Shown: positions 1 through 64,000, numbered from the stretch's first letter. The stretch is DNA of 64,000 bases from an uncultured Acidobacteriota bacterium (GCA_963828465.1 CAWHEU010000024.1:32001-96000); one strand, 5' to 3'. Numbers and translations: made by a program. Notes: generated from the letters alone by a model not told the origin.

Positions 1-1
1 G

Positions 2-763
2 GAGCCGGCATTGGCGGTCGCCAGGGAGCTCGGGCTCGACCTGAGCACGCTGCCGGTTGGGGTCCTGATCACCGAGCGTCACGTTCGTGAAGCGTCCGAT
101 GTTGGCCGGGTGGAAGCGCCACCTGCCGATCCCTCCTCGGTGATCGTCTTCGGCGCCGGTGGCCACGGCAAGACGCTGATCGAGCTCATCCGGGAGGCCG
201 GGCAACTGGAGCTAGTTGGCGTCGTCGACGACCGTTCGGCCAGAGGCTCGGACATTCTGGGCATCCCGGTGCTGGGCAATCGCGACGATCTGGCCTCGAT
301 ACGGCGTGATGGCATCGGACTGGCAGCGAACGCGATCGGCGGCATCTCCAACATGGCGTCGCGTGTCGAGGTGTCTCAAGCACTCGCCGCCCGTGGGTTT
401 GTCCTTCCAGCGCTCGTCCACCCCACGGCCTTCGTCGAGGCCAGCGCCTCGATCGGCGAGGGCGCCCAGATCCTGGCTCACTCCTACGTCGGTTCGGATG
501 CAGTGGTGGGCAAAGGGGTGATCGTCAACACCGGTGCGGTGGTGTCACACGATTGTGTTCTCGAGGACCACGTCAACCTCTCCCCGGGTTGTCTTCTCGC
601 CGGGGGGATCACCGTGGGTGAGGCCACGTTGCTGGGTATGGGGGTCACGACATATCTGGGGATCAGCATCGGTGACAACGTCCGGGTTGGGAACGGCGCG
701 ATCATCACTGCCCCGGTGCCGGATGGCCGGAGGATCGCGACCGGCTCTGTTTGGGAGGGCTAG
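2..763 (+). CDS. NeuD/PglD-family sugar O/N-acetyltransferase with N-terminal peripheral-subunit-binding-like segment (5' truncated by window)
   Basis: VIVFGAGGHG Rossmann-like start, LVHPTA, hexapeptide repeats (VNTGAVVSHDCVLEDHVNLSPG). The frame is open to the window edge (EPALAVARELGLDL...). Confidence 0.8.
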   Translation, partial: EPALAVARELGLDLSTLPVGVLITERHVREASDVGRVEAPPADPSSVIVFGAGGHGKTLIELIREAGQLELVGVVDDRSARGSDILGIPVLGNRDDLASIRRDGIGLAANAIGGISNMASRVEVSQALAARGFVLPALVHPTAFVEASASIGEGAQILAHSYVGSDAVVGKGVIVNTGAVVSHDCVLEDHVNLSPGCLLAGGITVGEATLLGMGVTTYLGISIGDNVRVGNGAIITAPVPDGRRIATGSVWEG

Positions 764-795
764 AACAACTGGCACCCGCGACAATCGGGCCGGTC

Positions 796-1194
796 ATGAG
801 TTATGAGCTGCGCCCGGTCGGGCACGTCGAGTCCGATCTCACCGATCCCGCCATCGCGCCCAAACAGGGTGTAGAAGGAGGTCCGGAGGCCTGGCTCGTC
901 TTCGAAGGAGAGTACGAGCCGGCGATGCGGGAGCTGACAGTAGGGGAGCGGATCCATGTGATCACGTGGTTGCATCTCGCCGACCGTTCCGTTCTGCGGG
1001 TACATCCCCGGGACGACGAGAGCCAACCCATGCGCGGTGTGTTCGACACGAGGTCGCAGGACCGGCCCAATCCCCTCGGCCTGCACACCGTGACCGTCCT
1101 CGCCGTCGAGGAGAACAGGGTGCTGGTCAGCGACCTCGAGGCGGTCGACGGGACACTTGTGATCGACGTGAAGCCCGTGCTTCGGACCGACTGA
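796..1194 (+). CDS. tsaA: tRNA (N6-threonylcarbamoyladenosine(37)-N6)-methyltransferase TrmO/TsaA family
   Basis: Motifs LRPVGHVES, ITWLH, RGVFDTRSQDRPNPLGL, LEAVDGTLVIDVKP. ATG at 796. Confidence 0.88.
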   Translation: MSYELRPVGHVESDLTDPAIAPKQGVEGGPEAWLVFEGEYEPAMRELTVGERIHVITWLHLADRSVLRVHPRDDESQPMRGVFDTRSQDRPNPLGLHTVTVLAVEENRVLVSDLEAVDGTLVIDVKPVLRTD

Positions 1195-1225
1195 GTCGGC
1201 AGGGGCGCCTTCCGTCGTTCGGCGT

Positions 1226-2356
1226 CTAGACGCTCGAAGGCGAGACGGGAGTCGGTTCGACCGGCACCGGCGCCGCTCTGCGAGGGCGGAAAGCGAGGAT
1301 CACCGCACCGAGACCGAAAAAGATGACGATGAGCCCGAGCCAGCCACCGACGACGGGGATCGAAGTCAGAGCCACGACCAGGACCAGACCGAAGATCAGG
1401 GCGGTCCATCTACGAGCAGCTGACTGGAGCGAGAACCCCATACTCGCCATACCGACCCATGTTGGGGCACCGAACCCAGCAGAGAGGAAGAGGAGGAAGG
1501 TCAGCGTCACGATCGCGACCAGAGCCGCGAAGACGATCGCTCCGACAAGATCGTTGAGTCCGACGAGCGCAAGCCCGATCGCCAGGAGCACCGCCACCAG
1601 GATCACGAGGAAGACCAGAACACCGAAAGCGATCACTCCGACGAAACCGAAGCCGAGAGATGCCCAAGGCCTCTGCCTCAGCATCAGGGTGGGTTCCTCG
1701 ACGTACCGGGGGGCAAGCCAAAGGAACAGTGCGGCGACCACGAGGAGGCTGATGAGCCGCTGCAGCGCGTCCACGACCCGATCGGTGGTGGTGGGCGGTT
1801 CCACCTCCCGGATCGTGACGTTCTCGGTCCCCGCCACGGTCCCCTGCCGGTCGTAGTCACCGGCGGCCCCGAGCACGTCACCCCCGACTGTGCCACTCAT
1901 GGTCATCCGACCGCTCCCGAACACCAGATCCTCTCCCACCTCACCCGAATCGGACACGGTGGTCTGTCCCGAGGCGATGAACAGGTCTTCACCGATCGAT
2001 CCGCTCACCGTTGTTTGTCCAGCGGCGACTCTCGCATCGCCTCCGATCTCTCCAGAGATATCTACGGCGCCGGCGGAGGCCATGAGGTCGCCACTCACGT
2101 CGCCCGATACGGTCACCTGGCCGCCGGCTGCGATCAGATCACCGTCCACCGTGCCTTCGATGAGGATCCGCCCACCCGATGCATAGAGGTCACCATCGAC
2201 TGTTTGATCTGCCGGGATTGTGATCTGGCCTCCTGACTGGAGCTTGCCGCCGAGCTCGGTTTCCTGTGCCACGGCGACCGAAGCGCCGGTCACCACAAGT
2301 AGGGCGACGAGGGCTAGCCTCCTGACGCCCCCGGTGTGACGGCTCGTTTGGGCCAT
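1226..2356 (-). CDS. Polymer-forming cytoskeletal (bactofilin-like) repeat membrane protein
   Basis: Signal peptide, repeated G-x-V-x-GD-L-x-x-x-G-G beta-helix units, then about 5 TM helices. Confidence 0.75.
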   Translation of the reverse strand: MAQTSRHTGGVRRLALVALLVVTGASVAVAQETELGGKLQSGGQITIPADQTVDGDLYASGGRILIEGTVDGDLIAAGGQVTVSGDVSGDLMASAGAVDISGEIGGDARVAAGQTTVSGSIGEDLFIASGQTTVSDSGEVGEDLVFGSGRMTMSGTVGGDVLGAAGDYDRQGTVAGTENVTIREVEPPTTTDRVVDALQRLISLLVVAALFLWLAPRYVEEPTLMLRQRPWASLGFGFVGVIAFGVLVFLVILVAVLLAIGLALVGLNDLVGAIVFAALVAIVTLTFLLFLSAGFGAPTWVGMASMGFSLQSAARRWTALIFGLVLVVALTSIPVVGGWLGLIVIFFGLGAVILAFRPRRAAPVPVEPTPVSPSSV

Positions 2357-2409
2357 GGAGCCCCGCCCTACCCATCAATGGCCAGGGGTAAACCCCCTCA
2401 GTGCAAGGG

Positions 2410-2847
2410 TCAGGTCTGAGGGCGAACCGTTGGCTCTTGCGATTGGTCAAGCATCGCGGCCCAAGACATGTGAAGTTGCCGCAGATGAGCCGGCGGAATG
2501 GAGTCAGAGGTGAGCAGAGCCAGCAGTTCGTCGTCGATCCCAAGCCGCACGAGTCGAGCCACATCCTGCCAATTCTTCAGCTCGACGGGGTCGCCCTGGT
2601 CACCCATCTCAACCATTTCGAGCAAATGCTCCGGCACAAAGGCGGATCCGATCCGCTGCCAGGCCAAGGCGTACATATCTGCGCGGACAGGGAGCATCTC
2701 AGAGGCCGCTCGCCAGGCGCCGGCATGGAAGGACTCCTCGATCGTCCCCCGTGCCGCGGCCAGCCGGAGTCGGTCGTCATCCGTCAGCGCCCTGGCCCGC
2801 TCGACCAGGGCGTCGATCATCTTCTGAGTCTGGTCTCGGTCGGTCAC
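2410..2847 (-). CDS. Hypothetical helical protein
   Basis: Only ORF with plausible composition between neighbours. Start chosen at GTG 2847 (uncertain). Confidence 0.55.
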   Translation of the reverse strand: MTDRDQTQKMIDALVERARALTDDDRLRLAAARGTIEESFHAGAWRAASEMLPVRADMYALAWQRIGSAFVPEHLLEMVEMGDQGDPVELKNWQDVARLVRLGIDDELLALLTSDSIPPAHLRQLHMSWAAMLDQSQEPTVRPQT

Positions 2848-2939
2848 TCGCGCCTTCGAACGTTTGCTTACGCGCCCTAGACGATGCGTCAGGCGGACGT
2901 GTAGGTTATCTCTCCTCTGCAAACGGAGAAGGAGGACAC

Positions 2940-4436
2940 ATGGCCGCCATCAGCCGTCGCGACTTCTTGCAGAAGGGTGCCGCCGCAGTTGTAGCCACTC
3001 TCGGTTCCACCATTGGGCCGTTCGCTGGGTTATCCGCTCGGGCTGCAACTGCAGGGCCCAAGTTCGCGGCAGAGAACGGAGGGTATGGACCGCTGATTCC
3101 GCTCCGCGACCTGCGGGATGGGGTGGAGCGGTTGTTCCTCCCGGAGGGTTTCAAGTATCGGTCATTCGGGGTTCGGAACACCTCGCTGACCGAAGAGTCG
3201 ACGTTGACTCCTGGTCGTCATGACGGGATGGCCGTGTTCTCCTGGAAGCAAGGGAAGGTTCGGATCGTCCGGAATCACGAGCAGACCCAGCCGAATCCGG
3301 TTGGCGTGTTCGGGAACGTCAGCCTCGCCTACGATCCTGCGGCTCCTGGGGGTACCACCACACTGGAGATCTCCCCGACCGCCGACGAGGTCAGCAGCTG
3401 GGTGAGCCTCAACGGCACGACTTTCAACTGTGCGGGTGGCGCCAGCCCGTGGGGGACCTGGCTGACCTGCGAGGAGACGCCGAATGGGATGGATCAGCAA
3501 CGCAGCTTCCTGGTCCTGCCCGGCCAACCGGACGATCTCACCTACACCCAGAAACACGGCTACTTGTTCGAAGTCCCTGTTTCGCGGGGACCCGGTGAGC
3601 TGGAGGTCGCCGAGCCGATCCGCTCTGCTGGGCGCTTCGCGGATGAGGCTGCCGCCGTCGACCCGACCACGGGCGATGTGTACATGACAGAAGACGACTT
3701 CGCATATGCATCTGGTTTCTATCGCTACCGGCCGCCCAACCGGCCGAAGCAGGACAAGCGGATAGCCGACGGAGGTGTCCTGGAAATATTGGGCGTGATC
3801 CCGCCCGGCGCCTCAGAACCGGTGACCATGGATCTTCACGCCGACCAGGCTCCAGGGGCCACCCATCAGGTGGGCTGGATCCGCATCGAGAATCCCGACC
3901 CGGCCTTTGCTCCTGGCCTGAGCAATGACGAAGCGGCACGCGTCGTCTTCCAGGAAGGAGAGTCCAACGGGGCGGCTCGATTCTCCCGGTTGGAGGGGAT
4001 GGACTACTTCAACGGGAAGATCTTCTTCGTCTCTACCGAGGGAGGCGGGCCTTTCGATTCGGACCCGCCTCCGAACGGAAGCGCCGGCTTTGGTGGCGGG
4101 TATGGCCAGGTCTGGATGTACGACATTTCCCAGGAGACACTGACGCTGGTGTTCGAGTCACCGGGGCCGGATGTGCTCGATTTCCCCGACAACATCATCA
4201 TTTCGCCGCGTCGTAAGAGTGTGATCCTCTGTGAGGACAGTTCCGGGGGCAACATGCTCCGGGCGCTGACGAGAGACGGGCTCATATTCGACTTCGCCTT
4301 GAACAATGTCGCAAGCGGGGTCGACGAGTTCTCCGGTGCCACCTTTGGACCCGGGGGCAAGGTGCTCTACGCCAACATGCAGGCCAACGGAATCACCTAC
4401 GCCATCTGGGGGCCCTGGAGCAACGGTCTGATCTAG
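2940..4436 (+). CDS. phoX: Tat-exported PhoX-family alkaline phosphatase (DUF839)
   Basis: SRRDFL Tat motif, RHDGM, RNHE, NCAGGASPWGTWLTCEE, YMTED, PDNI, LCED, EFSGATF. GGAGG RBS before ATG 2940. Confidence 0.88.
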   Translation: MAAISRRDFLQKGAAAVVATLGSTIGPFAGLSARAATAGPKFAAENGGYGPLIPLRDLRDGVERLFLPEGFKYRSFGVRNTSLTEESTLTPGRHDGMAVFSWKQGKVRIVRNHEQTQPNPVGVFGNVSLAYDPAAPGGTTTLEISPTADEVSSWVSLNGTTFNCAGGASPWGTWLTCEETPNGMDQQRSFLVLPGQPDDLTYTQKHGYLFEVPVSRGPGELEVAEPIRSAGRFADEAAAVDPTTGDVYMTEDDFAYASGFYRYRPPNRPKQDKRIADGGVLEILGVIPPGASEPVTMDLHADQAPGATHQVGWIRIENPDPAFAPGLSNDEAARVVFQEGESNGAARFSRLEGMDYFNGKIFFVSTEGGGPFDSDPPPNGSAGFGGGYGQVWMYDISQETLTLVFESPGPDVLDFPDNIIISPRRKSVILCEDSSGGNMLRALTRDGLIFDFALNNVASGVDEFSGATFGPGGKVLYANMQANGITYAIWGPWSNGLI

Positions 4437-5032
4437 GCAGAGGCGGGCGGACCCTCGAGCACCCTTGGGACATACTCGAGGAGCTGGATGCTGTCGTCGA
4501 ACGTCCGGCTGGCAACCATGTCGAGGGCGACATCGGGATATCCGTCATAGATCCGCTCGCGACCGGTCTTCCCGGTGATCACGGGGAAGACGACCACGCG
4601 ATAGCGGTCCACCAGGCCCGCCTCGAGGAGCGACCGGCACAAGGTCAGGCTGCCCAGTGTGCTCATACCGGTGGCGTCCCGCTTCATCGCTCCCACAGCC
4701 TCGACTGGATCCTCTCTGATGAGCTGGGTATTGGCCCACGCCAGTGGGTTCTCCAAAGTCGAGGAGAACACCACCTTGGGCGATCTGGTGAGTTCAGCCA
4801 TCGCGTCGTCCTCGTTGGTTCTCTCGTCTGATTCCGAAGTCTCGGATTCGGCGGCGAATCCATACATGAGCCGATACGTGTTCGCTCCCATCAGGATCGT
4901 GTAGTCGCGATCGGGTCGCTCGTCTAGCCAGGCGAGATACTCGGGGGCCTCGAGTCCCCACCACCCGGGCCAGCCTTCTGCGGAGGCGTAGCCGTCAAGC
5001 GAGATGATGAAGTCCACCACTAGTTCCTGCAT
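4433..5032 (-). CDS. Dihydrofolate reductase-family / RibD C-terminal domain protein
   Basis: ISLDGY, LMGANTY, KVVFSSTL, GSLTL, LVDRYRVVVFPVITG. Confidence 0.85.
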   Translation of the reverse strand: MQELVVDFIISLDGYASAEGWPGWWGLEAPEYLAWLDERPDRDYTILMGANTYRLMYGFAAESETSESDERTNEDDAMAELTRSPKVVFSSTLENPLAWANTQLIREDPVEAVGAMKRDATGMSTLGSLTLCRSLLEAGLVDRYRVVVFPVITGKTGRERIYDGYPDVALDMVASRTFDDSIQLLEYVPRVLEGPPASA

Positions 5033-5159
5033 CTCTCTCTCCTTCTTGATGGCGGGAAACCTCGATTACCCGCCCCGAGGATCGGGAAACAACGAAGTCG
5101 ACGGCGGTACGGCATCAGATACCAGCTTGGCGCCAGAACAGGTCAGTCGGGATATGAGT

Positions 5160-5184
5160 AATCCCCTGTAACTAGCAGGGGATT
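5160..5184 (-). terminator. Hairpin immediately 3' of tRNA-Phe
   Basis: AATCCCCTG-TAACTAG-CAGGGGATT, 9-bp perfect stem. Confidence 0.6.
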
Positions 5185-5189
5185 CTCCG

Positions 5190-5262
5190 TGGTCAGGGAC
5201 GGCGTCGATCCGTCGACCTCCGGTTTTTCAGACCGGCGCTCTACCGACTGAGCTACCTGACC
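5190..5262 (-). tRNA. tRNA-Phe (GAA)
   Basis: GGTCAGGTAGCTCAGTCGGTAGAGC...CTGAAAA...CCTGACCA cloverleaf. CCA not encoded. T-loop reads ATCGACG. Confidence 0.93.
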
Positions 5263-5293
5263 TCCAAACCAAACCCTAAATGGCTTTGGTCGG

Positions 5294-5368
5294 CGGGAGC
5301 GACGGGATTTGAACCCGCGACCTCCGGCTTGACAGGCCGGCGAACACTCCAGGCTGTTCTACGCCCCC
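5294..5368 (-). tRNA. tRNA-Asp (GTC)
   Basis: GGGGGCG acceptor, anticodon loop CTGTCAA, GGTTCAAATCC T-arm, discriminator G. Confidence 0.95.
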
Positions 5369-5658
5369 GGGGACGTCGCCGATTCCGAGAAGGTTCGTGG
5401 CGACCGGGGAAGTATAGATCTCACCGGTGCCTGCTCAACATCAGATCGAGGTGGAGTGCGGGTTCCCCTTGTGGGGTCGGCGAGCGCCCAATTCACACGC
5501 TTTAGCAATCGCTCTCGGGTCGGGACCCGGTCTCTAGGAAGGTCTAGTCCACTCCGGCGTTCACTAAATGGTCCGGATGATCCGGGACCTCATGAGACGT
5601 CCCTGGCGATAATACATTCGAATGCGGGGGCGATGACCTTCGCTTGCCAGGGAACATT

Positions 5659-5726
5659 GGGGGAGGCTGTGGTGGGGACGGGGTTAGAAAGACCGTCGCC
5701 TTGGGCCAGTGGTGAGACCGACCCCC
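5659..5726 (+). promoter_or_regulatory. Putative c-di-GMP-II-like riboswitch
   Basis: GGGGG/CCCCC P1, GCTG/CAGT P2, GACG/CGTC P3, 3' signature CAGTGGTGAGACCGACC. The downstream CCCCTT/AAGGGG hairpin covers the SD of the next gene. Confidence 0.55.
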
Positions 5727-5750
5727 TTCGAATAGCAAGGGGTGTTGGAT

Positions 5751-6590
5751 ATGTTGAAGAATCGCTGGCGGTCGGCGCTCGCGGGTTTCACGGTGGCGTT
5801 GACATTGGTGACCGTCATGGTGCCTCTGGTAGCGGGGGCTGCTCATCAACCACCAAATGATACGGAGCCAGGCGGCCCCGGTAACAACGAGGCCAACGAG
5901 ACTCCCTATTGGGTCGAGTACCTGGACGATGTGAGAGACATCGAAGACGCTTCGTGTAGCAAGATCAACCAGGCAGCAGGTACCGCTTTCGTGATGCCGG
6001 CTGAGCCTGTTGGTAGAGACTGGGTGTTGGTGGTCATCAAGCAGGGAATTGTCAACTACGTCTACAACGACCCGGAGGCAGGTCACAGCTATCCGTCAGT
6101 GGGTCAGAACGCACCGGGATTCAGTCACGTCATTGTGTGCTCGGTCAAGGAGAAGGTCACGACGACCAGCAGCACGTCGAGCACAACGTCGAGCACAACT
6201 ACCAGCAGCACGACGACCACGAGCAGCACTACCACGACGACTGATCCGACGACCACCACGACCACGACTCAGCCGACCACGACCACGACTCAGCCGACGA
6301 CTACGACGACGGGCGATCCGGGCACTACCACGACCGCGGTTGGTGATACGACGACGACGGGCGATCCTGGCACCACCTCGACCATTCCGGACGAAGTGCT
6401 GCCGACGGTGGTCACCAGCACGACGCTTGGGGACGAGGTGCTTGGCACGACCATCGTGGCAGGCGAGTTGCCCTTCACGGGCGTCGACGGCGAAACGCTG
6501 GGTCCTCTGGCCTTGGTCCTCCTGGCACTGGGGGCGTTGACCCTGCTTGCGGCGAAGTCGATTCGTGCCCGGTCTAACGAAGAGAGTTGA
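5751..6590 (+). CDS. Secreted Thr-rich cell-surface protein with LPXTG sorting signal (LPFTG)
   Basis: Signal peptide, small two-Cys domain, long poly-Thr stalk, ELPFTG, hydrophobic helix and basic tail (KSIRAR). Confidence 0.85.
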   Translation: MLKNRWRSALAGFTVALTLVTVMVPLVAGAAHQPPNDTEPGGPGNNEANETPYWVEYLDDVRDIEDASCSKINQAAGTAFVMPAEPVGRDWVLVVIKQGIVNYVYNDPEAGHSYPSVGQNAPGFSHVIVCSVKEKVTTTSSTSSTTSSTTTSSTTTTSSTTTTTDPTTTTTTTQPTTTTTQPTTTTTGDPGTTTTAVGDTTTTGDPGTTSTIPDEVLPTVVTSTTLGDEVLGTTIVAGELPFTGVDGETLGPLALVLLALGALTLLAAKSIRARSNEES

Positions 6591-6603
6591 TCGGACGGTC
6601 ACC

Positions 6604-6683
6604 TTGCGTTGGTCGACCCTCCTTGATCAACGCAAGCTGAATGGTGGGTGCCGGTCGGCGACTCCGACCGACCCCCACCACCA
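6604..6683 (+). terminator. Two hairpins after the LPXTG gene
   Basis: TTGCGTTGGTC...GATCAACGCAA and TGGTGGG...GGTCGG/CCGACC...CCCACCA stems. Confidence 0.5.
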
Positions 6684-6721
6684 AATCGAAGAGTCCCGCG
6701 GATAGACACCGGCGTCAGGGA

Positions 6722-6747
6722 CGAACCGATCGCCTGATCGAACCGTA
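6722..6747 (+). promoter_or_regulatory. Putative ECF promoter for the CHRD gene
   Basis: CGAACC-N16-CGTA. The same motif occurs at 8760-8785 (-) and 9333-9359 (+). Confidence 0.6.
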
Positions 6748-6807
6748 TTGAAGTTGTTCGAAGTGGGGTATGGCCGAGATCTGAGGCAGCAGCGCTAGGA
6801 GGTGCCT

Positions 6808-7668
6808 ATGTTGCGCAAGACCCTCAAGATCGGGCTGGCTACGACCCTGTTCGTGGTAGCCGCCCCGTTGACCGCTCTGGCAGACGGAGCCGAGTTTGAA
6901 GCGGACCTGAGCCCCGACGAGGAAGTAGCGACGCCACCTGTTGAGTCGGACGGAGAAGGTGAAGCTGAGTTGACCGTCCGCAGCGGCCAGGTTCGCTATG
7001 ACGTGGAATGGGAGGACCTGACCAGCCCCGTGATCATGGGCCACATCCACTGTGCCCCTGCCGGAGTGAATGGCCCGGTCGGGGTGACCCTGGTCCACGA
7101 GCCACTCGAGGCCGACGACCGAGTCCGGGGATCGTTCACCGGGCCCGACGCTGGCAACGCCTGTCTGTGGGCAGATCTCGAGGATGTTCTCGCCGCGATC
7201 TCTTCAGGCGAGGCTTACGTCAACATCCATACCGAGAACTTCCGTGGGGGCGAGATCCGGGGACAGCTCCGGATCGATGATCTCGAGTTCGAATTCGGGC
7301 TCGACCCCGAGCAGGAAGTTCAGACCCCTGCGGTGGTCTCGGATGGCGACGGCGAGGCCGACCTCGAGCTACGCAGGAATCGTGTCCGTTACAACGTGGA
7401 GTGGGAGGACCTGACCAGTGCCGTGATCATGGGCCACATCCACTGTGCGCCTGCGGGTTCCAACGGCCCCGTCGGGGTGACTCTGGTCCATGAGCCCCTC
7501 GACACTGACGACCGAGTCCGGGGATCGTTCGCCGGGCCTGACGCCGGCAACGCCTGCATGTGGGCCGATCTCGGTGATGTTCTTGGAGCTATGGCAAGTG
7601 GCAACGCCTATGTCAACATCCACACCGAGAACTTCCGTGGAGGCGAGATCAGAGGACAGGTCCGCTGA
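6808..7668 (+). CDS. Secreted protein with two tandem CHRD domains
   Basis: Twice: L-x-P-x-x-EV...MGHIHCAPAG-NGPV...AYVNIHTENFRGGEIRGQ. AGGAGG RBS. Confidence 0.9.
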   Translation: MLRKTLKIGLATTLFVVAAPLTALADGAEFEADLSPDEEVATPPVESDGEGEAELTVRSGQVRYDVEWEDLTSPVIMGHIHCAPAGVNGPVGVTLVHEPLEADDRVRGSFTGPDAGNACLWADLEDVLAAISSGEAYVNIHTENFRGGEIRGQLRIDDLEFEFGLDPEQEVQTPAVVSDGDGEADLELRRNRVRYNVEWEDLTSAVIMGHIHCAPAGSNGPVGVTLVHEPLDTDDRVRGSFAGPDAGNACMWADLGDVLGAMASGNAYVNIHTENFRGGEIRGQVR

Positions 7669-7686
7669 AGGACTGATTGAAAAGGA

Positions 7687-7712
7687 CGCCGGGCGCTATC
7701 TAGCGCCCGGCG
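7687..7712. terminator. Hairpin between convergent CHRD and DUF1801 genes
   Basis: CGCCGGGCGCTA-TC-TAGCGCCCGGCG. Confidence 0.6.
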
Positions 7713-8062
7713 CTCCGTCTGGTATCCACCAGTTCGCCAACGATCCTCTCGACTAGCTCGTAGGGGATTGGCTCGTTCAGGGGGAACTGCACCGTGTCTT
7801 TCCCGGATCGATAGACGGCTACCTCCTCCTCCAGGGGCTCGTCGAGTACGTGGATCGGGTAGATGCTCACGTGCCGTTTCCAACCGGCGAAGTAGATCAG
7901 ATATTTGCCGTCGAGGGTGACCGTCGGAATCTGATAGCTGATGGTCTCCTCGGTGCCGGGCGCGGCGGACATGATCCGCCGTCGTATCTCCTCCAGGATC
8001 ACCTGGACCTCAGGCGGGAACGACTCGATATAGGCATCGACCGTGTCGAACCTGTTTGCCAT
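7700..8062 (-). CDS. DUF1801 / YdhG-like protein
   Basis: TVDAYI...ETISYQIPT...YFAGWKRHVSIYP...KDTVQFPLNEPIPYELV. Confidence 0.88.
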   Translation of the reverse strand: MANRFDTVDAYIESFPPEVQVILEEIRRRIMSAAPGTEETISYQIPTVTLDGKYLIYFAGWKRHVSIYPIHVLDEPLEEEVAVYRSGKDTVQFPLNEPIPYELVERIVGELVDTRRSAGR

Positions 8063-8098
8063 CGAGATCGCAGAATACGCGGATCCCCCGGAACGCGA

Positions 8099-8139
8099 CA
8101 GGGACGTCTCTCAGTTGTCGCACCTGAGAGACGTCCCTG
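8099..8139 (-). terminator. 16-bp perfect inverted repeat downstream of lipoprotein gene
   Basis: CAGGGACGTCTCTCAG-N9-CTGAGAGACGTCCCTG. Confidence 0.7.
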
Positions 8140-8161
8140 AGTCGGGCTCTTCGATCGCTGC

Positions 8162-8731
8162 TTAGTAGTCGCCGCGGTCGACGTCGTTGGAGGCTGACGG
8201 GCCTTCGATCATGTTCCCGTCAGCGCCGACGACGAACCAAACCCCACCCACCCCTTGGCCGTTGACGTCGCCCGGGGCTTCGTCAGGCGTGAACCGATAG
8301 AGCGGCATTCCGTTGACGGTCAGCTGCTCGGTCCCGTCGTCACGGGGGGAGGTCCCGAACAAGGAGGCATCGAGATCGGCGCCGATCGCAGTGTCACCGG
8401 GGACTGCCGGCCAGTTCGCGGCACAGTCGTCGTAGCAAGTGCTGGTGCCCTCGGTGTCGTTCGTGAAGATGTAGATGGTGAAACCCTCGGCGTCGACCAG
8501 GATCGAACCTAGGTCGGTTTCGGCCGTGCTGACGCCCTCGGCCGCAGGCTCAGTGGCGGGGGTGGTGGTCTCCTCGGCGGCTGCGGCGGTGGTGGTGGTC
8601 GCGTCCTCGACGGCGGCGGATGTGGTGGTGTCACCGGTGTCGGCCACTGTTGTGTCACTGGTTCCCTCCTCGCCACAGGCGGCTATCACCAGGAGAGCCG
8701 CTGTCAACAGGGTCAGGGTGCGTCGCTTCAT
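8162..8731 (-). CDS. Secreted repeat lipoprotein (COG4315 / Lipoprotein_15 type)
   Basis: Lipobox IAAC, Thr-rich linker, G-TIYIF-D...STCYDDCAANWP...QLTVNGMPLYRF-PD-PGDVNGQGVGGVWFVV. Confidence 0.88.
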   Translation of the reverse strand: MKRRTLTLLTAALLVIAACGEEGTSDTTVADTGDTTTSAAVEDATTTTAAAAEETTTPATEPAAEGVSTAETDLGSILVDAEGFTIYIFTNDTEGTSTCYDDCAANWPAVPGDTAIGADLDASLFGTSPRDDGTEQLTVNGMPLYRFTPDEAPGDVNGQGVGGVWFVVGADGNMIEGPSASNDVDRGDY

Positions 8732-8759
8732 CGTTTTCTCCTCTGTCTGTTGCATTCTC

Positions 8760-8785
8760 TACGCATCGGAGCGTCGCATGGTTCG
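8760..8785 (-). promoter_or_regulatory. Putative ECF promoter for the lipoprotein gene
   Basis: Minus strand CGAACC-N16-CGTA, about 28 nt before the ATG. Confidence 0.6.
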
Positions 8786-8805
8786 CAACCTGGCAGAATC
8801 CCCCT

Positions 8806-9324
8806 GTGGACCGCGAGGTTCTGGAACGGTTCCGGCTCGGTGATGAGGCGGCGGTCAAGGCCGTCTATGACCGATACGGTGGGCCGGTGTTCGCTCTTTC
8901 GATGAGCATCTTGGGCGAGCACGGCCTGGCCGCCGACGCCACACAACAGACTTTCATCAAGGCCTGGCGCGCCGCATCGACCTACGACGCCGGCCGGAGC
9001 TTCGGGCCGTGGATCTATGCAATTGCACGGAGGACGGCAATCGACCTCTACCGGAAACGGGCGAGGGTGGTAGTGAGTGACGACGTCGACGTCGTCACCT
9101 TCCCGATCGGCCTGGAGACGGTGTGGGAGGTGTTCGAGGTCAGGTCCGCCCTCGACCGTCTCCCCGACGAAGAGCGTCAGGTGATCAAGATGAGTCACTT
9201 CGACGGACTCACCCATGTCGAGATCGCAGAAAGACTCGACATCCCCGTGGGCACGGTCAAGTCCCGGTCGCATCGAGCCCATCAGCGACTCATAGAAATG
9301 CTCAAACATGTGGAGGAGGCGTGA
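8806..9324 (+). CDS. ECF RNA polymerase sigma factor (SigK-like)
   Basis: Region 2 DATQQTFIKAW...WIYAIARRTAID. Region 4 LPDEER...THVEIAERLDIPVGTVKSR. Confidence 0.92.
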   Translation: MDREVLERFRLGDEAAVKAVYDRYGGPVFALSMSILGEHGLAADATQQTFIKAWRAASTYDAGRSFGPWIYAIARRTAIDLYRKRARVVVSDDVDVVTFPIGLETVWEVFEVRSALDRLPDEERQVIKMSHFDGLTHVEIAERLDIPVGTVKSRSHRAHQRLIEMLKHVEEA

Positions 9325-9332
9325 TGGTGCTG

Positions 9333-9359
9333 CGAACCGGCGGGGGGTCGTGGGACGTA
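9333..9359 (+). promoter_or_regulatory. Putative ECF promoter for the anti-sigma gene
   Basis: CGAACC-N17-CGTA between the sigma stop and the anti-sigma start. Confidence 0.55.
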
Positions 9360-9373
9360 CTGGCTAGAGGGCT

Positions 9374-10018
9374 ATGACCACTGAAGATTCGCGCGCGCAC
9401 TACCTGGCATCCGGGGCCACGGAGGGAGGGGAGAGTCACGAAAGGCTCGACCTGATCCGCGACGTGCTGTCCACTGATGCGACCTGGTCCGAGCCACCCC
9501 CGCAGGTCGCCGACGGCCTGTTAGCCGCGCTGGCCGTGGAAGCGATCCCCGCCCCGGCGATGAACCAGCAGCGTTCAGGCCGCTGGGCATTGGTCCTAGC
9601 CGGAGCAGGAGGTCTTGTTGCGATCGGAGCCTTGGTCCTGGGCACGATGAACGTCATTCAGGACGAGGGTGACAACGTCGTGGCGATGAGTGGGACCGAG
9701 CTCGAGGCGGCAGCCCTCGGCGAGGCGGAATTCGGGCCGAACGAGGCCGGGTGGTGGATCCGCCTCGATGTCACCGGTCTTCCCCCGGCGCCCGACGGCA
9801 GTTACTACGAGGGCTGGGTCTGGAGCGACGAGGGGGAGGGAGTGAGCATTGGCACCTTCCATTTGCGGGGTGAGGACATGCCCATCGTGCTCTGGTCGGG
9901 GGTCCCCCTGGCCGACTACCCCTCGATCTGGGTGACCCTCGAGAGCGAGGACGACGGGCCGGAGGCGTCCGAATTGATCGTAATGAAGGGGCGCATCCAG
10001 CAGGTTCCCGAGGCCTGA
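9374..10018 (+). CDS. RskA-type membrane anti-sigma factor
   Basis: Follows the sigma gene. One TM helix. GLPPAPDGSYYEGW...SIGTF...VTLE C-terminal domain. Confidence 0.82.
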   Translation: MTTEDSRAHYLASGATEGGESHERLDLIRDVLSTDATWSEPPPQVADGLLAALAVEAIPAPAMNQQRSGRWALVLAGAGGLVAIGALVLGTMNVIQDEGDNVVAMSGTELEAAALGEAEFGPNEAGWWIRLDVTGLPPAPDGSYYEGWVWSDEGEGVSIGTFHLRGEDMPIVLWSGVPLADYPSIWVTLESEDDGPEASELIVMKGRIQQVPEA

Positions 10019-10022
10019 TCCG

Positions 10023-10250
10023 TCACTCTCCCCGGAACAAGCGGCTCACCAGGCTGAGGATCAGGCTGGCCACGACGCTGACCACCAGCATCGAGGTGAT
10101 AGGGATGAAGATCGTCGCGTTCTCCGTTTCCCGTTTGATGTCGCCCGGGAGGTTCCCGAACCAGGAGAACAGGCCAGGGAAATAACGGAGCGTCACCCCC
10201 ACCACGACGAGCCCGGCACCGATCGCGATCAGGAGATTGGCGCCACGCAT
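10023..10250 (-). CDS. DUF2905 family small membrane protein
   Basis: WFGNLPGDI...IFIPITSMLVVSVV. Confidence 0.85.
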   Translation of the reverse strand: MRGANLLIAIGAGLVVVGVTLRYFPGLFSWFGNLPGDIKRETENATIFIPITSMLVVSVVASLILSLVSRLFRGE

Positions 10251-10253
10251 TGC

Positions 10254-11270
10254 TCAACCCGCGTGCCGCAACACGACTTTGCCCACCTGCTCACCGGCTT
10301 CGAGGTACTCGAGCGCGGCGGGAAGGTCGGTGAAGTCGAACACCTTGCTCACCGGCGCCCTGGCGCCCAGTGTGCCGACCCACGTCGTCGCACGGGCGAA
10401 TTGCGCGTGGTTGGCCATCGACGAACCGATCAGCTCGAGCTGGCGGAAGAAAAGGCTGGGGATGGTCAACTCCATCTTCGATCCGCTGGTCGCTCCACAG
10501 ATGGCGATCCGACCCCCCTTCTTGGCCGCCCGCATCGACTGGCGGATGGTGGCCGGGCCCACGTTCTCGATCACGACATCGGCCCCTCCCAGAGCGGCCA
10601 TCTCAGTCCCGAACTCGGCGTCGGACAGGAAGCCTCCCGCCGCTCCTTGCTCGACGGCCCAGTCGATCTTGTCCTGAGACCGTGAGGTGACATACACCTT
10701 CGCCCGCATGGCGAGGCCGAGCTCCATTGCCGCTGCCGAGACCCCGCCCCCGACACCGACGACGAGCAGGGTCTGCTCCGGCTTCAATCCGGCCCTCTCC
10801 ATCATGCGGAGCGCGGTCGCGGTCACCAGACCGAACGAGCCGGCCACTTCCCAGGGCATCGCCGATGGTTTGCGGATTGCGTTGATGGTCGGGATGACGA
10901 TTTTCTCGGTGAAGGTCCCCGGCCTGTGTTCGCCCAGGATCTGGAATGAGTCGCAGTAGACGATCTCGTCGTTCCGACATTGCGGGCACTCACCGCAGGA
11001 GAAGGATGGGTCGATGATGATCTCGTCCCCGATGTCGAATCCGCTTACCCCGTCACCGACCCCTTCGACCGTCCCTGCTCCGTCGGCGCCACCGATATGG
11101 GGAAGGTGCTTGGGGGCGGGAAGGCCCTGCGATACCCAGAGATCGAGGTGATTGAGCGCCGAATGGCTGATGCTGACCCGTATCTCGCCGGGCCCCGGCT
11201 CCGGGTCCTCGACTTCGTTTAGCTCGTACGACCCGATGCCCTGAGTGTCGGTGAGCTGCCAGGCCTTCAT
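10254..11270 (-). CDS. Zinc-binding alcohol dehydrogenase / MDR oxidoreductase
   Basis: ALNHLD, PHIGGADGAG, structural Zn CGECPQC..C, GVGGGV, GKVVL. Confidence 0.88.
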   Translation of the reverse strand: MKAWQLTDTQGIGSYELNEVEDPEPGPGEIRVSISHSALNHLDLWVSQGLPAPKHLPHIGGADGAGTVEGVGDGVSGFDIGDEIIIDPSFSCGECPQCRNDEIVYCDSFQILGEHRPGTFTEKIVIPTINAIRKPSAMPWEVAGSFGLVTATALRMMERAGLKPEQTLLVVGVGGGVSAAAMELGLAMRAKVYVTSRSQDKIDWAVEQGAAGGFLSDAEFGTEMAALGGADVVIENVGPATIRQSMRAAKKGGRIAICGATSGSKMELTIPSLFFRQLELIGSSMANHAQFARATTWVGTLGARAPVSKVFDFTDLPAALEYLEAGEQVGKVVLRHAG

Positions 11271-11313
11271 CGAGGCGAGGGTAGCCTCGGACCGTCTGAG
11301 TCGAGGAGAGGGA

Positions 11314-11745
11314 TTGGGCGTCGAGCTACCAACGGATCGCGAGGTGCACGTCTCGTCGGTCAAGGTGCGTTTCTACGAGCTCGACCCCTACGACCACGTC
11401 AATCACACCAACTACTTCTCGTATTTCGAGACGGCTCGCATCGACTACCTCACCGAAATGGGGTGGGGCCTCGACCGGCTCAAGGAGCAGGGTTGGCAGC
11501 TCGTGGTCGTCGACCTGAACGCTCGGTTCTCCGCCGCCGCCCGGTTCGGGGAAGAGCTGATGATCCACACCTGGATCGAAGAGGTGGGCCGCGTGAAGTC
11601 GACCTGGCGGCAGGTGATGCTGCGAAACGACGAGGAGGTTGCACGCCTGACCGTTTCGGCTGCCTTCACCGACCTGGTCGGCAAACCAAGACGCATCCCG
11701 CCCGAATTCGCCGACCACATCAGAGGTCTGATACCCCGAACCTGA
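11314..11745 (+). CDS. Acyl-CoA thioesterase (YbgC/4HBT hot-dog family)
   Basis: VRFYELDPYDHVNHTNYFSYFETAR. Start uncertain (11314 or 11344). Confidence 0.88.
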   Translation: MGVELPTDREVHVSSVKVRFYELDPYDHVNHTNYFSYFETARIDYLTEMGWGLDRLKEQGWQLVVVDLNARFSAAARFGEELMIHTWIEEVGRVKSTWRQVMLRNDEEVARLTVSAAFTDLVGKPRRIPPEFADHIRGLIPRT

Positions 11746-11757
11746 GGCTGTGCGTGC

Positions 11758-14076
<2,319 letters not shown>

Positions 14077-14201
14077 GTTCAAGGGAAAGATCCTCCTAGG
14101 GGGTTGCGGGCCGAGACTGTAGTGGAGGCCAATTCCTGTCGACAATCAGCACAACGGTGGGGTCTACCGTTGTATTACCGCTCACGAGGAAGGAATCGCA
14201 C

Positions 14202-14834
14202 GTGCTCGAAGGTTTGGTCGAATGGGTGACCTCGGTGGTCGAATCCCTCGGCTACGGGGGTGTCGCCTTCCTCGTGGCCCTGGAGAACCTGTTCCCGCCG
14301 ATCCCTTCCGAAGTGGTGCTGCCATTGGCCGGATTCGTGGCGGCGAATGGTGAGGCGTCGCTGGCCGGGATGGTTGTGGCCGCAACGATCGGGTCGATGA
14401 TCGGCGCTTTTCTCCTTTATGGCATCTCAGCCGCAATCGGCCCGGTTCGGCTCCGAGCGCTCGTCGTTCGCTACGGCCGTTGGTTCCGGCTCGACGAGGC
14501 CGATCTCGATCGCACCGAGGAGTGGTTCGACAGGCGCGCCAACGTCGCCGTCCTTATCTGCCGTTGTGTGCCGTTGATGCGGTCGCTGATCTCGATCCCG
14601 GCAGGGTTCCGGCGGATGTCGATCATCCCCTTCACGTTCTACACACTGATCGGCAGCCTGGTCTGGAACGTGGTGCTGATCGGGGCGGGGTACCTGCTCG
14701 GGGAGCGCTGGGATCAGGTCGAGGAGCCGTTGGAGCTGTTCAAGAACGCGGTCCTGGCCGCGATTGCCATCGCCGTCGCCTGGTACATCTGGCGCCGAGT
14801 CGTCCGGCCCCGGGTCCGAGGGGCCTCCGGCTGA
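14202..14834 (+). CDS. DedA family membrane protein
   Basis: LENLFPPIPSEVVLPLAG, RCVPLMRSLISIPAG. Confidence 0.92.
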   Translation: MLEGLVEWVTSVVESLGYGGVAFLVALENLFPPIPSEVVLPLAGFVAANGEASLAGMVVAATIGSMIGAFLLYGISAAIGPVRLRALVVRYGRWFRLDEADLDRTEEWFDRRANVAVLICRCVPLMRSLISIPAGFRRMSIIPFTFYTLIGSLVWNVVLIGAGYLLGERWDQVEEPLELFKNAVLAAIAIAVAWYIWRRVVRPRVRGASG

Positions 14835-14855
14835 ACCCGTAACCCTCCCGCCCGC

Positions 14856-14981
14856 CTCGTCTGCGCTGCACGTGGTCGGTCCGGGCCCAACGTGGTGCAG
14901 CCCGTTCGACAAGCTCCGCTCGGTCCCTCGTCCGCGCTGCATACCGCTGATCTGGGGCTGACGGATTGCAGCGCAGACGAG
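14856..14981. repeat. Two 55-bp palindromic units upstream of the DUF559 gene
   Basis: CTCGTCTGCGCTGCA-N25-TGCAGCCCGTTCGAC (14856-14910) and CTCGTCCGCGCTGCA-N25-TGCAGCGCAGACGAG (14927-14981). Confidence 0.85.
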
Positions 14982-15030
14982 TGAAAACGATGGGGTTGAA
15001 CAACGGTCGGCGACCCACCATGTTGAGGAG

Positions 15031-15948
15031 GTGGGGGATTCAGCCAGTCTCTACCGGATCGCCGCCAGGCAATGTGGGGCGTTCAACATCGTCCAGGCCC
15101 GCGAGACAGGATTTGATCGATCGGCGGTGCACCATCGAATCTCTACCGGCACCTGGACCCGATTGGACGACTCGGTGTATGCCCTGGTGTCGGCACCTCG
15201 AACCTGGAGGCAGACCCTGTGGGCGGCCGTATTGAGTCGGCCCCGAGCAATCGTCACTCATTGGAGTGCCTGTCGTCTCCTCGACATGAGCGACATCCCC
15301 AACCATGAGCCGATGATCCTGACTCCCAGGGCATCGAATACGAGATCCTCGGTGGCGCACATCTACGAATCGGATCAATTCGACCGAATCGCCGTGACCA
15401 CGGTTGACGGACTGCCTGTCACGACCATGCCCGAGACGATCCTGGTGCTTGCCCGAGACGTGAAAGGGCAGGTGCTGACACATGTTTTCGACGAGGCGGT
15501 GGTATCAGGCAAACTCGATCTGAAGGCGATGTCGGCCACCATCGACCGCGAGGCCGGTCGCCGAACACCCGGAACGCCGCTGCTGCGACGTCTGACGTCG
15601 TCGCGGTTGCCGGGCGCCCGTTCGACGTCTTCGTCGTATCTCGAGAGGCTGCTCGAGGTGGTTCTTCACGATCCACGGATGCCCGGATGGACCCGCGAAT
15701 TCGAGTTCTCTCTGGATGGTGTTCCATCGCGGGTGGACTTCTACATCCCATCGGCCCGGGTGGTCATCGAGGCGGATGGCCGGAACTGGCACACCAGATG
15801 GGAAGCATTCGAGTCGGACCGTCGACGAGACAATGCACTCGCCGCCCGAGGCATCCAGGTCCTCCGTTTCACCTACGACATGTTGAAGTCGGAACCGGGG
15901 AAATGCCTCGAGCAGGCGATAACGACCTGCCTCCTTCGCGCTGCATGA
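15031..15948 (+). CDS. AbiEi-like N-terminal domain + DUF559 (Vsr-like) endonuclease protein
   Basis: N-term IAARQCGAF..QA...G...R..GTWTRL..SVY. C-term RVDF...VVIEADGRNWH...DRRRDNALAARGIQVLRFT. Confidence 0.85.
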   Translation: MGDSASLYRIAARQCGAFNIVQARETGFDRSAVHHRISTGTWTRLDDSVYALVSAPRTWRQTLWAAVLSRPRAIVTHWSACRLLDMSDIPNHEPMILTPRASNTRSSVAHIYESDQFDRIAVTTVDGLPVTTMPETILVLARDVKGQVLTHVFDEAVVSGKLDLKAMSATIDREAGRRTPGTPLLRRLTSSRLPGARSTSSSYLERLLEVVLHDPRMPGWTREFEFSLDGVPSRVDFYIPSARVVIEADGRNWHTRWEAFESDRRRDNALAARGIQVLRFTYDMLKSEPGKCLEQAITTCLLRAA

Positions 15949-16057
15949 CGTTGGGCTGGCGACGACATGCTGCAGCCCAGACGAGGACCGTCGATGACCG
16001 CCCTCGTCTGTGCTGTGTTTGGTCGGGCTGCAGCTAACGGAGTGCAGCCGAGACGAG
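15931..16057. repeat. Two 55-bp palindromic units downstream of the DUF559 gene
   Basis: CTCCTTCGCGCTGCA-N25-TGCAGCCCAGACGAG (15931-15985) and CTCGTCTGTGCTGTG-N25-TGCAGCCGAGACGAG (16003-16057). Confidence 0.85.
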
Positions 16058-16067
16058 GACGGTCGAT

Positions 16068-16770
16068 TCAGCCCAGGAAGTCCCGCACCCAATCGTCGGC
16101 CGGACGGGCGAGGATGTCAGGGAGGGTGCCGGACTGGACGATGGAGCCCTCCCGCATCAGGGCGATGCGGTCGGACAGCGCCTCCGCCTCCTCACGATCA
16201 TGAGTCACCACCAGAGCGGTCACCCCACCATCGGACAGGATGCTCCGGGTGTCGACCATGAGACGCTCCCGAAGGGCACGGTCGAGGGCGCCCAGCGGCT
16301 CGTCGAGCATGATCATTCGGGGCTCGGGGGCGAGGGTCCGGGCCAGAGCCACCCTCTGCTTCTCGCCACCGGACAGATCGGTGATCGATCGATTGTCGAA
16401 GCCGTCGAGCCCGACCAAGTCCAGGGTGGCGGCTACCCGTCGACGCATGTCGTTCTCGGGCAGGTTTGCCATGCGGAGTCCGAAACCGACATTCCCGAAG
16501 ACATCGAGGTGCGGGAATAGGGCATAGCCCTGGAACATGAGGCCGAAGCCCCGGAGATGGGTCGGGACCGTGGTCACGTCCTGGCCGTCCCAGGTGATCG
16601 ACCCCGATTCGATCGGCACCAACCCCGCCACGGCCCGTAACAACGTCGATTTGCCCGATCCCGAGGGCCCGAGCACTGCCACTGTCTCGCCTGTCTCGAC
16701 CGTCATGGTGACATCCCTGAGGATGAGTTTCTCGCCCAGGCGGACGTCGATCGACTTTCACGCCCAGCAT
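16068..16770 (-). CDS. thiQ: Thiamine ABC transporter ATP-binding subunit (apparent +1 frameshift near 16757)
   Basis: GPSGSGKS, LSGGEKQR, MLDEP, VTHD. Removing one base restores MLGVKSIDVRLGEKLIL from ATG 16770. Confidence 0.8.
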
Positions 16771-18321
16771 CAGAACGTGCCGATCTCGCCGAATTGCAGC
16801 CGGTCGATCCAGAGAACGATCACCGCCGTCATCCCCGCCAGGATGACGGCGAGAGCGAGCGCCATGGCGAACGATGCCGATCCGGGCCGGGAGAGAAGTC
16901 GCACGATCATCACAGGCATGGTGGCCGTGTTGGGACGGGCAATGAAGGATGTGGCCCCGAACTCGCCGAGTGAGATCACGAAGGCGAATGCGGCCCCGAC
17001 CAGGGCGGCACGGGTGACGATGGGAAGGTCGATCTCCCTCCAGACCCGGCCCGGGGATGCGCCCAGCACCGCGGGCTGCCTCCCGGGTCTCTGCCGGTAT
17101 AGAGCGGAGAGTTGGCACGGTGCTGCGCACGACGAACGGAATGGCGACGAGGGCATGTGCGATCGGGATCAGCCAGAACGACGCTCGGAGGTCGACCGGC
17201 TCGCCTAAGGCCACGATGAACCCGAATCCGATGGTCACCGCCGACGTCCCCAGCGGAAGCATGAGCGTGAGGTCGAACCAGCGTGACATGGTGCCTCTGC
17301 CCCCAGTGATGACGGAAGATGCCATCACCCCGATGAGGACCGCGATCACCGAGGCGATGACGGCGAAGCGCAGGCTGTTTCCGATCGACGCGATCGGAGT
17401 GCCAACCACCGGATCGTCCCGGAAGAGGCCGGCGTAGGCAACGCCTCGTAGCGACCGGGCCACCAACACGACGACGGGGATGGCCAGAGCCATCAGAGTG
17501 CCGATGACAGAGGCGCCGACGAGGACACGCGCCCGGCCATTTGGCTTCGGCCGGTCCGCCTCGGCACGGAGTGCCCAGGTCGAGGTGTGGCGCTCCTGAT
17601 AGCGGGAGTAGGCATAGAGGGTCGCCGTCACCCCTACCAGTTGCACGACGGCCAGGGCGGCGGCCAGTGGCAGGTCGAACAGGGTCACCGCCTGTCGATA
17701 GATCTCCACCTCGAGGGTGGCGTACCTGAATCCGCCGAGGATCAGCACCACGCCGAACGAGGTGAAGGTGAACAAGAACACAATGGCGGAGGCGGCTGCA
17801 ATCGCAGGTCGTAGGAGTGGGAGCGTGATGGTCCGGAACACCTTCCACTCGCTTGCTCCCAACACGCGCCCGGCATCGTGCAGGTCGGGATCGAGTCGTG
17901 ACCACAAGGCTCCGACGGTCCTGACGACCACGGCGACGTTGAAGAAGATATGGGCAACGAGGATGGCCCCGACGGAATCCCTCCAGCCCAGCGCCACGAA
18001 TGCCGCGCCGACGACCACGGTGGGCAACACGAATGGCACAGTCACCAGTGCCGTGGCCAGTTTGCGCCCGCGGAACTCGAATTGAGAGACGGCCCATGTC
18101 ATCGGCGCCGCCGCCGCCACGGTCAGCACCGTCGACAACACCGCCTGCCACAGGGTGAACCACCCGATTTGAAAGAGCCGAGCCTCGACTCCGTCGAAGC
18201 CGATGTTGAGCTCCGACAGCCCCAGGGTGAGGATCCTTATGAGCGGGTAGAGGAAGAAATACCCGATGAACAGGGCCGGGACGGCCGCGACCAGGACATG
18301 GCCCCAGCGAATCGGCCTCAT
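16770..18321 (-). CDS. thiP: Thiamine ABC transporter permease (apparent +1 frameshift near 17074)
   Basis: Two EAA-type loops (DAGRVLGAS and REAA|AVLGAS), FTSFGVVLILGG, SLGEFGAT, split over two frames. Confidence 0.85.
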
Positions 18322-19352
18322 CAACCCTCCATCACGCCAACCCACTCGTCGATCCACCGGTCGCGGTTCTCGGCGATGGTGGCCGGGTCGAGCCTGGCAG
18401 GGTCGGCGGGAATGGTGGTGTGCTCGATGAACTCAGGGGGCAACTGAGCCCCGTCGTTGACCGGGAACACAAACCAGGTGAGGGGCACGGTCTCCTGGAA
18501 CTCGACCGACAGCATGTAATCGATCAGCTCACCTGCAGCCTGGGGGTAGTCCGTCCCGGCCAGGACGCCGGCGTATTCCACCTGTCGATAGCACCCGGCC
18601 TCGACGACACCGGTTGGAGCCTCATCAATCGGCTCACTGGCGAAGACGACTTCGGCGGGCGGCGACGAGGCATACGAGACGACCATCGGGCTGTCTCCAC
18701 CGTACGGCGTGAAGTCGCTGTAATAGGCGGTGTCCCAGTCCGGGACGACGCGGACACCGCCAGCCTTCAGGTCGGACCAGAACTCGAGCCAGCCATCCTC
18801 CCCGTACTCGTCGATGGTGGCGAGGAGAAAGGCCAGACCTGGTGATGAGGTGGCGGGGTGCTCGACAGTCAGCACTCCGGCAAGGGCCGGGTCACGAAGT
18901 TGGTCGAGCTCGGTCGGAACGGCCGTTCCCTTTTCGGCGAACCAAGACTTGTCGTAGTTGATGCAAACGTCGCCGTAGTCGATCGGGGTCACCAGGTCGG
19001 TGTCGGGGACGAACTGGTCGCCTACCTCCCCGAGCAGGTCGCTCCGATGCTCCGCGAAGATCTCCTCGTCGATCGCCCTGGACAAGAACGTGTCATCGAC
19101 GCCGAACATCACGTCGGCGAGTGGGTTGTCCTTGGACAGGGCGGCCTGGTTCACCATCGACCCGGCATCACCGGCGGCGATCATCTCGACCCCGATCCCG
19201 GTCCTCTCGGTGAAACCGGCAAATGTCTCTTCGCTCACCGACCCGGCGAACGAGTCATGCGCCATGAGGCGGAGGGTGTCCGGCGTCTCGGCCTCTTCGG
19301 CTCCGCACGCGATAACGGCAACTAGCACCGCCACGGTCAGGAACTTCCGCAC
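18321..19352 (-). CDS. thiB: Thiamine ABC transporter substrate-binding lipoprotein
   Basis: Lipobox VIAC, AHDSF, ADVMFGVD, DYGDVCINYD, PATSSPG, VSYASSP. Lies downstream of a TPP riboswitch. Confidence 0.92.
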   Translation of the reverse strand: MRKFLTVAVLVAVIACGAEEAETPDTLRLMAHDSFAGSVSEETFAGFTERTGIGVEMIAAGDAGSMVNQAALSKDNPLADVMFGVDDTFLSRAIDEEIFAEHRSDLLGEVGDQFVPDTDLVTPIDYGDVCINYDKSWFAEKGTAVPTELDQLRDPALAGVLTVEHPATSSPGLAFLLATIDEYGEDGWLEFWSDLKAGGVRVVPDWDTAYYSDFTPYGGDSPMVVSYASSPPAEVVFASEPIDEAPTGVVEAGCYRQVEYAGVLAGTDYPQAAGELIDYMLSVEFQETVPLTWFVFPVNDGAQLPPEFIEHTTIPADPARLDPATIAENRDRWIDEWVGVMEG

Positions 19353-19385
19353 TGTTCATCAACTCCTCGTTGTCGGGAGCGATGA

Positions 19386-19480
19386 GGCGGGTCCCTACGC
19401 CGGCATTATCCGGGTCAGGTTCATCGGTCGGGGTCTCCACAGACCCCCTCTCAGCCCGGTCTCACCGAGCTCCCGTTGCG
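19386..19480 (-). promoter_or_regulatory. TPP riboswitch
   Basis: Minus strand GGGAGC...GCTGAGA...GAACCTGACCCGGATAATGCCGGCGTAGGGA, upstream of thiB. Confidence 0.95.
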
Positions 19481-19511
19481 TTATACGTTATCCGTATTGC
19501 GTAGTACGTAA
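19477..19511. repeat. Degenerate 7-bp tandem repeat, 5 copies
   Basis: TGCGTTA TACGTTA TCCGTAT TGCGTAG TACGTAA. Confidence 0.65.
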
Positions 19512-19528
19512 ACCTAGAACGCTTGTTT

Positions 19529-20695
19529 TCACGCCACAGGCGTGAAAACAAGCACAGTGTTGTGCCCGCCAAAACCGAAGGAGTTGGTGATGGCGGGGGC
19601 AGGCTCCCATTCCCGAGGCTCTCGTACGACATCGTCGAGTGCGATCTCCGGGTCCAGGTTGGTCAGGCCGATGTTCGCAGGCAGTTCGTGGCGTCGCATC
19701 GCCTCCACGACGACAGCGGCCTCGATGGAGCCCGAAGCCCCCATGGCGTGGCCGGTGGTCCCCTTGATCGATGACACCGCAGGCTGAACTTCGAAGACGC
19801 GGTCGATCACCCCGCCCTCGGTGCGATCGTTCAGTTCGGTACCGGTGCCGTGGGCGTTCACGTAACCGATGTCCTCGGGAGCGATACCGGCGTCGCCCAG
19901 GGCGAGGCGGATCGCCCGCTCCGCCCCCTCCCCGCCAGGGTGGGGTGCCGTGATGTGGTGGGCGTCGGCGGTCGAGGCGCCGCCACTGAGCTCGGCCAGG
20001 ATCGTTGCCCCGCGCTGGATGGCCGAGTCTTCGGTCTCGAGGACCAGGGCCCCCGCACCTTCACCCATGACGAACCCGTCTCGGTCGACGTCGAACGGGC
20101 GGGCGATTCCGCTCGGGGACAGAGCCCTGGCCGCCCTGAACCCCTCCTCGGCGGACGGGCGGGCCGCGGCCTCGGTGCCGCCAACCACCGCTGCGTCGGC
20201 ATATCCCCATTGGATCTGACGGAGCCCTTCGAGAACGGCCTGAGTTCCGGCGGCACAGGCCACGGAAGGCGTGGACACCTGCCCACCGAATCCGTACTTG
20301 ATCGATATCCCGGCGGCGGCGGCGTTGGTCATCATCATCGGGATGAGGAACGGTGAAGCCCTTGGCTCGTCCTGATCGGCGACATGAACAAGTTCCTCGA
20401 GAGATCCGAGGCCGCCGATGCCGGTGGCCACCGAGACCGTCACCCGGTTGGGGTCGACATTGAGCGGGCCGGCCTGCTCCAGGGCCTCGTGGGCCGCGAC
20501 GAGTGCGAATTGGGTGAATCGATCGAGACGGCGGTGCTCGCGCTTTGGAAGCCAAGGCTCCGGGTCCCAGTTGGCGACCAGCTGCGACCCCGGCGCCGAT
20601 GGGGGCTGTTGCATGCCCTTCCACAGATCGTCCATGCCGACACCGGGTGCGGCCACGACACCGATCCCGGTGACGACAACCTTCCGCATGCTCAT
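19529..20695 (-). CDS. fabF: Beta-ketoacyl-ACP synthase II
   Basis: VVTGIG, ACAAG (Cys), DGFVMGEG, NAHGTGT, KGTTGH, NSFGFGGHN. Confidence 0.9.
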   Translation of the reverse strand: MSMRKVVVTGIGVVAAPGVGMDDLWKGMQQPPSAPGSQLVANWDPEPWLPKREHRRLDRFTQFALVAAHEALEQAGPLNVDPNRVTVSVATGIGGLGSLEELVHVADQDEPRASPFLIPMMMTNAAAAGISIKYGFGGQVSTPSVACAAGTQAVLEGLRQIQWGYADAAVVGGTEAAARPSAEEGFRAARALSPSGIARPFDVDRDGFVMGEGAGALVLETEDSAIQRGATILAELSGGASTADAHHITAPHPGGEGAERAIRLALGDAGIAPEDIGYVNAHGTGTELNDRTEGGVIDRVFEVQPAVSSIKGTTGHAMGASGSIEAAVVVEAMRRHELPANIGLTNLDPEIALDDVVREPREWEPAPAITNSFGFGGHNTVLVFTPVA

Positions 20696-20717
20696 GTGCT
20701 CAATTCTGCCCGAAACC

Positions 20718-21488
20718 TCACGCTGGGAAAACCGTCCGTTGCAGCTTTCTCATTCCCCCAATCCACCGGTCGTAATCGTTGGCCTTGTTCTGAAAGAACT
20801 TTTCGACCTCGGCATGGGGCAGGATGAGGAAGCGCTCGGCCGCGATCCCGGCGACCACAGCGTCTGCCACCTCGTCAGGATCCAGGGCCAGGGGGTCGAG
20901 CAGGGTGTGGAACTCGTCGGCCGAGTCGAGAAGCGGAGTCTTGACCCCCATCGGGCACAGACAGCTCACCTTGATCCCCTGGTCTCCGTAGGTGATGGCG
21001 AGCCATTCGGCAAAGGACACGGCGGCGTGTTTGGTGACCGAGTACTGGGCAGCCTTCAGGTTGGTGAGGAGCCCGGCCGCCGACGCGGTCGACAGAAAAT
21101 ACCCCTCACCTCGTGCCAGCCATCCCGGGATGAGGCGGCGGGCAGCATGCACGTGTGACATCAGATTCACCTGCCACATGAAGTCCCAGCGCTCCGGAGC
21201 GGTCTGCTCATCGCCGGCGAAGCCGATTCCCGCGTTGGCACAAAAGAGGTCGACCGGCCCGAACCGATCCTCCGTCTCGTCGATGAGGCGGTCATTGGAC
21301 TCCGGGTCGGCGACGTCAACGTGCACTGCGGTGGCGCCGATGTCGGATGCGACCGACGTCGCCGATGCAATATCGAGATCAGCCACGATCAGGCCTCGGG
21401 GGTTCTCCTCGGCGAACCGTCGCGCCATGGCGGCGCCGATTCCGCTGCCCCCGCCGGTGACGACGACTACCCGATCAATGATGTTCAA
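20718..21488 (-). CDS. Short-chain dehydrogenase/reductase
   Basis: TGGGSGIG, NAG, YSVTK. Confidence 0.9.
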   Translation of the reverse strand: MNIIDRVVVVTGGGSGIGAAMARRFAEENPRGLIVADLDIASATSVASDIGATAVHVDVADPESNDRLIDETEDRFGPVDLFCANAGIGFAGDEQTAPERWDFMWQVNLMSHVHAARRLIPGWLARGEGYFLSTASAAGLLTNLKAAQYSVTKHAAVSFAEWLAITYGDQGIKVSCLCPMGVKTPLLDSADEFHTLLDPLALDPDEVADAVVAGIAAERFLILPHAEVEKFFQNKANDYDRWIGGMRKLQRTVFPA

Positions 21489-23269
21489 AATGGCGCGCTC
21501 TCGAGCAACGACGCCCCGCCCTTCACGGCGGGAGCGAGTCCGTTGGCCATCGGCAGCAGCTGCTCACCGTAGAAGCGGGCGGTGGTCACCTTGTCGGCCA
21601 GGAAAGACTCCTCGAATCCGGGTGGTTCGCCAAGGGCGGCGACCGCAGTGCGGGCCATGAGCCAGCCCCCGAGCACGATTCCGAACTGCCGCAGGTACGG
21701 CGAGGCGCCGGCCAGCGCCGATTGGATGTCCCCGGCGACCAGCCGCTCGCCCAGCCAGGTAGAAGTCTCAGCGAGGCCCTGTATGGCGACACCAAGTTCC
21801 TCACGGAACATGACCAGTTCCTCATGCCCTTCCATGGTGGCGAGCTCATCGGTCATGGCGCCGATGACACCGGCGACAACGGCGCCGTTTTCGAGCGGGA
21901 TCTTGCGCAGCACGAGATCGATGGCCTGGATGCCGTTAGTGCCCTCGTAGATCGGTGCGATCCTCGAGTCCCGCAGGAACTGTGCGGCCCCGGTTTCTTC
22001 GATATAGCCCATGCCCCCGTGCACCTGCACTCCGAGCGAGGCGACCTCGACGCCGACGTCGGTGCACCAGGCCTTGATGATCGGGGTGAGCAGGGCCAGG
22101 CGATCGGAGGCGAGCTTTCGCCGCTCTTCGCTATCGGCATGACCGAGATGGTCACCTTCGGCCGCCGTGACATAGAGGAGGGAGCGCATCGCTTCGACGT
22201 ACGCCTTCATCGTGAGCAGCATGCGACGGACATCTGGGTGCTCGACGATTGGGACGCTGGCCTTGGACTCGGCGCCGATGGACCGACCCTGGACTCTCTC
22301 CCGGGCGTAGTCGAGGGCGTGTTGATAAGCCCTCTCGCCTATGGCGACCCCCTCCATGCCGACGCCCACCCGGGCCATGTTCATCATGGTGAACATGTTC
22401 CGCATTCCCTCCTGCTCGTCACCAACGAGGTACCCGACGGCCCCATTTCCCTCGTCGCCGTAGGAGATCACACAGGTCGGGGAGGCGTGGATGCCCAACT
22501 TGTGCTCGAGCGAGACCACTTTCAGATCGTTGCGCTCACCCAGCTCTCCGTTCTCGTCGAGGATGAATTTGGGGACCAGGAACATCGATATCCCGCGGGT
22601 CCCCGGGGCGGCGTCTGGTGTTCGGGCCAGGACCAAGTGGACGATGTTCTCGGTCAGGTCCTGGTCACCCCAGGTGATGAAGATCTTGGTCCCGAACAGG
22701 CGGTAGGAGCCATCGTCCTGTGGCACTGCCTTGGTCCGGACGGCTCCCAGGTCGGATCCTGCCTCGGGCTCGGTCAGGTTCATGGTGCCGGTCCACTCGC
22801 CGTTGACCAGCTTTTCGATGTAAGCGGCCTTCAACTCGTCAGACCCATGCCGGTGCAAGGCCTCGACTGCTCCGTGGGTGAGCATGGCCGCCAGGGAGAA
22901 AGCCATGTTGGCCGTCTTGAACATCTCCTCGATGACGACTCCCACCACGTATGGCATACCGCCGCCGCCCCATTGCTCGGGCATGTGCGCCGCTGCCCAC
23001 CCCGACTCGACGTACTTTCGATACGCCTCCTTGAAGCCCTCGGGGGTTCGCACGGTTCCCGCCTCGGTGAGGACCGAGCCCTCCTCGTCGCCGGTCCGGT
23101 TGAGCGGCGCCATCACCTCGGTGAAGAACCGGCCCGCCTCCTCGAGAATTGCCCCCACCGTGTCTGGATCGGCGTCCTGATGGCCATCGAGCTTGGCAAC
23201 GTCCTCCAACCCGGCGACATGGGTGAGGGTGAACATCATGTCGTCGATGCGCGGCTGGTACCCGGCCAT
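21485..23269 (-). CDS. Acyl-CoA dehydrogenase (FadE5/DmdC-like long type)
   Basis: GTMNLTEPEAGSD, GTKIFITWG, EHKLGIHASPT, QVHGGMGY, IYEGTNGIQA. Confidence 0.92.
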   Translation of the reverse strand: MAGYQPRIDDMMFTLTHVAGLEDVAKLDGHQDADPDTVGAILEEAGRFFTEVMAPLNRTGDEEGSVLTEAGTVRTPEGFKEAYRKYVESGWAAAHMPEQWGGGGMPYVVGVVIEEMFKTANMAFSLAAMLTHGAVEALHRHGSDELKAAYIEKLVNGEWTGTMNLTEPEAGSDLGAVRTKAVPQDDGSYRLFGTKIFITWGDQDLTENIVHLVLARTPDAAPGTRGISMFLVPKFILDENGELGERNDLKVVSLEHKLGIHASPTCVISYGDEGNGAVGYLVGDEQEGMRNMFTMMNMARVGVGMEGVAIGERAYQHALDYARERVQGRSIGAESKASVPIVEHPDVRRMLLTMKAYVEAMRSLLYVTAAEGDHLGHADSEERRKLASDRLALLTPIIKAWCTDVGVEVASLGVQVHGGMGYIEETGAAQFLRDSRIAPIYEGTNGIQAIDLVLRKIPLENGAVVAGVIGAMTDELATMEGHEELVMFREELGVAIQGLAETSTWLGERLVAGDIQSALAGASPYLRQFGIVLGGWLMARTAVAALGEPPGFEESFLADKVTTARFYGEQLLPMANGLAPAVKGGASLLESAPF

Positions 23270-23291
23270 GCCAAAAGGGTACCGAGCACCT

Positions 23292-24245
23292 CTAGCTGTG
23301 GCCCACCTCGAGCTGTGTGATGACGGTTCCGTGGAGGACCTCGTACCCCAATCCCTCGTAGAGGCCATAGGCGCCGGTGGGGTTCTCGGAGTCGACGCCG
23401 AGCATCGTATGTGTCAGTCCGGCGTGGAGAAAAGCATTGAACGAGTTCTCGAGTAGCGCCGATGCAACTCCCCGGCCCCGCCACGCCCGTTTCACCCCAA
23501 GACTTCTCACCCAACCCTCCCGGCGGCCCGTCACTTGCTCGTCGTCGGGGAAGAATCCGTTGAGGGTGTAGCCGACTACCTCGCCCCCAGCCACCGCTTG
23601 AAAGGAGAGATCGAGACGGATCGCATTGCGCTCGATGAGGTGCCGAAAGCTTTCCGAGTCCATGCGGGTCGACCCCCAGTGATCGCCGAAAGCCTCGTTC
23701 AGCGCTTCGCGGGTCCCCTCGTCGAGTGATCGGTCCCAGGGGATGATCTCCACGCCATCGGGTGACCGCGGCACGACCGGCGCTTCCAGCGGCCGGATCA
23801 TCTCCTTTATGAACCGGACGGGCTCCAGGCCGAAGCGGCGGTAGAGCCGAAATTCGTCCTCAACCCAGTCGAACGCATTGGTTCGGATGTACCAGGGCAA
23901 GGCGGGGTCGCACGACGAGAGGGACTCCCGGGCCCGCTCGATCTGCCATCCGATGAGATGCCGGCCGATGCCTTGCCCCCGGTAATCGGGGTCCACCAAC
24001 CCGATCAGAAGGGCCCGCTCCTCACGTGCGCCGCTTGGACGATGCCACACGAGCCCGTACGCCACGAGGGTTCCCTCGAGCCAGTAGCCCCGGGTGTCGT
24101 GCTCGGGGTCGACGAAGGGCTCGTCGAAGTCGTCCTCCACCTCGGACGCCGGAGTCAGCACAGGCAGGTCCCAGAAACGCTCGTAGCGATTCATCAGATC
24201 CGCGACGGCCGGGGCATCCTCCAGAGTCAGAGCCCTGATGTCCAT
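23292..24245 (-). CDS. Tandem GNAT N-acetyltransferase (MshD-like architecture)
   Basis: Two acetyl-CoA motifs VDPDYRGQGIG and VKRAWRGRGVA. VDSENPTGAYGLY. Confidence 0.85.
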   Translation of the reverse strand: MDIRALTLEDAPAVADLMNRYERFWDLPVLTPASEVEDDFDEPFVDPEHDTRGYWLEGTLVAYGLVWHRPSGAREERALLIGLVDPDYRGQGIGRHLIGWQIERARESLSSCDPALPWYIRTNAFDWVEDEFRLYRRFGLEPVRFIKEMIRPLEAPVVPRSPDGVEIIPWDRSLDEGTREALNEAFGDHWGSTRMDSESFRHLIERNAIRLDLSFQAVAGGEVVGYTLNGFFPDDEQVTGRREGWVRSLGVKRAWRGRGVASALLENSFNAFLHAGLTHTMLGVDSENPTGAYGLYEGLGYEVLHGTVITQLEVGHS

Positions 24246-24284
24246 ACCGGCAAGGTACCGATGATCGGTTGTGGTGGTGGCCGA

Positions 24285-25064
24285 TTATCCGGCGAGGACA
24301 CCTTCCACCAACCCGGGAAGCACCTCACCGATGGCCGCGTCGATCTTGACCGCGGCTTGCTCATCGGCCTCGGTGGGACCCTGATTGATGATCACGATCG
24401 GAAGTGAGAGATAACCGCCGTACATGACAATGTCGGACGCCGGCGAGACGGACACCGTCGATCCGACGACGATGATGGCGTCCGCCATGGCGAGGAACTC
24501 CATTGCCTTCTCCATCTCCTCCTGGGGCAGGATCTCGCCGAACATCACCGTGGCCGTCTTTACCATCCCGCCGCAGTCCGGGCACGCGGGGTCGAGCTCG
24601 CCGGCCTCCACCCAGGCAAGGACGGTCTCCGTGTCCCAATCCTGCGCGCAGTCCACGCAAAGGCTCTTTCTGACGTTTCCGTGCAATTCGGCCACCTGAT
24701 CGTCGTCGAGACCTGAGACCAGGTGGAGGCCGTCGACGTTCTGGGTGACAACTCCGGCCAGTCGGTCGGCGTCGGCGAGTCTCTTGATGGCTTCGTGCCC
24801 TGTGTTGGGTCGCACCGTGGAGCGGGCGCCCCACAGCTCGCCATCGAGGTGCATCTTCCAGCCCCTCATCCTGAGCTCGGGACTCGACCGATAGCGATCG
24901 ATATGGAAGTCGTCGGGGTCGACTTTGCTCCACAAGCCATCAGGCCCGCGGAAATCGGGGATTCCCGACTCCGTCGAGATCCCGGCACCGGTGAACACCA
25001 GAATCTTTTCCGCAGGGCGCAAGACGGCGATGGCCGATTCGATGTCGGAGGATGTTTGGGTCAC
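24285..25064 (-). CDS. cobB: Sir2-family NAD-dependent protein deacylase
   Basis: TGAGISTESGIPDFRG, TQNVDGLH, ELHG, two CxxC motifs. Confidence 0.9.
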   Translation of the reverse strand: MTQTSSDIESAIAVLRPAEKILVFTGAGISTESGIPDFRGPDGLWSKVDPDDFHIDRYRSSPELRMRGWKMHLDGELWGARSTVRPNTGHEAIKRLADADRLAGVVTQNVDGLHLVSGLDDDQVAELHGNVRKSLCVDCAQDWDTETVLAWVEAGELDPACPDCGGMVKTATVMFGEILPQEEMEKAMEFLAMADAIIVVGSTVSVSPASDIVMYGGYLSLPIVIINQGPTEADEQAAVKIDAAIGEVLPGLVEGVLAG

Positions 25065-25152
25065 GCCGGATTATCCGGCTTCTCGACCCCGTAGCTCAAC
25101 TGTCCTCACGAAATCGGTGTGACCCGGGGAGAGCCCGGCGTACGATTCGGTT

Positions 25153-25536
25153 GTGACGACATCGGAAGTCCAGGCCTGGCTCGATCGCTACATCGAGGCG
25201 TGGCAGAAGAACGACCCCGAACTGGTCGAGGCACTGTTCACCAGCGACGCCGTCTACCGCTTCCGGCCGTACGGGGGCGATGGCCGGGTCGCCGAAGGTA
25301 TCGCCGACATCGTGAGCAGCTGGATCGACTTCGACGAGGATCCGGCGAAGTGGGAGGCGTCGTACCGGCCCTACGCCGTCGAAGGCGATCGGGCGGTTGC
25401 TACTGGTACCAGTCGGTATTTCGGTGCCGGGGACAAGGGCGACGAGGTGTATCACAACTGCTTCCTGCTCCGGTTCGCCGAGGGCCGTTGCGCCGAGTTC
25501 ACCGAGTACTGGATGCTCGAGCCGAGCGAGAGCTGA
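25153..25536 (+). CDS. SnoaL/NTF2-like protein
   Basis: WLDRYIEAW..ND...LFT.DAVY...GRC.EFTEYW. Confidence 0.85.
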   Translation: MTTSEVQAWLDRYIEAWQKNDPELVEALFTSDAVYRFRPYGGDGRVAEGIADIVSSWIDFDEDPAKWEASYRPYAVEGDRAVATGTSRYFGAGDKGDEVYHNCFLLRFAEGRCAEFTEYWMLEPSES

Positions 25537-25542
25537 CCCGGG

Positions 25543-26964
25543 ATGTCCGATCCCCAATCGGAGATGATGCGCAAGGGCTGGGATCCCGAGGAAGGGCTCG
25601 ACTCGCTCAAAACCCCCCTCTTCCAAACCTCCACCTTCGTGTTCGAGTCCGCGGCTGCGGCCGAGCGTCTCTTCGCCATCGTCTATGGAGGGGAGACTCC
25701 GGAGCCGGGCGAGGACGTGGGGTTCATTTACACCCGAATGGACCACCCGAACCTGGTCGTCGTCGAGGGCCGGCTTGCCGTGTGGGACGGGGCGGAGGCA
25801 GCGCTCATCTTCTCCAGCGGGACCTCTGCCGTCTTCACCACCTTCCTCACCCATGCCAGACCCGGCAGCTTGATCCTCCACAGCACACCCCTGTACGGGG
25901 GTACGAACACCATGCTCTACAAGGTGCTGGCGCCGCTTGGCTATGAGATGGCCGCCTACGGCCCGGATGCATCACAGGATGAGGTCGAGGATTTGATCGG
26001 GGACCGCGACCTCGCTGCGGTGTACTTGGAGACTCCGGCCAACCCGAGCAACGACGTTTTCGACATCGACCTTGCGGCGCGGGTCGCGGCCGCAGCAACG
26101 ACGCCCGAGCAGCGCGCGCTGACAATCGTGGACAACACGTTTCTCGGGCCGTATGCCCAGCGTCCGCTGGACCACGGGGCCGACCTCGTGGTGTACTCGG
26201 CCACCAAGTACTTCGGGGGCCACGACGATCTGGTGGCCGGGGTGGTGACCGGTGCGTCCGCGTTGATCGAACCGATGAAGACGATGCGGTACAGGATCGG
26301 AACCACCGCCGATCCACATACCGCGTGGCTCCTGGGGCGGAGTCTGGAGACCTACGCCATCAGGGTCGAGCGCGAGACCGCAAGCGCCGGCCGGGTGGCC
26401 GGGTTTTTGGCCGGGCACCCGAAGATCGCGAGTGTTCGCTACCTCGGCCTCATCGAGGACGAGGATCCCCGGGCGGACCTGGCCAAACGCCAATGGTCTT
26501 CGGCGGGCGCCATGATCTCTTTCGATGTGGCCGGGGGGAAAGAGGAGGCGTTTCGCTTCCTCGACTCGATGAGGCTCATCGCCAACACCACGTCCCTGGG
26601 AGGAACCCAGTCGATCGCATGCCACCCGTGGACCACGACTCACTCCAATGTCGACCCGGCGACCAAGCTTCGGATTGGCATCACCGATGCAATGATCCGC
26701 CTGTCGATAGGGGTGGAGGCGCCCGAGGACATCATCGCCGACCTCGACCAAGCCCTGGAGGTCCCCCCTCCCCGCTGCGCGGTACTCCCCCCTTCGGGGA
26801 GAAGATGGGTCGAACAGCCCATTCTCAACCGCTTCCCCCTCGGGAATAATCACCTACGGACGCGCTTGGGAGACGTGAGTAGGGAGAGGCATGAGCCACG
26901 GGCCGCTTGTTCTCGGGGGTTAGCTCAAATCGTCTCCCAACCGCGCCGCTATTCCAAAGTCTGA
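25543..26964 (+). CDS. PLP-dependent trans-sulfuration enzyme (methionine gamma-lyase/cystathionine gamma-synthase family); C-terminus reads through a repeat
   Basis: PLFQTSTF, YTR, ETPANP, VDNTF, YSATKYFGGH, SLGG, IRLSIG.E. Family homology ends near DLDQALE (~26760). Confidence 0.88.
   Translation: MSDPQSEMMRKGWDPEEGLDSLKTPLFQTSTFVFESAAAAERLFAIVYGGETPEPGEDVGFIYTRMDHPNLVVVEGRLAVWDGAEAALIFSSGTSAVFTTFLTHARPGSLILHSTPLYGGTNTMLYKVLAPLGYEMAAYGPDASQDEVEDLIGDRDLAAVYLETPANPSNDVFDIDLAARVAAAATTPEQRALTIVDNTFLGPYAQRPLDHGADLVVYSATKYFGGHDDLVAGVVTGASALIEPMKTMRYRIGTTADPHTAWLLGRSLETYAIRVERETASAGRVAGFLAGHPKIASVRYLGLIEDEDPRADLAKRQWSSAGAMISFDVAGGKEEAFRFLDSMRLIANTTSLGGTQSIACHPWTTTHSNVDPATKLRIGITDAMIRLSIGVEAPEDIIADLDQALEVPPPRCAVLPPSGRRWVEQPILNRFPLGNNHLRTRLGDVSRERHEPRAACSRGLAQIVSQPRRYSKV
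26761..26803 (+). repeat. REP-like element, CCCCCTCC...CTCCCCC..GGGGAG family
   Basis: Closely matches 45907-45955. Confidence 0.75.
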
Positions 26965-27051
26965 GGCTTCTTCTGCCGCGATCTGCGGTCAGAAGTAGCG
27001 GGTGCTCCTACCCAATGGAGCCGGCGAGGGCGGCCCTTCGGGGCCGCCCTT
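26858..27051 (+). ncRNA. Candidate structured non-coding RNA, family unassigned
   Basis: TTGGGAGACG/CGTCTCCCAA stem, CGCTA/TAGCG domain, GCTCC/GGAGC hairpin and a UUCG terminal hairpin. AATAAT -10-like element upstream. Confidence 0.4.
27027..27051 (+). terminator. GC hairpin with UUCG loop
   Basis: AGGGCGGCCC-TTCG-GGGCCGCCCT followed by TGCTT. Confidence 0.65.
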
Positions 27052-27091
27052 GCTTATCGACGATCGGCTCTCACCTAGATTCGCCGGTCAT

Positions 27092-28366
27092 ATGACCGAT
27101 ACCTACCGCGACACCATCAAGGAGCTGAGCGACCGCATCGTCGAAGCCCAGAAGCCGATCAAGGTCCTCAACGCGATCAACTGGGACGACTCGATCAAGG
27201 AGAAGTTCTTCGCCTCGGAGTTCAAGGAGCTTCCGGCGATCGACCTGGCCTACTACGAGGCCCGCAATAGCAAGCTCGATCCCGATGCAACCCGCAACCA
27301 GTTGAGGGGCATCGAGGCCGACCTCCAGTCCAAACTCGGCCCGGTCTCTCCGGCCGGCAACCTGATGAGATTCATGTGTGAGCAGTTCCGGCAGACGGTC
27401 GACTTGCTCGACGCCAGAGGAACTCCTGGGTTCTCCCAGATCGCCAGTCTGCTCTACGGGACGCCCCACGACGTCTTCCACGTCGGGGGCCCGACTATTG
27501 CCGATCTGGCACAACAGATGAGACATGTGCTCCAGGGGTTGGATGTGGACTCGGAGACGGAGAAGGACCTGCGGAACATCCAGGGCACCGAGGCGGTGGG
27601 GATCCTGCAGGGCCGCGTAGACATATCGATGGGGAAGGGCATGGTCGATGTCCGGGCAGACGATGGGATCGCAGCCGACGCCGCCGCCGGGAGCGACTAC
27701 ATCAAGGTCCGAGAAGACCGCATGTTCTCCCAGCGTGACCTCGACCTCCTCGAGACCCATGAGGCCTGGGTCCATATCGGGACCACTCAGAACGGCCTGG
27801 CCCAGCCGGTGTGCACCTTCCTGGGCAAGGCGGCCCCTCGTACCACCGTGACCCAGGAGGGGCTGGCGGTCCTCACCGAGATGCTCAACCTGCGCAGTCA
27901 TCCCCGTCGCCTCGCCAAGCTCATGCATCGCATCGAGGGGATAAGAGCGGCCAGCGAAGGAGCGAACTTCGTCGAGGTGTTCGAGATGTTCCGCACCGAT
28001 GGTCTCACCGAGGACGAGGCCTGGGCGGCTGCGGTTCGCATCTTTCGAGGCAGCCTTCCGGACCAAGGGCCCTTCACCAAAGACTTGGGCTATGGCAAGG
28101 GTCTGATCCTCACCCTTCTCTACGTCCGCTTGGCGATAAATCTGGGCCGCTCACATCGAATACCGCTCCTGTTCTGCGGAAAGGTGGATCTGCTCGACAT
28201 GGTGACCCTCCATCAGTTGGAGGAGGAGGGTCTTGTCGAGGAGCCCAAGTTCATCCCGCCTCCATTCGACGACATCGCCGCGCTGGCGTCCACGTTGAGC
28301 CTGGGCGGGTTCACCGCCATGCTCGACTGGGAGCGGCTGGAGGCGGACTACTCGGTGCTCATCTGA
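27092..28366 (+). CDS. QEGLA-motif metallopeptidase-like protein (DUF1704, flavohemoglobin expression-modulating family)
   Basis: HEAWVH zinc motif, TQEGLA, RIFRG, FTKDLGY. Confidence 0.88.
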   Translation: MTDTYRDTIKELSDRIVEAQKPIKVLNAINWDDSIKEKFFASEFKELPAIDLAYYEARNSKLDPDATRNQLRGIEADLQSKLGPVSPAGNLMRFMCEQFRQTVDLLDARGTPGFSQIASLLYGTPHDVFHVGGPTIADLAQQMRHVLQGLDVDSETEKDLRNIQGTEAVGILQGRVDISMGKGMVDVRADDGIAADAAAGSDYIKVREDRMFSQRDLDLLETHEAWVHIGTTQNGLAQPVCTFLGKAAPRTTVTQEGLAVLTEMLNLRSHPRRLAKLMHRIEGIRAASEGANFVEVFEMFRTDGLTEDEAWAAAVRIFRGSLPDQGPFTKDLGYGKGLILTLLYVRLAINLGRSHRIPLLFCGKVDLLDMVTLHQLEEEGLVEEPKFIPPPFDDIAALASTLSLGGFTAMLDWERLEADYSVLI

Positions 28367-28399
28367 CGAAGGGGGAGCGGAACCGCTCCCCCTTCGTCA
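28364..28399. terminator. Bidirectional terminator, 17-bp perfect arms
   Basis: TGACGAAGGGGGAGCGG-AA-CCGCTCCCCCTTCGTCA between convergent genes. Confidence 0.8.
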
Positions 28400-28408
28400 T
28401 TTCCTCGA

Positions 28409-29257
28409 TCAGGGGGCACCCGTTTCGATCGGATAATCCTCCGACTGCGCCACGAACTCTTCGGCATACTCGAGGACGGTTGGAACAGTCTCCGGATTAC
28501 TCATGAGGGTGTCCACCTCGACTTCGGGGTGGGCTTCTTCCAACCAGACGTCGAATGCCTCGCGGAATGCGACCACCTCGGCGTCGACTTCTCGGTTCAT
28601 CACGGCCACGACTGCTCCGTTGTCTACGACCCAGTGGTAAGTGGTAGCCATTTGGATCCCGGCCATGTCCCAGAGGGAATTCGTCTCGAAGGCTTGGCAG
28701 ATGAAGTAGTAACCGGTGGGAGTAGGAACTCCGGGGTCGGTCACCTCGCTCCAATCGCCGTAGCCTCGAGACTCACATCCGGTCACGTCGAGCCGGCCAT
28801 TCAAATCGTGATCTGCCTGGAGGCCCAACACGTCCTGGGCACGTTCCTCGTCGCTCGGCGCCTCGGCATTTCCCATGGCCCTCACATCGACCCACACCGG
28901 ATCTCCGGTGTTGAATGCGTGGAAGGCCGCCTCCACCGCATGGAACTCCTCTGCGGCTTGGGGATCACCGTCTGCTACTTCGAGGGGGATGGCCGGCACT
29001 CCGGCCTGGTTTAACACGATGGCGGCCACGCCGAGGACGATCACGGCGATGGCCGCCACCAGCCAGGGTGTGGTCCAGAGTCGTTTGCTCTCCTCTTCGC
29101 TTTTCTGGGTTTCCAGTTGGGTCATGTCGCTGCTCCTTTGCTCGAGAGTGGCGAGGTAGGTGGCAGCGGGAACTCCCGTCGAGGCTTCCTCGGCGACTTC
29201 GGTCGCCGGGTTTCCCTCTGCGAGCAATGCCATGACAAGACGTTCGTCGCTCACCAC
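28409..29257 (-). CDS. Single-pass membrane protein, probable anti-sigma partner
   Basis: Overlaps the ECF sigma stop. One TM helix, acidic extracytoplasmic domain. Confidence 0.65.
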   Translation of the reverse strand: MVSDERLVMALLAEGNPATEVAEEASTGVPAATYLATLEQRSSDMTQLETQKSEEESKRLWTTPWLVAAIAVIVLGVAAIVLNQAGVPAIPLEVADGDPQAAEEFHAVEAAFHAFNTGDPVWVDVRAMGNAEAPSDEERAQDVLGLQADHDLNGRLDVTGCESRGYGDWSEVTDPGVPTPTGYYFICQAFETNSLWDMAGIQMATTYHWVVDNGAVVAVMNREVDAEVVAFREAFDVWLEEAHPEVEVDTLMSNPETVPTVLEYAEEFVAQSEDYPIETGAP

Positions 29258-29808
29258 ACACCTCCTTCCTGAGCAGCGGGGTTGGGAATGACGTTCTTCT
29301 TTTCGTATGTGTCCTCGTACATGTCGCTGAGCCGTTTGCGGGCGCGGCTGAGCCGTTGACTGGCCGCATCGGGGGAGATGTCGAGCACGATTGCGATTTC
29401 GGCGGTGTCGAGCTCCTCCCAGGCGGCCAGGCGGAGGATCTCGGCGTCGGCCGGCTTCAAATCATCGAGAAGACGCACCACCGCCCTCACCTCCTCGCGT
29501 ACCACCACCTGGTCAGCGGTCGGGCTCGGCGCTATCACTCTGATCGCGCTCACCTTCGATTCGAGACGCCACCTGCGCGCCGCGCCTCGCCAATGATTCG
29601 ACACCGTCAACTGGCAGATCCGGTAGAGCCAGGGGAGAGTTTCTGATCCGCTCGGGGCTTGGTCGATTCGACGCCACACGGTGAGGAAGACCTCGCCCAT
29701 GACATCGTCGGCCCGGTCTGCACCGACACGTCGACGGCAATACAGCCACACGGCGGACCGGTGGCGGTCATAGATGCCGGCGAATCTTGCATCGTGTGGG
29801 CGGCTCAA
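29251..29808 (-). CDS. ECF RNA polymerase sigma factor
   Basis: ADDVMGEVFLTVWRR, WLYRI, EILRLAAWEELDTAEIA...RLSRARKRL. Confidence 0.92.
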   Translation of the reverse strand: MSRPHDARFAGIYDRHRSAVWLYCRRRVGADRADDVMGEVFLTVWRRIDQAPSGSETLPWLYRICQLTVSNHWRGAARRWRLESKVSAIRVIAPSPTADQVVVREEVRAVVRLLDDLKPADAEILRLAAWEELDTAEIAIVLDISPDAASQRLSRARKRLSDMYEDTYEKKNVIPNPAAQEGGVW

Positions 29809-29843
29809 ACTCCTCCACCTAACTCTCTCGTCGGACCCTTATG

Positions 29844-29910
29844 TGTCCGGCACAGCAGTTTGGTGACACGAAAAGCGCGACCGCGTGTCACCTGGAGGTC
29901 GGTCCGGACA
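29844..29910. promoter_or_regulatory. Back-to-back bipartite motif, putative divergent ECF promoters
   Basis: CGTGTCACC-N11-CCGGACA on both strands, 13 nt apart. Confidence 0.5.
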
Positions 29911-30074
29911 TAACTACGGCGAGCAACGGGGGTTGCAATGGGCGAAACCGGGTGCGGCCGACCCGGAATCGCCCCGGACGACTCGTTAGGGTTCACAGGA
30001 TTGGAGTCCGAGCCCATCGCCGCAGCTGTTGAGCTCGTGCTCGAGGGAAGCCGTCATGGGATCGCCAGGGTGTA

Positions 30075-31044
30075 ATGGCGCACTTCGATCTTCCGCTCGA
30101 CCAACTGAAGACCTACGTCCCGGACGTCGAGGTACCGACCGACTTCGATGCCTTCTGGTCCATCACGGCTCGAGGACGCATCCCTTCATGCCATCGACGT
30201 GGCAGTGGAGCCGGCGGGCGACCTGATCAGGTCGGCTGACGTCCTGGATGTCCGGTTCTCCGGGCACGGTGGTGACAGGGTTGCCGCTTGGCTCTACCTG
30301 CCGCACGAGACGGCCGATGCAGCGCCCGTGGTGGTCGAGTACATCGGCTACAACGGAGGCCGGGGCCGGCCGATCGATTGGCTTCGCTGGTCGAGCGTTG
30401 GCTATCCGCATCTCGTCGTGGACTCGAGGGGACAGGGCGGAGTGTGGCGATCGAGTGACACACCCGATCCGGGAGACACAGGTGAGCCGGGGAGCAGGGG
30501 CTTCGTCACGCGAGGGCTGTCCGATCCGAAGGACCACTACTACTCGCGGCTTTTCGTCGATGCTGCTCGGGCAGTGGAAGCCACGAGGGCGATCGATTCC
30601 GTTGCCGATCGCCCGGTGGTCGTCTGCGGTGGGAGCCAGGGCGGTGCGCTCGCCCTCGCCGCGGCAAGTCTCTCCCAACAAGCGTCTGTGGTCCTCGCCG
30701 ACGTGCCGTTCCTGTCCGACTTTCGCCGCGCGGTGGCGATCACAGATGCGGCGCCGTTCTCAGAGATCAGGGACTACTGCGCGACATACCCCGATCGGGT
30801 TGGGTCCGTGTTCAGGACACTTTCCTACTTCGACGTCGTCAACCACGCCAAGAGGGTGACGTCGCCATCGCTGTTCAGTGTGGCGCTCATGGACGAGATC
30901 ACCCCACCTTCAACCGTGTTCGCCGCCTACAACAATCTCGCCGGGGAGCGTCGCATCGAGGTCTACGAGTTCAACGGGCACGAGGGAGGCGGCTCGGTCC
31001 ACTTCGAGAAACAGGTCGGATTCGTCCGCGAGCATCTCGGGTGA
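30075..31044 (+). CDS. Acetyl xylan esterase / cephalosporin-C deacetylase (CE7; apparent +1 frameshift near 30167)
   Basis: MAHFDLPLDQL..Y.P....P.DFDAFW in the first frame. Then RGQG, GGSQGG, LMDEITPPSTVFAAYN, HEGG. Confidence 0.88.
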
Positions 31045-31067
31045 GAGAGTCCGATCCGTATCGGGGT

Positions 31068-31424
31068 CTAAGCGCACACCTGATCTGCTCGAAGGCTCAC
31101 CGTCTGCGAGTTGGTGACCTCTACCGAAACCGGTTCTCCGTACCACCAGCATCCGGTCGTGGGACCGGTCGACTCTTCGAGGACGCCGCCAACCTGAAAG
31201 AGGTAGGTGCCAGGGCCGGGCACCTCCACGGTGACGGGTTCGTCAGAGACGTGAATGGTTTCTCTGAAGTCGCCCCCGCTGATCGAAACATCGACACCGA
31301 CGTCCTGCTCTGAAGACCGCTCGACGGCAACGGCGATCTCGATCGGAGTGGATGTCTCAATCGGGTCTGACGTGGTGCAGGCAGCCGCCAGGACGACCCA
31401 TGCCAGGACGCGAAGACACCTCAT
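31068..31424 (-). CDS. Hypothetical lipoprotein
   Basis: Lipobox LAAAC, small beta-rich domain. Confidence 0.65.
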   Translation of the reverse strand: MRCLRVLAWVVLAAACTTSDPIETSTPIEIAVAVERSSEQDVGVDVSISGGDFRETIHVSDEPVTVEVPGPGTYLFQVGGVLEESTGPTTGCWWYGEPVSVEVTNSQTVSLRADQVCA

Positions 31425-31462
31425 GGTGTCCTCGCGTCTAGAGTGCGGGTTGGATCCCGTGC

Positions 31463-33209
31463 TTAGAGCGGTCCCAGGCTGTCGAGATTCCCGGCAATGT
31501 ACGCACGGAGGAAGAACGACGCCATCTGCTGTCTCAGGATCGGGTCCTCAGGGCAGTAATTGGTGTTAGCAGGCGGGTTGCAGCCGCGGGTGATCCCCTC
31601 GAGCGGCAATCGAGTTGATGGCGTTGACGAACACCGAATTGGCTATGTCGGTGAACCCCTGGTCGCCGGCCGGGGGAAGGTTCAGAGCCCGGGTGAAGAA
31701 GCCGGCCATCTGCCCACGGCTGGTGATGTCGTCGGGGCAGTACCTGGTCGTTAGCCGGCGGGTTGCAGCCGAGGGTGATCCCCTCGAGGGCTATCGAGTT
31801 GATGGCGTTGACGAACACCGAATTGGCTATGTCGATGAAGCCCTGGTCGCCGGCCGGGGGTAGTGCACAGCCCTCGTACGAAGAAGGCGGCCATCTGCCC
31901 ACGGGTGGTGTCCTCGGTGGGGCAGTAATTGGTGTTAGCAGGCGGGTTGCAGCCCTGGGTGATCCCTACCCTCTCCATCCAGGCGATGGCCAGCGCAAAC
32001 GGGCTATCCGTAGGAACATCGACAAAGCTCGAGCCCACGATTTCGAAGGTCGTCCAGGTGACGGCACCCGATTCGCATTGCCCGACCACATGGTGTTCAC
32101 CTATCTCGTAAATAGCCGGAACTCGTGCATGAACGACTACCTGGCCACTGGCGTCGGCCTGATGCCAGCCGAGGTTGAGGGGGCCGGGGAACATGCGCAA
32201 ATAGACGAACTCGTTGGGGGCGCATCCGGACAGCGTGATTGTCACCAACTGCCCCGGCAAAGGTGTCTGGCCCCCCTTAGCGGTGACCGTCCCCCCAGGA
32301 TCCTCGTCACCCGGGCTGAGATCCTCGGGAGGGATTACAGGTGGTGGGGATGTGGGTGGAGGCGGCGGTGGTTGGGTTGTTGTTGTCGTTGCTGGTGGTT
32401 CCGGCGGCGGCGTCTGGCTCCAGTGGGCGGCATAACTTGCGGTACCGAGGCCTTCGAACGTGTTGGCCCCGAAGTTGAAGCTCTCCAGGAGCACCTGTGT
32501 GATTTCTGTCGCGTCCCCTGCGGATACTTCTTCGACCTCTACACCATTGATGAAGTACCTATATACGTGTGCAGGCTGACTTGTGTCGAGTTCGATCCTG
32601 AACGTCACCCACTCGCCGTAATTGAAGTCGACGCCGGGCAGGTTCACCAAGGTTACTGGGGCCTCTGAATCCCAGATGCGAAAGCCCTCGAAGGGTTCCG
32701 AGCCCGGGCCCCATCCAGTTCCCGGCGCACCGGTCAACGGAGGCCTGACGTTCGAGAACTCGATGATCCCGTAAGCCGGTTCGAGGCCGGCCGCAACAGT
32801 CACCGGGTCGAACACCCAGACACCGGCCCGTATTGCGTTGCCTTGCCAAGCGGGATCGAGGTAGAGGTCGACCTGGACGGCATCTCCGAATGACTCGGCC
32901 TTCTGGACGCCCTCCGTCCTATAGAACGCCGACACAGGGCTCGGATTGGCGCTGTCGATGCCGAGCCGGGCCACGTCGTTCCGGCCGAAAGCAGTGACAG
33001 ACGTAAAACCGCCTGTGGGGAAGGTGCGGTCCTGCCGCCCAAGTTGCCACTTCGCCCGGCGTGAATGGGCCCAGCAGGTCGTCCTCTACTTGGGCCGACA
33101 GACCGACCGAGAGGGTTGCAATCGCAAGGGCGGACACCCCCACAGCCACGGCGCGCCACAGGTTTCGTGTGCGCTCTTTCGGCTCCTCTGTCACCGTTGA
33201 AGACCTCAT
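31463..33209 (-). CDS. Secreted surface protein with C-terminal SLH-like repeats (several apparent frameshifts)
   Basis: Signal peptide, beta-sandwich-like domain, Pro/Thr linker, three GCNPPAN..CP...QMA.FF.RA repeats. Pieces join across frames (~33030, ~31870, ~31740, ~31600) to TAA at 31463. Confidence 0.7.
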
Positions 33210-33576
33210 AGCGTCACCTCGTTAGGGGGTAGGGACCGAATAAACCTAAGCACTAGTTCCTTCGACCGTCAACAAAAAATCCGTCGGGCGGTAGACCAAT
33301 CGAGTCCTCGTGTGCGTTGTTGTGACATGAGCGAGGAACCGTGGCATGAAGCCAAGGAATGATGAGGAATGATCGAACCAGCGTCGAAAGGGCCGACATC
33401 GGACATCGAGCCTTTTCGTCAGGGACTTCGATCAGTTCCTGACGATCACACCACTTACGCCTGCGGGGTACGAAGCCGTGCCGCTGATCACATTCGCCTC
33501 GTGGCCTGGCTCTTACCCGCCTTTCCGAGTGGGCCCACCCAGCGGCTATCACTGGTCCAAGCACCTACCTAGACCC

Positions 33577-35295
33577 TCATTTGATGCTTCCTGTCAGGTC
33601 CATTCCGTAACCGCGCCACTGTGACCATGCCAGCCATCGGTCTGCCCATGAGAACCCGACGACGTTTTCGTAGTCGTTGTTATGGAAGGTGATGTCTCGG
33701 GCGGTGAACACCGACTTGTCACCTACGTCTTGGGCCGCGCCTGTCCTTCCCGATCTGACCACTGTGTTGTCGTGAACGGAGACGTTCCTCAGGAGGTAGG
33801 GCCCGAGGGCCCCGGACCCTCGGTTCTGTTGGATCAGGGTGATCCCGTTGTAGTTGCCCTCGAGGATGTTGCCGTAGATGTCCACGCCCTGGCTACCCGC
33901 CACCATGATCCCGCCCTCCCAAAGCCAACCTCGAGTGCGGAACCCGTTGCCCCGAACCTGGTTGTTGCGGATCGTCGCCGAGTATGAGATTTCATGGAAG
34001 ATGCCCGCTCCCGAATTGCCCTCGACGATGTTGTTCTCATAGAGGGTGTTGACGTTGTCGGTGTCGGTCCACAGACCCGGGCCGTTGTTGTCATGTACGA
34101 AGTTGTCACGGACGACGAGGTTCTCCGTCGCGCCGAACTTGGACCCACCGGCTTCGTAGTACTCGTCGGCTCCGGTGGTGTTGTTCCTGTAGATCTCGTT
34201 TCCTTCGACCAGCGCCCCCGAATTCCGCACCCAAGAGATCTTGATGCCGATGACACCGTTGTCGTGGATCCTGTTGTTACGGGCGATCGACCCGTCGGAT
34301 AGGGTCAATCCGGCATAGCTGTTGTGGTGCAGGTCACAGTTCTCGATTGTCCAGCCGAAACCCGCCGCCGCCCCCTCGTAGGTTCGTGCCGTGATCGGTG
34401 CGTACTGATCGTCAGGGCTGTAATTCCGGATCTCCAAACCTCTGACGGTCACGTTGTTGGCGCGATTAGGTTGCACCGCCCAATCGGTGACGTTTCTACC
34501 GTCCATGACCGCTCCCGGCTGACCGACCAGCACGTCGCCATGTTTCAGGTTCGCGGTTTGTCCGTAGTGCACCCCTGACTCCACGACAAAGATCGTCCCG
34601 GCAGGTTCAGCCGCAATGATCGGGTTCCAGCTGACACCGATGGGAAGCAATGTTCCGGCTGGCGGAGGCGGGTTGATCGGGGTCAGGCCCAGGGCTCGCA
34701 TCAGGAAGGCCGCCATCTGACCACGGGTCACGTTGTCCTCGGGGCAGAAGCGGTCGTTGACCGGTGGATTGCAACCCTGCGTGATCTCTGCGGTGCCGAG
34801 CCGGTCGATCGCCGGCTCGAAGATCGAGTTGTCGTCGTCGACGTAGAGGCTACCCCCGCCGTCGTCAGTAAGTCCGAGGGCGCGGACCAGGAATCCGGCC
34901 ATTTGGGCGCGGGTCACGAAATCATCGCCGCAGTACCGATCGTTGGCCGGTGGGTTGCAGCCCTGGGTGACCAACGCGGTCTTGAGACGGTCGGCGGCGT
35001 CCTCGTAAACCGCCCCGTTGTCGTCGACGAACAGGTCACCTCCACCGTTATTGACATAGTCAAAGGCTCGGACCAAGAAGATCGCCATCTGACCTCTGGT
35101 AACCAGGTCGTCTGGGCAGTAGCGAGTGTTCGCGGGTGGGTTACAGCCGAGGGTGATCCCCTCGGCGGCGATGGCCTCGATAGCGCCCTCAAAGATGCTG
35201 TCGTTGTCGTCGATGAAGGTGCCGCCCGGTGGCAACGCGGCCCAAGCCATCGTGGCGGTGAGCAGAACGCACCCGACGGTTGCTGCGCCGATCAC
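33577..35295 (-). CDS. Secreted protein: three SLH-like repeats + right-handed beta-helix (pectin lyase-like) domain
   Basis: 3x GCNPP.N.R(Y/F)C....TR(G/A)QMA.FL.RA. Repeated N-x-I-x-x-N-x-x-x-GI units, GLWTD, GIFHEIS. Confidence 0.85.
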   Translation of the reverse strand: MIGAATVGCVLLTATMAWAALPPGGTFIDDNDSIFEGAIEAIAAEGITLGCNPPANTRYCPDDLVTRGQMAIFLVRAFDYVNNGGGDLFVDDNGAVYEDAADRLKTALVTQGCNPPANDRYCGDDFVTRAQMAGFLVRALGLTDDGGGSLYVDDDNSIFEPAIDRLGTAEITQGCNPPVNDRFCPEDNVTRGQMAAFLMRALGLTPINPPPPAGTLLPIGVSWNPIIAAEPAGTIFVVESGVHYGQTANLKHGDVLVGQPGAVMDGRNVTDWAVQPNRANNVTVRGLEIRNYSPDDQYAPITARTYEGAAAGFGWTIENCDLHHNSYAGLTLSDGSIARNNRIHDNGVIGIKISWVRNSGALVEGNEIYRNNTTGADEYYEAGGSKFGATENLVVRDNFVHDNNGPGLWTDTDNVNTLYENNIVEGNSGAGIFHEISYSATIRNNQVRGNGFRTRGWLWEGGIMVAGSQGVDIYGNILEGNYNGITLIQQNRGSGALGPYLLRNVSVHDNTVVRSGRTGAAQDVGDKSVFTARDITFHNNDYENVVGFSWADRWLAWSQWRGYGMDLTGSIK

Positions 35296-35558
35296 TCTCC
35301 ACTTTCCTATTGGGTCACCCCTTATCAGGTCGAGTGGTGTTAGCGAACCTATTCCATCGACTCTCGCGCGTCACTGCCAGTTGTTCACGATGAGCGTTTA
35401 CCAACTTTTCCGGGAGGGCATGGCGGAGCATGCAGCGGCCACGATAGAACGAGCGTTCGGGCGTAGGTATGCAATCCGCTTGCCAATTGGCCGTTGAGCA
35501 CTCTCGCCGAGTCGGTGGCCGCATCAGAAAACCTAAACGGGGTAAGGCTCTGCGTCGG

Positions 35559-35631
35559 TGGGTCCCGTGGGACTCGAACCCACAACCAACGGGTTAAAAG
35601 CCCGCTGCTCTACCAATTGAGCTAGAGACCC
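35559..35631 (-). tRNA. tRNA-Lys (TTT)
   Basis: GGGTCTCTAGCTCAATTGGTAGAGC...CTTTTAA...GGTTCGAGTCC...GGGACCCA. Confidence 0.96.
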
Positions 35632-35715
35632 TGGAGGATCAAAGGCTACCGGCCCGATTGGGCCACCAACTGCTGCCAGCTAGGGTGGCGTGCCAGTCGA
35701 GCTACGGTGGTCGAG

Positions 35716-36528
35716 ATGGAATTGATGACGGCGACGGCGCTGGCGATCGCAGTCGTGGCGGCGTTCAGGTCGACATGGTCCCCTTGCGGGGTGTCGATGC
35801 TCTCCTCGATCACTCCTCTCTCCGAGGCCGGTAGGGGTCATCGCTATTGGGCCACCGTGTCGTGGTTCGTGGTGGGGTCGGTGCTCGGTGGGTTGACCCT
35901 CGGCGCCGTAGCGGCTCTCGGCGCCATGGCCGTGGCCGGCCTGGGATTGTCGTCCTCCGGATCGGCCGCTTTCGTTCTCGCCGTCGGGTTGATCACCCTC
36001 GCCTCCGACCTCGGTATCGGTGGCTTCCGACTCCCGGCCAACCCACGTCAGGTGGAGAGGACGTGGCTCGATCGCTATCGCTCCTGGATCTACGGACTTG
36101 GCTTCGGCTGGCAGCTCGGAGTCGGGGTGGCCACCTATGTCATGTCGGCCAGCATCTATCTGATGGTCATCGTCGCCGCGGCGACCGGCGAGCCGTGGCT
36201 GGCGTTGGGAGTCGTCACATTTTTCGGTCTGCTCCGCGGGCTGGCGATCCTTCCCGCTGCCGGCGTGCGCACCCCGACCGACCTCGGGCGGCTCCATCGT
36301 CGCATCGAGCGCCTCCGTCCCACCAGCCGAGTGGTTGCCTTGGCCGGTCAGATCGGCGTTCTGACCGTTGCGGTCACCGTTCTCGCCGGAGTCCCCGTCG
36401 CGCTCGTGGTCGCCGCAGCCCTGTCGGTGGCTGCCTGGGTGTTCCGTGAGGGCCTGAGCGACCCAGCTCCCCGGGTGCGGGTGCCGGACAGCCCGGCCGA
36501 GCTGACCCAACCCGACTACAGCGGGTAG
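35716..36528 (+). CDS. Multi-pass membrane protein, MauF/DsbD-like (WSPCG motif)
   Basis: TWSPCGVSMLSSITP, RQV, YGLGFGWQLGVG. About 7 TM helices. Confidence 0.6.
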   Translation: MELMTATALAIAVVAAFRSTWSPCGVSMLSSITPLSEAGRGHRYWATVSWFVVGSVLGGLTLGAVAALGAMAVAGLGLSSSGSAAFVLAVGLITLASDLGIGGFRLPANPRQVERTWLDRYRSWIYGLGFGWQLGVGVATYVMSASIYLMVIVAAATGEPWLALGVVTFFGLLRGLAILPAAGVRTPTDLGRLHRRIERLRPTSRVVALAGQIGVLTVAVTVLAGVPVALVVAAALSVAAWVFREGLSDPAPRVRVPDSPAELTQPDYSG

Positions 36529-36887
36529 TCCCCGAACCGGCCCCAGGCAACGAAGACAGCCAGGGCGATCAGCACCACGTTGGCGATGATCGGCTGAGGT
36601 TCTTTCCGTCTGGCGTGCACCGCGATCGCACCAACCTGCTCGATGGCCAGGCCGGAGGCGGCGATCGGAACGAGAACAGGAGCGATCCCGGTCACGGCGG
36701 GGAGTATCAGACCTAGTGCCCCGAGGATCTCGACGACGCCGACAAACCTGACGAAACCGGGGGAGTAGTCCTCGGGCCAGCCCATGCTCGCCGTCAGCTT
36801 CTCATGCGGCTGCGTGCTCTTCATGATCCCGGCAGCCCCGAAGGCAAGAGCGAGAAGGATCTGGGCGATCCATAGGGCGGTGTTCAT
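36516..36887 (-). CDS. DoxX family membrane protein
   Basis: LWIAQILLA..F..AG.MK, GVVEILGALGLILP, AWGRF. Confidence 0.9.
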   Translation of the reverse strand: MNTALWIAQILLALAFGAAGIMKSTQPHEKLTASMGWPEDYSPGFVRFVGVVEILGALGLILPAVTGIAPVLVPIAASGLAIEQVGAIAVHARRKEPQPIIANVVLIALAVFVAWGRFGDYPL

Positions 36888-36898
36888 GGCTGCTTCCT

Positions 36899-37414
36899 TT
36901 ATGCCTCCACGGGCCGGGCCCGGCTGATCCCTATGCCGCCGAGGGTGTCGTCTCCGTATCTCTCGATCTCTTTGGCCAGGTCCAGTCGCTGGGCAGTCAT
37001 CACGACGTCCTCGGTGATCAGGTCGGCGGGAACCAGCCAGGAGACCTCGAACTCGATTCCATCTGGGTCCTTGCCGTAGAGCGCCTTGGTGGTGCCGTGG
37101 TCGGTAGCACCGACCAGGGCACTCCTGGTCGACAACTTGGCGCCTATCTCGGCCAGATCCTGGAGAGTGTCGACCTCCCAGGCGAGGTGATAGAGGCCGA
37201 CCGATTGCCGGCCTGCCGCCGAGTCGGCGGCCCCATCGCCGATGGAGAAGAGGCCGAGGTCGTGATCGTTGTTGGAGCCCTCGGCCTGCATGAACACGGC
37301 GCCGGGAATGGGGAGCGGCAGACGTCGAAAACCCAGCACCTCCTCATAGAAGCGAGCGGAACGCTCGGCGTCCCTGACATACAGGACGGCATGGTTGAGA
37401 CGATGAACGGACAT
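36899..37414 (-). CDS. VOC / glyoxalase family protein
   Basis: LNHAVLYV, HDLGL, GLYHLAW, DPDGIEFE. Confidence 0.9.
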   Translation of the reverse strand: MSVHRLNHAVLYVRDAERSARFYEEVLGFRRLPLPIPGAVFMQAEGSNNDHDLGLFSIGDGAADSAAGRQSVGLYHLAWEVDTLQDLAEIGAKLSTRSALVGATDHGTTKALYGKDPDGIEFEVSWLVPADLITEDVVMTAQRLDLAKEIERYGDDTLGGIGISRARPVEA

Positions 37415-37452
37415 TTTGCGTGCTCCTGATCTGGCTCTGAGCTTAGGTCAAG

Positions 37453-37472
37453 ATAATTGAAGTCTCAAATAT
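37453..37472. promoter_or_regulatory. Putative MarR operator
   Basis: AT-rich palindrome ATAATTGA-AGTC-TCAAATAT between the divergent VOC and MarR genes. Confidence 0.55.
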
Positions 37473-37492
37473 TCCCGGGTATGCTCCAGCTG

Positions 37493-37945
37493 ATGCCGAG
37501 CCCATTGACCAGGACCGAATTGAGGGCCTGGTCACGGTGGGCAGGTGGCTCGAGATCGCTGTTCAACGCCCTCGATCGCCAACTCCGCGACGAGTCGGGG
37601 ATGAGCCACGACGACTATCAGATACTGAGCCGGCTTCATCGCGCACCGGCGCGGGCCCTCCGGATGAGTGAGCTCGCCGCCGAAGTGGGCTTCTCGCCGA
37701 GCCGGCTCTCTCATGCCGTGAGACGGATGGAGGAAGAGGGGTGGGTCCAGCGCACCCCGAGCGAGATCGATCGTCGGGGCACGGAGTCCAGGCTGACCGA
37801 TCTCGGGGTGAAGGTGGTCGAGGATGCATCGCCCGCCCATCTCGCCCTGGTCAGGCGGCTCACCTTCGACGTCATCGGTTCGGAGAGGATGACGGCATTG
37901 GCGGAAGCGATGGACGAGATCGGGCGCAATGCCCGTGGTCGCTAG
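37493..37945 (+). CDS. MarR family transcriptional regulator
   Basis: LRMSELA...SPSRLSHAV.RME..GWV.R...DRRG...LT..G. Confidence 0.92.
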   Translation: MPSPLTRTELRAWSRWAGGSRSLFNALDRQLRDESGMSHDDYQILSRLHRAPARALRMSELAAEVGFSPSRLSHAVRRMEEEGWVQRTPSEIDRRGTESRLTDLGVKVVEDASPAHLALVRRLTFDVIGSERMTALAEAMDEIGRNARGR

Positions 37946-39060
37946 CCGGCCTTGGTGAAGACGTGCACCCCATCCTCCCAGACCACCATGATCCAGGGCG
38001 TCGACGTGCCCGGGGTCACCCCCAGATGTGATGGGCTGCCGGAGTCCGACGGGCTGAACGGGTCGACTATCGGTTCCATCTGACCGACCTGCCCGTCTGG
38101 GCTCACCGACACGAACCCTCCAATGCCAAGCGTCTCGTCCGATTCTGGTATCCCGTAGGCCACCAGGAAGATCGTCCCATCGACCCCGGTCTCCACCTCG
38201 ATCGCGCCGTGGGCGACGACCTCAGGGTCCTCCGAGTACCGCATCTGCAGTGTCCTGGTCAGCCCGGCGTCGGGTAGCTCGAGCACGATCTCGTCCCCGT
38301 TCACGCTCACCATGAAGGGCGTGCCGTCTCGGGCCAGTAGCCAGTCGACCGGATCCAGGGCTGGCTGTGCGGGGTCGAGGGCGTGAGGCGCCCCATCGTT
38401 GCCGAGCCCGTAGAGGAGCGCACCGTCGGTCGTCACCAGTGGCACGGCGCCCTCGAACGTGGCTCCCGTGGCCTGGCCGTCGGCGATCCGCAGCAGCGAC
38501 ATCGTGTCCTCCGAGGGAAATCCACCCGCGGTGATGGATCCGTCGTCGAGGCCCTGTGGCATTTGGTACTGGAAGTAGAGACCGTCGACCAGCAGGTTCT
38601 CGGGCATGACGACCTGGTCGAGATACGAGCCGTCGGCGGCGAAATGGGCGATGCGGAGACTGGCGGCGTCGAGGAACCACCATGAGCCGTCCGGTGTCTG
38701 GGTCCCGTAGTCCGGCCCGAGCATCAGGCCGTCGCCGCCCGGCGAGGTGCCGAGGAACTCCTCACCTTCGCCGTAAGGGAAGATCTGCTCGGTCCACCCG
38801 GGCCCCATTTCCGAGAACGGGGAGAGGAGGATGGGCACCGTCTGATCGGCGGCGGGGACACTCGTACTGGATGCGACCGTCGTCGTGGATCCGGGGGCGG
38901 TCGTCGTCGTATCAGCCGAAGTGGATGAGACCCCGGCGGTGGTGGTGGAGGTCGGTAGCTCGGTCGTGGTTGGTGGATCCGAGTCTCGATTGCAGACGGC
39001 GACCACGACAACGATGGCGACGACCAGGACGATCAAAGTGATGAGCCGGCCGCGAGACAT
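37942..39060 (-). CDS. Hypothetical membrane-anchored protein with Thr-rich linker
   Basis: N-terminal hydrophobic anchor, Thr/Ser stalk, acidic beta-rich domain. Confidence 0.65.
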   Translation of the reverse strand: MSRGRLITLIVLVVAIVVVVAVCNRDSDPPTTTELPTSTTTAGVSSTSADTTTTAPGSTTTVASSTSVPAADQTVPILLSPFSEMGPGWTEQIFPYGEGEEFLGTSPGGDGLMLGPDYGTQTPDGSWWFLDAASLRIAHFAADGSYLDQVVMPENLLVDGLYFQYQMPQGLDDGSITAGGFPSEDTMSLLRIADGQATGATFEGAVPLVTTDGALLYGLGNDGAPHALDPAQPALDPVDWLLARDGTPFMVSVNGDEIVLELPDAGLTRTLQMRYSEDPEVVAHGAIEVETGVDGTIFLVAYGIPESDETLGIGGFVSVSPDGQVGQMEPIVDPFSPSDSGSPSHLGVTPGTSTPWIMVVWEDGVHVFTKAG

Positions 39061-39146
39061 GGCGTCAGGTTATGACGGGGGTGCTCTGCTGGAGAGGACC
39101 GCTGTGGTGAGCAGCCCGATGCGATCGGCCCGATAGCCTCGCGTTG

Positions 39147-40967
39147 GTGAGCAGCATCCGTTTCGGGATCTCCCGCCTGCCCCCTGAGGATGTCCCCGAT
39201 GAGCAGTTCCTCGATGACCTGGTGGCCAAGGGTCATCGGGCTCTCGAGCTGCCGTTCGTCGATGGTTTCCCCTGGAAGGAGAAGAGGTGCCAGGCATTCG
39301 GCGAGCTGGCCGCCGAACGTGACATCAGACTCTCGGTTCATGCGCCCTATTTCGCCGGACTGACCTTGCCCGACGAGGACCGTGGGCGTCAGTCGCTGGC
39401 CGCCCTGGAGCACACGATGAAGCTGGGCAAGGCTTTGACGGCGCCGGTGATCGTCGCCCATTTCGGGTCCAACTACTCAGAGGAGCCGGATGTCCTGATG
39501 GATCGAATCCGGTCCCGACTCGATTCGGTGGTCTCCAAGGTCGAATCGCTCGGAGTAGGGATGGGCTTGGAGACGGCTGGCAACAATCGGTCATTCGGGA
39601 GCCTGGGCGACATCGCCATGCTCGCTTCCGAGTACTCCTTCGTTCGCCCCGTTGTCGACTGGGCCCATGTCCATGCGATGACCGGGGGTGGCCTCACCTC
39701 CAAGGACGCCTTCGTCTCGGTGTTCTCCTTCATTCAGAGTCAGTTTCCCGGCTGGATGATCGCCCCGCTTCAGACTCAGTTCTCGGACAACGAGTTCGGC
39801 GCCGGGGGCGAGATCCGACACATCGCCTACGGGGAGGGGACCCTTCGAGTCGGGCCACTGGTCGAGGCGGCCCAGGAAGCGGGGGTCGGCATGGTGCTGA
39901 TCTCGGAGGCGAGGGACCTGGCCAGTCACGACCGGATCTGGGAGGAGACGAGACTGCAGATGGAGGCCAGGCCCTCCACAGACTCGGGCCGGCTCGTCTT
40001 CACCGCGGAAGCCCCTTTTCCCTCACCTATCAGCGCGATCAAGGAAGGCGATGGGTTCAAACCGGTGGGGCTCGATCGGCCGCTTCGGTTGACGAATCTG
40101 GACAAGGTCTATTTTCCCGACGAGGGCGTAACCAAGGGCGACCTGATCCAGTACTACGCCTCGGTGGCGCCGGTTCTGCTGCCCCATCTGGCAGGGCGGC
40201 CGATCTCGATGAGTCGCTACCCGGAGGGGATCAAAGGCCCTTCGTTCTACGAGAAGCGCGCTCCGGGCCACCAACCGGAGTGGATGAGGACGACACCTGT
40301 GGTGTCCGACTCCCAAGGCGGGGTCATCGACTTCCTCGTCGCTGACAGCGTCGAGGCGTTGATGTGGTTCGCCAACATGGGATGCATCGAGACCCATCCG
40401 TTCCACTCCCGTGAAGGTCGACTCGATCACCCCGACTACGCCATCTTCGACTTTGATCCGGCGGAAGGCTCTACGTGGGACCAGGTGGTGGAAGGTGGCC
40501 GGCTCCTCCAAGTAGCTCTCACGCAGCTCGGTCTGGCCGGTTATCCCAAGCTCTCCGGTGCGAGGGGGCTCCATGTCTATGTTCCGCTCGAGCCGGTACA
40601 TGAATTCTCGAGGGTGCGGCGCTTCGTCGGTGAGGTGGGCAATTACCTGGCGGCGGCCAAACCAGACGCCATCACCATGGAATGGGACAAGCCGAAACGG
40701 AAGGGCAAGGTGTTCGTCGATCACAACCGGAACGCCTCCGGCCAGACCGTCGCCTCGGTCTATTCGGTCCGGCCCCGTCCTGGTGCATCGGTTTCGGCGC
40801 CGCTGACCTGGGAGGAGCTCGGCGAGATAGCCAACGGCGATATCACCATCATCAACCTCTGGGACCGTCTCCAGCGGTATGGCGACCTGTTTGCCCCGGT
40901 CGTTGCCGGGGGTCAAACCCTCGACGCCGCCGAGGAGGCCCTGGGGATCGCCTCAGGTTCGAAGTAA
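39147..40967 (+). CDS. ligD: Fusion: endonuclease IV-like TIM barrel + LigD-type primase-polymerase domain (no ligase domain)
   Basis: N-term SVHAPYF, VAHFG, GLET, VDWAH, GEIRH, ISE. C-term LTNLDKVYFP..TKGDL..YY, RYPEG, DFDP, SGARGLH, FVDHNRN, YSVR. Confidence 0.88.
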   Translation: MSSIRFGISRLPPEDVPDEQFLDDLVAKGHRALELPFVDGFPWKEKRCQAFGELAAERDIRLSVHAPYFAGLTLPDEDRGRQSLAALEHTMKLGKALTAPVIVAHFGSNYSEEPDVLMDRIRSRLDSVVSKVESLGVGMGLETAGNNRSFGSLGDIAMLASEYSFVRPVVDWAHVHAMTGGGLTSKDAFVSVFSFIQSQFPGWMIAPLQTQFSDNEFGAGGEIRHIAYGEGTLRVGPLVEAAQEAGVGMVLISEARDLASHDRIWEETRLQMEARPSTDSGRLVFTAEAPFPSPISAIKEGDGFKPVGLDRPLRLTNLDKVYFPDEGVTKGDLIQYYASVAPVLLPHLAGRPISMSRYPEGIKGPSFYEKRAPGHQPEWMRTTPVVSDSQGGVIDFLVADSVEALMWFANMGCIETHPFHSREGRLDHPDYAIFDFDPAEGSTWDQVVEGGRLLQVALTQLGLAGYPKLSGARGLHVYVPLEPVHEFSRVRRFVGEVGNYLAAAKPDAITMEWDKPKRKGKVFVDHNRNASGQTVASVYSVRPRPGASVSAPLTWEELGEIANGDITIINLWDRLQRYGDLFAPVVAGGQTLDAAEEALGIASGSK

Positions 40968-40991
40968 CCGCCGTCTTGCTAGCGTCCTGTG

Positions 40992-42062
40992 ATGGATCTG
41001 TACGCCCGGGTCAACATCCTGGGGGGCCTGTCAGTGCGGCTTCCCCGAGGGCGGCTGGATGACGCCATCGCCCTCGACAATGACCCGATCAGACGGGCCC
41101 GGCATTGGGCGGAGCAGGGCGTCGACTACATGCACATCGTCGATCTCGACGCCGCCGCCTATGGCGACTATCGCAACCGTGAGTTGATCGACCGGCTGAT
41201 CGACGAGGTCCCGGTCCCGGTCCAGGTCGCTGGAGGTATTCGCTCCGAAGGTGAGGCGCAGCGTCTGATCCAGAAGGGAGCCTGGCGCATCGTCATGGGC
41301 ACCGCCGCGATAGAGAACCAGAACATGGTCTGGGATCTATGTCGTGAGAACCCTGACAAGATCGCCGTATCGGTAGACGTCCGCTCCGATGAGGAGATCG
41401 TGACCAAGGGCTGGACGCAGAACAGCGGTCGCTATCTCGAGGAGGTGCTCATCGAGATGTCGTCGGCTGGCGTGGTGGCATTCCTCGTGTCCGAGGCCGG
41501 TCGTGACGCCCTCGAAGACCCGCCCAACTTCCAGATCATGGCCGAGGCGTTGGCCACGGTCGAGCAGCCCGTGATCGCGGCGGGCGGGGTCAGGGACCTC
41601 GAGGATCTACGAGACCTGTTGCGTCTGGAGGCCGCCGGGCGAAGCCTCGATGGGGTGGTCGTCGGTCGTGAGGTGACGGCCGGCCGCTTCACCATCGAGG
41701 AGGCGAAGCAGGTGCTCGCCGGTGGTGGACCCACACGGGCCCCGGGCGGGGTAGTGGCCACCACAGTCCGTGTCGGGGTGACCTCCTTGCAGAAATCCCT
41801 CGATTTCTACGGCGGGCTCGGGTTCACCCATGTCCGCACGCCCACGCAGGGTGTTGCGGCCGAGGTGATCGAGTCGGCGAAGGGGCAAAGGATCGAATTG
41901 GTCGAGGGTCAAGATCGGCCCGCCGCCCTCACCTTCGTCGTCGACGACCTGGAGCGCTGGGGTCAGCACCTGAGCAGCCTCGATCTCGAGATGAGCGCCA
42001 GAGACAACGTCATCGAGATCACCGACCCCGACGGGCTCCAGCTTCGGTTCGAGCAAGCCTGA
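40992..42062 (+). CDS. HisA/HisF-related TIM barrel fused to a C-terminal VOC domain
   Basis: HIVDLDAA, QVAGGIRS, MGTAA, VSVD, IAAGGV. C-term V.SL.KSLDFY..LGF...TDPDG..L. Confidence 0.8.
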   Translation: MDLYARVNILGGLSVRLPRGRLDDAIALDNDPIRRARHWAEQGVDYMHIVDLDAAAYGDYRNRELIDRLIDEVPVPVQVAGGIRSEGEAQRLIQKGAWRIVMGTAAIENQNMVWDLCRENPDKIAVSVDVRSDEEIVTKGWTQNSGRYLEEVLIEMSSAGVVAFLVSEAGRDALEDPPNFQIMAEALATVEQPVIAAGGVRDLEDLRDLLRLEAAGRSLDGVVVGREVTAGRFTIEEAKQVLAGGGPTRAPGGVVATTVRVGVTSLQKSLDFYGGLGFTHVRTPTQGVAAEVIESAKGQRIELVEGQDRPAALTFVVDDLERWGQHLSSLDLEMSARDNVIEITDPDGLQLRFEQA

Positions 42063-42077
42063 TTCGAGCTACTCGAA

Positions 42078-43637
42078 TCAGTTCTTGATCAGGGTCCGGG
42101 ATTGTTCCCGGAGAAACTGGCGCAGGTACCAGGGACCGCCCCCGCCGGTGCCGGATGTCCCCGACCCCTTCCAGCCGCCGAACGGATTGATGTCCGGCCA
42201 GGCGCCGGTTGTGGCTCCGGCCGCCCGGTTCACGTAAGTGACACCCGCCTGGATCTGGTTGAACCAGGTGTCGATCTCCTCTTCCTCGCCGCTGAAGAGC
42301 CCGGCGGTGAGACCGAAATCGGTGTCGTTGGAGAGGGCGATCCCTTCTTCCAACGACTTGACCTTGGTGACGGCCACGAAGGGAACGAACAGCTCTTCCT
42401 TCCAGACCCATGAGTCGAGAGGGGCGCTGACCACGGTGGGCGCCACGTAGGACCCCTTCGCCAGTTCGCCCTCGGTGAGGGCAACGCCCCCGGCCAGGAC
42501 CTCCCCGCCGCTGTTCTTCACCTCGTCCACCGCCTTCTGGAAACGCTCCACGGCAGCATCATCGATGACAGGTCCCATGAAGGTGCCCTGCTCGAGGGGA
42601 TTGCCGACTGCAACGGATCCGGTCGCCTCGACCAGCTTGTCGATCAACTCGTCGTAGACCTCCTCCTCGACGTAAACCCTGGACGTTGCGCTGCACTTCT
42701 GGCCGCTGAGGCCGAATGCACCCCGGACAATCCCCTGTGTGGCCACGTCGAGATCGGCGCTCGAGGTGACGACGACCGGGTTTTTCCCACCCATCTCACA
42801 CACCACGGGCTTTGGCCTCGTCTCGTTCACCGTCCGGTACAGGTACATGCCCACCGGATAGGAGCCGGTGAAGGTGAGCCCGTCGACCTTCGGGTGATGG
42901 GCCAGGTAGTCCCCGATCTCGTCCCCACCGGTGACGACATGGAGGGCCTCCTTTGGCAGGCCGGCCTCCAGCATCACCCGATGGAACTCGAGCGCCATCA
43001 GGGCCCCCTGGTTGGACGGCTTGATGACCACTGTGTTGCCGGTGATCAATGCTCCGGTGGAAGGGCCGCCGGCGAGCGCCATCGGGAAATTGAACGGTGA
43101 GATGACTCCCCAGACCCCGAACGGGCGCAACACCGAAGTGTTGGCGTCATTGGGACCGTGAGAGCTGAGCGGGGTGATGAATCCGTCATGCTCGGTGATC
43201 TGACCCGCGTAGTAGCGGAGGAACTCGACGGTCTCGGCCACATCGCCCAGCGACTCGAGACGGTTCTTCCCGATCTCATAGGACATAAGGGCAGCGAGCT
43301 CGAAGAGCTGGCCGTCCATGTGATCCGCCGCCGCCAGCATGAGATCTCGCCGGCGTTCCCAGCCCCAAGCCTCCCATTCCGGTGCGAAGGCCTTGGCGGC
43401 GGACAGCGCGTCGTCCACGTCCTGGGTCACTGCCTGGGCATAGCGGCCAACGACGATCCCGGAGTCGATTGGCGAAACCTCTGCGTAAAAATCCCTGTCC
43501 TTGCGATGCTTGCCATCGACGGCGACGCCGTGATCCTGCCCGAGCCGCGGCTTCACGCTCTCCAGGGCGTCCTCATAGGCCCTGTTCATCTCCTCGTTGT
43601 CCGTGGACATCGTGGCGTAGGTGATCTTCATCGGCAT
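42078..43637 (-). CDS. Aldehyde dehydrogenase (1-pyrroline-5-carboxylate dehydrogenase-like)
   Basis: ISPFNFP, FTGS, EMGGKN, GQKCSATSR, EELF.P, PFGGWKGSG. Confidence 0.88.
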   Translation of the reverse strand: MPMKITYATMSTDNEEMNRAYEDALESVKPRLGQDHGVAVDGKHRKDRDFYAEVSPIDSGIVVGRYAQAVTQDVDDALSAAKAFAPEWEAWGWERRRDLMLAAADHMDGQLFELAALMSYEIGKNRLESLGDVAETVEFLRYYAGQITEHDGFITPLSSHGPNDANTSVLRPFGVWGVISPFNFPMALAGGPSTGALITGNTVVIKPSNQGALMALEFHRVMLEAGLPKEALHVVTGGDEIGDYLAHHPKVDGLTFTGSYPVGMYLYRTVNETRPKPVVCEMGGKNPVVVTSSADLDVATQGIVRGAFGLSGQKCSATSRVYVEEEVYDELIDKLVEATGSVAVGNPLEQGTFMGPVIDDAAVERFQKAVDEVKNSGGEVLAGGVALTEGELAKGSYVAPTVVSAPLDSWVWKEELFVPFVAVTKVKSLEEGIALSNDTDFGLTAGLFSGEEEEIDTWFNQIQAGVTYVNRAAGATTGAWPDINPFGGWKGSGTSGTGGGGPWYLRQFLREQSRTLIKN

Positions 43638-43753
43638 GGCTGTGCTGGGTGCGGGCTCATAGCGACCGACGTTAACCAATGGCCGGCACCCGAATCCGGG
43701 GAACCGGTTGGGCTACCGAAGCGAGCAGAGGCTGGCTAGCGTTTCCATCGCAG

Positions 43754-44416
43754 ATGCCAGATTCACCGTGGGTTCTCTACTGGCCTCTCCTGCTGGTGGG
43801 GGCCTATCTCTTGGGGTCGATTCCGTTCGCCCAGGTCGTCGGGCGCCTCCGGGGCGTGGATCTGCGCTACGTCGGCAGCGGCAACGTCGGTGCCGGCAAC
43901 CTGACCCGCGTCGCCGGTTGGCAATGGGGGCTAATTGGCGGCGTGCTCGACGGCCTCAAAGGCTTGTTCCCGGTTCTGATCGCTCAAGGCATGGGGTTTG
44001 GCAAAGGCGCCGCCGGGATGGTGGGGCTCATGGCCGTTGTCGGTCATAACTGGTCGGTGTTCCTGAGGGGTCGATCGGGGCGCGGCCTGGCTACTTCAGT
44101 TGGTTTGTTGCTCGCTCTCGACCCGGTGCTGCTGGTCTGGACCACGGGCTGGTCGGTGGCTGGCTGGAAGATCGGTGGGGGTGTGGCCGGCTTCCTCGGA
44201 TGGGGCCTCCTGCCCATCGTCTCCACTGCCATGGGTCGTCCAGCGACTGAGTCGCTGGTCCTTCTGGCTCTCTCGATCGTCATCATGGCGCGCAGGATGC
44301 AGGGCAACCCCGACAGCGCGCGCGGCATGCGTCCGGCGATGAGGCGTGCGATCTTCGACACAGATCCGGGTGGTGGGGACTTTCCGCAAGGCGCGGACGA
44401 CCTGCTGACTCCATGA
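43754..44416 (+). CDS. plsY: Glycerol-3-phosphate acyltransferase PlsY family
   Basis: YLLGSIPF, GSGNVGAGN, LDGLKG, GHNWSVF..GRSGRGLAT. Confidence 0.8.
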   Translation: MPDSPWVLYWPLLLVGAYLLGSIPFAQVVGRLRGVDLRYVGSGNVGAGNLTRVAGWQWGLIGGVLDGLKGLFPVLIAQGMGFGKGAAGMVGLMAVVGHNWSVFLRGRSGRGLATSVGLLLALDPVLLVWTTGWSVAGWKIGGGVAGFLGWGLLPIVSTAMGRPATESLVLLALSIVIMARRMQGNPDSARGMRPAMRRAIFDTDPGGGDFPQGADDLLTP

Positions 44417-45363
44417 GCCCGAAGCGGGTGGCATGGATCGCGGTCATTGCCGCGATCGTTTACGCCGGTTTCGCCGGTTTCATCCTCAACAACTTCGAAC
44501 TGCCGGAGATGAACGCGTACGCGTGGGGTCTGGTTGCACTCGCTGCCCTCGCCCAGATCACGGCGAGCTGGTTCTACGGGTTGCTCTACAAAGAGTCGGT
44601 GGAAGAGGCCGGTGGCCAGCTCAAGGCCTTTTCTGCGTTCAAAGCAGCATTGGTCGGCGCAGGTGTCGCCCGGCTCATACCGGCCGGCGGGGCCATCACC
44701 CCGGTGGCTATGGGCTGGACCGTCCGGGATGAAGAGCCCGGAACGACCGGCGCCGCGGTTCGGGCCGTCCTCCTCAACTATGCCGGGCTGCTGATGATGA
44801 CCGGGGTCGGACTGCTGCTGGCCCGGCCTGAGGATTCAGCCCGGATCGCCTCCGTCAGCCTGACCGTTCTCGCCCCGTTCGTCCTCCTCGCCGGCGTCCT
44901 CCTCATGTTTGGCTCCGGGAAGCTGGGATCACTCTCCCGATTCCTGCCTAAGGCCATTCGCAAGCGTCTCGATACGACGGTCATCGACCATCTCCCCGGC
45001 CCGGAGTCGCAGACCTACATCTGGTGTCGGCTGATCCTCGAGGGCACCGCACTTGGCCTCGTGCTCATCGCGTTCGGGCTCGACGTGAATGTGTTCCAGG
45101 TCATGGCCGCCTTCGGCGCGGCGTCGATCGCCGGAGGGCTCCCGGGCACCCCCGGCGGACTCGGGGTCACCGAGGCCGGGCTGGTCTTCATCCTCAGCGC
45201 CTACGGCTTCCCGGCAGCCACGACCGTGGCGCCCGTGATCATCTACCGGATCGTCTCCTATTGGCTGCCGGCGGCCCTCAGCTTCTTCGCCGGAGGTATG
45301 ACCTTCCTCAGGTCGCCCGAGGCGAAGGCTGCTGCGGAAGTCGATTACGAGGGACAGCACTGA
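44413..45363 (+). CDS. Lysylphosphatidylglycerol synthase TM / flippase-like protein (YbhN family)
   Basis: PGTPGGLGVTEAG, YRIVSYWLP. Multi-pass. Overlaps the plsY stop. Confidence 0.85.
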   Translation: MSPKRVAWIAVIAAIVYAGFAGFILNNFELPEMNAYAWGLVALAALAQITASWFYGLLYKESVEEAGGQLKAFSAFKAALVGAGVARLIPAGGAITPVAMGWTVRDEEPGTTGAAVRAVLLNYAGLLMMTGVGLLLARPEDSARIASVSLTVLAPFVLLAGVLLMFGSGKLGSLSRFLPKAIRKRLDTTVIDHLPGPESQTYIWCRLILEGTALGLVLIAFGLDVNVFQVMAAFGAASIAGGLPGTPGGLGVTEAGLVFILSAYGFPAATTVAPVIIYRIVSYWLPAALSFFAGGMTFLRSPEAKAAAEVDYEGQH

Positions 45364-45377
45364 AGTAGCCTCGGGTC

Positions 45378-45824
45378 ATGCCCGAGACCATCGACTTCAA
45401 CCTTCCCAACCAGGATGGGGAGACCGTCAGCTCCGAGGATTTCGCCGGGAAGCGCCTGGTCATGTTCTTCTATCCGGCCGCGATGACGCCGGGGTGCACC
45501 AAAGAGTCGTGTGACTTCCGCGACAGCTACCAGGAGTTCTCCGAGGCGGGTTACGAGATAGTCGGGGTCAGTCCCGACACTCCGGCCAAGAACGCAAAGT
45601 TCAAGGAGAAGGAGGGCCTCAACTTCGACCTGCTCTCCGATCAGGACAAGGAGCTGGCCACCTCGCTCGGTGCCTGGGGTGAGAAGAAGATGTACGGGAA
45701 GACGATGGACGGCCTGATCAGGTCCACATTCGTCATTGGCGCCGACGGCCAGATCGAGAAGGCGTACCGGAACGTCAAGGCCACCGGTCACGTCGCCCGG
45801 GTCAAGGCTGACCTCCTGGGCTGA
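45378..45824 (+). CDS. bcp: Peroxiredoxin Q / BCP
   Basis: FYPAAMTPGCTKESCDFRD, GVSPD, RSTFVI, GH. Confidence 0.93.
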   Translation: MPETIDFNLPNQDGETVSSEDFAGKRLVMFFYPAAMTPGCTKESCDFRDSYQEFSEAGYEIVGVSPDTPAKNAKFKEKEGLNFDLLSDQDKELATSLGAWGEKKMYGKTMDGLIRSTFVIGADGQIEKAYRNVKATGHVARVKADLLG

Positions 45825-45955
45825 GTTTCCTCCCCCAGGAGCGAAGCGACGTTGGGGGAGGTGGCCCGCAGGGCCGGAGGGGGTCTTTGGGGGAGGTGGC
45901 CAAGGAGTCCCCCCTCCCCGCCTGCGGCGGGACTCCCCCCTTCGGGGGGAGAAAC
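45825..45955. repeat. Inverted doublet of REP-like elements between convergent genes
   Basis: 45825-45885 (-) and 45907-45955 (+) both read CCCCCTCC-hairpin-CTCCCCC-loop-GGGGGAG-AAAC. Same family as 26761. Confidence 0.8.
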
Positions 45956-45969
45956 AGGGCCGGAGCGGG

Positions 45970-46851
45970 CTATTCGCCTAACTCGATGCCGGCCAGCTCT
46001 TCCAGGGCCTTGACCAGGGCGTGGTTGCCCTCAGAGCCGAGATCCTGGGCCTGGAGAGCGCGGTAGAGCTGGAAGACCAGGGAAGTCCCGGGCAGCGGTA
46101 TGCCCAGTTCGTCCGCCGTGTCGAGAACGATGCGAAGGTCTTTCTGCTGCAGGTCGATGGTGAATCCGGGTCGCCAGTCGCGGGCGATCATCTGTGGGCC
46201 CCGGTTGGACAGCATCCACGACCCTGCTGCCCCGCCTTCGACCGCCGCCAGCGTCGTACCCAGATCTAGGCCAGCCCCTTGCGCCAGCAGCAATGCTTCG
46301 GAAGCGGCCAACTCATTGAGCACGACCAGCACCTGGTTGACCGCTTTGGCCATCTGGCCCGATCCCGGCTCCTCGCCGATGTGTGTGATCGTCTTCGAGT
46401 AAGCCTCCATGAAGGGCCGAGCGCGCTCCAAGGCCTCGCTAGGGCCGCCGGCCATGACCGCCAGGGTCCCTTTCTCGGCGCCCTCCGACCCACCGGATAC
46501 CGGTGCGTCCACCCAGGACACCCCGGACTCGGAGGCGCGGGCTGCGAGTTCCCGAGTGGCGCCGGGCGAGATCGTGGAGTGGTCGACGAGGACCGCGCCT
46601 CGGGTCAGGCCGTGGATGACTCCGTTGTCGCCGAAGACCACTTCCTCCACATCCGGCGTATCGGACACGCAGACGAAGACGATGTCGCTCGCCTTGCCCA
46701 GCTCAATTGGGTCGGCTGCGAGGTCACAGACGAGATCCACTCCCTTTCCTGCGGTCCGGTTCCAGACGGTCAAGCTGTTCCCGGCCATGAGCAGGTTCAG
46801 GGCCATCCCGTGACCCATCGTGCCGAGGCCGATGAAACCGAGACGAGTCAT
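45970..46851 (-). CDS. Beta-hydroxyacid dehydrogenase (2-hydroxy-3-oxopropionate reductase / 3-hydroxyisobutyrate dehydrogenase family)
   Basis: FIGLGTMG, DAPVSGG, KAVNQ, KDL. Confidence 0.9.
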   Translation of the reverse strand: MTRLGFIGLGTMGHGMALNLLMAGNSLTVWNRTAGKGVDLVCDLAADPIELGKASDIVFVCVSDTPDVEEVVFGDNGVIHGLTRGAVLVDHSTISPGATRELAARASESGVSWVDAPVSGGSEGAEKGTLAVMAGGPSEALERARPFMEAYSKTITHIGEEPGSGQMAKAVNQVLVVLNELAASEALLLAQGAGLDLGTTLAAVEGGAAGSWMLSNRGPQMIARDWRPGFTIDLQQKDLRIVLDTADELGIPLPGTSLVFQLYRALQAQDLGSEGNHALVKALEELAGIELGE

Positions 46852-46886
46852 GGCCGGGCACTCTAGGGGTGTGCTAGACCCACCCC

Positions 46887-48101
46887 ATGCCCCACGATCG
46901 ACTCGATGCCACCATGGCCGGCGAGGTGTCGGCCCTGCGCCAATCGGGGACAGCCAAGGGATCCGAGGCCGTGATCGTGGGCATCGAGCCCGAGCACGAA
47001 GGGCACGGTCCCCGCTATCTCCTCGAAGGAGACGATCGGCGATTCATCAGGATGAACTCCAACGGCTACCTCGGCCTTTCACGGCACCCGGCACTGATCA
47101 AAGCCGAGGAGAGGGCGACGAAGGAGTTCGGCGCCGGGCCGGGAGCCGTGCGGTTCATCTCGGGCACGTATCGGGCACATCTCGATCTCGAACGACGGCT
47201 GGCGTCCTTTCATGTGCGTTCGTCGTCGATGATCTTCTCCTCGGCCTATGCCGCCGTCGTCTCGAGCCTGACTTCGCTGATCACCCCCGACACCGTGGTG
47301 CTCAGCGACGAGCTGAATCACAACTGCATCATCAACGCCCTTCGTCTCTCCCGCCCGGCCTCGAGGGAGGTCTATCCCCATCTCGACTTCGCTGCACTCG
47401 ACACGCTGCTTGCCCGGCCGGCGGGGGCGTCGCGAGCGATTGTCGTAACCGACGGGGTGTTCTCGATGCGCGGCGACTACGCCGATCTCTCGACGCTTAT
47501 GGAAGTCGCCCGGGCGCACGACGACGCGTTTGAGGAGAACGTTGTTGTGGTGGTCGACGACTCCCACGGGGTGGGAGCCTTCGGGGAAACAGGTCGGGGC
47601 ACCGAGGAGTTGTCCGGATCAGGCCAGGTGGACGTCCTCATCGGCACGCTGGGCAAGGCTTTCGGGGTCAACGGGGGATATGTGACCGGGAGCCAGAGCC
47701 TCACCGACTTCCTGCGGGAAAAGGCACCGATGTACATCTACTCCAACCCGATCACCGTGGGTGAGGCCGCCGCCGCCACTGCGGCGTTGTCGGTCGTCGA
47801 TTCCGAAGAGGGCAGCTCCTTGTTGAGGCATCTCGCAGCTATGACGGCCAGATTCGAGAACGGTCTCGTCGACCTGGGTCTGGAGACGATCCCGGGCCCC
47901 CATCCAGTGGTGCCGCTCATGATCAGGGACACAGAGCAGACAACGGCCCTGGTCCGGCATCTCCACGACAACGGCATCCTCGCCACCGGTCTCAACTACC
48001 CGGTTGTGCCCAAGGGCGACGAGGAGATCCGGTTCCAGGTCAATGCCGACCACACCGAGGCCGACATCGATGGGGTGTTGGAGGTACTGGGAGCGTTCTA
48101 G
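46887..48101 (+). CDS. kbl: PLP-dependent alpha-oxoamine synthase (glycine C-acetyltransferase-like)
   Basis: NSNGYLGL, AVRFISGT, SDELNH, DGVFSM.G, DDSH, GTLGKA. Confidence 0.75.
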   Translation: MPHDRLDATMAGEVSALRQSGTAKGSEAVIVGIEPEHEGHGPRYLLEGDDRRFIRMNSNGYLGLSRHPALIKAEERATKEFGAGPGAVRFISGTYRAHLDLERRLASFHVRSSSMIFSSAYAAVVSSLTSLITPDTVVLSDELNHNCIINALRLSRPASREVYPHLDFAALDTLLARPAGASRAIVVTDGVFSMRGDYADLSTLMEVARAHDDAFEENVVVVVDDSHGVGAFGETGRGTEELSGSGQVDVLIGTLGKAFGVNGGYVTGSQSLTDFLREKAPMYIYSNPITVGEAAAATAALSVVDSEEGSSLLRHLAAMTARFENGLVDLGLETIPGPHPVVPLMIRDTEQTTALVRHLHDNGILATGLNYPVVPKGDEEIRFQVNADHTEADIDGVLEVLGAF

Positions 48102-48136
48102 GGAACCGCGAGCAGATCGACCGGCGTCGAACAATC

Positions 48137-49510
48137 GTGAGGCAACCGAACCGAGTCGCGGCAGTTGTCGCGTTGTTTCTGACAGTCGCTGCCTGTGCGC
48201 AGCCTCCCGCCGGGGTCGAGCCAGAGCCGAGCACCATCCCGCCGGCAATCATCCCTTCGACCACCCCGCCGTCGGCGCAGGTGGTGAATTGTGAGGGCAT
48301 AGACACGCCTTACGCCCCAGATGACTGGTATGCCGACACCCCGATCTATGTCGGTAATGAGATGCCAATCGAGGAGGTGCGGGCATTCGCCCATACCCTC
48401 GAGGGCTTCCAGGAGGTGTGGATCGACCGGGCTCACCATGGCTGGATCGGAGTGGGGTTCCACAACGCCGACGTCGAGGCACGTCAGGCCGCGTTGGAGG
48501 GCGAGTTCCCGGGTGTCGGGGTGGTTGCGGTGAACATGCCATACACCGCGGCCGAATTGGAAGAGTTCTCCCGGGATCTCCAGAGCCGTCTCCCCGATGG
48601 GATGAAAACGGCAAGCATCTATGAGGTTCAGGGATTCATCGAGATGTGGGTGGGTCGGCTCAATCCGGAGAACATCGCCTCCGTATCGGACGTTGTCGGG
48701 GACGCCCCGGTCTGCATCAGTGGCCAGGACCCGGCGACCACGCCTGCAGACGGTCCGCAGCTCGAGAGCGGCGATGGATGGTCGTACCTCGGTGAGGCTG
48801 ACACCATGCCCGACACCGAATATCCCCGAATCCTTGCCGACCCTGCGGATCTGAGCGCGATGTGGGATCAGCTCGGGATCCCTGGGGAGCCACCTGACGT
48901 CGACTTCGAGAAGCAGTGGTGTTTTCCGTGGTGATCGGTCACAGCGGCTCCTGCCCCCGGACCCGTCTCGATGAAGTCGTCGTCGATGACAGCGTGGTGT
49001 ATGTAGTGGTCCCCACCATCACAGAGGAGATGGGTTGCACGGCTGATTGGGTTCCTCGCACCTATCTGGTCGCCGTTGAGCGGGATCGACTCCCAGCGCC
49101 TCCCTTCCAGCTCACGACCGAGGAGGGGTATGGATCGCGGGTAGAGATCGCCACTGATCTACGGGTCCCGGGCAGTGTCCCTGCACGAGGCGACGTCGTT
49201 CGGGCCGAGGCCGGGCCGGTTCGAGAGGTCACCCCGATGCCCCATATGGATCGAACCGGGATTTCCCAGTCCGCCACTGACCATCGACCCCGCGTGTGGC
49301 GTCGCCTATCTCGGGGAGATCAATACCGTCCACTGGCATCGGGCCGAGGGGAGCGGGATGCCCGCTGAGTGGGAGGCGGCAACAATCGATGGTCTCCTCG
49401 ATCTCGAGCTGATGATGACGCCGGGCCCGGAGCCGACTTTGACCGCGTCAGCAAGCGGGGTTGACGTGGTGTATCTGCCGGGTCCGGAGACCACGAGGGC
49501 CTGCGACTGA
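48137..49510 (+). CDS. Hypothetical lipoprotein (apparent frameshifts near 48915 and 49242)
   Basis: Lipobox VAAC. Three overlapping ORF pieces join (PDVDFEK|VVFSV..SGSCP..CTAD|IWIEPG). Confidence 0.6.
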
Positions 49511-49513
49511 CTG

Positions 49514-50212
49514 TCACTCTCCATCGGATTCGGCGATCGCCCTTTCTATCTTCTTGCGATCGACGCCGAGGCCGGCGAGACACATGGCCTCGGGAGATTT
49601 CTGATCACGGAGCACTCCGAGCAATAGGTGCCCCGGGCGAATGACTCGCGATCTCGTTCGGATCGCCTCTCGAAGGGCTAGTTCGAGCACCTTCTTTGCA
49701 TCTGCAGTGAAAGGCAGGTGACCGGTTACCGGCTCCTGCGCTGGTCCCAGGATGCCCTCCATCGACTCTTTCACCTGCTCCAAGGACACGCCCTGAGACT
49801 CGATTGTCATGGCAGGCAGGCCTTGTGGATCTTCGATCAGCGCCAGAACGATGTGCCCGGGCTGTATGTGGTCGTGCTTGGCTCCGCGAGCGTGTTCTAC
49901 GGCCTCCATGGCGACGGAGCGGGCATCGTCGTCGAATCTCGTGAACATGCCCTGGCTCTCCCTCGGCACGCGTCTCGCGACGAATCGCTTCTGGACCGCC
50001 TGCTTGCTCACCCCAAGGGCACCACCAATCTCGGCCCAGGAAGCTCCGGAGTCCCGGGCCCGGTCGACGAAGTGGCCGATGAGTTGGTCGGCCAATACAT
50101 TGAGTCCTTCGGCGACTCCGACCGCCTCGGCGAGTTGGTCGAGCCGCGTTCCTTCCGGGACATTGGTCTCGACGAGGTCGACCAGCTGCTCCAGTTGCGG
50201 GGGTTGGCTCAT
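49514..50212 (-). CDS. HTH + Clp N-terminal domain protein
   Basis: ASWAEIGGALGVSKQAVQKRF HTH. F.RF..AR..., HIVLAL, PFTADAKKVLELALREA, HLLLG. Confidence 0.9.
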   Translation of the reverse strand: MSQPPQLEQLVDLVETNVPEGTRLDQLAEAVGVAEGLNVLADQLIGHFVDRARDSGASWAEIGGALGVSKQAVQKRFVARRVPRESQGMFTRFDDDARSVAMEAVEHARGAKHDHIQPGHIVLALIEDPQGLPAMTIESQGVSLEQVKESMEGILGPAQEPVTGHLPFTADAKKVLELALREAIRTRSRVIRPGHLLLGVLRDQKSPEAMCLAGLGVDRKKIERAIAESDGE

Positions 50213-50214
50213 CG

Positions 50215-50262
50215 CGTCAACCTTAGGTTGACGATGAGCTCTGCGTCAACCAGTGGTTGACG
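50215..50262. promoter_or_regulatory. Two palindromic operators upstream of the HTH-ClpN gene
   Basis: CGTCAACC-TTA-GGTTGACG (50215-50233) and CGTCAACC-AGT-GGTTGACG (50244-50262). Confidence 0.75.
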
Positions 50263-52198
50263 GCTGTCCGATCACGACGAGCACCGCACCGGCTTCGACC
50301 TGATCGCCAGGGGCGCAATCGACCTCGTCCAAGATCCCGTCATGAGGCGCCCGGAGGGTGTGTTCCATCTTCATCGCCTCGAGCACCACGAGCACCTGAC
50401 CGGCCCTGACTCTGTCACCGACGCTCGCTTCGACCCTGACCACCCGCCCCGGCATCGGCGCATGCAGCGACCCGGGAGTCTCGACTGACTCGGGCGAAGG
50501 AAACCTGGGCAAGGCGTCGAGGCGAACCGGTGCCCGCTCGGAGTCGACATGGCGGACCTCGCCATACCTGGCCACCTCGAAGCTGTGGTCGAGTCCGTCG
50601 TGGCTGAGTTCGACCCGATCGGGCGTGATTTCGGTGACGTAGATGGGGCCGAGATCTTCGACGACTGGGGCGGGTGTGATCGAGTATCGGATCACGTGAG
50701 TTCCGTGATCGCCTCGATACACCCGCTCCTGATAGTTGCCGGGCCGATTACGCCAACCCGAGGGAATCGTCCTCAGCACCCGGAACCGGCCCCGATCGAA
50801 CTCCTGGTCGGCCAACGCCGCCGCCATCGCCGACAGGCGCTCGGTCTCCATGTCCGCGAGTGGCCGGCCGAGGTGCGTCGGGTCATGCCGTTCGAGGAAG
50901 TGTGTATCCATCGCCCCCGACCGGAACTCATCGTGTTCCAGGATCCGAACCAGTAGCTCGCGGTTGGTGACGGGACCATGGAGCTTCGCCCGGCGCAACG
51001 CCTGGGCCAGTGTCTCGACCGCACGGTCTCGGGTGGCGCCGTGGGCGATGATCTTGGCCAGCATGGGGTCGTAGAACATCGACACCATCGAGCCGTCCTC
51101 GACCCCGGAGTCGACCCGCAATCCGGGCAGACCGGGAACTTCGAACCGGTGGATCATCCCGGTGACCGGGAGGAAGTCGTGGCGGGGGTCCTCGGCGTAG
51201 AGCCTTGCTTCGATCGCATGTCCCGAGATGACTGGCTCGACGTCGATCGGGGCGCCGTCGGCGATTTCGATCTGGAGACGCACCAGGTCCAACCCGGTGA
51301 CCATCTCGGTGACGGGGTGTTCCACCTGGAGTCTCGTGTTCATCTCCAGGAAGTAGAAGTCGCCGTCCTGGAAGAGAAACTCCACCGTCCCCGCCCCGAC
51401 GTATCCCACCGCAGTAGCTGCCGCCACCGCTGTCTCACCCATCCGCTGGCGCAGGCTCTCGTCGATCGCGAGTGAGGGCGCCTCCTCGATGATCTTCTGA
51501 TGCCGCCGTTGGATCGAGCACTCCCGTTCGAAGAGGGAGATCACCCGGCCGTGACCGTCTCCGAGCACCTGGATCTCGATGTGACGTGCTGCCTGCAAAT
51601 ACTTCTCCAGAAAGACGGTGTCGTCGCCAAAGGACGAGGCCGCCTCCCTTCGCGCACCTTCGATCGCCTCGGTCAGACCCGAGGGATCGCCGACGATCCT
51701 CATCCCCTTACCCCCACCCCCGGCTGACGCCTTTACCAGTACCGGGTATCCGAGCCCTTCGGCGGCTGCCTCCGCCTCATCGTTCTCTGTGAGGTCGATG
51801 GCGCCGAGTGTGGGGACTCCTGCGGTCTCGACCAATGTCTTCGAGCGGAGCTTCGAGCCCATGACCTCGATTGCCTCCGGCGGCGGGCCGATCCAGGTCA
51901 GCCCCTCCTCCATGACGCGGCGTGCGAATTCGGCGTTCTCAGCCAGAAAGCCGTACCCGGGATGGATGGCGTCGGCCCCGCTCTGTTTGGCAGCTCCGAG
52001 TACGCCATCGATGTGCAGATAGGTTTCGGTGGGGGTCGAGCCGGGAAGGTTTACTGCATGATCTGCTTCGAGCACGTGCGGTTCGGTCGTGTCGGGATCC
52101 GAATGGATGGCGATCGTTTCGATGTCCATTTGACGACAGGTGCGGAACACGCGGCGGGCGATCTCACCGCGGTTGGCCACCAGAATTCTTCGGATCAT
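50246..52198 (-). CDS. Acyl-CoA carboxylase biotin carboxylase/BCCP subunit
   Basis: ILVANRGEIA, HPGYGFLAEN, GGGGKGMR, EMNTRLQVEHPVTE, EAMKM. Confidence 0.93.
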   Translation of the reverse strand: MIRRILVANRGEIARRVFRTCRQMDIETIAIHSDPDTTEPHVLEADHAVNLPGSTPTETYLHIDGVLGAAKQSGADAIHPGYGFLAENAEFARRVMEEGLTWIGPPPEAIEVMGSKLRSKTLVETAGVPTLGAIDLTENDEAEAAAEGLGYPVLVKASAGGGGKGMRIVGDPSGLTEAIEGARREAASSFGDDTVFLEKYLQAARHIEIQVLGDGHGRVISLFERECSIQRRHQKIIEEAPSLAIDESLRQRMGETAVAAATAVGYVGAGTVEFLFQDGDFYFLEMNTRLQVEHPVTEMVTGLDLVRLQIEIADGAPIDVEPVISGHAIEARLYAEDPRHDFLPVTGMIHRFEVPGLPGLRVDSGVEDGSMVSMFYDPMLAKIIAHGATRDRAVETLAQALRRAKLHGPVTNRELLVRILEHDEFRSGAMDTHFLERHDPTHLGRPLADMETERLSAMAAALADQEFDRGRFRVLRTIPSGWRNRPGNYQERVYRGDHGTHVIRYSITPAPVVEDLGPIYVTEITPDRVELSHDGLDHSFEVARYGEVRHVDSERAPVRLDALPRFPSPESVETPGSLHAPMPGRVVRVEASVGDRVRAGQVLVVLEAMKMEHTLRAPHDGILDEVDCAPGDQVEAGAVLVVIGQPSTTG

Positions 52199-52282
52199 TC
52201 GCTCGATGAGCGTACCGGTGGAAACCATTTCACCCTCTGGAACGTCATATGCCTGTCGTCATAACTACGAGTTGAGGTCCAA

Positions 52283-52993
52283 ATGAGTGATACCCAGTTG
52301 ATGGAAAGACAGGATCGGGAGACGGTCGAGAGGCTTGAACCCGCTCCGAGACGCCGGAAGACCATCGTGCCGATTGCCATCGTCAGCGGCGTCGTCGCCC
52401 TCTTCGTCGTGATCGGGATCTGGGTGGTTTCCAGCCTCCAGGATCTGGTCGATGCAGTGCCGACACCGGGTGACCTGGCGGCCGTCTTCGAGCCGGAGCC
52501 GTATGAGGAGATCGGCCCGGTGGTCATCAGCTCGATCCGGGACATGTCCAATCTGACCACTGTGGAGACGGTCCAATACACGATCGTCGACAAGGGCACA
52601 GATCAGGGATGGCTGGAATGGGCCCGTGGTGACAGCCTTCAGTTGTTCGCCGTGGCGCGGATCGGCGCCGGCATCGATATGAGCGGTATCTCCGTGCAGA
52701 ACGTCTCATTGGATGACCAGGGCGTGGTCGAGATCACAGTCCCGGCTGCCGAGATCCAGTACGTGTCTGTCGACAACGAGGCAACCCAGATCCTCGATCG
52801 GGAGACCGGGCTGTTCACAAAGGGTGACCCCAGGCTCGAGACCGATGCACGTCAAGTAGCCGAAGAGGTCCTGGTTCAGGCCGCCGTAGATGATGGCGTT
52901 CTCGCCGACGCCGAGGCCAATGCTCGTCAGGTCTTGACCGACTTCCTGCTCGGCCTCGGATACCGCGATGTGGTGGTCGAGTTCGCCGGCTGA
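52283..52993 (+). CDS. DUF4230 family membrane-anchored protein
   Basis: One TM, L.TVE, AGID.S, ITVP.AEI, A..NA...L..FL..LGY..V. Confidence 0.78.
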   Translation: MSDTQLMERQDRETVERLEPAPRRRKTIVPIAIVSGVVALFVVIGIWVVSSLQDLVDAVPTPGDLAAVFEPEPYEEIGPVVISSIRDMSNLTTVETVQYTIVDKGTDQGWLEWARGDSLQLFAVARIGAGIDMSGISVQNVSLDDQGVVEITVPAAEIQYVSVDNEATQILDRETGLFTKGDPRLETDARQVAEEVLVQAAVDDGVLADAEANARQVLTDFLLGLGYRDVVVEFAG

Positions 52994-53011
52994 GGCTCGT
53001 AACCTCCCCGG

Positions 53012-53419
53012 GTGAAAAGCGAAGAGCTCACAGTTCAAACCGGGGGACATGGCGGCGTCTTCGACATCACGGCCCACATAGCGGGGTTCGCTTCGGGTCA
53101 GGGTGACGGGCTGCTCTCCGTTTTCGTTCCTCATGCCACGGCTGGTGTAGCCGTGATCGAGGTAGGCGCCGGGAGCGACGACGACCTGATCGCAGCCATC
53201 GACGATCTACTTCCTGCAGAGCAGGGCCGGTGGCGTCACGAGCACGGCAGTCCTGGACATGGTCGCGATCACGTGTTGCCGGCGTTCGTGTCGCCGAGCC
53301 TCACCATCCCGGTTGTCGCAGGCAGACCGACATTGGGCGTTTGGCAGTCGGTGGTGCTGGTCGACACCAATGTCGACAACCAGACCAGGAAGGTGCGCCT
53401 CTCCTTCATCGAAGGGTGA
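53012..53419 (+). CDS. YjbQ / UPF0047 family protein
   Basis: VPHATAG, W.H.HGS.GHG.DH, LGVWQ. Confidence 0.88.
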   Translation: MKSEELTVQTGGHGGVFDITAHIAGFASGQGDGLLSVFVPHATAGVAVIEVGAGSDDDLIAAIDDLLPAEQGRWRHEHGSPGHGRDHVLPAFVSPSLTIPVVAGRPTLGVWQSVVLVDTNVDNQTRKVRLSFIEG

Positions 53420-53424
53420 CCGGC

Positions 53425-53910
53425 ATGACGCCAGCACTCGAGACCCGACGACTGCGGCTGACACCGCTCGACCCGTCGGACGCCGGCGAGATGGTGTCGG
53501 TCCTGGGCGACGACCAGCTCTACGTCTTCACAGGTGGCAGGCCGCCGACCCTGGCTGAGCTCGAAGAGAGATATCGGGCGCAATCGGCGGGATCGCCCTC
53601 CGAGGGCGAGACATGGCACAACTGGATCATCCGACTGGTCGAAGACGGGGCGGCGGTTGGGTTCGTGCAGGCAACTGTGACCGGTGAGGAAGCCGAGATC
53701 GCATGGCTGGTCGGCGTCGATTGGCAGGGCCGGGGCTTCGCTACCGAGGCTGCAACTGCGATGATCGAATGGCTCGCCGCTGGCGGGACACGGCGACTGG
53801 TCGCTCACATCCATCCCGACCATGCTGCCTCGGGAAAGGTGGCGGCTGCGCTCGGGTTGTTGCCGACCGGAGGGGTGGACTTCGACGGTGAGGAAATCTG
53901 GGAGGGTTGA
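53425..53910 (+). CDS. RimJ/RimL-type GNAT N-acetyltransferase
   Basis: LETRRL.L, WQGRGFATEA, HPDH.AS..VA. Confidence 0.85.
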   Translation: MTPALETRRLRLTPLDPSDAGEMVSVLGDDQLYVFTGGRPPTLAELEERYRAQSAGSPSEGETWHNWIIRLVEDGAAVGFVQATVTGEEAEIAWLVGVDWQGRGFATEAATAMIEWLAAGGTRRLVAHIHPDHAASGKVAAALGLLPTGGVDFDGEEIWEG

Positions 53911-55510
53911 TCACATCCGAAAGACGCCGAAGCGATCAGTTCCCTTGACCTCGGCGGAATGGGTGGCAGAGAGGGCGATGCCGAGCACGTGTCGGGTGTC
54001 CCGGGGATCGATGAGCCCGTCATCCCGAACTCTCGCGGTCGAGAAGTAGGCCAACTCCTCGGCTTCGATCTGAGCTTCGACCTCTTTGCGTCGCTTCTCG
54101 TCTGCCTCTTCGTCGAAGGGCTCCCCCGCGGGATTCGGACGCCTGACGGGCGATGATCGACATCACGCCGGCGAGCTGGGTCGGCCCCATGACCGCCACC
54201 TTGTGGTTGGGATAGCCGAAGACGAATCGGGGGTCGTAGGACCGCCCCGACATCCCGTAGTTCCCGGCGCCATAGGAGACGCCGGCCATGAGAGCGATGT
54301 GGGGCACCTCGGAGTTGGCCACGGCATTCACCATCTTGGCGCCGTCCTTGATGATCCCCCGCTGCTCGTAGTCCTTGCCGACCATGTATCCGGTGGTGTT
54401 GTGGATGAAGAGAAGCGGAGTGTCGTAGCGGTTGCTGAGCTGGATGAACTCGGTGGCCTTCTGCGCCTCCTCGGAGAAGATCACGCCTTGCTGGTTGGCG
54501 ATCACGCCCACCGGGAAACCGTGGATGGATGCCCAGCCGGTCAGGATCGATGTGCCATAAACCGCCTTGTACTCCTCGAAGCGGGAGCCGTCGAGGGTCC
54601 GGGCCAGGATCTCTCTCATATCGAAAGGGACCCGGAGGTCGCTCGGGATCACGCCCAGGATGTCGTCGACTTCGTGAACCGGCTCGTCGGGGTCCTTGGT
54701 CGGCCCATAGCCGCGCTTGCGCCAGTTGAGATGGCTCACGATGTCACGGCCCATCCGGATCGCCTCGTGCTCGTCCTGAGCGAAGTAGTCGGAGAGACCC
54801 GAGACCTTGGAGTGCATCTCGGCCCCGCCGAGCTCCTCGTCGGTCGACTCCTCACCAGTAGCCATCTTCACGAGGGGCGGGCCGCCGAGGAACACCTTGG
54901 CCTGCTCCTTCACCATGACGGCGTAGTCGCACATTGCCGGGAAATAGGCGCCACCCGCCGTCGAGCTGCCGAACACGATGGCGATGGTCGGGATGCCCGC
55001 TTTGGAGAGACGGGTGAGGTTTCGGAACCACTTGCCTCCGACGATGAACACCTCGGCCTGGTCGGGGAGGTCGGCGCCGCCCGACTCGACCAGATTGATC
55101 AGGGGTAGCCGGTTCTCACCTGCGATGTCCATGATGCGAAGGGTCTTGGCCACCGAGTAACGGTTCATCGAGCCGGCCTGGCTGGTCGGGTCGTGGGCGA
55201 GGATGGCGCATTCCACCCCCTCCACCACGCCTATCCCGGTGACGACATTGGCCCCCAGGTTCTTGTCGGTGCCCCAGGCGGCCAGGGTCGAGAGCTCGAG
55301 GAATGGGGCGTCCAGGTCCAGAAGCAATTCGATGCGCTCCCGGGCCAGGAGCTTTCCGCGGTCCCGGTGACGCTTGATGTACTGCTCGCCTCCACCCTGT
55401 CGGGCCTTCTCCATGAGTTGTTCGAACTCGGCGAGCTTTTCCTCCATGGCGGCCCGATTGACCCGGTATTCATCCGACCGGGGATCGACTCTGGTGGGCA
55501 GGACCTGCAC
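53911..55510 (-). CDS. Acyl-CoA carboxylase carboxyltransferase (beta) subunit (apparent +1 frameshift near 54125)
   Basis: RGKLLARERI, LVESGGA, STAGGAY, GGPPLVK.ATGE, GAGNYGM. Removing one G restores ...DDGLIDPRDTR...FGVFRM*. Confidence 0.9.
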
Positions 55511-55555
55511 ATTCCTAATGTACGGCAACAAACATGGCGGACGGGGTGCTTTGAA

Positions 55556-56000
55556 ATGAAAGCGGCGGACTTCCAGGACCTGGTCGGGACCGAGATCGGG
55601 GTCAGTGAGTGGATGGAGATCACCCAGAGACCGGGTGGATGCCTTTGCTGACGCCACTGATGACCATCAGTGGATCCATGTCGATCGTGAACGGGCCGCG
55701 GCGAGCCCTTTCGGGGGGACCATCGCCCACGGGTTCCTCACCCTCTCCCTGACGGTTGCGTTGTCCGAACAGGTTCCGCTCGAGGTCGGATCCCCCCTGA
55801 TGGGCATCAACTATGGGCTGGAGAAGGTCCGTTTCCCCGCTCCGATCCCGGTGGGAACCCGGATCAGGGCCAGAGTCGGTCTTGTCTCGGTCACCGATGT
55901 CGAGGGTGGGATCCAGCTCAACCGTCAGGTCACGATCGAGGTCGAGGGCACCGAGAAGCCGGCCATGGTCGCCGAGACGGTCAGCCGGCTGTACTACTGA
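55556..56000 (+). CDS. MaoC family dehydratase (apparent +1 frameshift near 55628)
   Basis: G.EIGVSEW.EITQ|DRVDAFADATDDHQWIHVD, TIAHGFLTLSL, NYGLEKVRF. Confidence 0.88.
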
Positions 56001-56020
56001 CCTCGAAGGCTGATTGGGAT

Positions 56021-56717
56021 CTAGCAGGCTTCGCCCGCCCCCGACCACGATCACCTCGCCGGTGATGTAGCTGGAGAGGGGTGTGAGGAGCCACCAGACT
56101 GTGTTGGCGATCTCGTCCGGGGTCCCCATCCGGTCGAGGGGGATCGAGTCGACCATCTTCTCCCGGATGTCCTCGGGGATGGCCATGCTCATCTCCGATG
56201 AGATCAGGCCCGGGGCCACTGCGTTGACCCGGACATGGGGGGCCAGAGACAGAGCCATGGCCCGGGTCATGCCGACCACCCCGCCCTTGGACATCGAGTA
56301 GTTGAACTGGCCGAAGTTGCCCAGATATGCCCGGGAGGCGATGTTGACGATGGATCCGCCGTCGGACATCAGAGGAGCCAACTCGGTCGTCAATCGATAG
56401 GTCGCCCCGAGATTGATCTCGAGAACGGCGGCGAAGTCCGCGTCTTTCAGATTGACCAACCGGGCGTCCCGGGTGATCCCGGCGTTGTTGACCAACCCGA
56501 GCAGGGGCGACCCTGATGCCTCGACCGCTTCGGTGACCAAACCCGGGCCTTCGATCGAGATCAGGTCGACCTGCACCGGGATGATCGACTCGGAGAGCGC
56601 CAGCTCGGGGGCGATGTCGACGCCGATGACGGTCAACGGACCGGTCGACGCCATCTTCTCGGCGATGGCCCTGCCGATACCACGTGCCGCCCCGGTGACA
56701 ACGATGGTCCCGTTCAT
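56021..56717 (-). CDS. SDR oxidoreductase (FabG-like); 3' end uncertain
   Basis: TGAARGIG, NNAGITRD, GQFNYSMSKGG, ITGEVIVVGGG. The frame as given runs on into the MaoC gene; an out-of-frame TAG at ~56022 is the likely true stop. Confidence 0.8.
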
Positions 56718-57088
56718 GCCAGCGTCTTCCCGATGTGGCCCGAACCGACCCTTATCAGCTCACCGTTGACGCTGCCGTCGTCGAGCAGGCGACGGGCCCA
56801 CCCTTCCGCCACCGAACGCTCCTCCTGGTCGAAGGCGACCACGTTCGCCGTCCATCCCTTGCGAGCTCCCTCCAGCGCGGCCGTGCGTGCAGCAGAGAGC
56901 AAACCGCAGGCGACCATCGCGTTCGCTGGTCCCCTTCTCCCCAGCAGGTCGTCCTGACGCACGACATAGACGATCGATTCCTCGCCCTGCGCCACCGACC
57001 GAGCCGCCTCGAACGCCCGGGTCAACTCGGCGAGGACCGAGGCCCAGTCCTCGTCGACGTCTTCGGCCCAATGGACCAACCCGCTCAC
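56714..57088 (-). CDS. Small SDR-fragment-like protein lacking catalytic motifs
   Basis: GLLSAARTAALEGARKGWTANVV...VNGELIRVG resembles an SDR C-terminal half. 4-nt overlaps with both neighbours. Confidence 0.65.
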   Translation of the reverse strand: MSGLVHWAEDVDEDWASVLAELTRAFEAARSVAQGEESIVYVVRQDDLLGRRGPANAMVACGLLSAARTAALEGARKGWTANVVAFDQEERSVAEGWARRLLDDGSVNGELIRVGSGHIGKTLA

Positions 57089-58269
57089 GAGACGACCGCG
57101 GTCCCGGACGCGACCATCTTCTCGATTGAGTCGGGATCTACCCCCGCCTCCCGCAGGATCGGCCGGGTGTGCTGGCCCAGAGTGGCAGGGGGGGAGGTGG
57201 CGCGGGCGGGCGCGCCGTCGATGTGGATCGGCGAACCGGTGGTCTTCACCGAGCCTGCCACGGGATGGTCGAACTCGACGATCATCTCGTTGTGCCGCGC
57301 CTGCGGGTCGGTCAACGCCTCGCTCAGGGTGAGGACGTGACCCACGGGAAGACCGGCCTCACCGAGCACGGTCACCCAGTGATCGGCCGTCTCCATCTTG
57401 AACACACTCGTGAGCTTCCTGGCAAGGGCGTCCCGTTTGGCCATCCGCATTTCGTTGCTCGGGTATGAATCCACCAGCTCGGGCAGACCGAGGCTGTCGG
57501 CCAGGACCCGGAAATGTCGATCCGAGACGACGGCCAGCGTGAAGTGCCCGTCGAGAGCTTCGAATACCTGACTGGGGGCGACGTAGGGGCTCGCCGTCCC
57601 CACCCTCTCCGGCTGCTTCCCTTCGGCAAAGGCAAGTGCGTTCCACGCCGACTGGACCGCGATCACACCGTCACGCAGCGAGACATCGATGTGCCTTCCC
57701 GATCGGGGCGTCTCCGCCAGTGCCGCCGAAATCGCCAGCGCTGCGTTGGTGCCTGCCACGTAGTCGCCGATCGTGGTGGCAGTTTTCATCGGCCTGTCTT
57801 TTGGACCGCCCGTGATCGAGATCATGCCGGCCTCACCCTGGAACACGATGTCGATCCCGGCTCGATTCGCGTAGGGGCCTTCGGCGCCGAAGGCGGAGAT
57901 CGAGGCGTATATGAGCGTCGGGTTCAACTCGTGCGAGCGACTGGCGCCGAACCCGAGTCGTTCGATTGCCCCATGTCTGAGGTTGTGGATCAGCACGTCG
58001 GCCTTCCGAACCAAGTTGTCGAGAACCCGTTTCGACAGCCAGTCCTTGGTGTCCAGGGCCAGGGACTCCTTGCCCCGGTTGACCGCCATGAAGAAGGCGG
58101 ACTCGCCGTCTTGATGAGGCCCGAACCCGCGCGACAGGTCCCCTTCGGGGGGCTCCACTTTCACCACCCGGGCTCCCAAGTCGGCGAGGAGCATGGCGGC
58201 GTAGGGCGCCGCGATCAGATTGCCGAACTCGATGACGAGGGTGCCATCGAGGGGCCCGACGTCAGACAC
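57085..58269 (-). CDS. CaiB/BaiF family III CoA-transferase
   Basis: IAAPYAAMLLADLGA.V.KVEPP.GD, NRGKES, SISAFG, GD, P.LGQHT. Confidence 0.92.
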   Translation of the reverse strand: MSDVGPLDGTLVIEFGNLIAAPYAAMLLADLGARVVKVEPPEGDLSRGFGPHQDGESAFFMAVNRGKESLALDTKDWLSKRVLDNLVRKADVLIHNLRHGAIERLGFGASRSHELNPTLIYASISAFGAEGPYANRAGIDIVFQGEAGMISITGGPKDRPMKTATTIGDYVAGTNAALAISAALAETPRSGRHIDVSLRDGVIAVQSAWNALAFAEGKQPERVGTASPYVAPSQVFEALDGHFTLAVVSDRHFRVLADSLGLPELVDSYPSNEMRMAKRDALARKLTSVFKMETADHWVTVLGEAGLPVGHVLTLSEALTDPQARHNEMIVEFDHPVAGSVKTTGSPIHIDGAPARATSPPATLGQHTRPILREAGVDPDSIEKMVASGTAVVS

Positions 58270-59473
58270 GCTCGATGACCGTGCTGATCCCCTGGCCCAC
58301 CCCGATGCACATCGTGGCTAGCCCGTAGCGGCCGCCCCGACGCACCAACTCATGGGTGAGGGTGGTGAGTATCCGTGCCCCGGAAGCCCCGAGTGGGTGC
58401 CCGATGGCGATCGCCCCGCCGTTGACGTTGACCCGCTCCTGATCGATCTCCAGCAATCGCATGCTGGCCACGGCCTGGGAGGCGAAGGCTTCGTTTATCT
58501 CGACCAGGTCGAGGTCGTCAGGACCGATCCCGGCTCGCTTCATCGCCTTCTCCGAAGCCGGCACCGGGCCGATCCCCATCACATCGGGGTGGACTCCCGC
58601 CGCGGCCGAAGACACGATCCGGGCCATCGGAGTCAGGCCATGGGTGGCCAACCCGGCGTCGGTCGCGAGAATCAGGGCAGCGGCCCCGTCGTTCATCGGC
58701 GATGAGTTGCCCGCCGTGACGGTCCCATCCTCCTTGAAGACGGGGGCGAGCTTGGCCAGTGCTTCCATCGAGGTGTCCGCCCTCGGCCCTTCATCAGCTT
58801 CGATCAACCTCGTCTCCCGGCGTCGGGAGTCGACGGGTGCCTCGATAGGCTCGATCTCGTCGTGGAAGCGACCAGCCGCGACCGCCGCCAGGGCCAACTG
58901 GTGACTGCGCAGCGCAAAGGCGTCCTGGTCCTCCCGACTGACGTCGTACTTGGCAGCAACAACCTCGGCAGTCATACCGAGTGTGATCGGCGGGTAGAGC
59001 TCGTTCATCCTCGGGTTGACCAGGCGCCAGCCGAGAACTGTGTCGACGATCTCGGGTGCGCCGGTGGCGAACGGGCGTTCTGGCTTCGTCATCACGTAGG
59101 GCGAGCGAGTCATCGACTCGGATCCTCCGACCAAGACGACGTCACCCCACCCGCCGGCAAGGGCGTGCGCCCCCGAGATCACCGCCTGCATCCCAGAGCC
59201 GCACAGCCGGTTGACTGTCGCTCCCGGGATCTCGATCGGGAGGCCGGCGAGGAGGCCGGCCATGCGGGCCACGTTGCGGTTGTCCTCACCCGCCTGGTTG
59301 GCCGCGCCCCAGTAGATGTCTTCGATCGCCATCGGGTCGAGATCGGGCTGGCGTCTCAGTGCTCCGGCGATGGCGTGGGCGGCCAGGTCGTCCGGCCTGA
59401 TCTGGGCGAGCTGCCCTCCGAGCTTGCCCATCGGAGTGCGACAGGCATCGACGATGTAGATGTCACCACTCAT
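58262..59473 (-). CDS. Thiolase (acetyl-CoA C-acyltransferase, PcaF/PaaJ-like)
   Basis: [40 protein letters not shown]. Confidence 0.93.
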
Positions 59474-59580
59474 TCTCGATCCGTTCACATTCTCGCCAGT
59501 TGGTCCGGGTCGAATAGGGGGGAACCCCTATTTCACCCGGAATCTTGAAGCCGTATGTTCGGTTTAAAAGGACGATAGAG

Positions 59581-59673
59581 ATGAACGAGCCCCGCAGAGA
59601 CCCGATGAGCCTGGTGGCATACGCTCCGGCCGGGCTGCTCGTCCTCTACGTCCTGTTCCGCCTCATGTTCTGA
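59581..59673 (+). CDS. Putative 30-aa small membrane protein
   Basis: MNEPRRDPMSLVAYAPAGLLVLYVLFRLMF*. AAAGGA upstream, GC-rich third codon positions. Confidence 0.5.
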   Translation: MNEPRRDPMSLVAYAPAGLLVLYVLFRLMF

Positions 59674-59689
59674 GGGCTACGGTTGGCCA

Positions 59690-60250
59690 ATGGACCGACC
59701 AGACCTCCTCCCTTTCACCGAGTCCGACGAGGCAAACCGGCTGCTCGCCTCCGACGGGTTCGCCCTCCTCACCGGCATGCTGCTCGACCAGCAATTCCCC
59801 ATGGAGCGGGCCTTCTACGGCCCTCAGCTCCTCAAAGACCGCCTCGGTGTGGAACTCACCCCGGAAATCGTCGCCGCCACTCCCCTAGAGGACCTGGAGG
59901 TGATTTTTCGCGGGCCACCGGCCATCCACCGTTATCCGTCGTCGATGGCGAAGCGGACCCAGGAGCTGGCGCGGGCGGTGATCGATGACTATGACGGCAG
60001 GGCGGAGAACCTATGGGATACCGCCGTGGACGGCTCGGAGCTCCTGAGCCGTCTCCGGGCGCTACCTGGATTCGGGGCCGAGAAGTCCAGGATCTTCGTC
60101 GGCCTCCTCGGGAAACGTCTCGGAGTGCGGCCTGAAGGGTGGGAGGAGAAGGCAGCCGACTGGCCTTCGATCGCTGATGTGGCCAGTTTCGACGACGTGC
60201 TCGCCCTGCGAGAGAAGAAGAAGGCGATGAAGGCCGCCAAGCAGGCCTGA
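59690..60250 (+). CDS. HhH-GPD-type base excision repair family protein
   Basis: LLTGMLLDQQFPMERAF.GP, PAIHRYP.SMA.R, LPGFG.EK.RIF..LLGK. Confidence 0.88.
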   Translation: MDRPDLLPFTESDEANRLLASDGFALLTGMLLDQQFPMERAFYGPQLLKDRLGVELTPEIVAATPLEDLEVIFRGPPAIHRYPSSMAKRTQELARAVIDDYDGRAENLWDTAVDGSELLSRLRALPGFGAEKSRIFVGLLGKRLGVRPEGWEEKAADWPSIADVASFDDVLALREKKKAMKAAKQA

Positions 60251-60311
60251 AGTTCTCAACCGCTCCCCCGTTCCTGCCGATAGGGGGGAGCAAGGGAACG
60301 GAAGGGTATCG

Positions 60312-61172
60312 ATGCATCTCTCGGGCCAGCTCTCTGATTGGAGCATCAACGATCTGCTCCAGATCATGCAGGTCACTAAGAAGACCGGGTCACTCGACAT
60401 CGAGGGACAACGTCGCGGGCGTGTCCATTTCCGCGAGGGACGGGTCACAGGAGCCGAATTGAGCGGTCACGACGGGGCACACACCGGGTCCGATCGCGCT
60501 GGTGTCGCCGACATCCTCTACGTGCTTTCCACAGTCGCCGAGGGCTCGTTCTCCGTGGGGGCAGCCGATGGCCCCGACGCCAAGGGTTGGACGGTCGAGG
60601 AGGTCCTCGTCGATGTCGATGCGCTTCAGACCCTCGAGGGTGAGATCGCAGAGACCGGCCTGTTTGAGGCCAACGGCGTGAAGCTCATCAACGAGATCGC
60701 CGACCCGATGACCGTGGAGCCTGCCGATTGGCAGACGTTCGTCAATCTGGTGCCTACCTTCAGCTTCGGCGCCCTCGAGGCGAGGTATGGCCGCGGCACT
60801 GCAGTTCGCACCTTTCATACCCTCAATCGGCTGGGCCTCGCCGAGACCGTCGCCATACCCGAAGAAGAGGCCGAGTGGCTCGACCGCCTGGCCGAAGGTG
60901 TCGCTTCCAATGGCGCCTGGAACGGGGTCGGTGACGAGGACGAGGTTGAGCCGGTCGCCGACACAGAGTCCGAGGTCGTCGGAGACGTCACCGAGCCGGC
61001 AACGGCGGAGGAGCCCGAGGTCACCGAGCCCGAGCCGGTGAGCGTCGCCGCCTCGAAGCCGAGCCGGGCCCACGTGGAGCTCAAGGGGGTCTCCGCCCAT
61101 GCGTCGACCACCCTCACCGATGGTGTGTACGACGAGATTCGCCGTCTTCGGAGCCGGGTCGGCGATAAGTAA
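60312..61172 (+). CDS. DUF4388 domain protein
   Basis: LSGQL.D.S..DLLQ......KTG.L......G.V.F..G.V..A. Acidic tail. Confidence 0.82.
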   Translation: MHLSGQLSDWSINDLLQIMQVTKKTGSLDIEGQRRGRVHFREGRVTGAELSGHDGAHTGSDRAGVADILYVLSTVAEGSFSVGAADGPDAKGWTVEEVLVDVDALQTLEGEIAETGLFEANGVKLINEIADPMTVEPADWQTFVNLVPTFSFGALEARYGRGTAVRTFHTLNRLGLAETVAIPEEEAEWLDRLAEGVASNGAWNGVGDEDEVEPVADTESEVVGDVTEPATAEEPEVTEPEPVSVAASKPSRAHVELKGVSAHASTTLTDGVYDEIRRLRSRVGDK

Positions 61173-61183
61173 CGTCGGCGGGC

Positions 61184-61840
61184 ATGGCTGCCCGCACCGG
61201 TTCTGAGTCCGATGTCCCTCTGATAGTGGGGATCGCGGGGGGTTCCGGGTCCGGAAAGACAACCATCGCCGGCTCCCTGGTCGACCAAATGAACGGGCAG
61301 GTGGCCCTCGTCCAGCACGACGCCTACTACCGGCACACACCACAGCTCTCTTTCGAAGACCGGTCCAAGGTCAACTACGACCATCCCGCCTCATTGGAGA
61401 CGGAGCTGTTGGTGGCGCATCTGGTCGCTCTCCGATCCGGGGAGCCGGTGGAGAAGCCCTCCTACGACTTCGCACGTCATCTCCGATCCGACGAGGTGGT
61501 GATGATCGCCCCTGCGCCAGTGATCGTCGTCGAGGGGATCCTGGTGCTGGCCGAACCCGGCCTGCGAGCCGAGCTCGACCTGAAAGTCTTCGTCGACACC
61601 GATGCAGACATCCGCCTCGCCCGTCGTCTGGAGCGGGACATCGAGGAGCGGGGGCGGACTGTCACCTCCGTCATCGCCCAGTACTTCGCATCGGTCCGCC
61701 CCATGCATCTGGAATTCGTCGAGCCCTCGAAGGGGTACGCCGACGTCATCATCGAGGACGGCTTCACTTCGGAGGCGGTCGACGTGGTGATCGAGATGAT
61801 CCGCTCACAGCGAGGCTGGGATTTCGGCCCGGTCGTATGA
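61184..61840 (+). CDS. udk: Uridine kinase
   Basis: GIAGGSGSGKTT, D.YY, NYDHP, VEGIL, RRLERD, FVEPSK.YAD. Confidence 0.95.
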   Translation: MAARTGSESDVPLIVGIAGGSGSGKTTIAGSLVDQMNGQVALVQHDAYYRHTPQLSFEDRSKVNYDHPASLETELLVAHLVALRSGEPVEKPSYDFARHLRSDEVVMIAPAPVIVVEGILVLAEPGLRAELDLKVFVDTDADIRLARRLERDIEERGRTVTSVIAQYFASVRPMHLEFVEPSKGYADVIIEDGFTSEAVDVVIEMIRSQRGWDFGPVV

Positions 61841-61848
61841 TTTCTGAG

Positions 61849-62661
61849 ATGACCGCACATCCCACGGTCGCAATTATCGGTGTCGGAGCTATGGGCGAGG
61901 CTTTGCGGCGTGGCCTCGAGCGTGCCGGATGGGCGCCACAAGAGCTCTCGCTCGCCGTGCGCAGGGAGGACAGGGCGACCGAGCTCTCATCTCGCACCTC
62001 ATCCCTCGTCACGCTCGACCCCAAAGAAGCCATCGAGGGCCGTGATGTGATCGTTGTGGCGGTGAAGCCGAGGGATGTCGGCGGAGTCATCGAGCGACTC
62101 TCCAACAACATCGCCACTGGTCAGATGGTTCTCTCGCTCGCTGCCGGAGTCACGACCAGGACATACGAGGACGTTCTTGGGGAGGTCGCTGTCGTGAGGG
62201 CAATGCCGAACACGCCGGCTCTGGTTGGGGAAGGCGTAACGGGGATTGCTCGGGGCACGCACGCCGGCGAGGCGCATCTCAAGCGAGCGACGGAGGTCCT
62301 CGGAGCGGTGGGCGGGGTCAGGGTGATGGACGAATCGCTGCTGGATGCGGTGACTGCAGTGTCCGGTACCGGGCCGGCGTATGTCTTCCTCCTAGCGGAG
62401 GCGCTCACCGAGGCCGCTGTCCGGGAGGGGCTACCCCGTGACATCGCCGAGGAGTTCGTTCATCAGACCATCCGTGGCGCCGGTCATCTTCTGACCGATA
62501 CCGACACCACACCGGCCGAGCTGCGCTCACAGGTGACTTCGCCGGGAGGGACGACCGCTGCCGCCGTGCACGTGCTCGAAGAGCGGGGATTTCGGGCTCT
62601 GGTCGAGGACGCGGTCCAAGCTGCGGCGAAGCGAGCAGCAGAGCTCGGGCAGCAGGGTTGA
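61849..62661 (+). CDS. proC: Pyrroline-5-carboxylate reductase
   Basis: IGVGAMG, AVKP, SLAAG, RAMPNTP, AVSGTGPAY, VTSPGGTT. Confidence 0.95.
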   Translation: MTAHPTVAIIGVGAMGEALRRGLERAGWAPQELSLAVRREDRATELSSRTSSLVTLDPKEAIEGRDVIVVAVKPRDVGGVIERLSNNIATGQMVLSLAAGVTTRTYEDVLGEVAVVRAMPNTPALVGEGVTGIARGTHAGEAHLKRATEVLGAVGGVRVMDESLLDAVTAVSGTGPAYVFLLAEALTEAAVREGLPRDIAEEFVHQTIRGAGHLLTDTDTTPAELRSQVTSPGGTTAAAVHVLEERGFRALVEDAVQAAAKRAAELGQQG

Positions 62662-62931
62662 GTGTCTTCTCCCGAGTGGTCATGGCCCTCACCGAGGCCA
62701 GGCCAGTGGAGCGGACGATCACCGGCACCGGGCGAGGCAAGGCGCGGCTGATGCCCTTTGGGCGGGCACATCTCTGACCCGCCGGCTCGCCGAACGGCCG
62801 TCGAACGCCTGGTTCTTAGTCCGATCGGTCTTCGAGGGCTGATCCTCTCACGTGATTCGGTTCCACAGGACCGCATGTGATGCGTTTGTGTCCCAATTAC
62901 GACCTGCAGACCAACCCTAAGATCACCGCCC

Positions 62932-64000
62932 ATGGCCCTGACCGAGGAGCGGCAAGAGCAGTCCGCACCTGAGAAGCGACGCCCCGACGCATCGCAGGTC
63001 CTCGAGGGTCTCGGGATCCTCCTCGCGCTGGGGACTCTTGCACTCGGCATCCTGGGGACCATTCCCGAGCATCCGGACTTCGAAGTGGGTCGCGAGGTGT
63101 TCGGAAACATCCCCGTTGCCCTCCAAGTGGTCTTCTACGTGTCTGTGGCCGGTTTCGTCTGGCTCATGCTCCATCTCTTCGCCCGCAGGGCCAAGGGCTG
63201 GTCGCTGGGGGCGGCGGAACGCCGCACCGGGCTTTGGGGAGAGCGGATAAAGCGTCTCGGTGGCGGGCTCATGATGAAGACGCTCATGCGCGACCCCCGG
63301 GCCGGGATCACCCACGCCGCTCTGTACTACGGGTTCCTGGTCCTGTTCCTGGGCACCGTGACCCTCGAGATCGATCACATCCTTCCCTCGAACCTGAAGT
63401 TCCTCCACGGCGTCGTCTATCAGGCATACTCGGCCGTTCTCGACCTCGCCTCGCTGATCTTTCTCGGCGGGGTGGCGTTGTTCGCGCTCAACCGGTATCT
63501 GGTGAGACCGGGCCGGATCAGGACCAAGACGCGGCCCGAAGATGCACTGATCCTCCTCTTGCTCGCCGCGATCGGGCTCACTGGCCTCCTCACCGAGTCG
63601 GCTCGGATCGCCCTCGCCGGCCGGCCCGACTTCGAGGTGTGGTCCTTCGTCGGGTACCCGTTGTCGGCCCTCTTCGGTGAGGGTTCGGCGGCCGGTCTTC
63701 ACCAGGCGCTCTGGATCGTCCACGTCGCAGCTTTCGTCGGGTTCCTCGTCGTAGTCCCCGTCACCAAGCTGCGTCACATGTTCACGTCCCCAGCCAACAT
63801 GTTTCTATCCCCCCGGCCCCGTCCCAAGGGGGCGATGCGGGAGATGCCCAACCTGCTCGAGGCCGAGGACATCGAGACCATCGGTGCCTCGGTGGTGACC
63901 GATCTCACCTGGAAGCAGATCTTCGATACGGACGCCTGCACCATTTGCGGCCGCTGCACGTCGGTATGCCCGGCCAACATCACAGGGAAGCCCCTCGACC
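62932..64000 (+). CDS. Membrane Fe-S oxidoreductase (FadF / heterodisulfide reductase-related), 3' truncated by window
   Basis: Own translation: multi-TM region with H..LYYGF, TKLRHMF, then DACTICGRCTSVCPA. Open to the window end, so absent from the ORF track. Confidence 0.9.
   Translation, partial: MALTEERQEQSAPEKRRPDASQVLEGLGILLALGTLALGILGTIPEHPDFEVGREVFGNIPVALQVVFYVSVAGFVWLMLHLFARRAKGWSLGAAERRTGLWGERIKRLGGGLMMKTLMRDPRAGITHAALYYGFLVLFLGTVTLEIDHILPSNLKFLHGVVYQAYSAVLDLASLIFLGGVALFALNRYLVRPGRIRTKTRPEDALILLLLAAIGLTGLLTESARIALAGRPDFEVWSFVGYPLSALFGEGSAAGLHQALWIVHVAAFVGFLVVVPVTKLRHMFTSPANMFLSPRPRPKGAMREMPNLLEAEDIETIGASVVTDLTWKQIFDTDACTICGRCTSVCPANITGKPLD

Follow-up and report, generated by a model that had tools for sequence, protein, structure and literature searches.

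The window, a 64,000-nucleotide stretch of DNA, carries a block of ~1.2 kb that fills the entire spacer between two convergent genes, a dedA-like gene on the left and an ABC-ATPase gene on the right, and in which a nuclease gene is bracketed by four palindromic units, referred to here as type A. The features of the block are:

14839–16066, no strand assigned: the whole inserted block, with units 1 and 2, leader, gene, and units 3 and 4; it takes up the spacer from stop codon to stop codon of the two convergent genes
14856–14910, no strand assigned: unit 1, type A; an arm, a core of 25 nt and a right arm that is degenerate
14927–14981, no strand assigned: unit 2, type A; the best-kept copy, with 15-nt arms carrying 1 mismatch; its end lies 49 nt 5′ of the start codon
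14982–15030, + strand: leader of 49 nt, from unit 2 to the GTG start codon; conserved across four orthologous modules
15031–15948, + strand: nuclease gene, 305 aa; AbiEi-like DNA-binding module (residues ~1–190) and Vsr/DUF559 nuclease domain (~200–305)
15931–15985, no strand assigned: unit 3, type A; the final five codons of the ORF are its left arm and the stop lies inside its core
16003–16057, no strand assigned: unit 4, type A; with its spacer it makes up a tandem copy of 72 nt

Each unit has a core of 25 nt, and the two doublets run at periods of 71 (units 1 and 2) and 72 (units 3 and 4), exactly where the first-pass annotation of the window had placed them and with the cores that it had given. 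That annotation had also read the residues LLRAA out of the left arm of unit 3 with the TGA directly after them, which is borne out in the ORF at 15031–15948; homologues with as little as 54% identity retain the overlap between unit 3 and the gene end (loci L057–L061, unit at 2108–2148 and gene end at 2115). Three arms are degenerate: the left one in each of units 3 and 4, and the right one in unit 1, this last arm being intact in the orthologue from G012, one of the same-genus genomes compared below. Unit 4 is present in the window's own genome (G000) and in G044, and is missing from G012 and G041, which have three units each; an alignment of these four genomes displays the conservation of the leader. 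Consensus scans found no sigma-70 promoter at the locus and no T-tract terminators. Folded as an isolated DNA hairpin, unit 2 reaches −18.4 kcal/mol (z −5.0 against shuffles) and unit 4 a z of −2.3, whereas units 1 and 3 fold no better than their shuffles (z +0.1 and −0.9).

The type-A frame GCGCTGCA-N25-TGCAGCGC, with up to 2 mismatches allowed, is found at 10 positions of the 3.07-Mb assembly as opposed to one for a backwards-read control, and a genome search with a profile of the units recovers the same 10 at E ≤ 0.01 and no others. When the arms were searched more loosely with spacers of 18–32 nt, 18 matches were obtained, with real units solely at a spacer of 25 (9 of the 18) and the remaining nine at other spacer lengths and away from the doublet sites. 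Matches to the arm by itself within the 64-kb window (10 observed, 7.15 expected) are not significantly in excess.

The encoded protein had been described from the window as an AbiEi-like N-terminus joined to DUF559, and this assignment is well founded. Pfam DUF559 (PF04480) scores 37.2 bits over residues 235–298 (cut-off 20.6) and matches 15 of 17 aligned homologues, and the PADLOC AbiEi models match residues 5–170 with an E of 3.7e-26. Pfam AbiEi_4 scores 17.1 against a cut-off of 25, i.e. below it, and matches 14 of the 17 homologues at E ≤ 0.01. A profile of these homologues retrieves from the PDB the DUF559 structure 3hrl (4e-6) as well as AbiGI and AbiEi at the N-terminus. In the AlphaFold2 model (pLDDT 88.4), Foldseek aligns the N-terminal module with AbiEi (6y8q, E 1.2e-6 over 198 columns) and also with Rv2827c (1zel), and the C-terminal domain with the homing endonuclease I-Bth0305I (3r3p, TM 0.82), with 3hrl (TM 0.80) and with the Vsr structures 1cw0 and 1vsr (probability 1.00). 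Residues D236, E247, D249, H254, D263 and R266, among others, are invariant in the alignment of 17. Between orthologues dN/dS amounts to 0.10–0.13 with a dS close to that of dedA, indicating that the protein is maintained and that its gene is under purifying selection.

Neither an AbiEii toxin nor a transposase had been seen with the module, and wider searches agree: AbiEii (DUF1814, PF08843) has no match in the genome, which is 92% complete, and does not adjoin the gene; no transposase domain is found in the 305-aa protein; and the Y1 (HUH) transposase of RAYT (PF01797) is found in 0 of 31 same-genus genomes by a search that matches 6 of 14 known control genomes. The neighbours had been named dedA and thiQ. 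The first name stands at the level of the VTT/DedA family (Pfam), the best NCBIfam match, UptA, being below its cut-off; the second is not confirmed, the right neighbour being an ABC ATPase that scores 153 bits against a cut-off of 245 for the thiQ model.

A gene of this kind could be a solitary AbiEi-nuclease, defence-like, toxin-antitoxin-like or a regulator, in which the upstream palindromes form an autoregulatory operator, the downstream units are terminator-like hairpins and any dispersed copies are a regulon or unrelated. The AbiEi matches and fold favour such an operator, as does the upstream doublet, which stops 49 nt 5′ of the start codon and is followed by a conserved leader. In PMC3985639 and PMC7319586, AbiEi is described as binding paired inverted repeats in its own promoter, which, in the former, it represses through two inverted repeats. 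The failure to find T-tract terminators or an AbiEii partner speaks against it, and further evidence on this point comes from the relatives.

For comparison of the site, dedA was located in 25 of the 31 same-genus genomes, all genomes compared being MAGs. The module is present at four of these 25 loci (G000, G012, G041 and G044), the nuclease gene of G041 being broken over three frames. At 11 loci, dedA and the ABC gene are convergent and 8–176 nt apart with neither gene nor unit between them, so that the empty dedA/ABC site sought in relatives does exist. Five further loci hold ~1.4 kb of other content before the ABC gene, and in five the ABC gene was not seen within the locus. In G004 this content is an unrelated 430-aa ORF and no nuclease. 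Unrelated palindromes are also present in the dedA/ABC spacer of G003, G046 and G018. Among metagenome contigs, the module was found in several soil samples (four DNA runs), and one soil contig joins 14838 to 16067 via 54 other letters; this contig probably derives from a relative with an alternative 54-nt spacer, since it is ~92% alike. An apparent joint of 16000 to 14961 in X5 was examined as a rearrangement and rejected, being a variant unit 4. No target-site duplication is visible at the filled/empty junctions compared. Judged from these comparisons, the 1.2-kb block is an insertion.

An inserted gene with a nuclease domain resembling I-Bth0305I, and with a PADLOC 'homing endonuclease' match (E 0.0028), might be a homing-type selfish gene, copied into or beside arrays of an older, independent REP-like palindrome family that its product cuts, the repeats not being spread by it. 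The site itself does not fit this account readily: the dedA/ABC spacers of the 11 relatives offer no type-A unit as a possible target, and the flanking units are whole, i.e. the gene does not split them.

Homologues elsewhere in the genus are accompanied by palindromes of their own. We use types B and C for the units around homologues at two other sites. Type B belongs to homologues at 38–43% identity (G003, G007, G014, G022 and G008) that occupy a common, separate syntenic site, and consists of GTGTGCA-N25-TGCACAC units in doublets of period 60; type C belongs to homologues at ~30% identity at a third site, with GAACCTGAG-N30-CTCAGGTTC units in their flanks. At least nine gene/repeat types are visible in the genus, each gene type being present as a single copy per genome and kept at a syntenic site, and type-A units are absent from the flanks of 16 distant homologues. 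In type A the units on the two sides of the gene stand in direct orientation, whereas those of types C, E and H are inverted, and hence no single end architecture holds across types. At loci L059–L061, the module has differing gene neighbourhoods.

To quantify this pairing, we scored the match between upstream and downstream flanks of each locus against a cut-off of 16.5, the 99th percentile of a mismatched-locus null for a set of 76 loci. These are the loci with enough flank among 80, mostly from Acidimicrobiia, that were collected by a pattern search with one genome per species, and 62 of the 76 exceed the cut-off. In the genus set, whose own null is inflated because its loci share unit types, 32 of 37 testable loci do so, three short-flank loci having been skipped. 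After pooling and removal of duplicates and broken genes, an upstream/downstream match is found at 85% of 101 non-redundant loci, compared with 6 of 594 (1%) random long ORFs of G000. Outside Acidimicrobiia the loci are few: L131, labelled Actinomycetes, passes the flank test, and L123 and L126 fail it. Between loci, all 16 pairs with protein identities of ≥80% have matching flanks, as do 51% of 82 pairs at 60–80%, 3% of 602 pairs at 45–60% and ≤0.6% lower down. The suggestion in the first-pass annotation that each clade of homologues might have its own palindrome is thereby upheld, and repeat sequence and protein diverge together in these comparisons. The fall-off with identity is in part the shared descent of orthologous loci, as many of the loci are orthologous; the within-locus match of upstream and downstream flanks is not explained in this way.

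These numbers bear directly on two of the alternatives. Variable intergenic spacers might gather palindromes and a gene by coincidence or hitch-hiking, with no functional link, and the unrelated palindromes in the dedA/ABC spacers of G003, G046 and G018 are what such an account would expect; set against the flank test (85% versus 1%) and the correspondence of protein clade and repeat type, it is hardly credible. Likewise, a matching unit downstream as well as upstream in 85% of the 101 loci is not the arrangement expected of a promoter-bound operator.

The TGCA-N25-TGCA frame is retained around wholly different cores, some of which are perfect hairpins. Inner stem positions 4–10 are paired in 55–75% of 100 units, as opposed to 31–43% in shuffles, and all four pair types contribute, the absolute values being inflated by a filter that demanded some pairing. 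Hairpin potential is kept through compensating changes. Segments of 3–5 nt adjoining the conserved TGCA are variable. In combination with the fixed geometry, and with nothing else, these segments would fit a nuclease guided by hairpin RNA or DNA, in which transcripts or extruded strands of the units supply the variable segments as guides, as had been proposed in the first-pass annotation. A permissive Rfam search of 14600–16300 gave no match on the units, its three matches being at chance level and all inside the gene; G-T and T-G pairs are equally rare in the 100 units, which were not oriented, and lack the strand-specific wobble of an RNA; and the AbiEi and Vsr relatives are duplex-DNA proteins. 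We regard a guided nuclease as very improbable, and that part of the earlier proposal is not supported.

Solo copies, for which a genome-wide search had been suggested, are present in G000 and in relatives. In G000, all 10 type-A units stand in doublets of period 71–72; four units flank the sole intact homologue, and the other six form three gene-less doublets on contigs C18, C20 and C29 (periods 72, 71 and 71), all intergenic and with no homologue nearby. Their presence varies between species: type-A doublets are filled in G003 (C8), in G008 (C49) and at a site shared by G008 (C104) and G017 (C249), where G000 has empty spacers of 10–25 nt, and orthologues of the C18 and C29 doublets occur in G003 (one unit), G023, G044, G017 and G041. 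Three of the genomes that share them with G000 (G003, G023 and G017) are gene-less, and these doublets are therefore either older than the arrival of the gene here or independent of it. Type-A solo doublets in the gene-bearing genomes number 0 (G012), 1 (G041), 1 (G044) and 3 (G000), and gene-less G003, G008 and G017 have two sites each; for type A, then, solo copies are no commoner in gene-bearing than in gene-less genomes of this genus comparison. The idea that the doublets are recent local duplications was weakly supported and is set aside, core identity being 0.69 within doublets and 0.62 between loci.

Solo units are found in spacers of every gene orientation, convergent, tandem and divergent, and often right after stop codons, which is unlike a promoter regulon, and this, with the variation in unit presence between species, leads us to consider the operator account distinctly unlikely as an explanation of the whole. 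The same doublets are more accommodating to a homing-type gene, as type-A solo doublets in gene-less genomes would be older than the arrival of the gene at the dedA/ABC site, and the varied neighbourhoods of the module at L059–L061 point in the same direction.

Copy number in types B and C tells differently on that account. Where the type-B gene is intact (five genomes), 12, 22, 28, 32 and 53 type-B units are counted, and G046, whose copy is a pseudogene carrying two stops, has 12; the other 25 genomes of the genus have 0–3, control patterns giving 0–1. Solo type-B doublets of G007 have a period of exactly 60 in 10 of 10 cases, and six of these 10 sites correspond to short spacers without units in G000. 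Type-C units number 10–36 in eight genomes with an intact gene, the type-C gene is found in 0 of 16 genomes with 0–1 such units, and seven genomes have 4–21 units and a gene that is broken, partial or undetected; the counts and loci of G018, G042 and G043 for this type come from unpublished genomes. G000 itself is among these seven, with 15 type-C units on a looser count, its homologue on contig C25 being split over three frames. In both types, copy number follows gene state in these genomes. Such tracking is at odds with repeats that owe nothing to the gene, as is the single copy of each gene type per genome despite 10–53 potential targets, and we hold a homing-type selfish gene among an independent repeat family to be unlikely.

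The reading we prefer, and consider probable, is that of a REP/RAYT-like partnership of repeat and enzyme built on an unrelated nuclease, of which the window would present one cognate pair. Several repeat groups, doublets, a single-copy gene at a syntenic site with its own repeat on both sides, dispersed gene-less copies and decay alongside a broken gene together match the pattern of REP/RAYT. The first-pass annotation had put forward a REPIN/RAYT-like module driven by a different nuclease, and the solo copies, the cognate palindromes and the empty site all lend support to that proposal. The constant period despite variable spacer sequence suggests, as far as sequence goes, that two adjacent units are read together.

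Under this partnership, the palindromic units around the gene would be the recognition sites of the very nuclease that it encodes. The AbiEi-like module is the likely reader of the arms, given that AbiEi recognises a pair of inverted repeats in the promoter of its own gene; with the arms in duplex form, binding at the upstream doublet may repress the gene's own promoter, much as AbiEi acts on its operator. The Vsr-like domain could serve as a nickase that cuts in the unit or close to it; once the palindrome is extruded as a hairpin, the poorly paired positions beside the conserved TGCA are a conceivable place for the nick. Units might then be copied by host replication or repair, locally into tandem doublets of fixed period and rarely to new intergenic sites, and the gene-bearing copy would be mobile just occasionally. 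A hydrolytic PD-(D/E)XK nuclease cannot itself rejoin DNA, and we know of no mechanism that accounts for the spread of such repeats. In its boldest form, which we put forward tentatively and hold to be conceivable rather than likely, AbiEi-Vsr fusions are the engines of an unrecognised repeat class, each nuclease clade recognising and nicking its own hairpin-forming palindrome, which multiplies via host replication or repair into doublets of fixed period, is seeded at new intergenic positions and needs no transposase chemistry. If this is true, at least nine co-diverging gene/repeat pairs in one genus of Acidimicrobiia would make them an important and so far undescribed force in shaping the intergenic DNA of Actinomycetota.

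A functional link would have consequences on several levels. It would give a role to DUF559, a family that is very large and has no assigned function, and explain solitary AbiEi-like genes of Actinomycetota, routinely annotated as antitoxins, outside the toxin-antitoxin framework; it would provide at least nine co-evolving, sequence-specific protein/DNA pairs in one genus for study; and it would pose the puzzle of how a repeat can multiply with an exact period through a nuclease incapable of rejoining DNA.

Among known systems, the C-terminal domain has the fold of Vsr, DUF559 (3hrl) and I-Bth0305I (3r3p), and its invariant residues are candidate catalytic residues. Vsr is a stand-alone mismatch-repair endonuclease and I-Bth0305I a phage-intron enzyme, and to our knowledge neither has been described with a genome-dispersed cognate palindrome. 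Unlike a homing endonuclease gene, the gene here is intergenic with no split target, its flanking units are whole and the empty sites are unit-free. According to the available part of PMC3424549, Vsr, DUF559 proteins and the intron endonuclease belong to one PD-(D/E)XK clade; repeats are not mentioned there. With the AbiE type IV toxin-antitoxin systems, the protein shares an N-terminal two-domain module as in AbiEi; unlike them, it has no AbiEii toxin beside it or elsewhere in the genome and a nuclease domain fused instead, and its units occur downstream of the gene and at other genomic sites too, whereas the AbiEi repeats are at the promoter. Neither 'nuclease' nor 'endonuclease' is mentioned in PMC3985639. 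A search of the literature on DUF559, AbiEi, REP/RAYT in Actinobacteria and Vsr found no published account of a pairing between an AbiEi-DUF559 nuclease and palindromes, and among the DUF559 matches listed (title and start of abstract) none is on repeats.

IS200/IS605 and other IS/MITE pairs combine a gene with hairpin-forming ends and short gene-less derivatives elsewhere, and a gene bounded by hairpin ends together with short gene-less copies is likewise what is seen here. The module differs from them in having no known transposase class, a gene-bearing copy that occurs once per type and keeps its synteny from species to species, one intact gene copy in the genome, and no target duplication at the filled/empty junctions.

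The closest likeness is to REP/RAYT, further studies of which are reportedly those of Nunvar (2010) and Ton-Hoang (2012). Short extragenic palindromes with doublets over-represented, the presence in one genome of several groups of repeats, each next to a single-copy gene for the enzyme that goes with it, and repeats that flank the gene and are dispersed gene-less between other genes are common to both. For REP/RAYT, the available part of Bertels and Rainey (2011, PMC3116915) describes extragenic palindromes arranged as doublets and repeat groups each with a single-copy gene. The differences lie in the enzyme, which here is an AbiEi-like/Vsr-fold hydrolytic nuclease and in RAYT the Y1 (HUH) transposase absent from the 31 genomes; in the doublets, which here are head-to-tail, at an exact period (60 or 71–72) and made of units each itself palindromic, whereas a REPIN is an inverted REP pair within one large hairpin; and in the copy numbers, which here are low (10–53). 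REP/RAYT is the textbook pair of a palindrome and a single-copy enzyme with an HUH transposase, and with the same genomic logic carried by a hydrolytic Vsr-fold nuclease and an antitoxin-type DNA binder, the present pairing looks like its undescribed counterpart.

The convergent dedA/ABC spacer, in which the module lies in the window, carries different palindromes in three genomes of the genus (loci L042 in G003, L039 in G046 and L047 in G018), and these are similar to unit types (TTACCTGAGG... and TTCTGTG...CACAGAA) by which nuclease genes of other clades are flanked. Because other unit-like palindromes thus occupy the same spacer, it is a putative landing place that has been used repeatedly. 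In metagenome run X5, a 356-nt contig joins both neighbour genes at window positions 14838/16067, with a 54-nt spacer replacing the 1228-nt block, and block-bearing contigs are also present in the same sample. Upstream of dedA lies one further gene that bears no relation to the nuclease/palindrome finding and that, judged by eye from its sequence, we take to resemble a proton-pumping pyrophosphatase:

11758-14145, minus strand, membrane protein ORF of 795 aa

In the type-B doublets of G007 (L147-L156), the period is held at exactly 60, and the 21-nt inter-unit spacer varies in sequence from site to site with the period unchanged.

The orthologous nuclease gene of G041 (L015/L034, contig C27) is spread over three frames that encode residues 1-80, 79-253 and 252-305; either it has become a pseudogene or the G041 MAG is misassembled there. 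A second nuclease homologue in the window's own genome, belonging to the type-C clade and situated outside the window (C25:189962-190858), is likewise broken across three reading frames. It occupies the syntenic site of L021-L025 and retains a type-C unit directly downstream; 15 type-C units remain in this genome.

On the Acidimicrobiia chromosome OZ244163.1, a 54% identical nuclease homologue (L060) resides in a neighbourhood unlike that of the window, flanked by type-A-like units, two upstream and three downstream, whose cores are nearly identical; to judge from these sequences, it looks like a copy that was active more recently.
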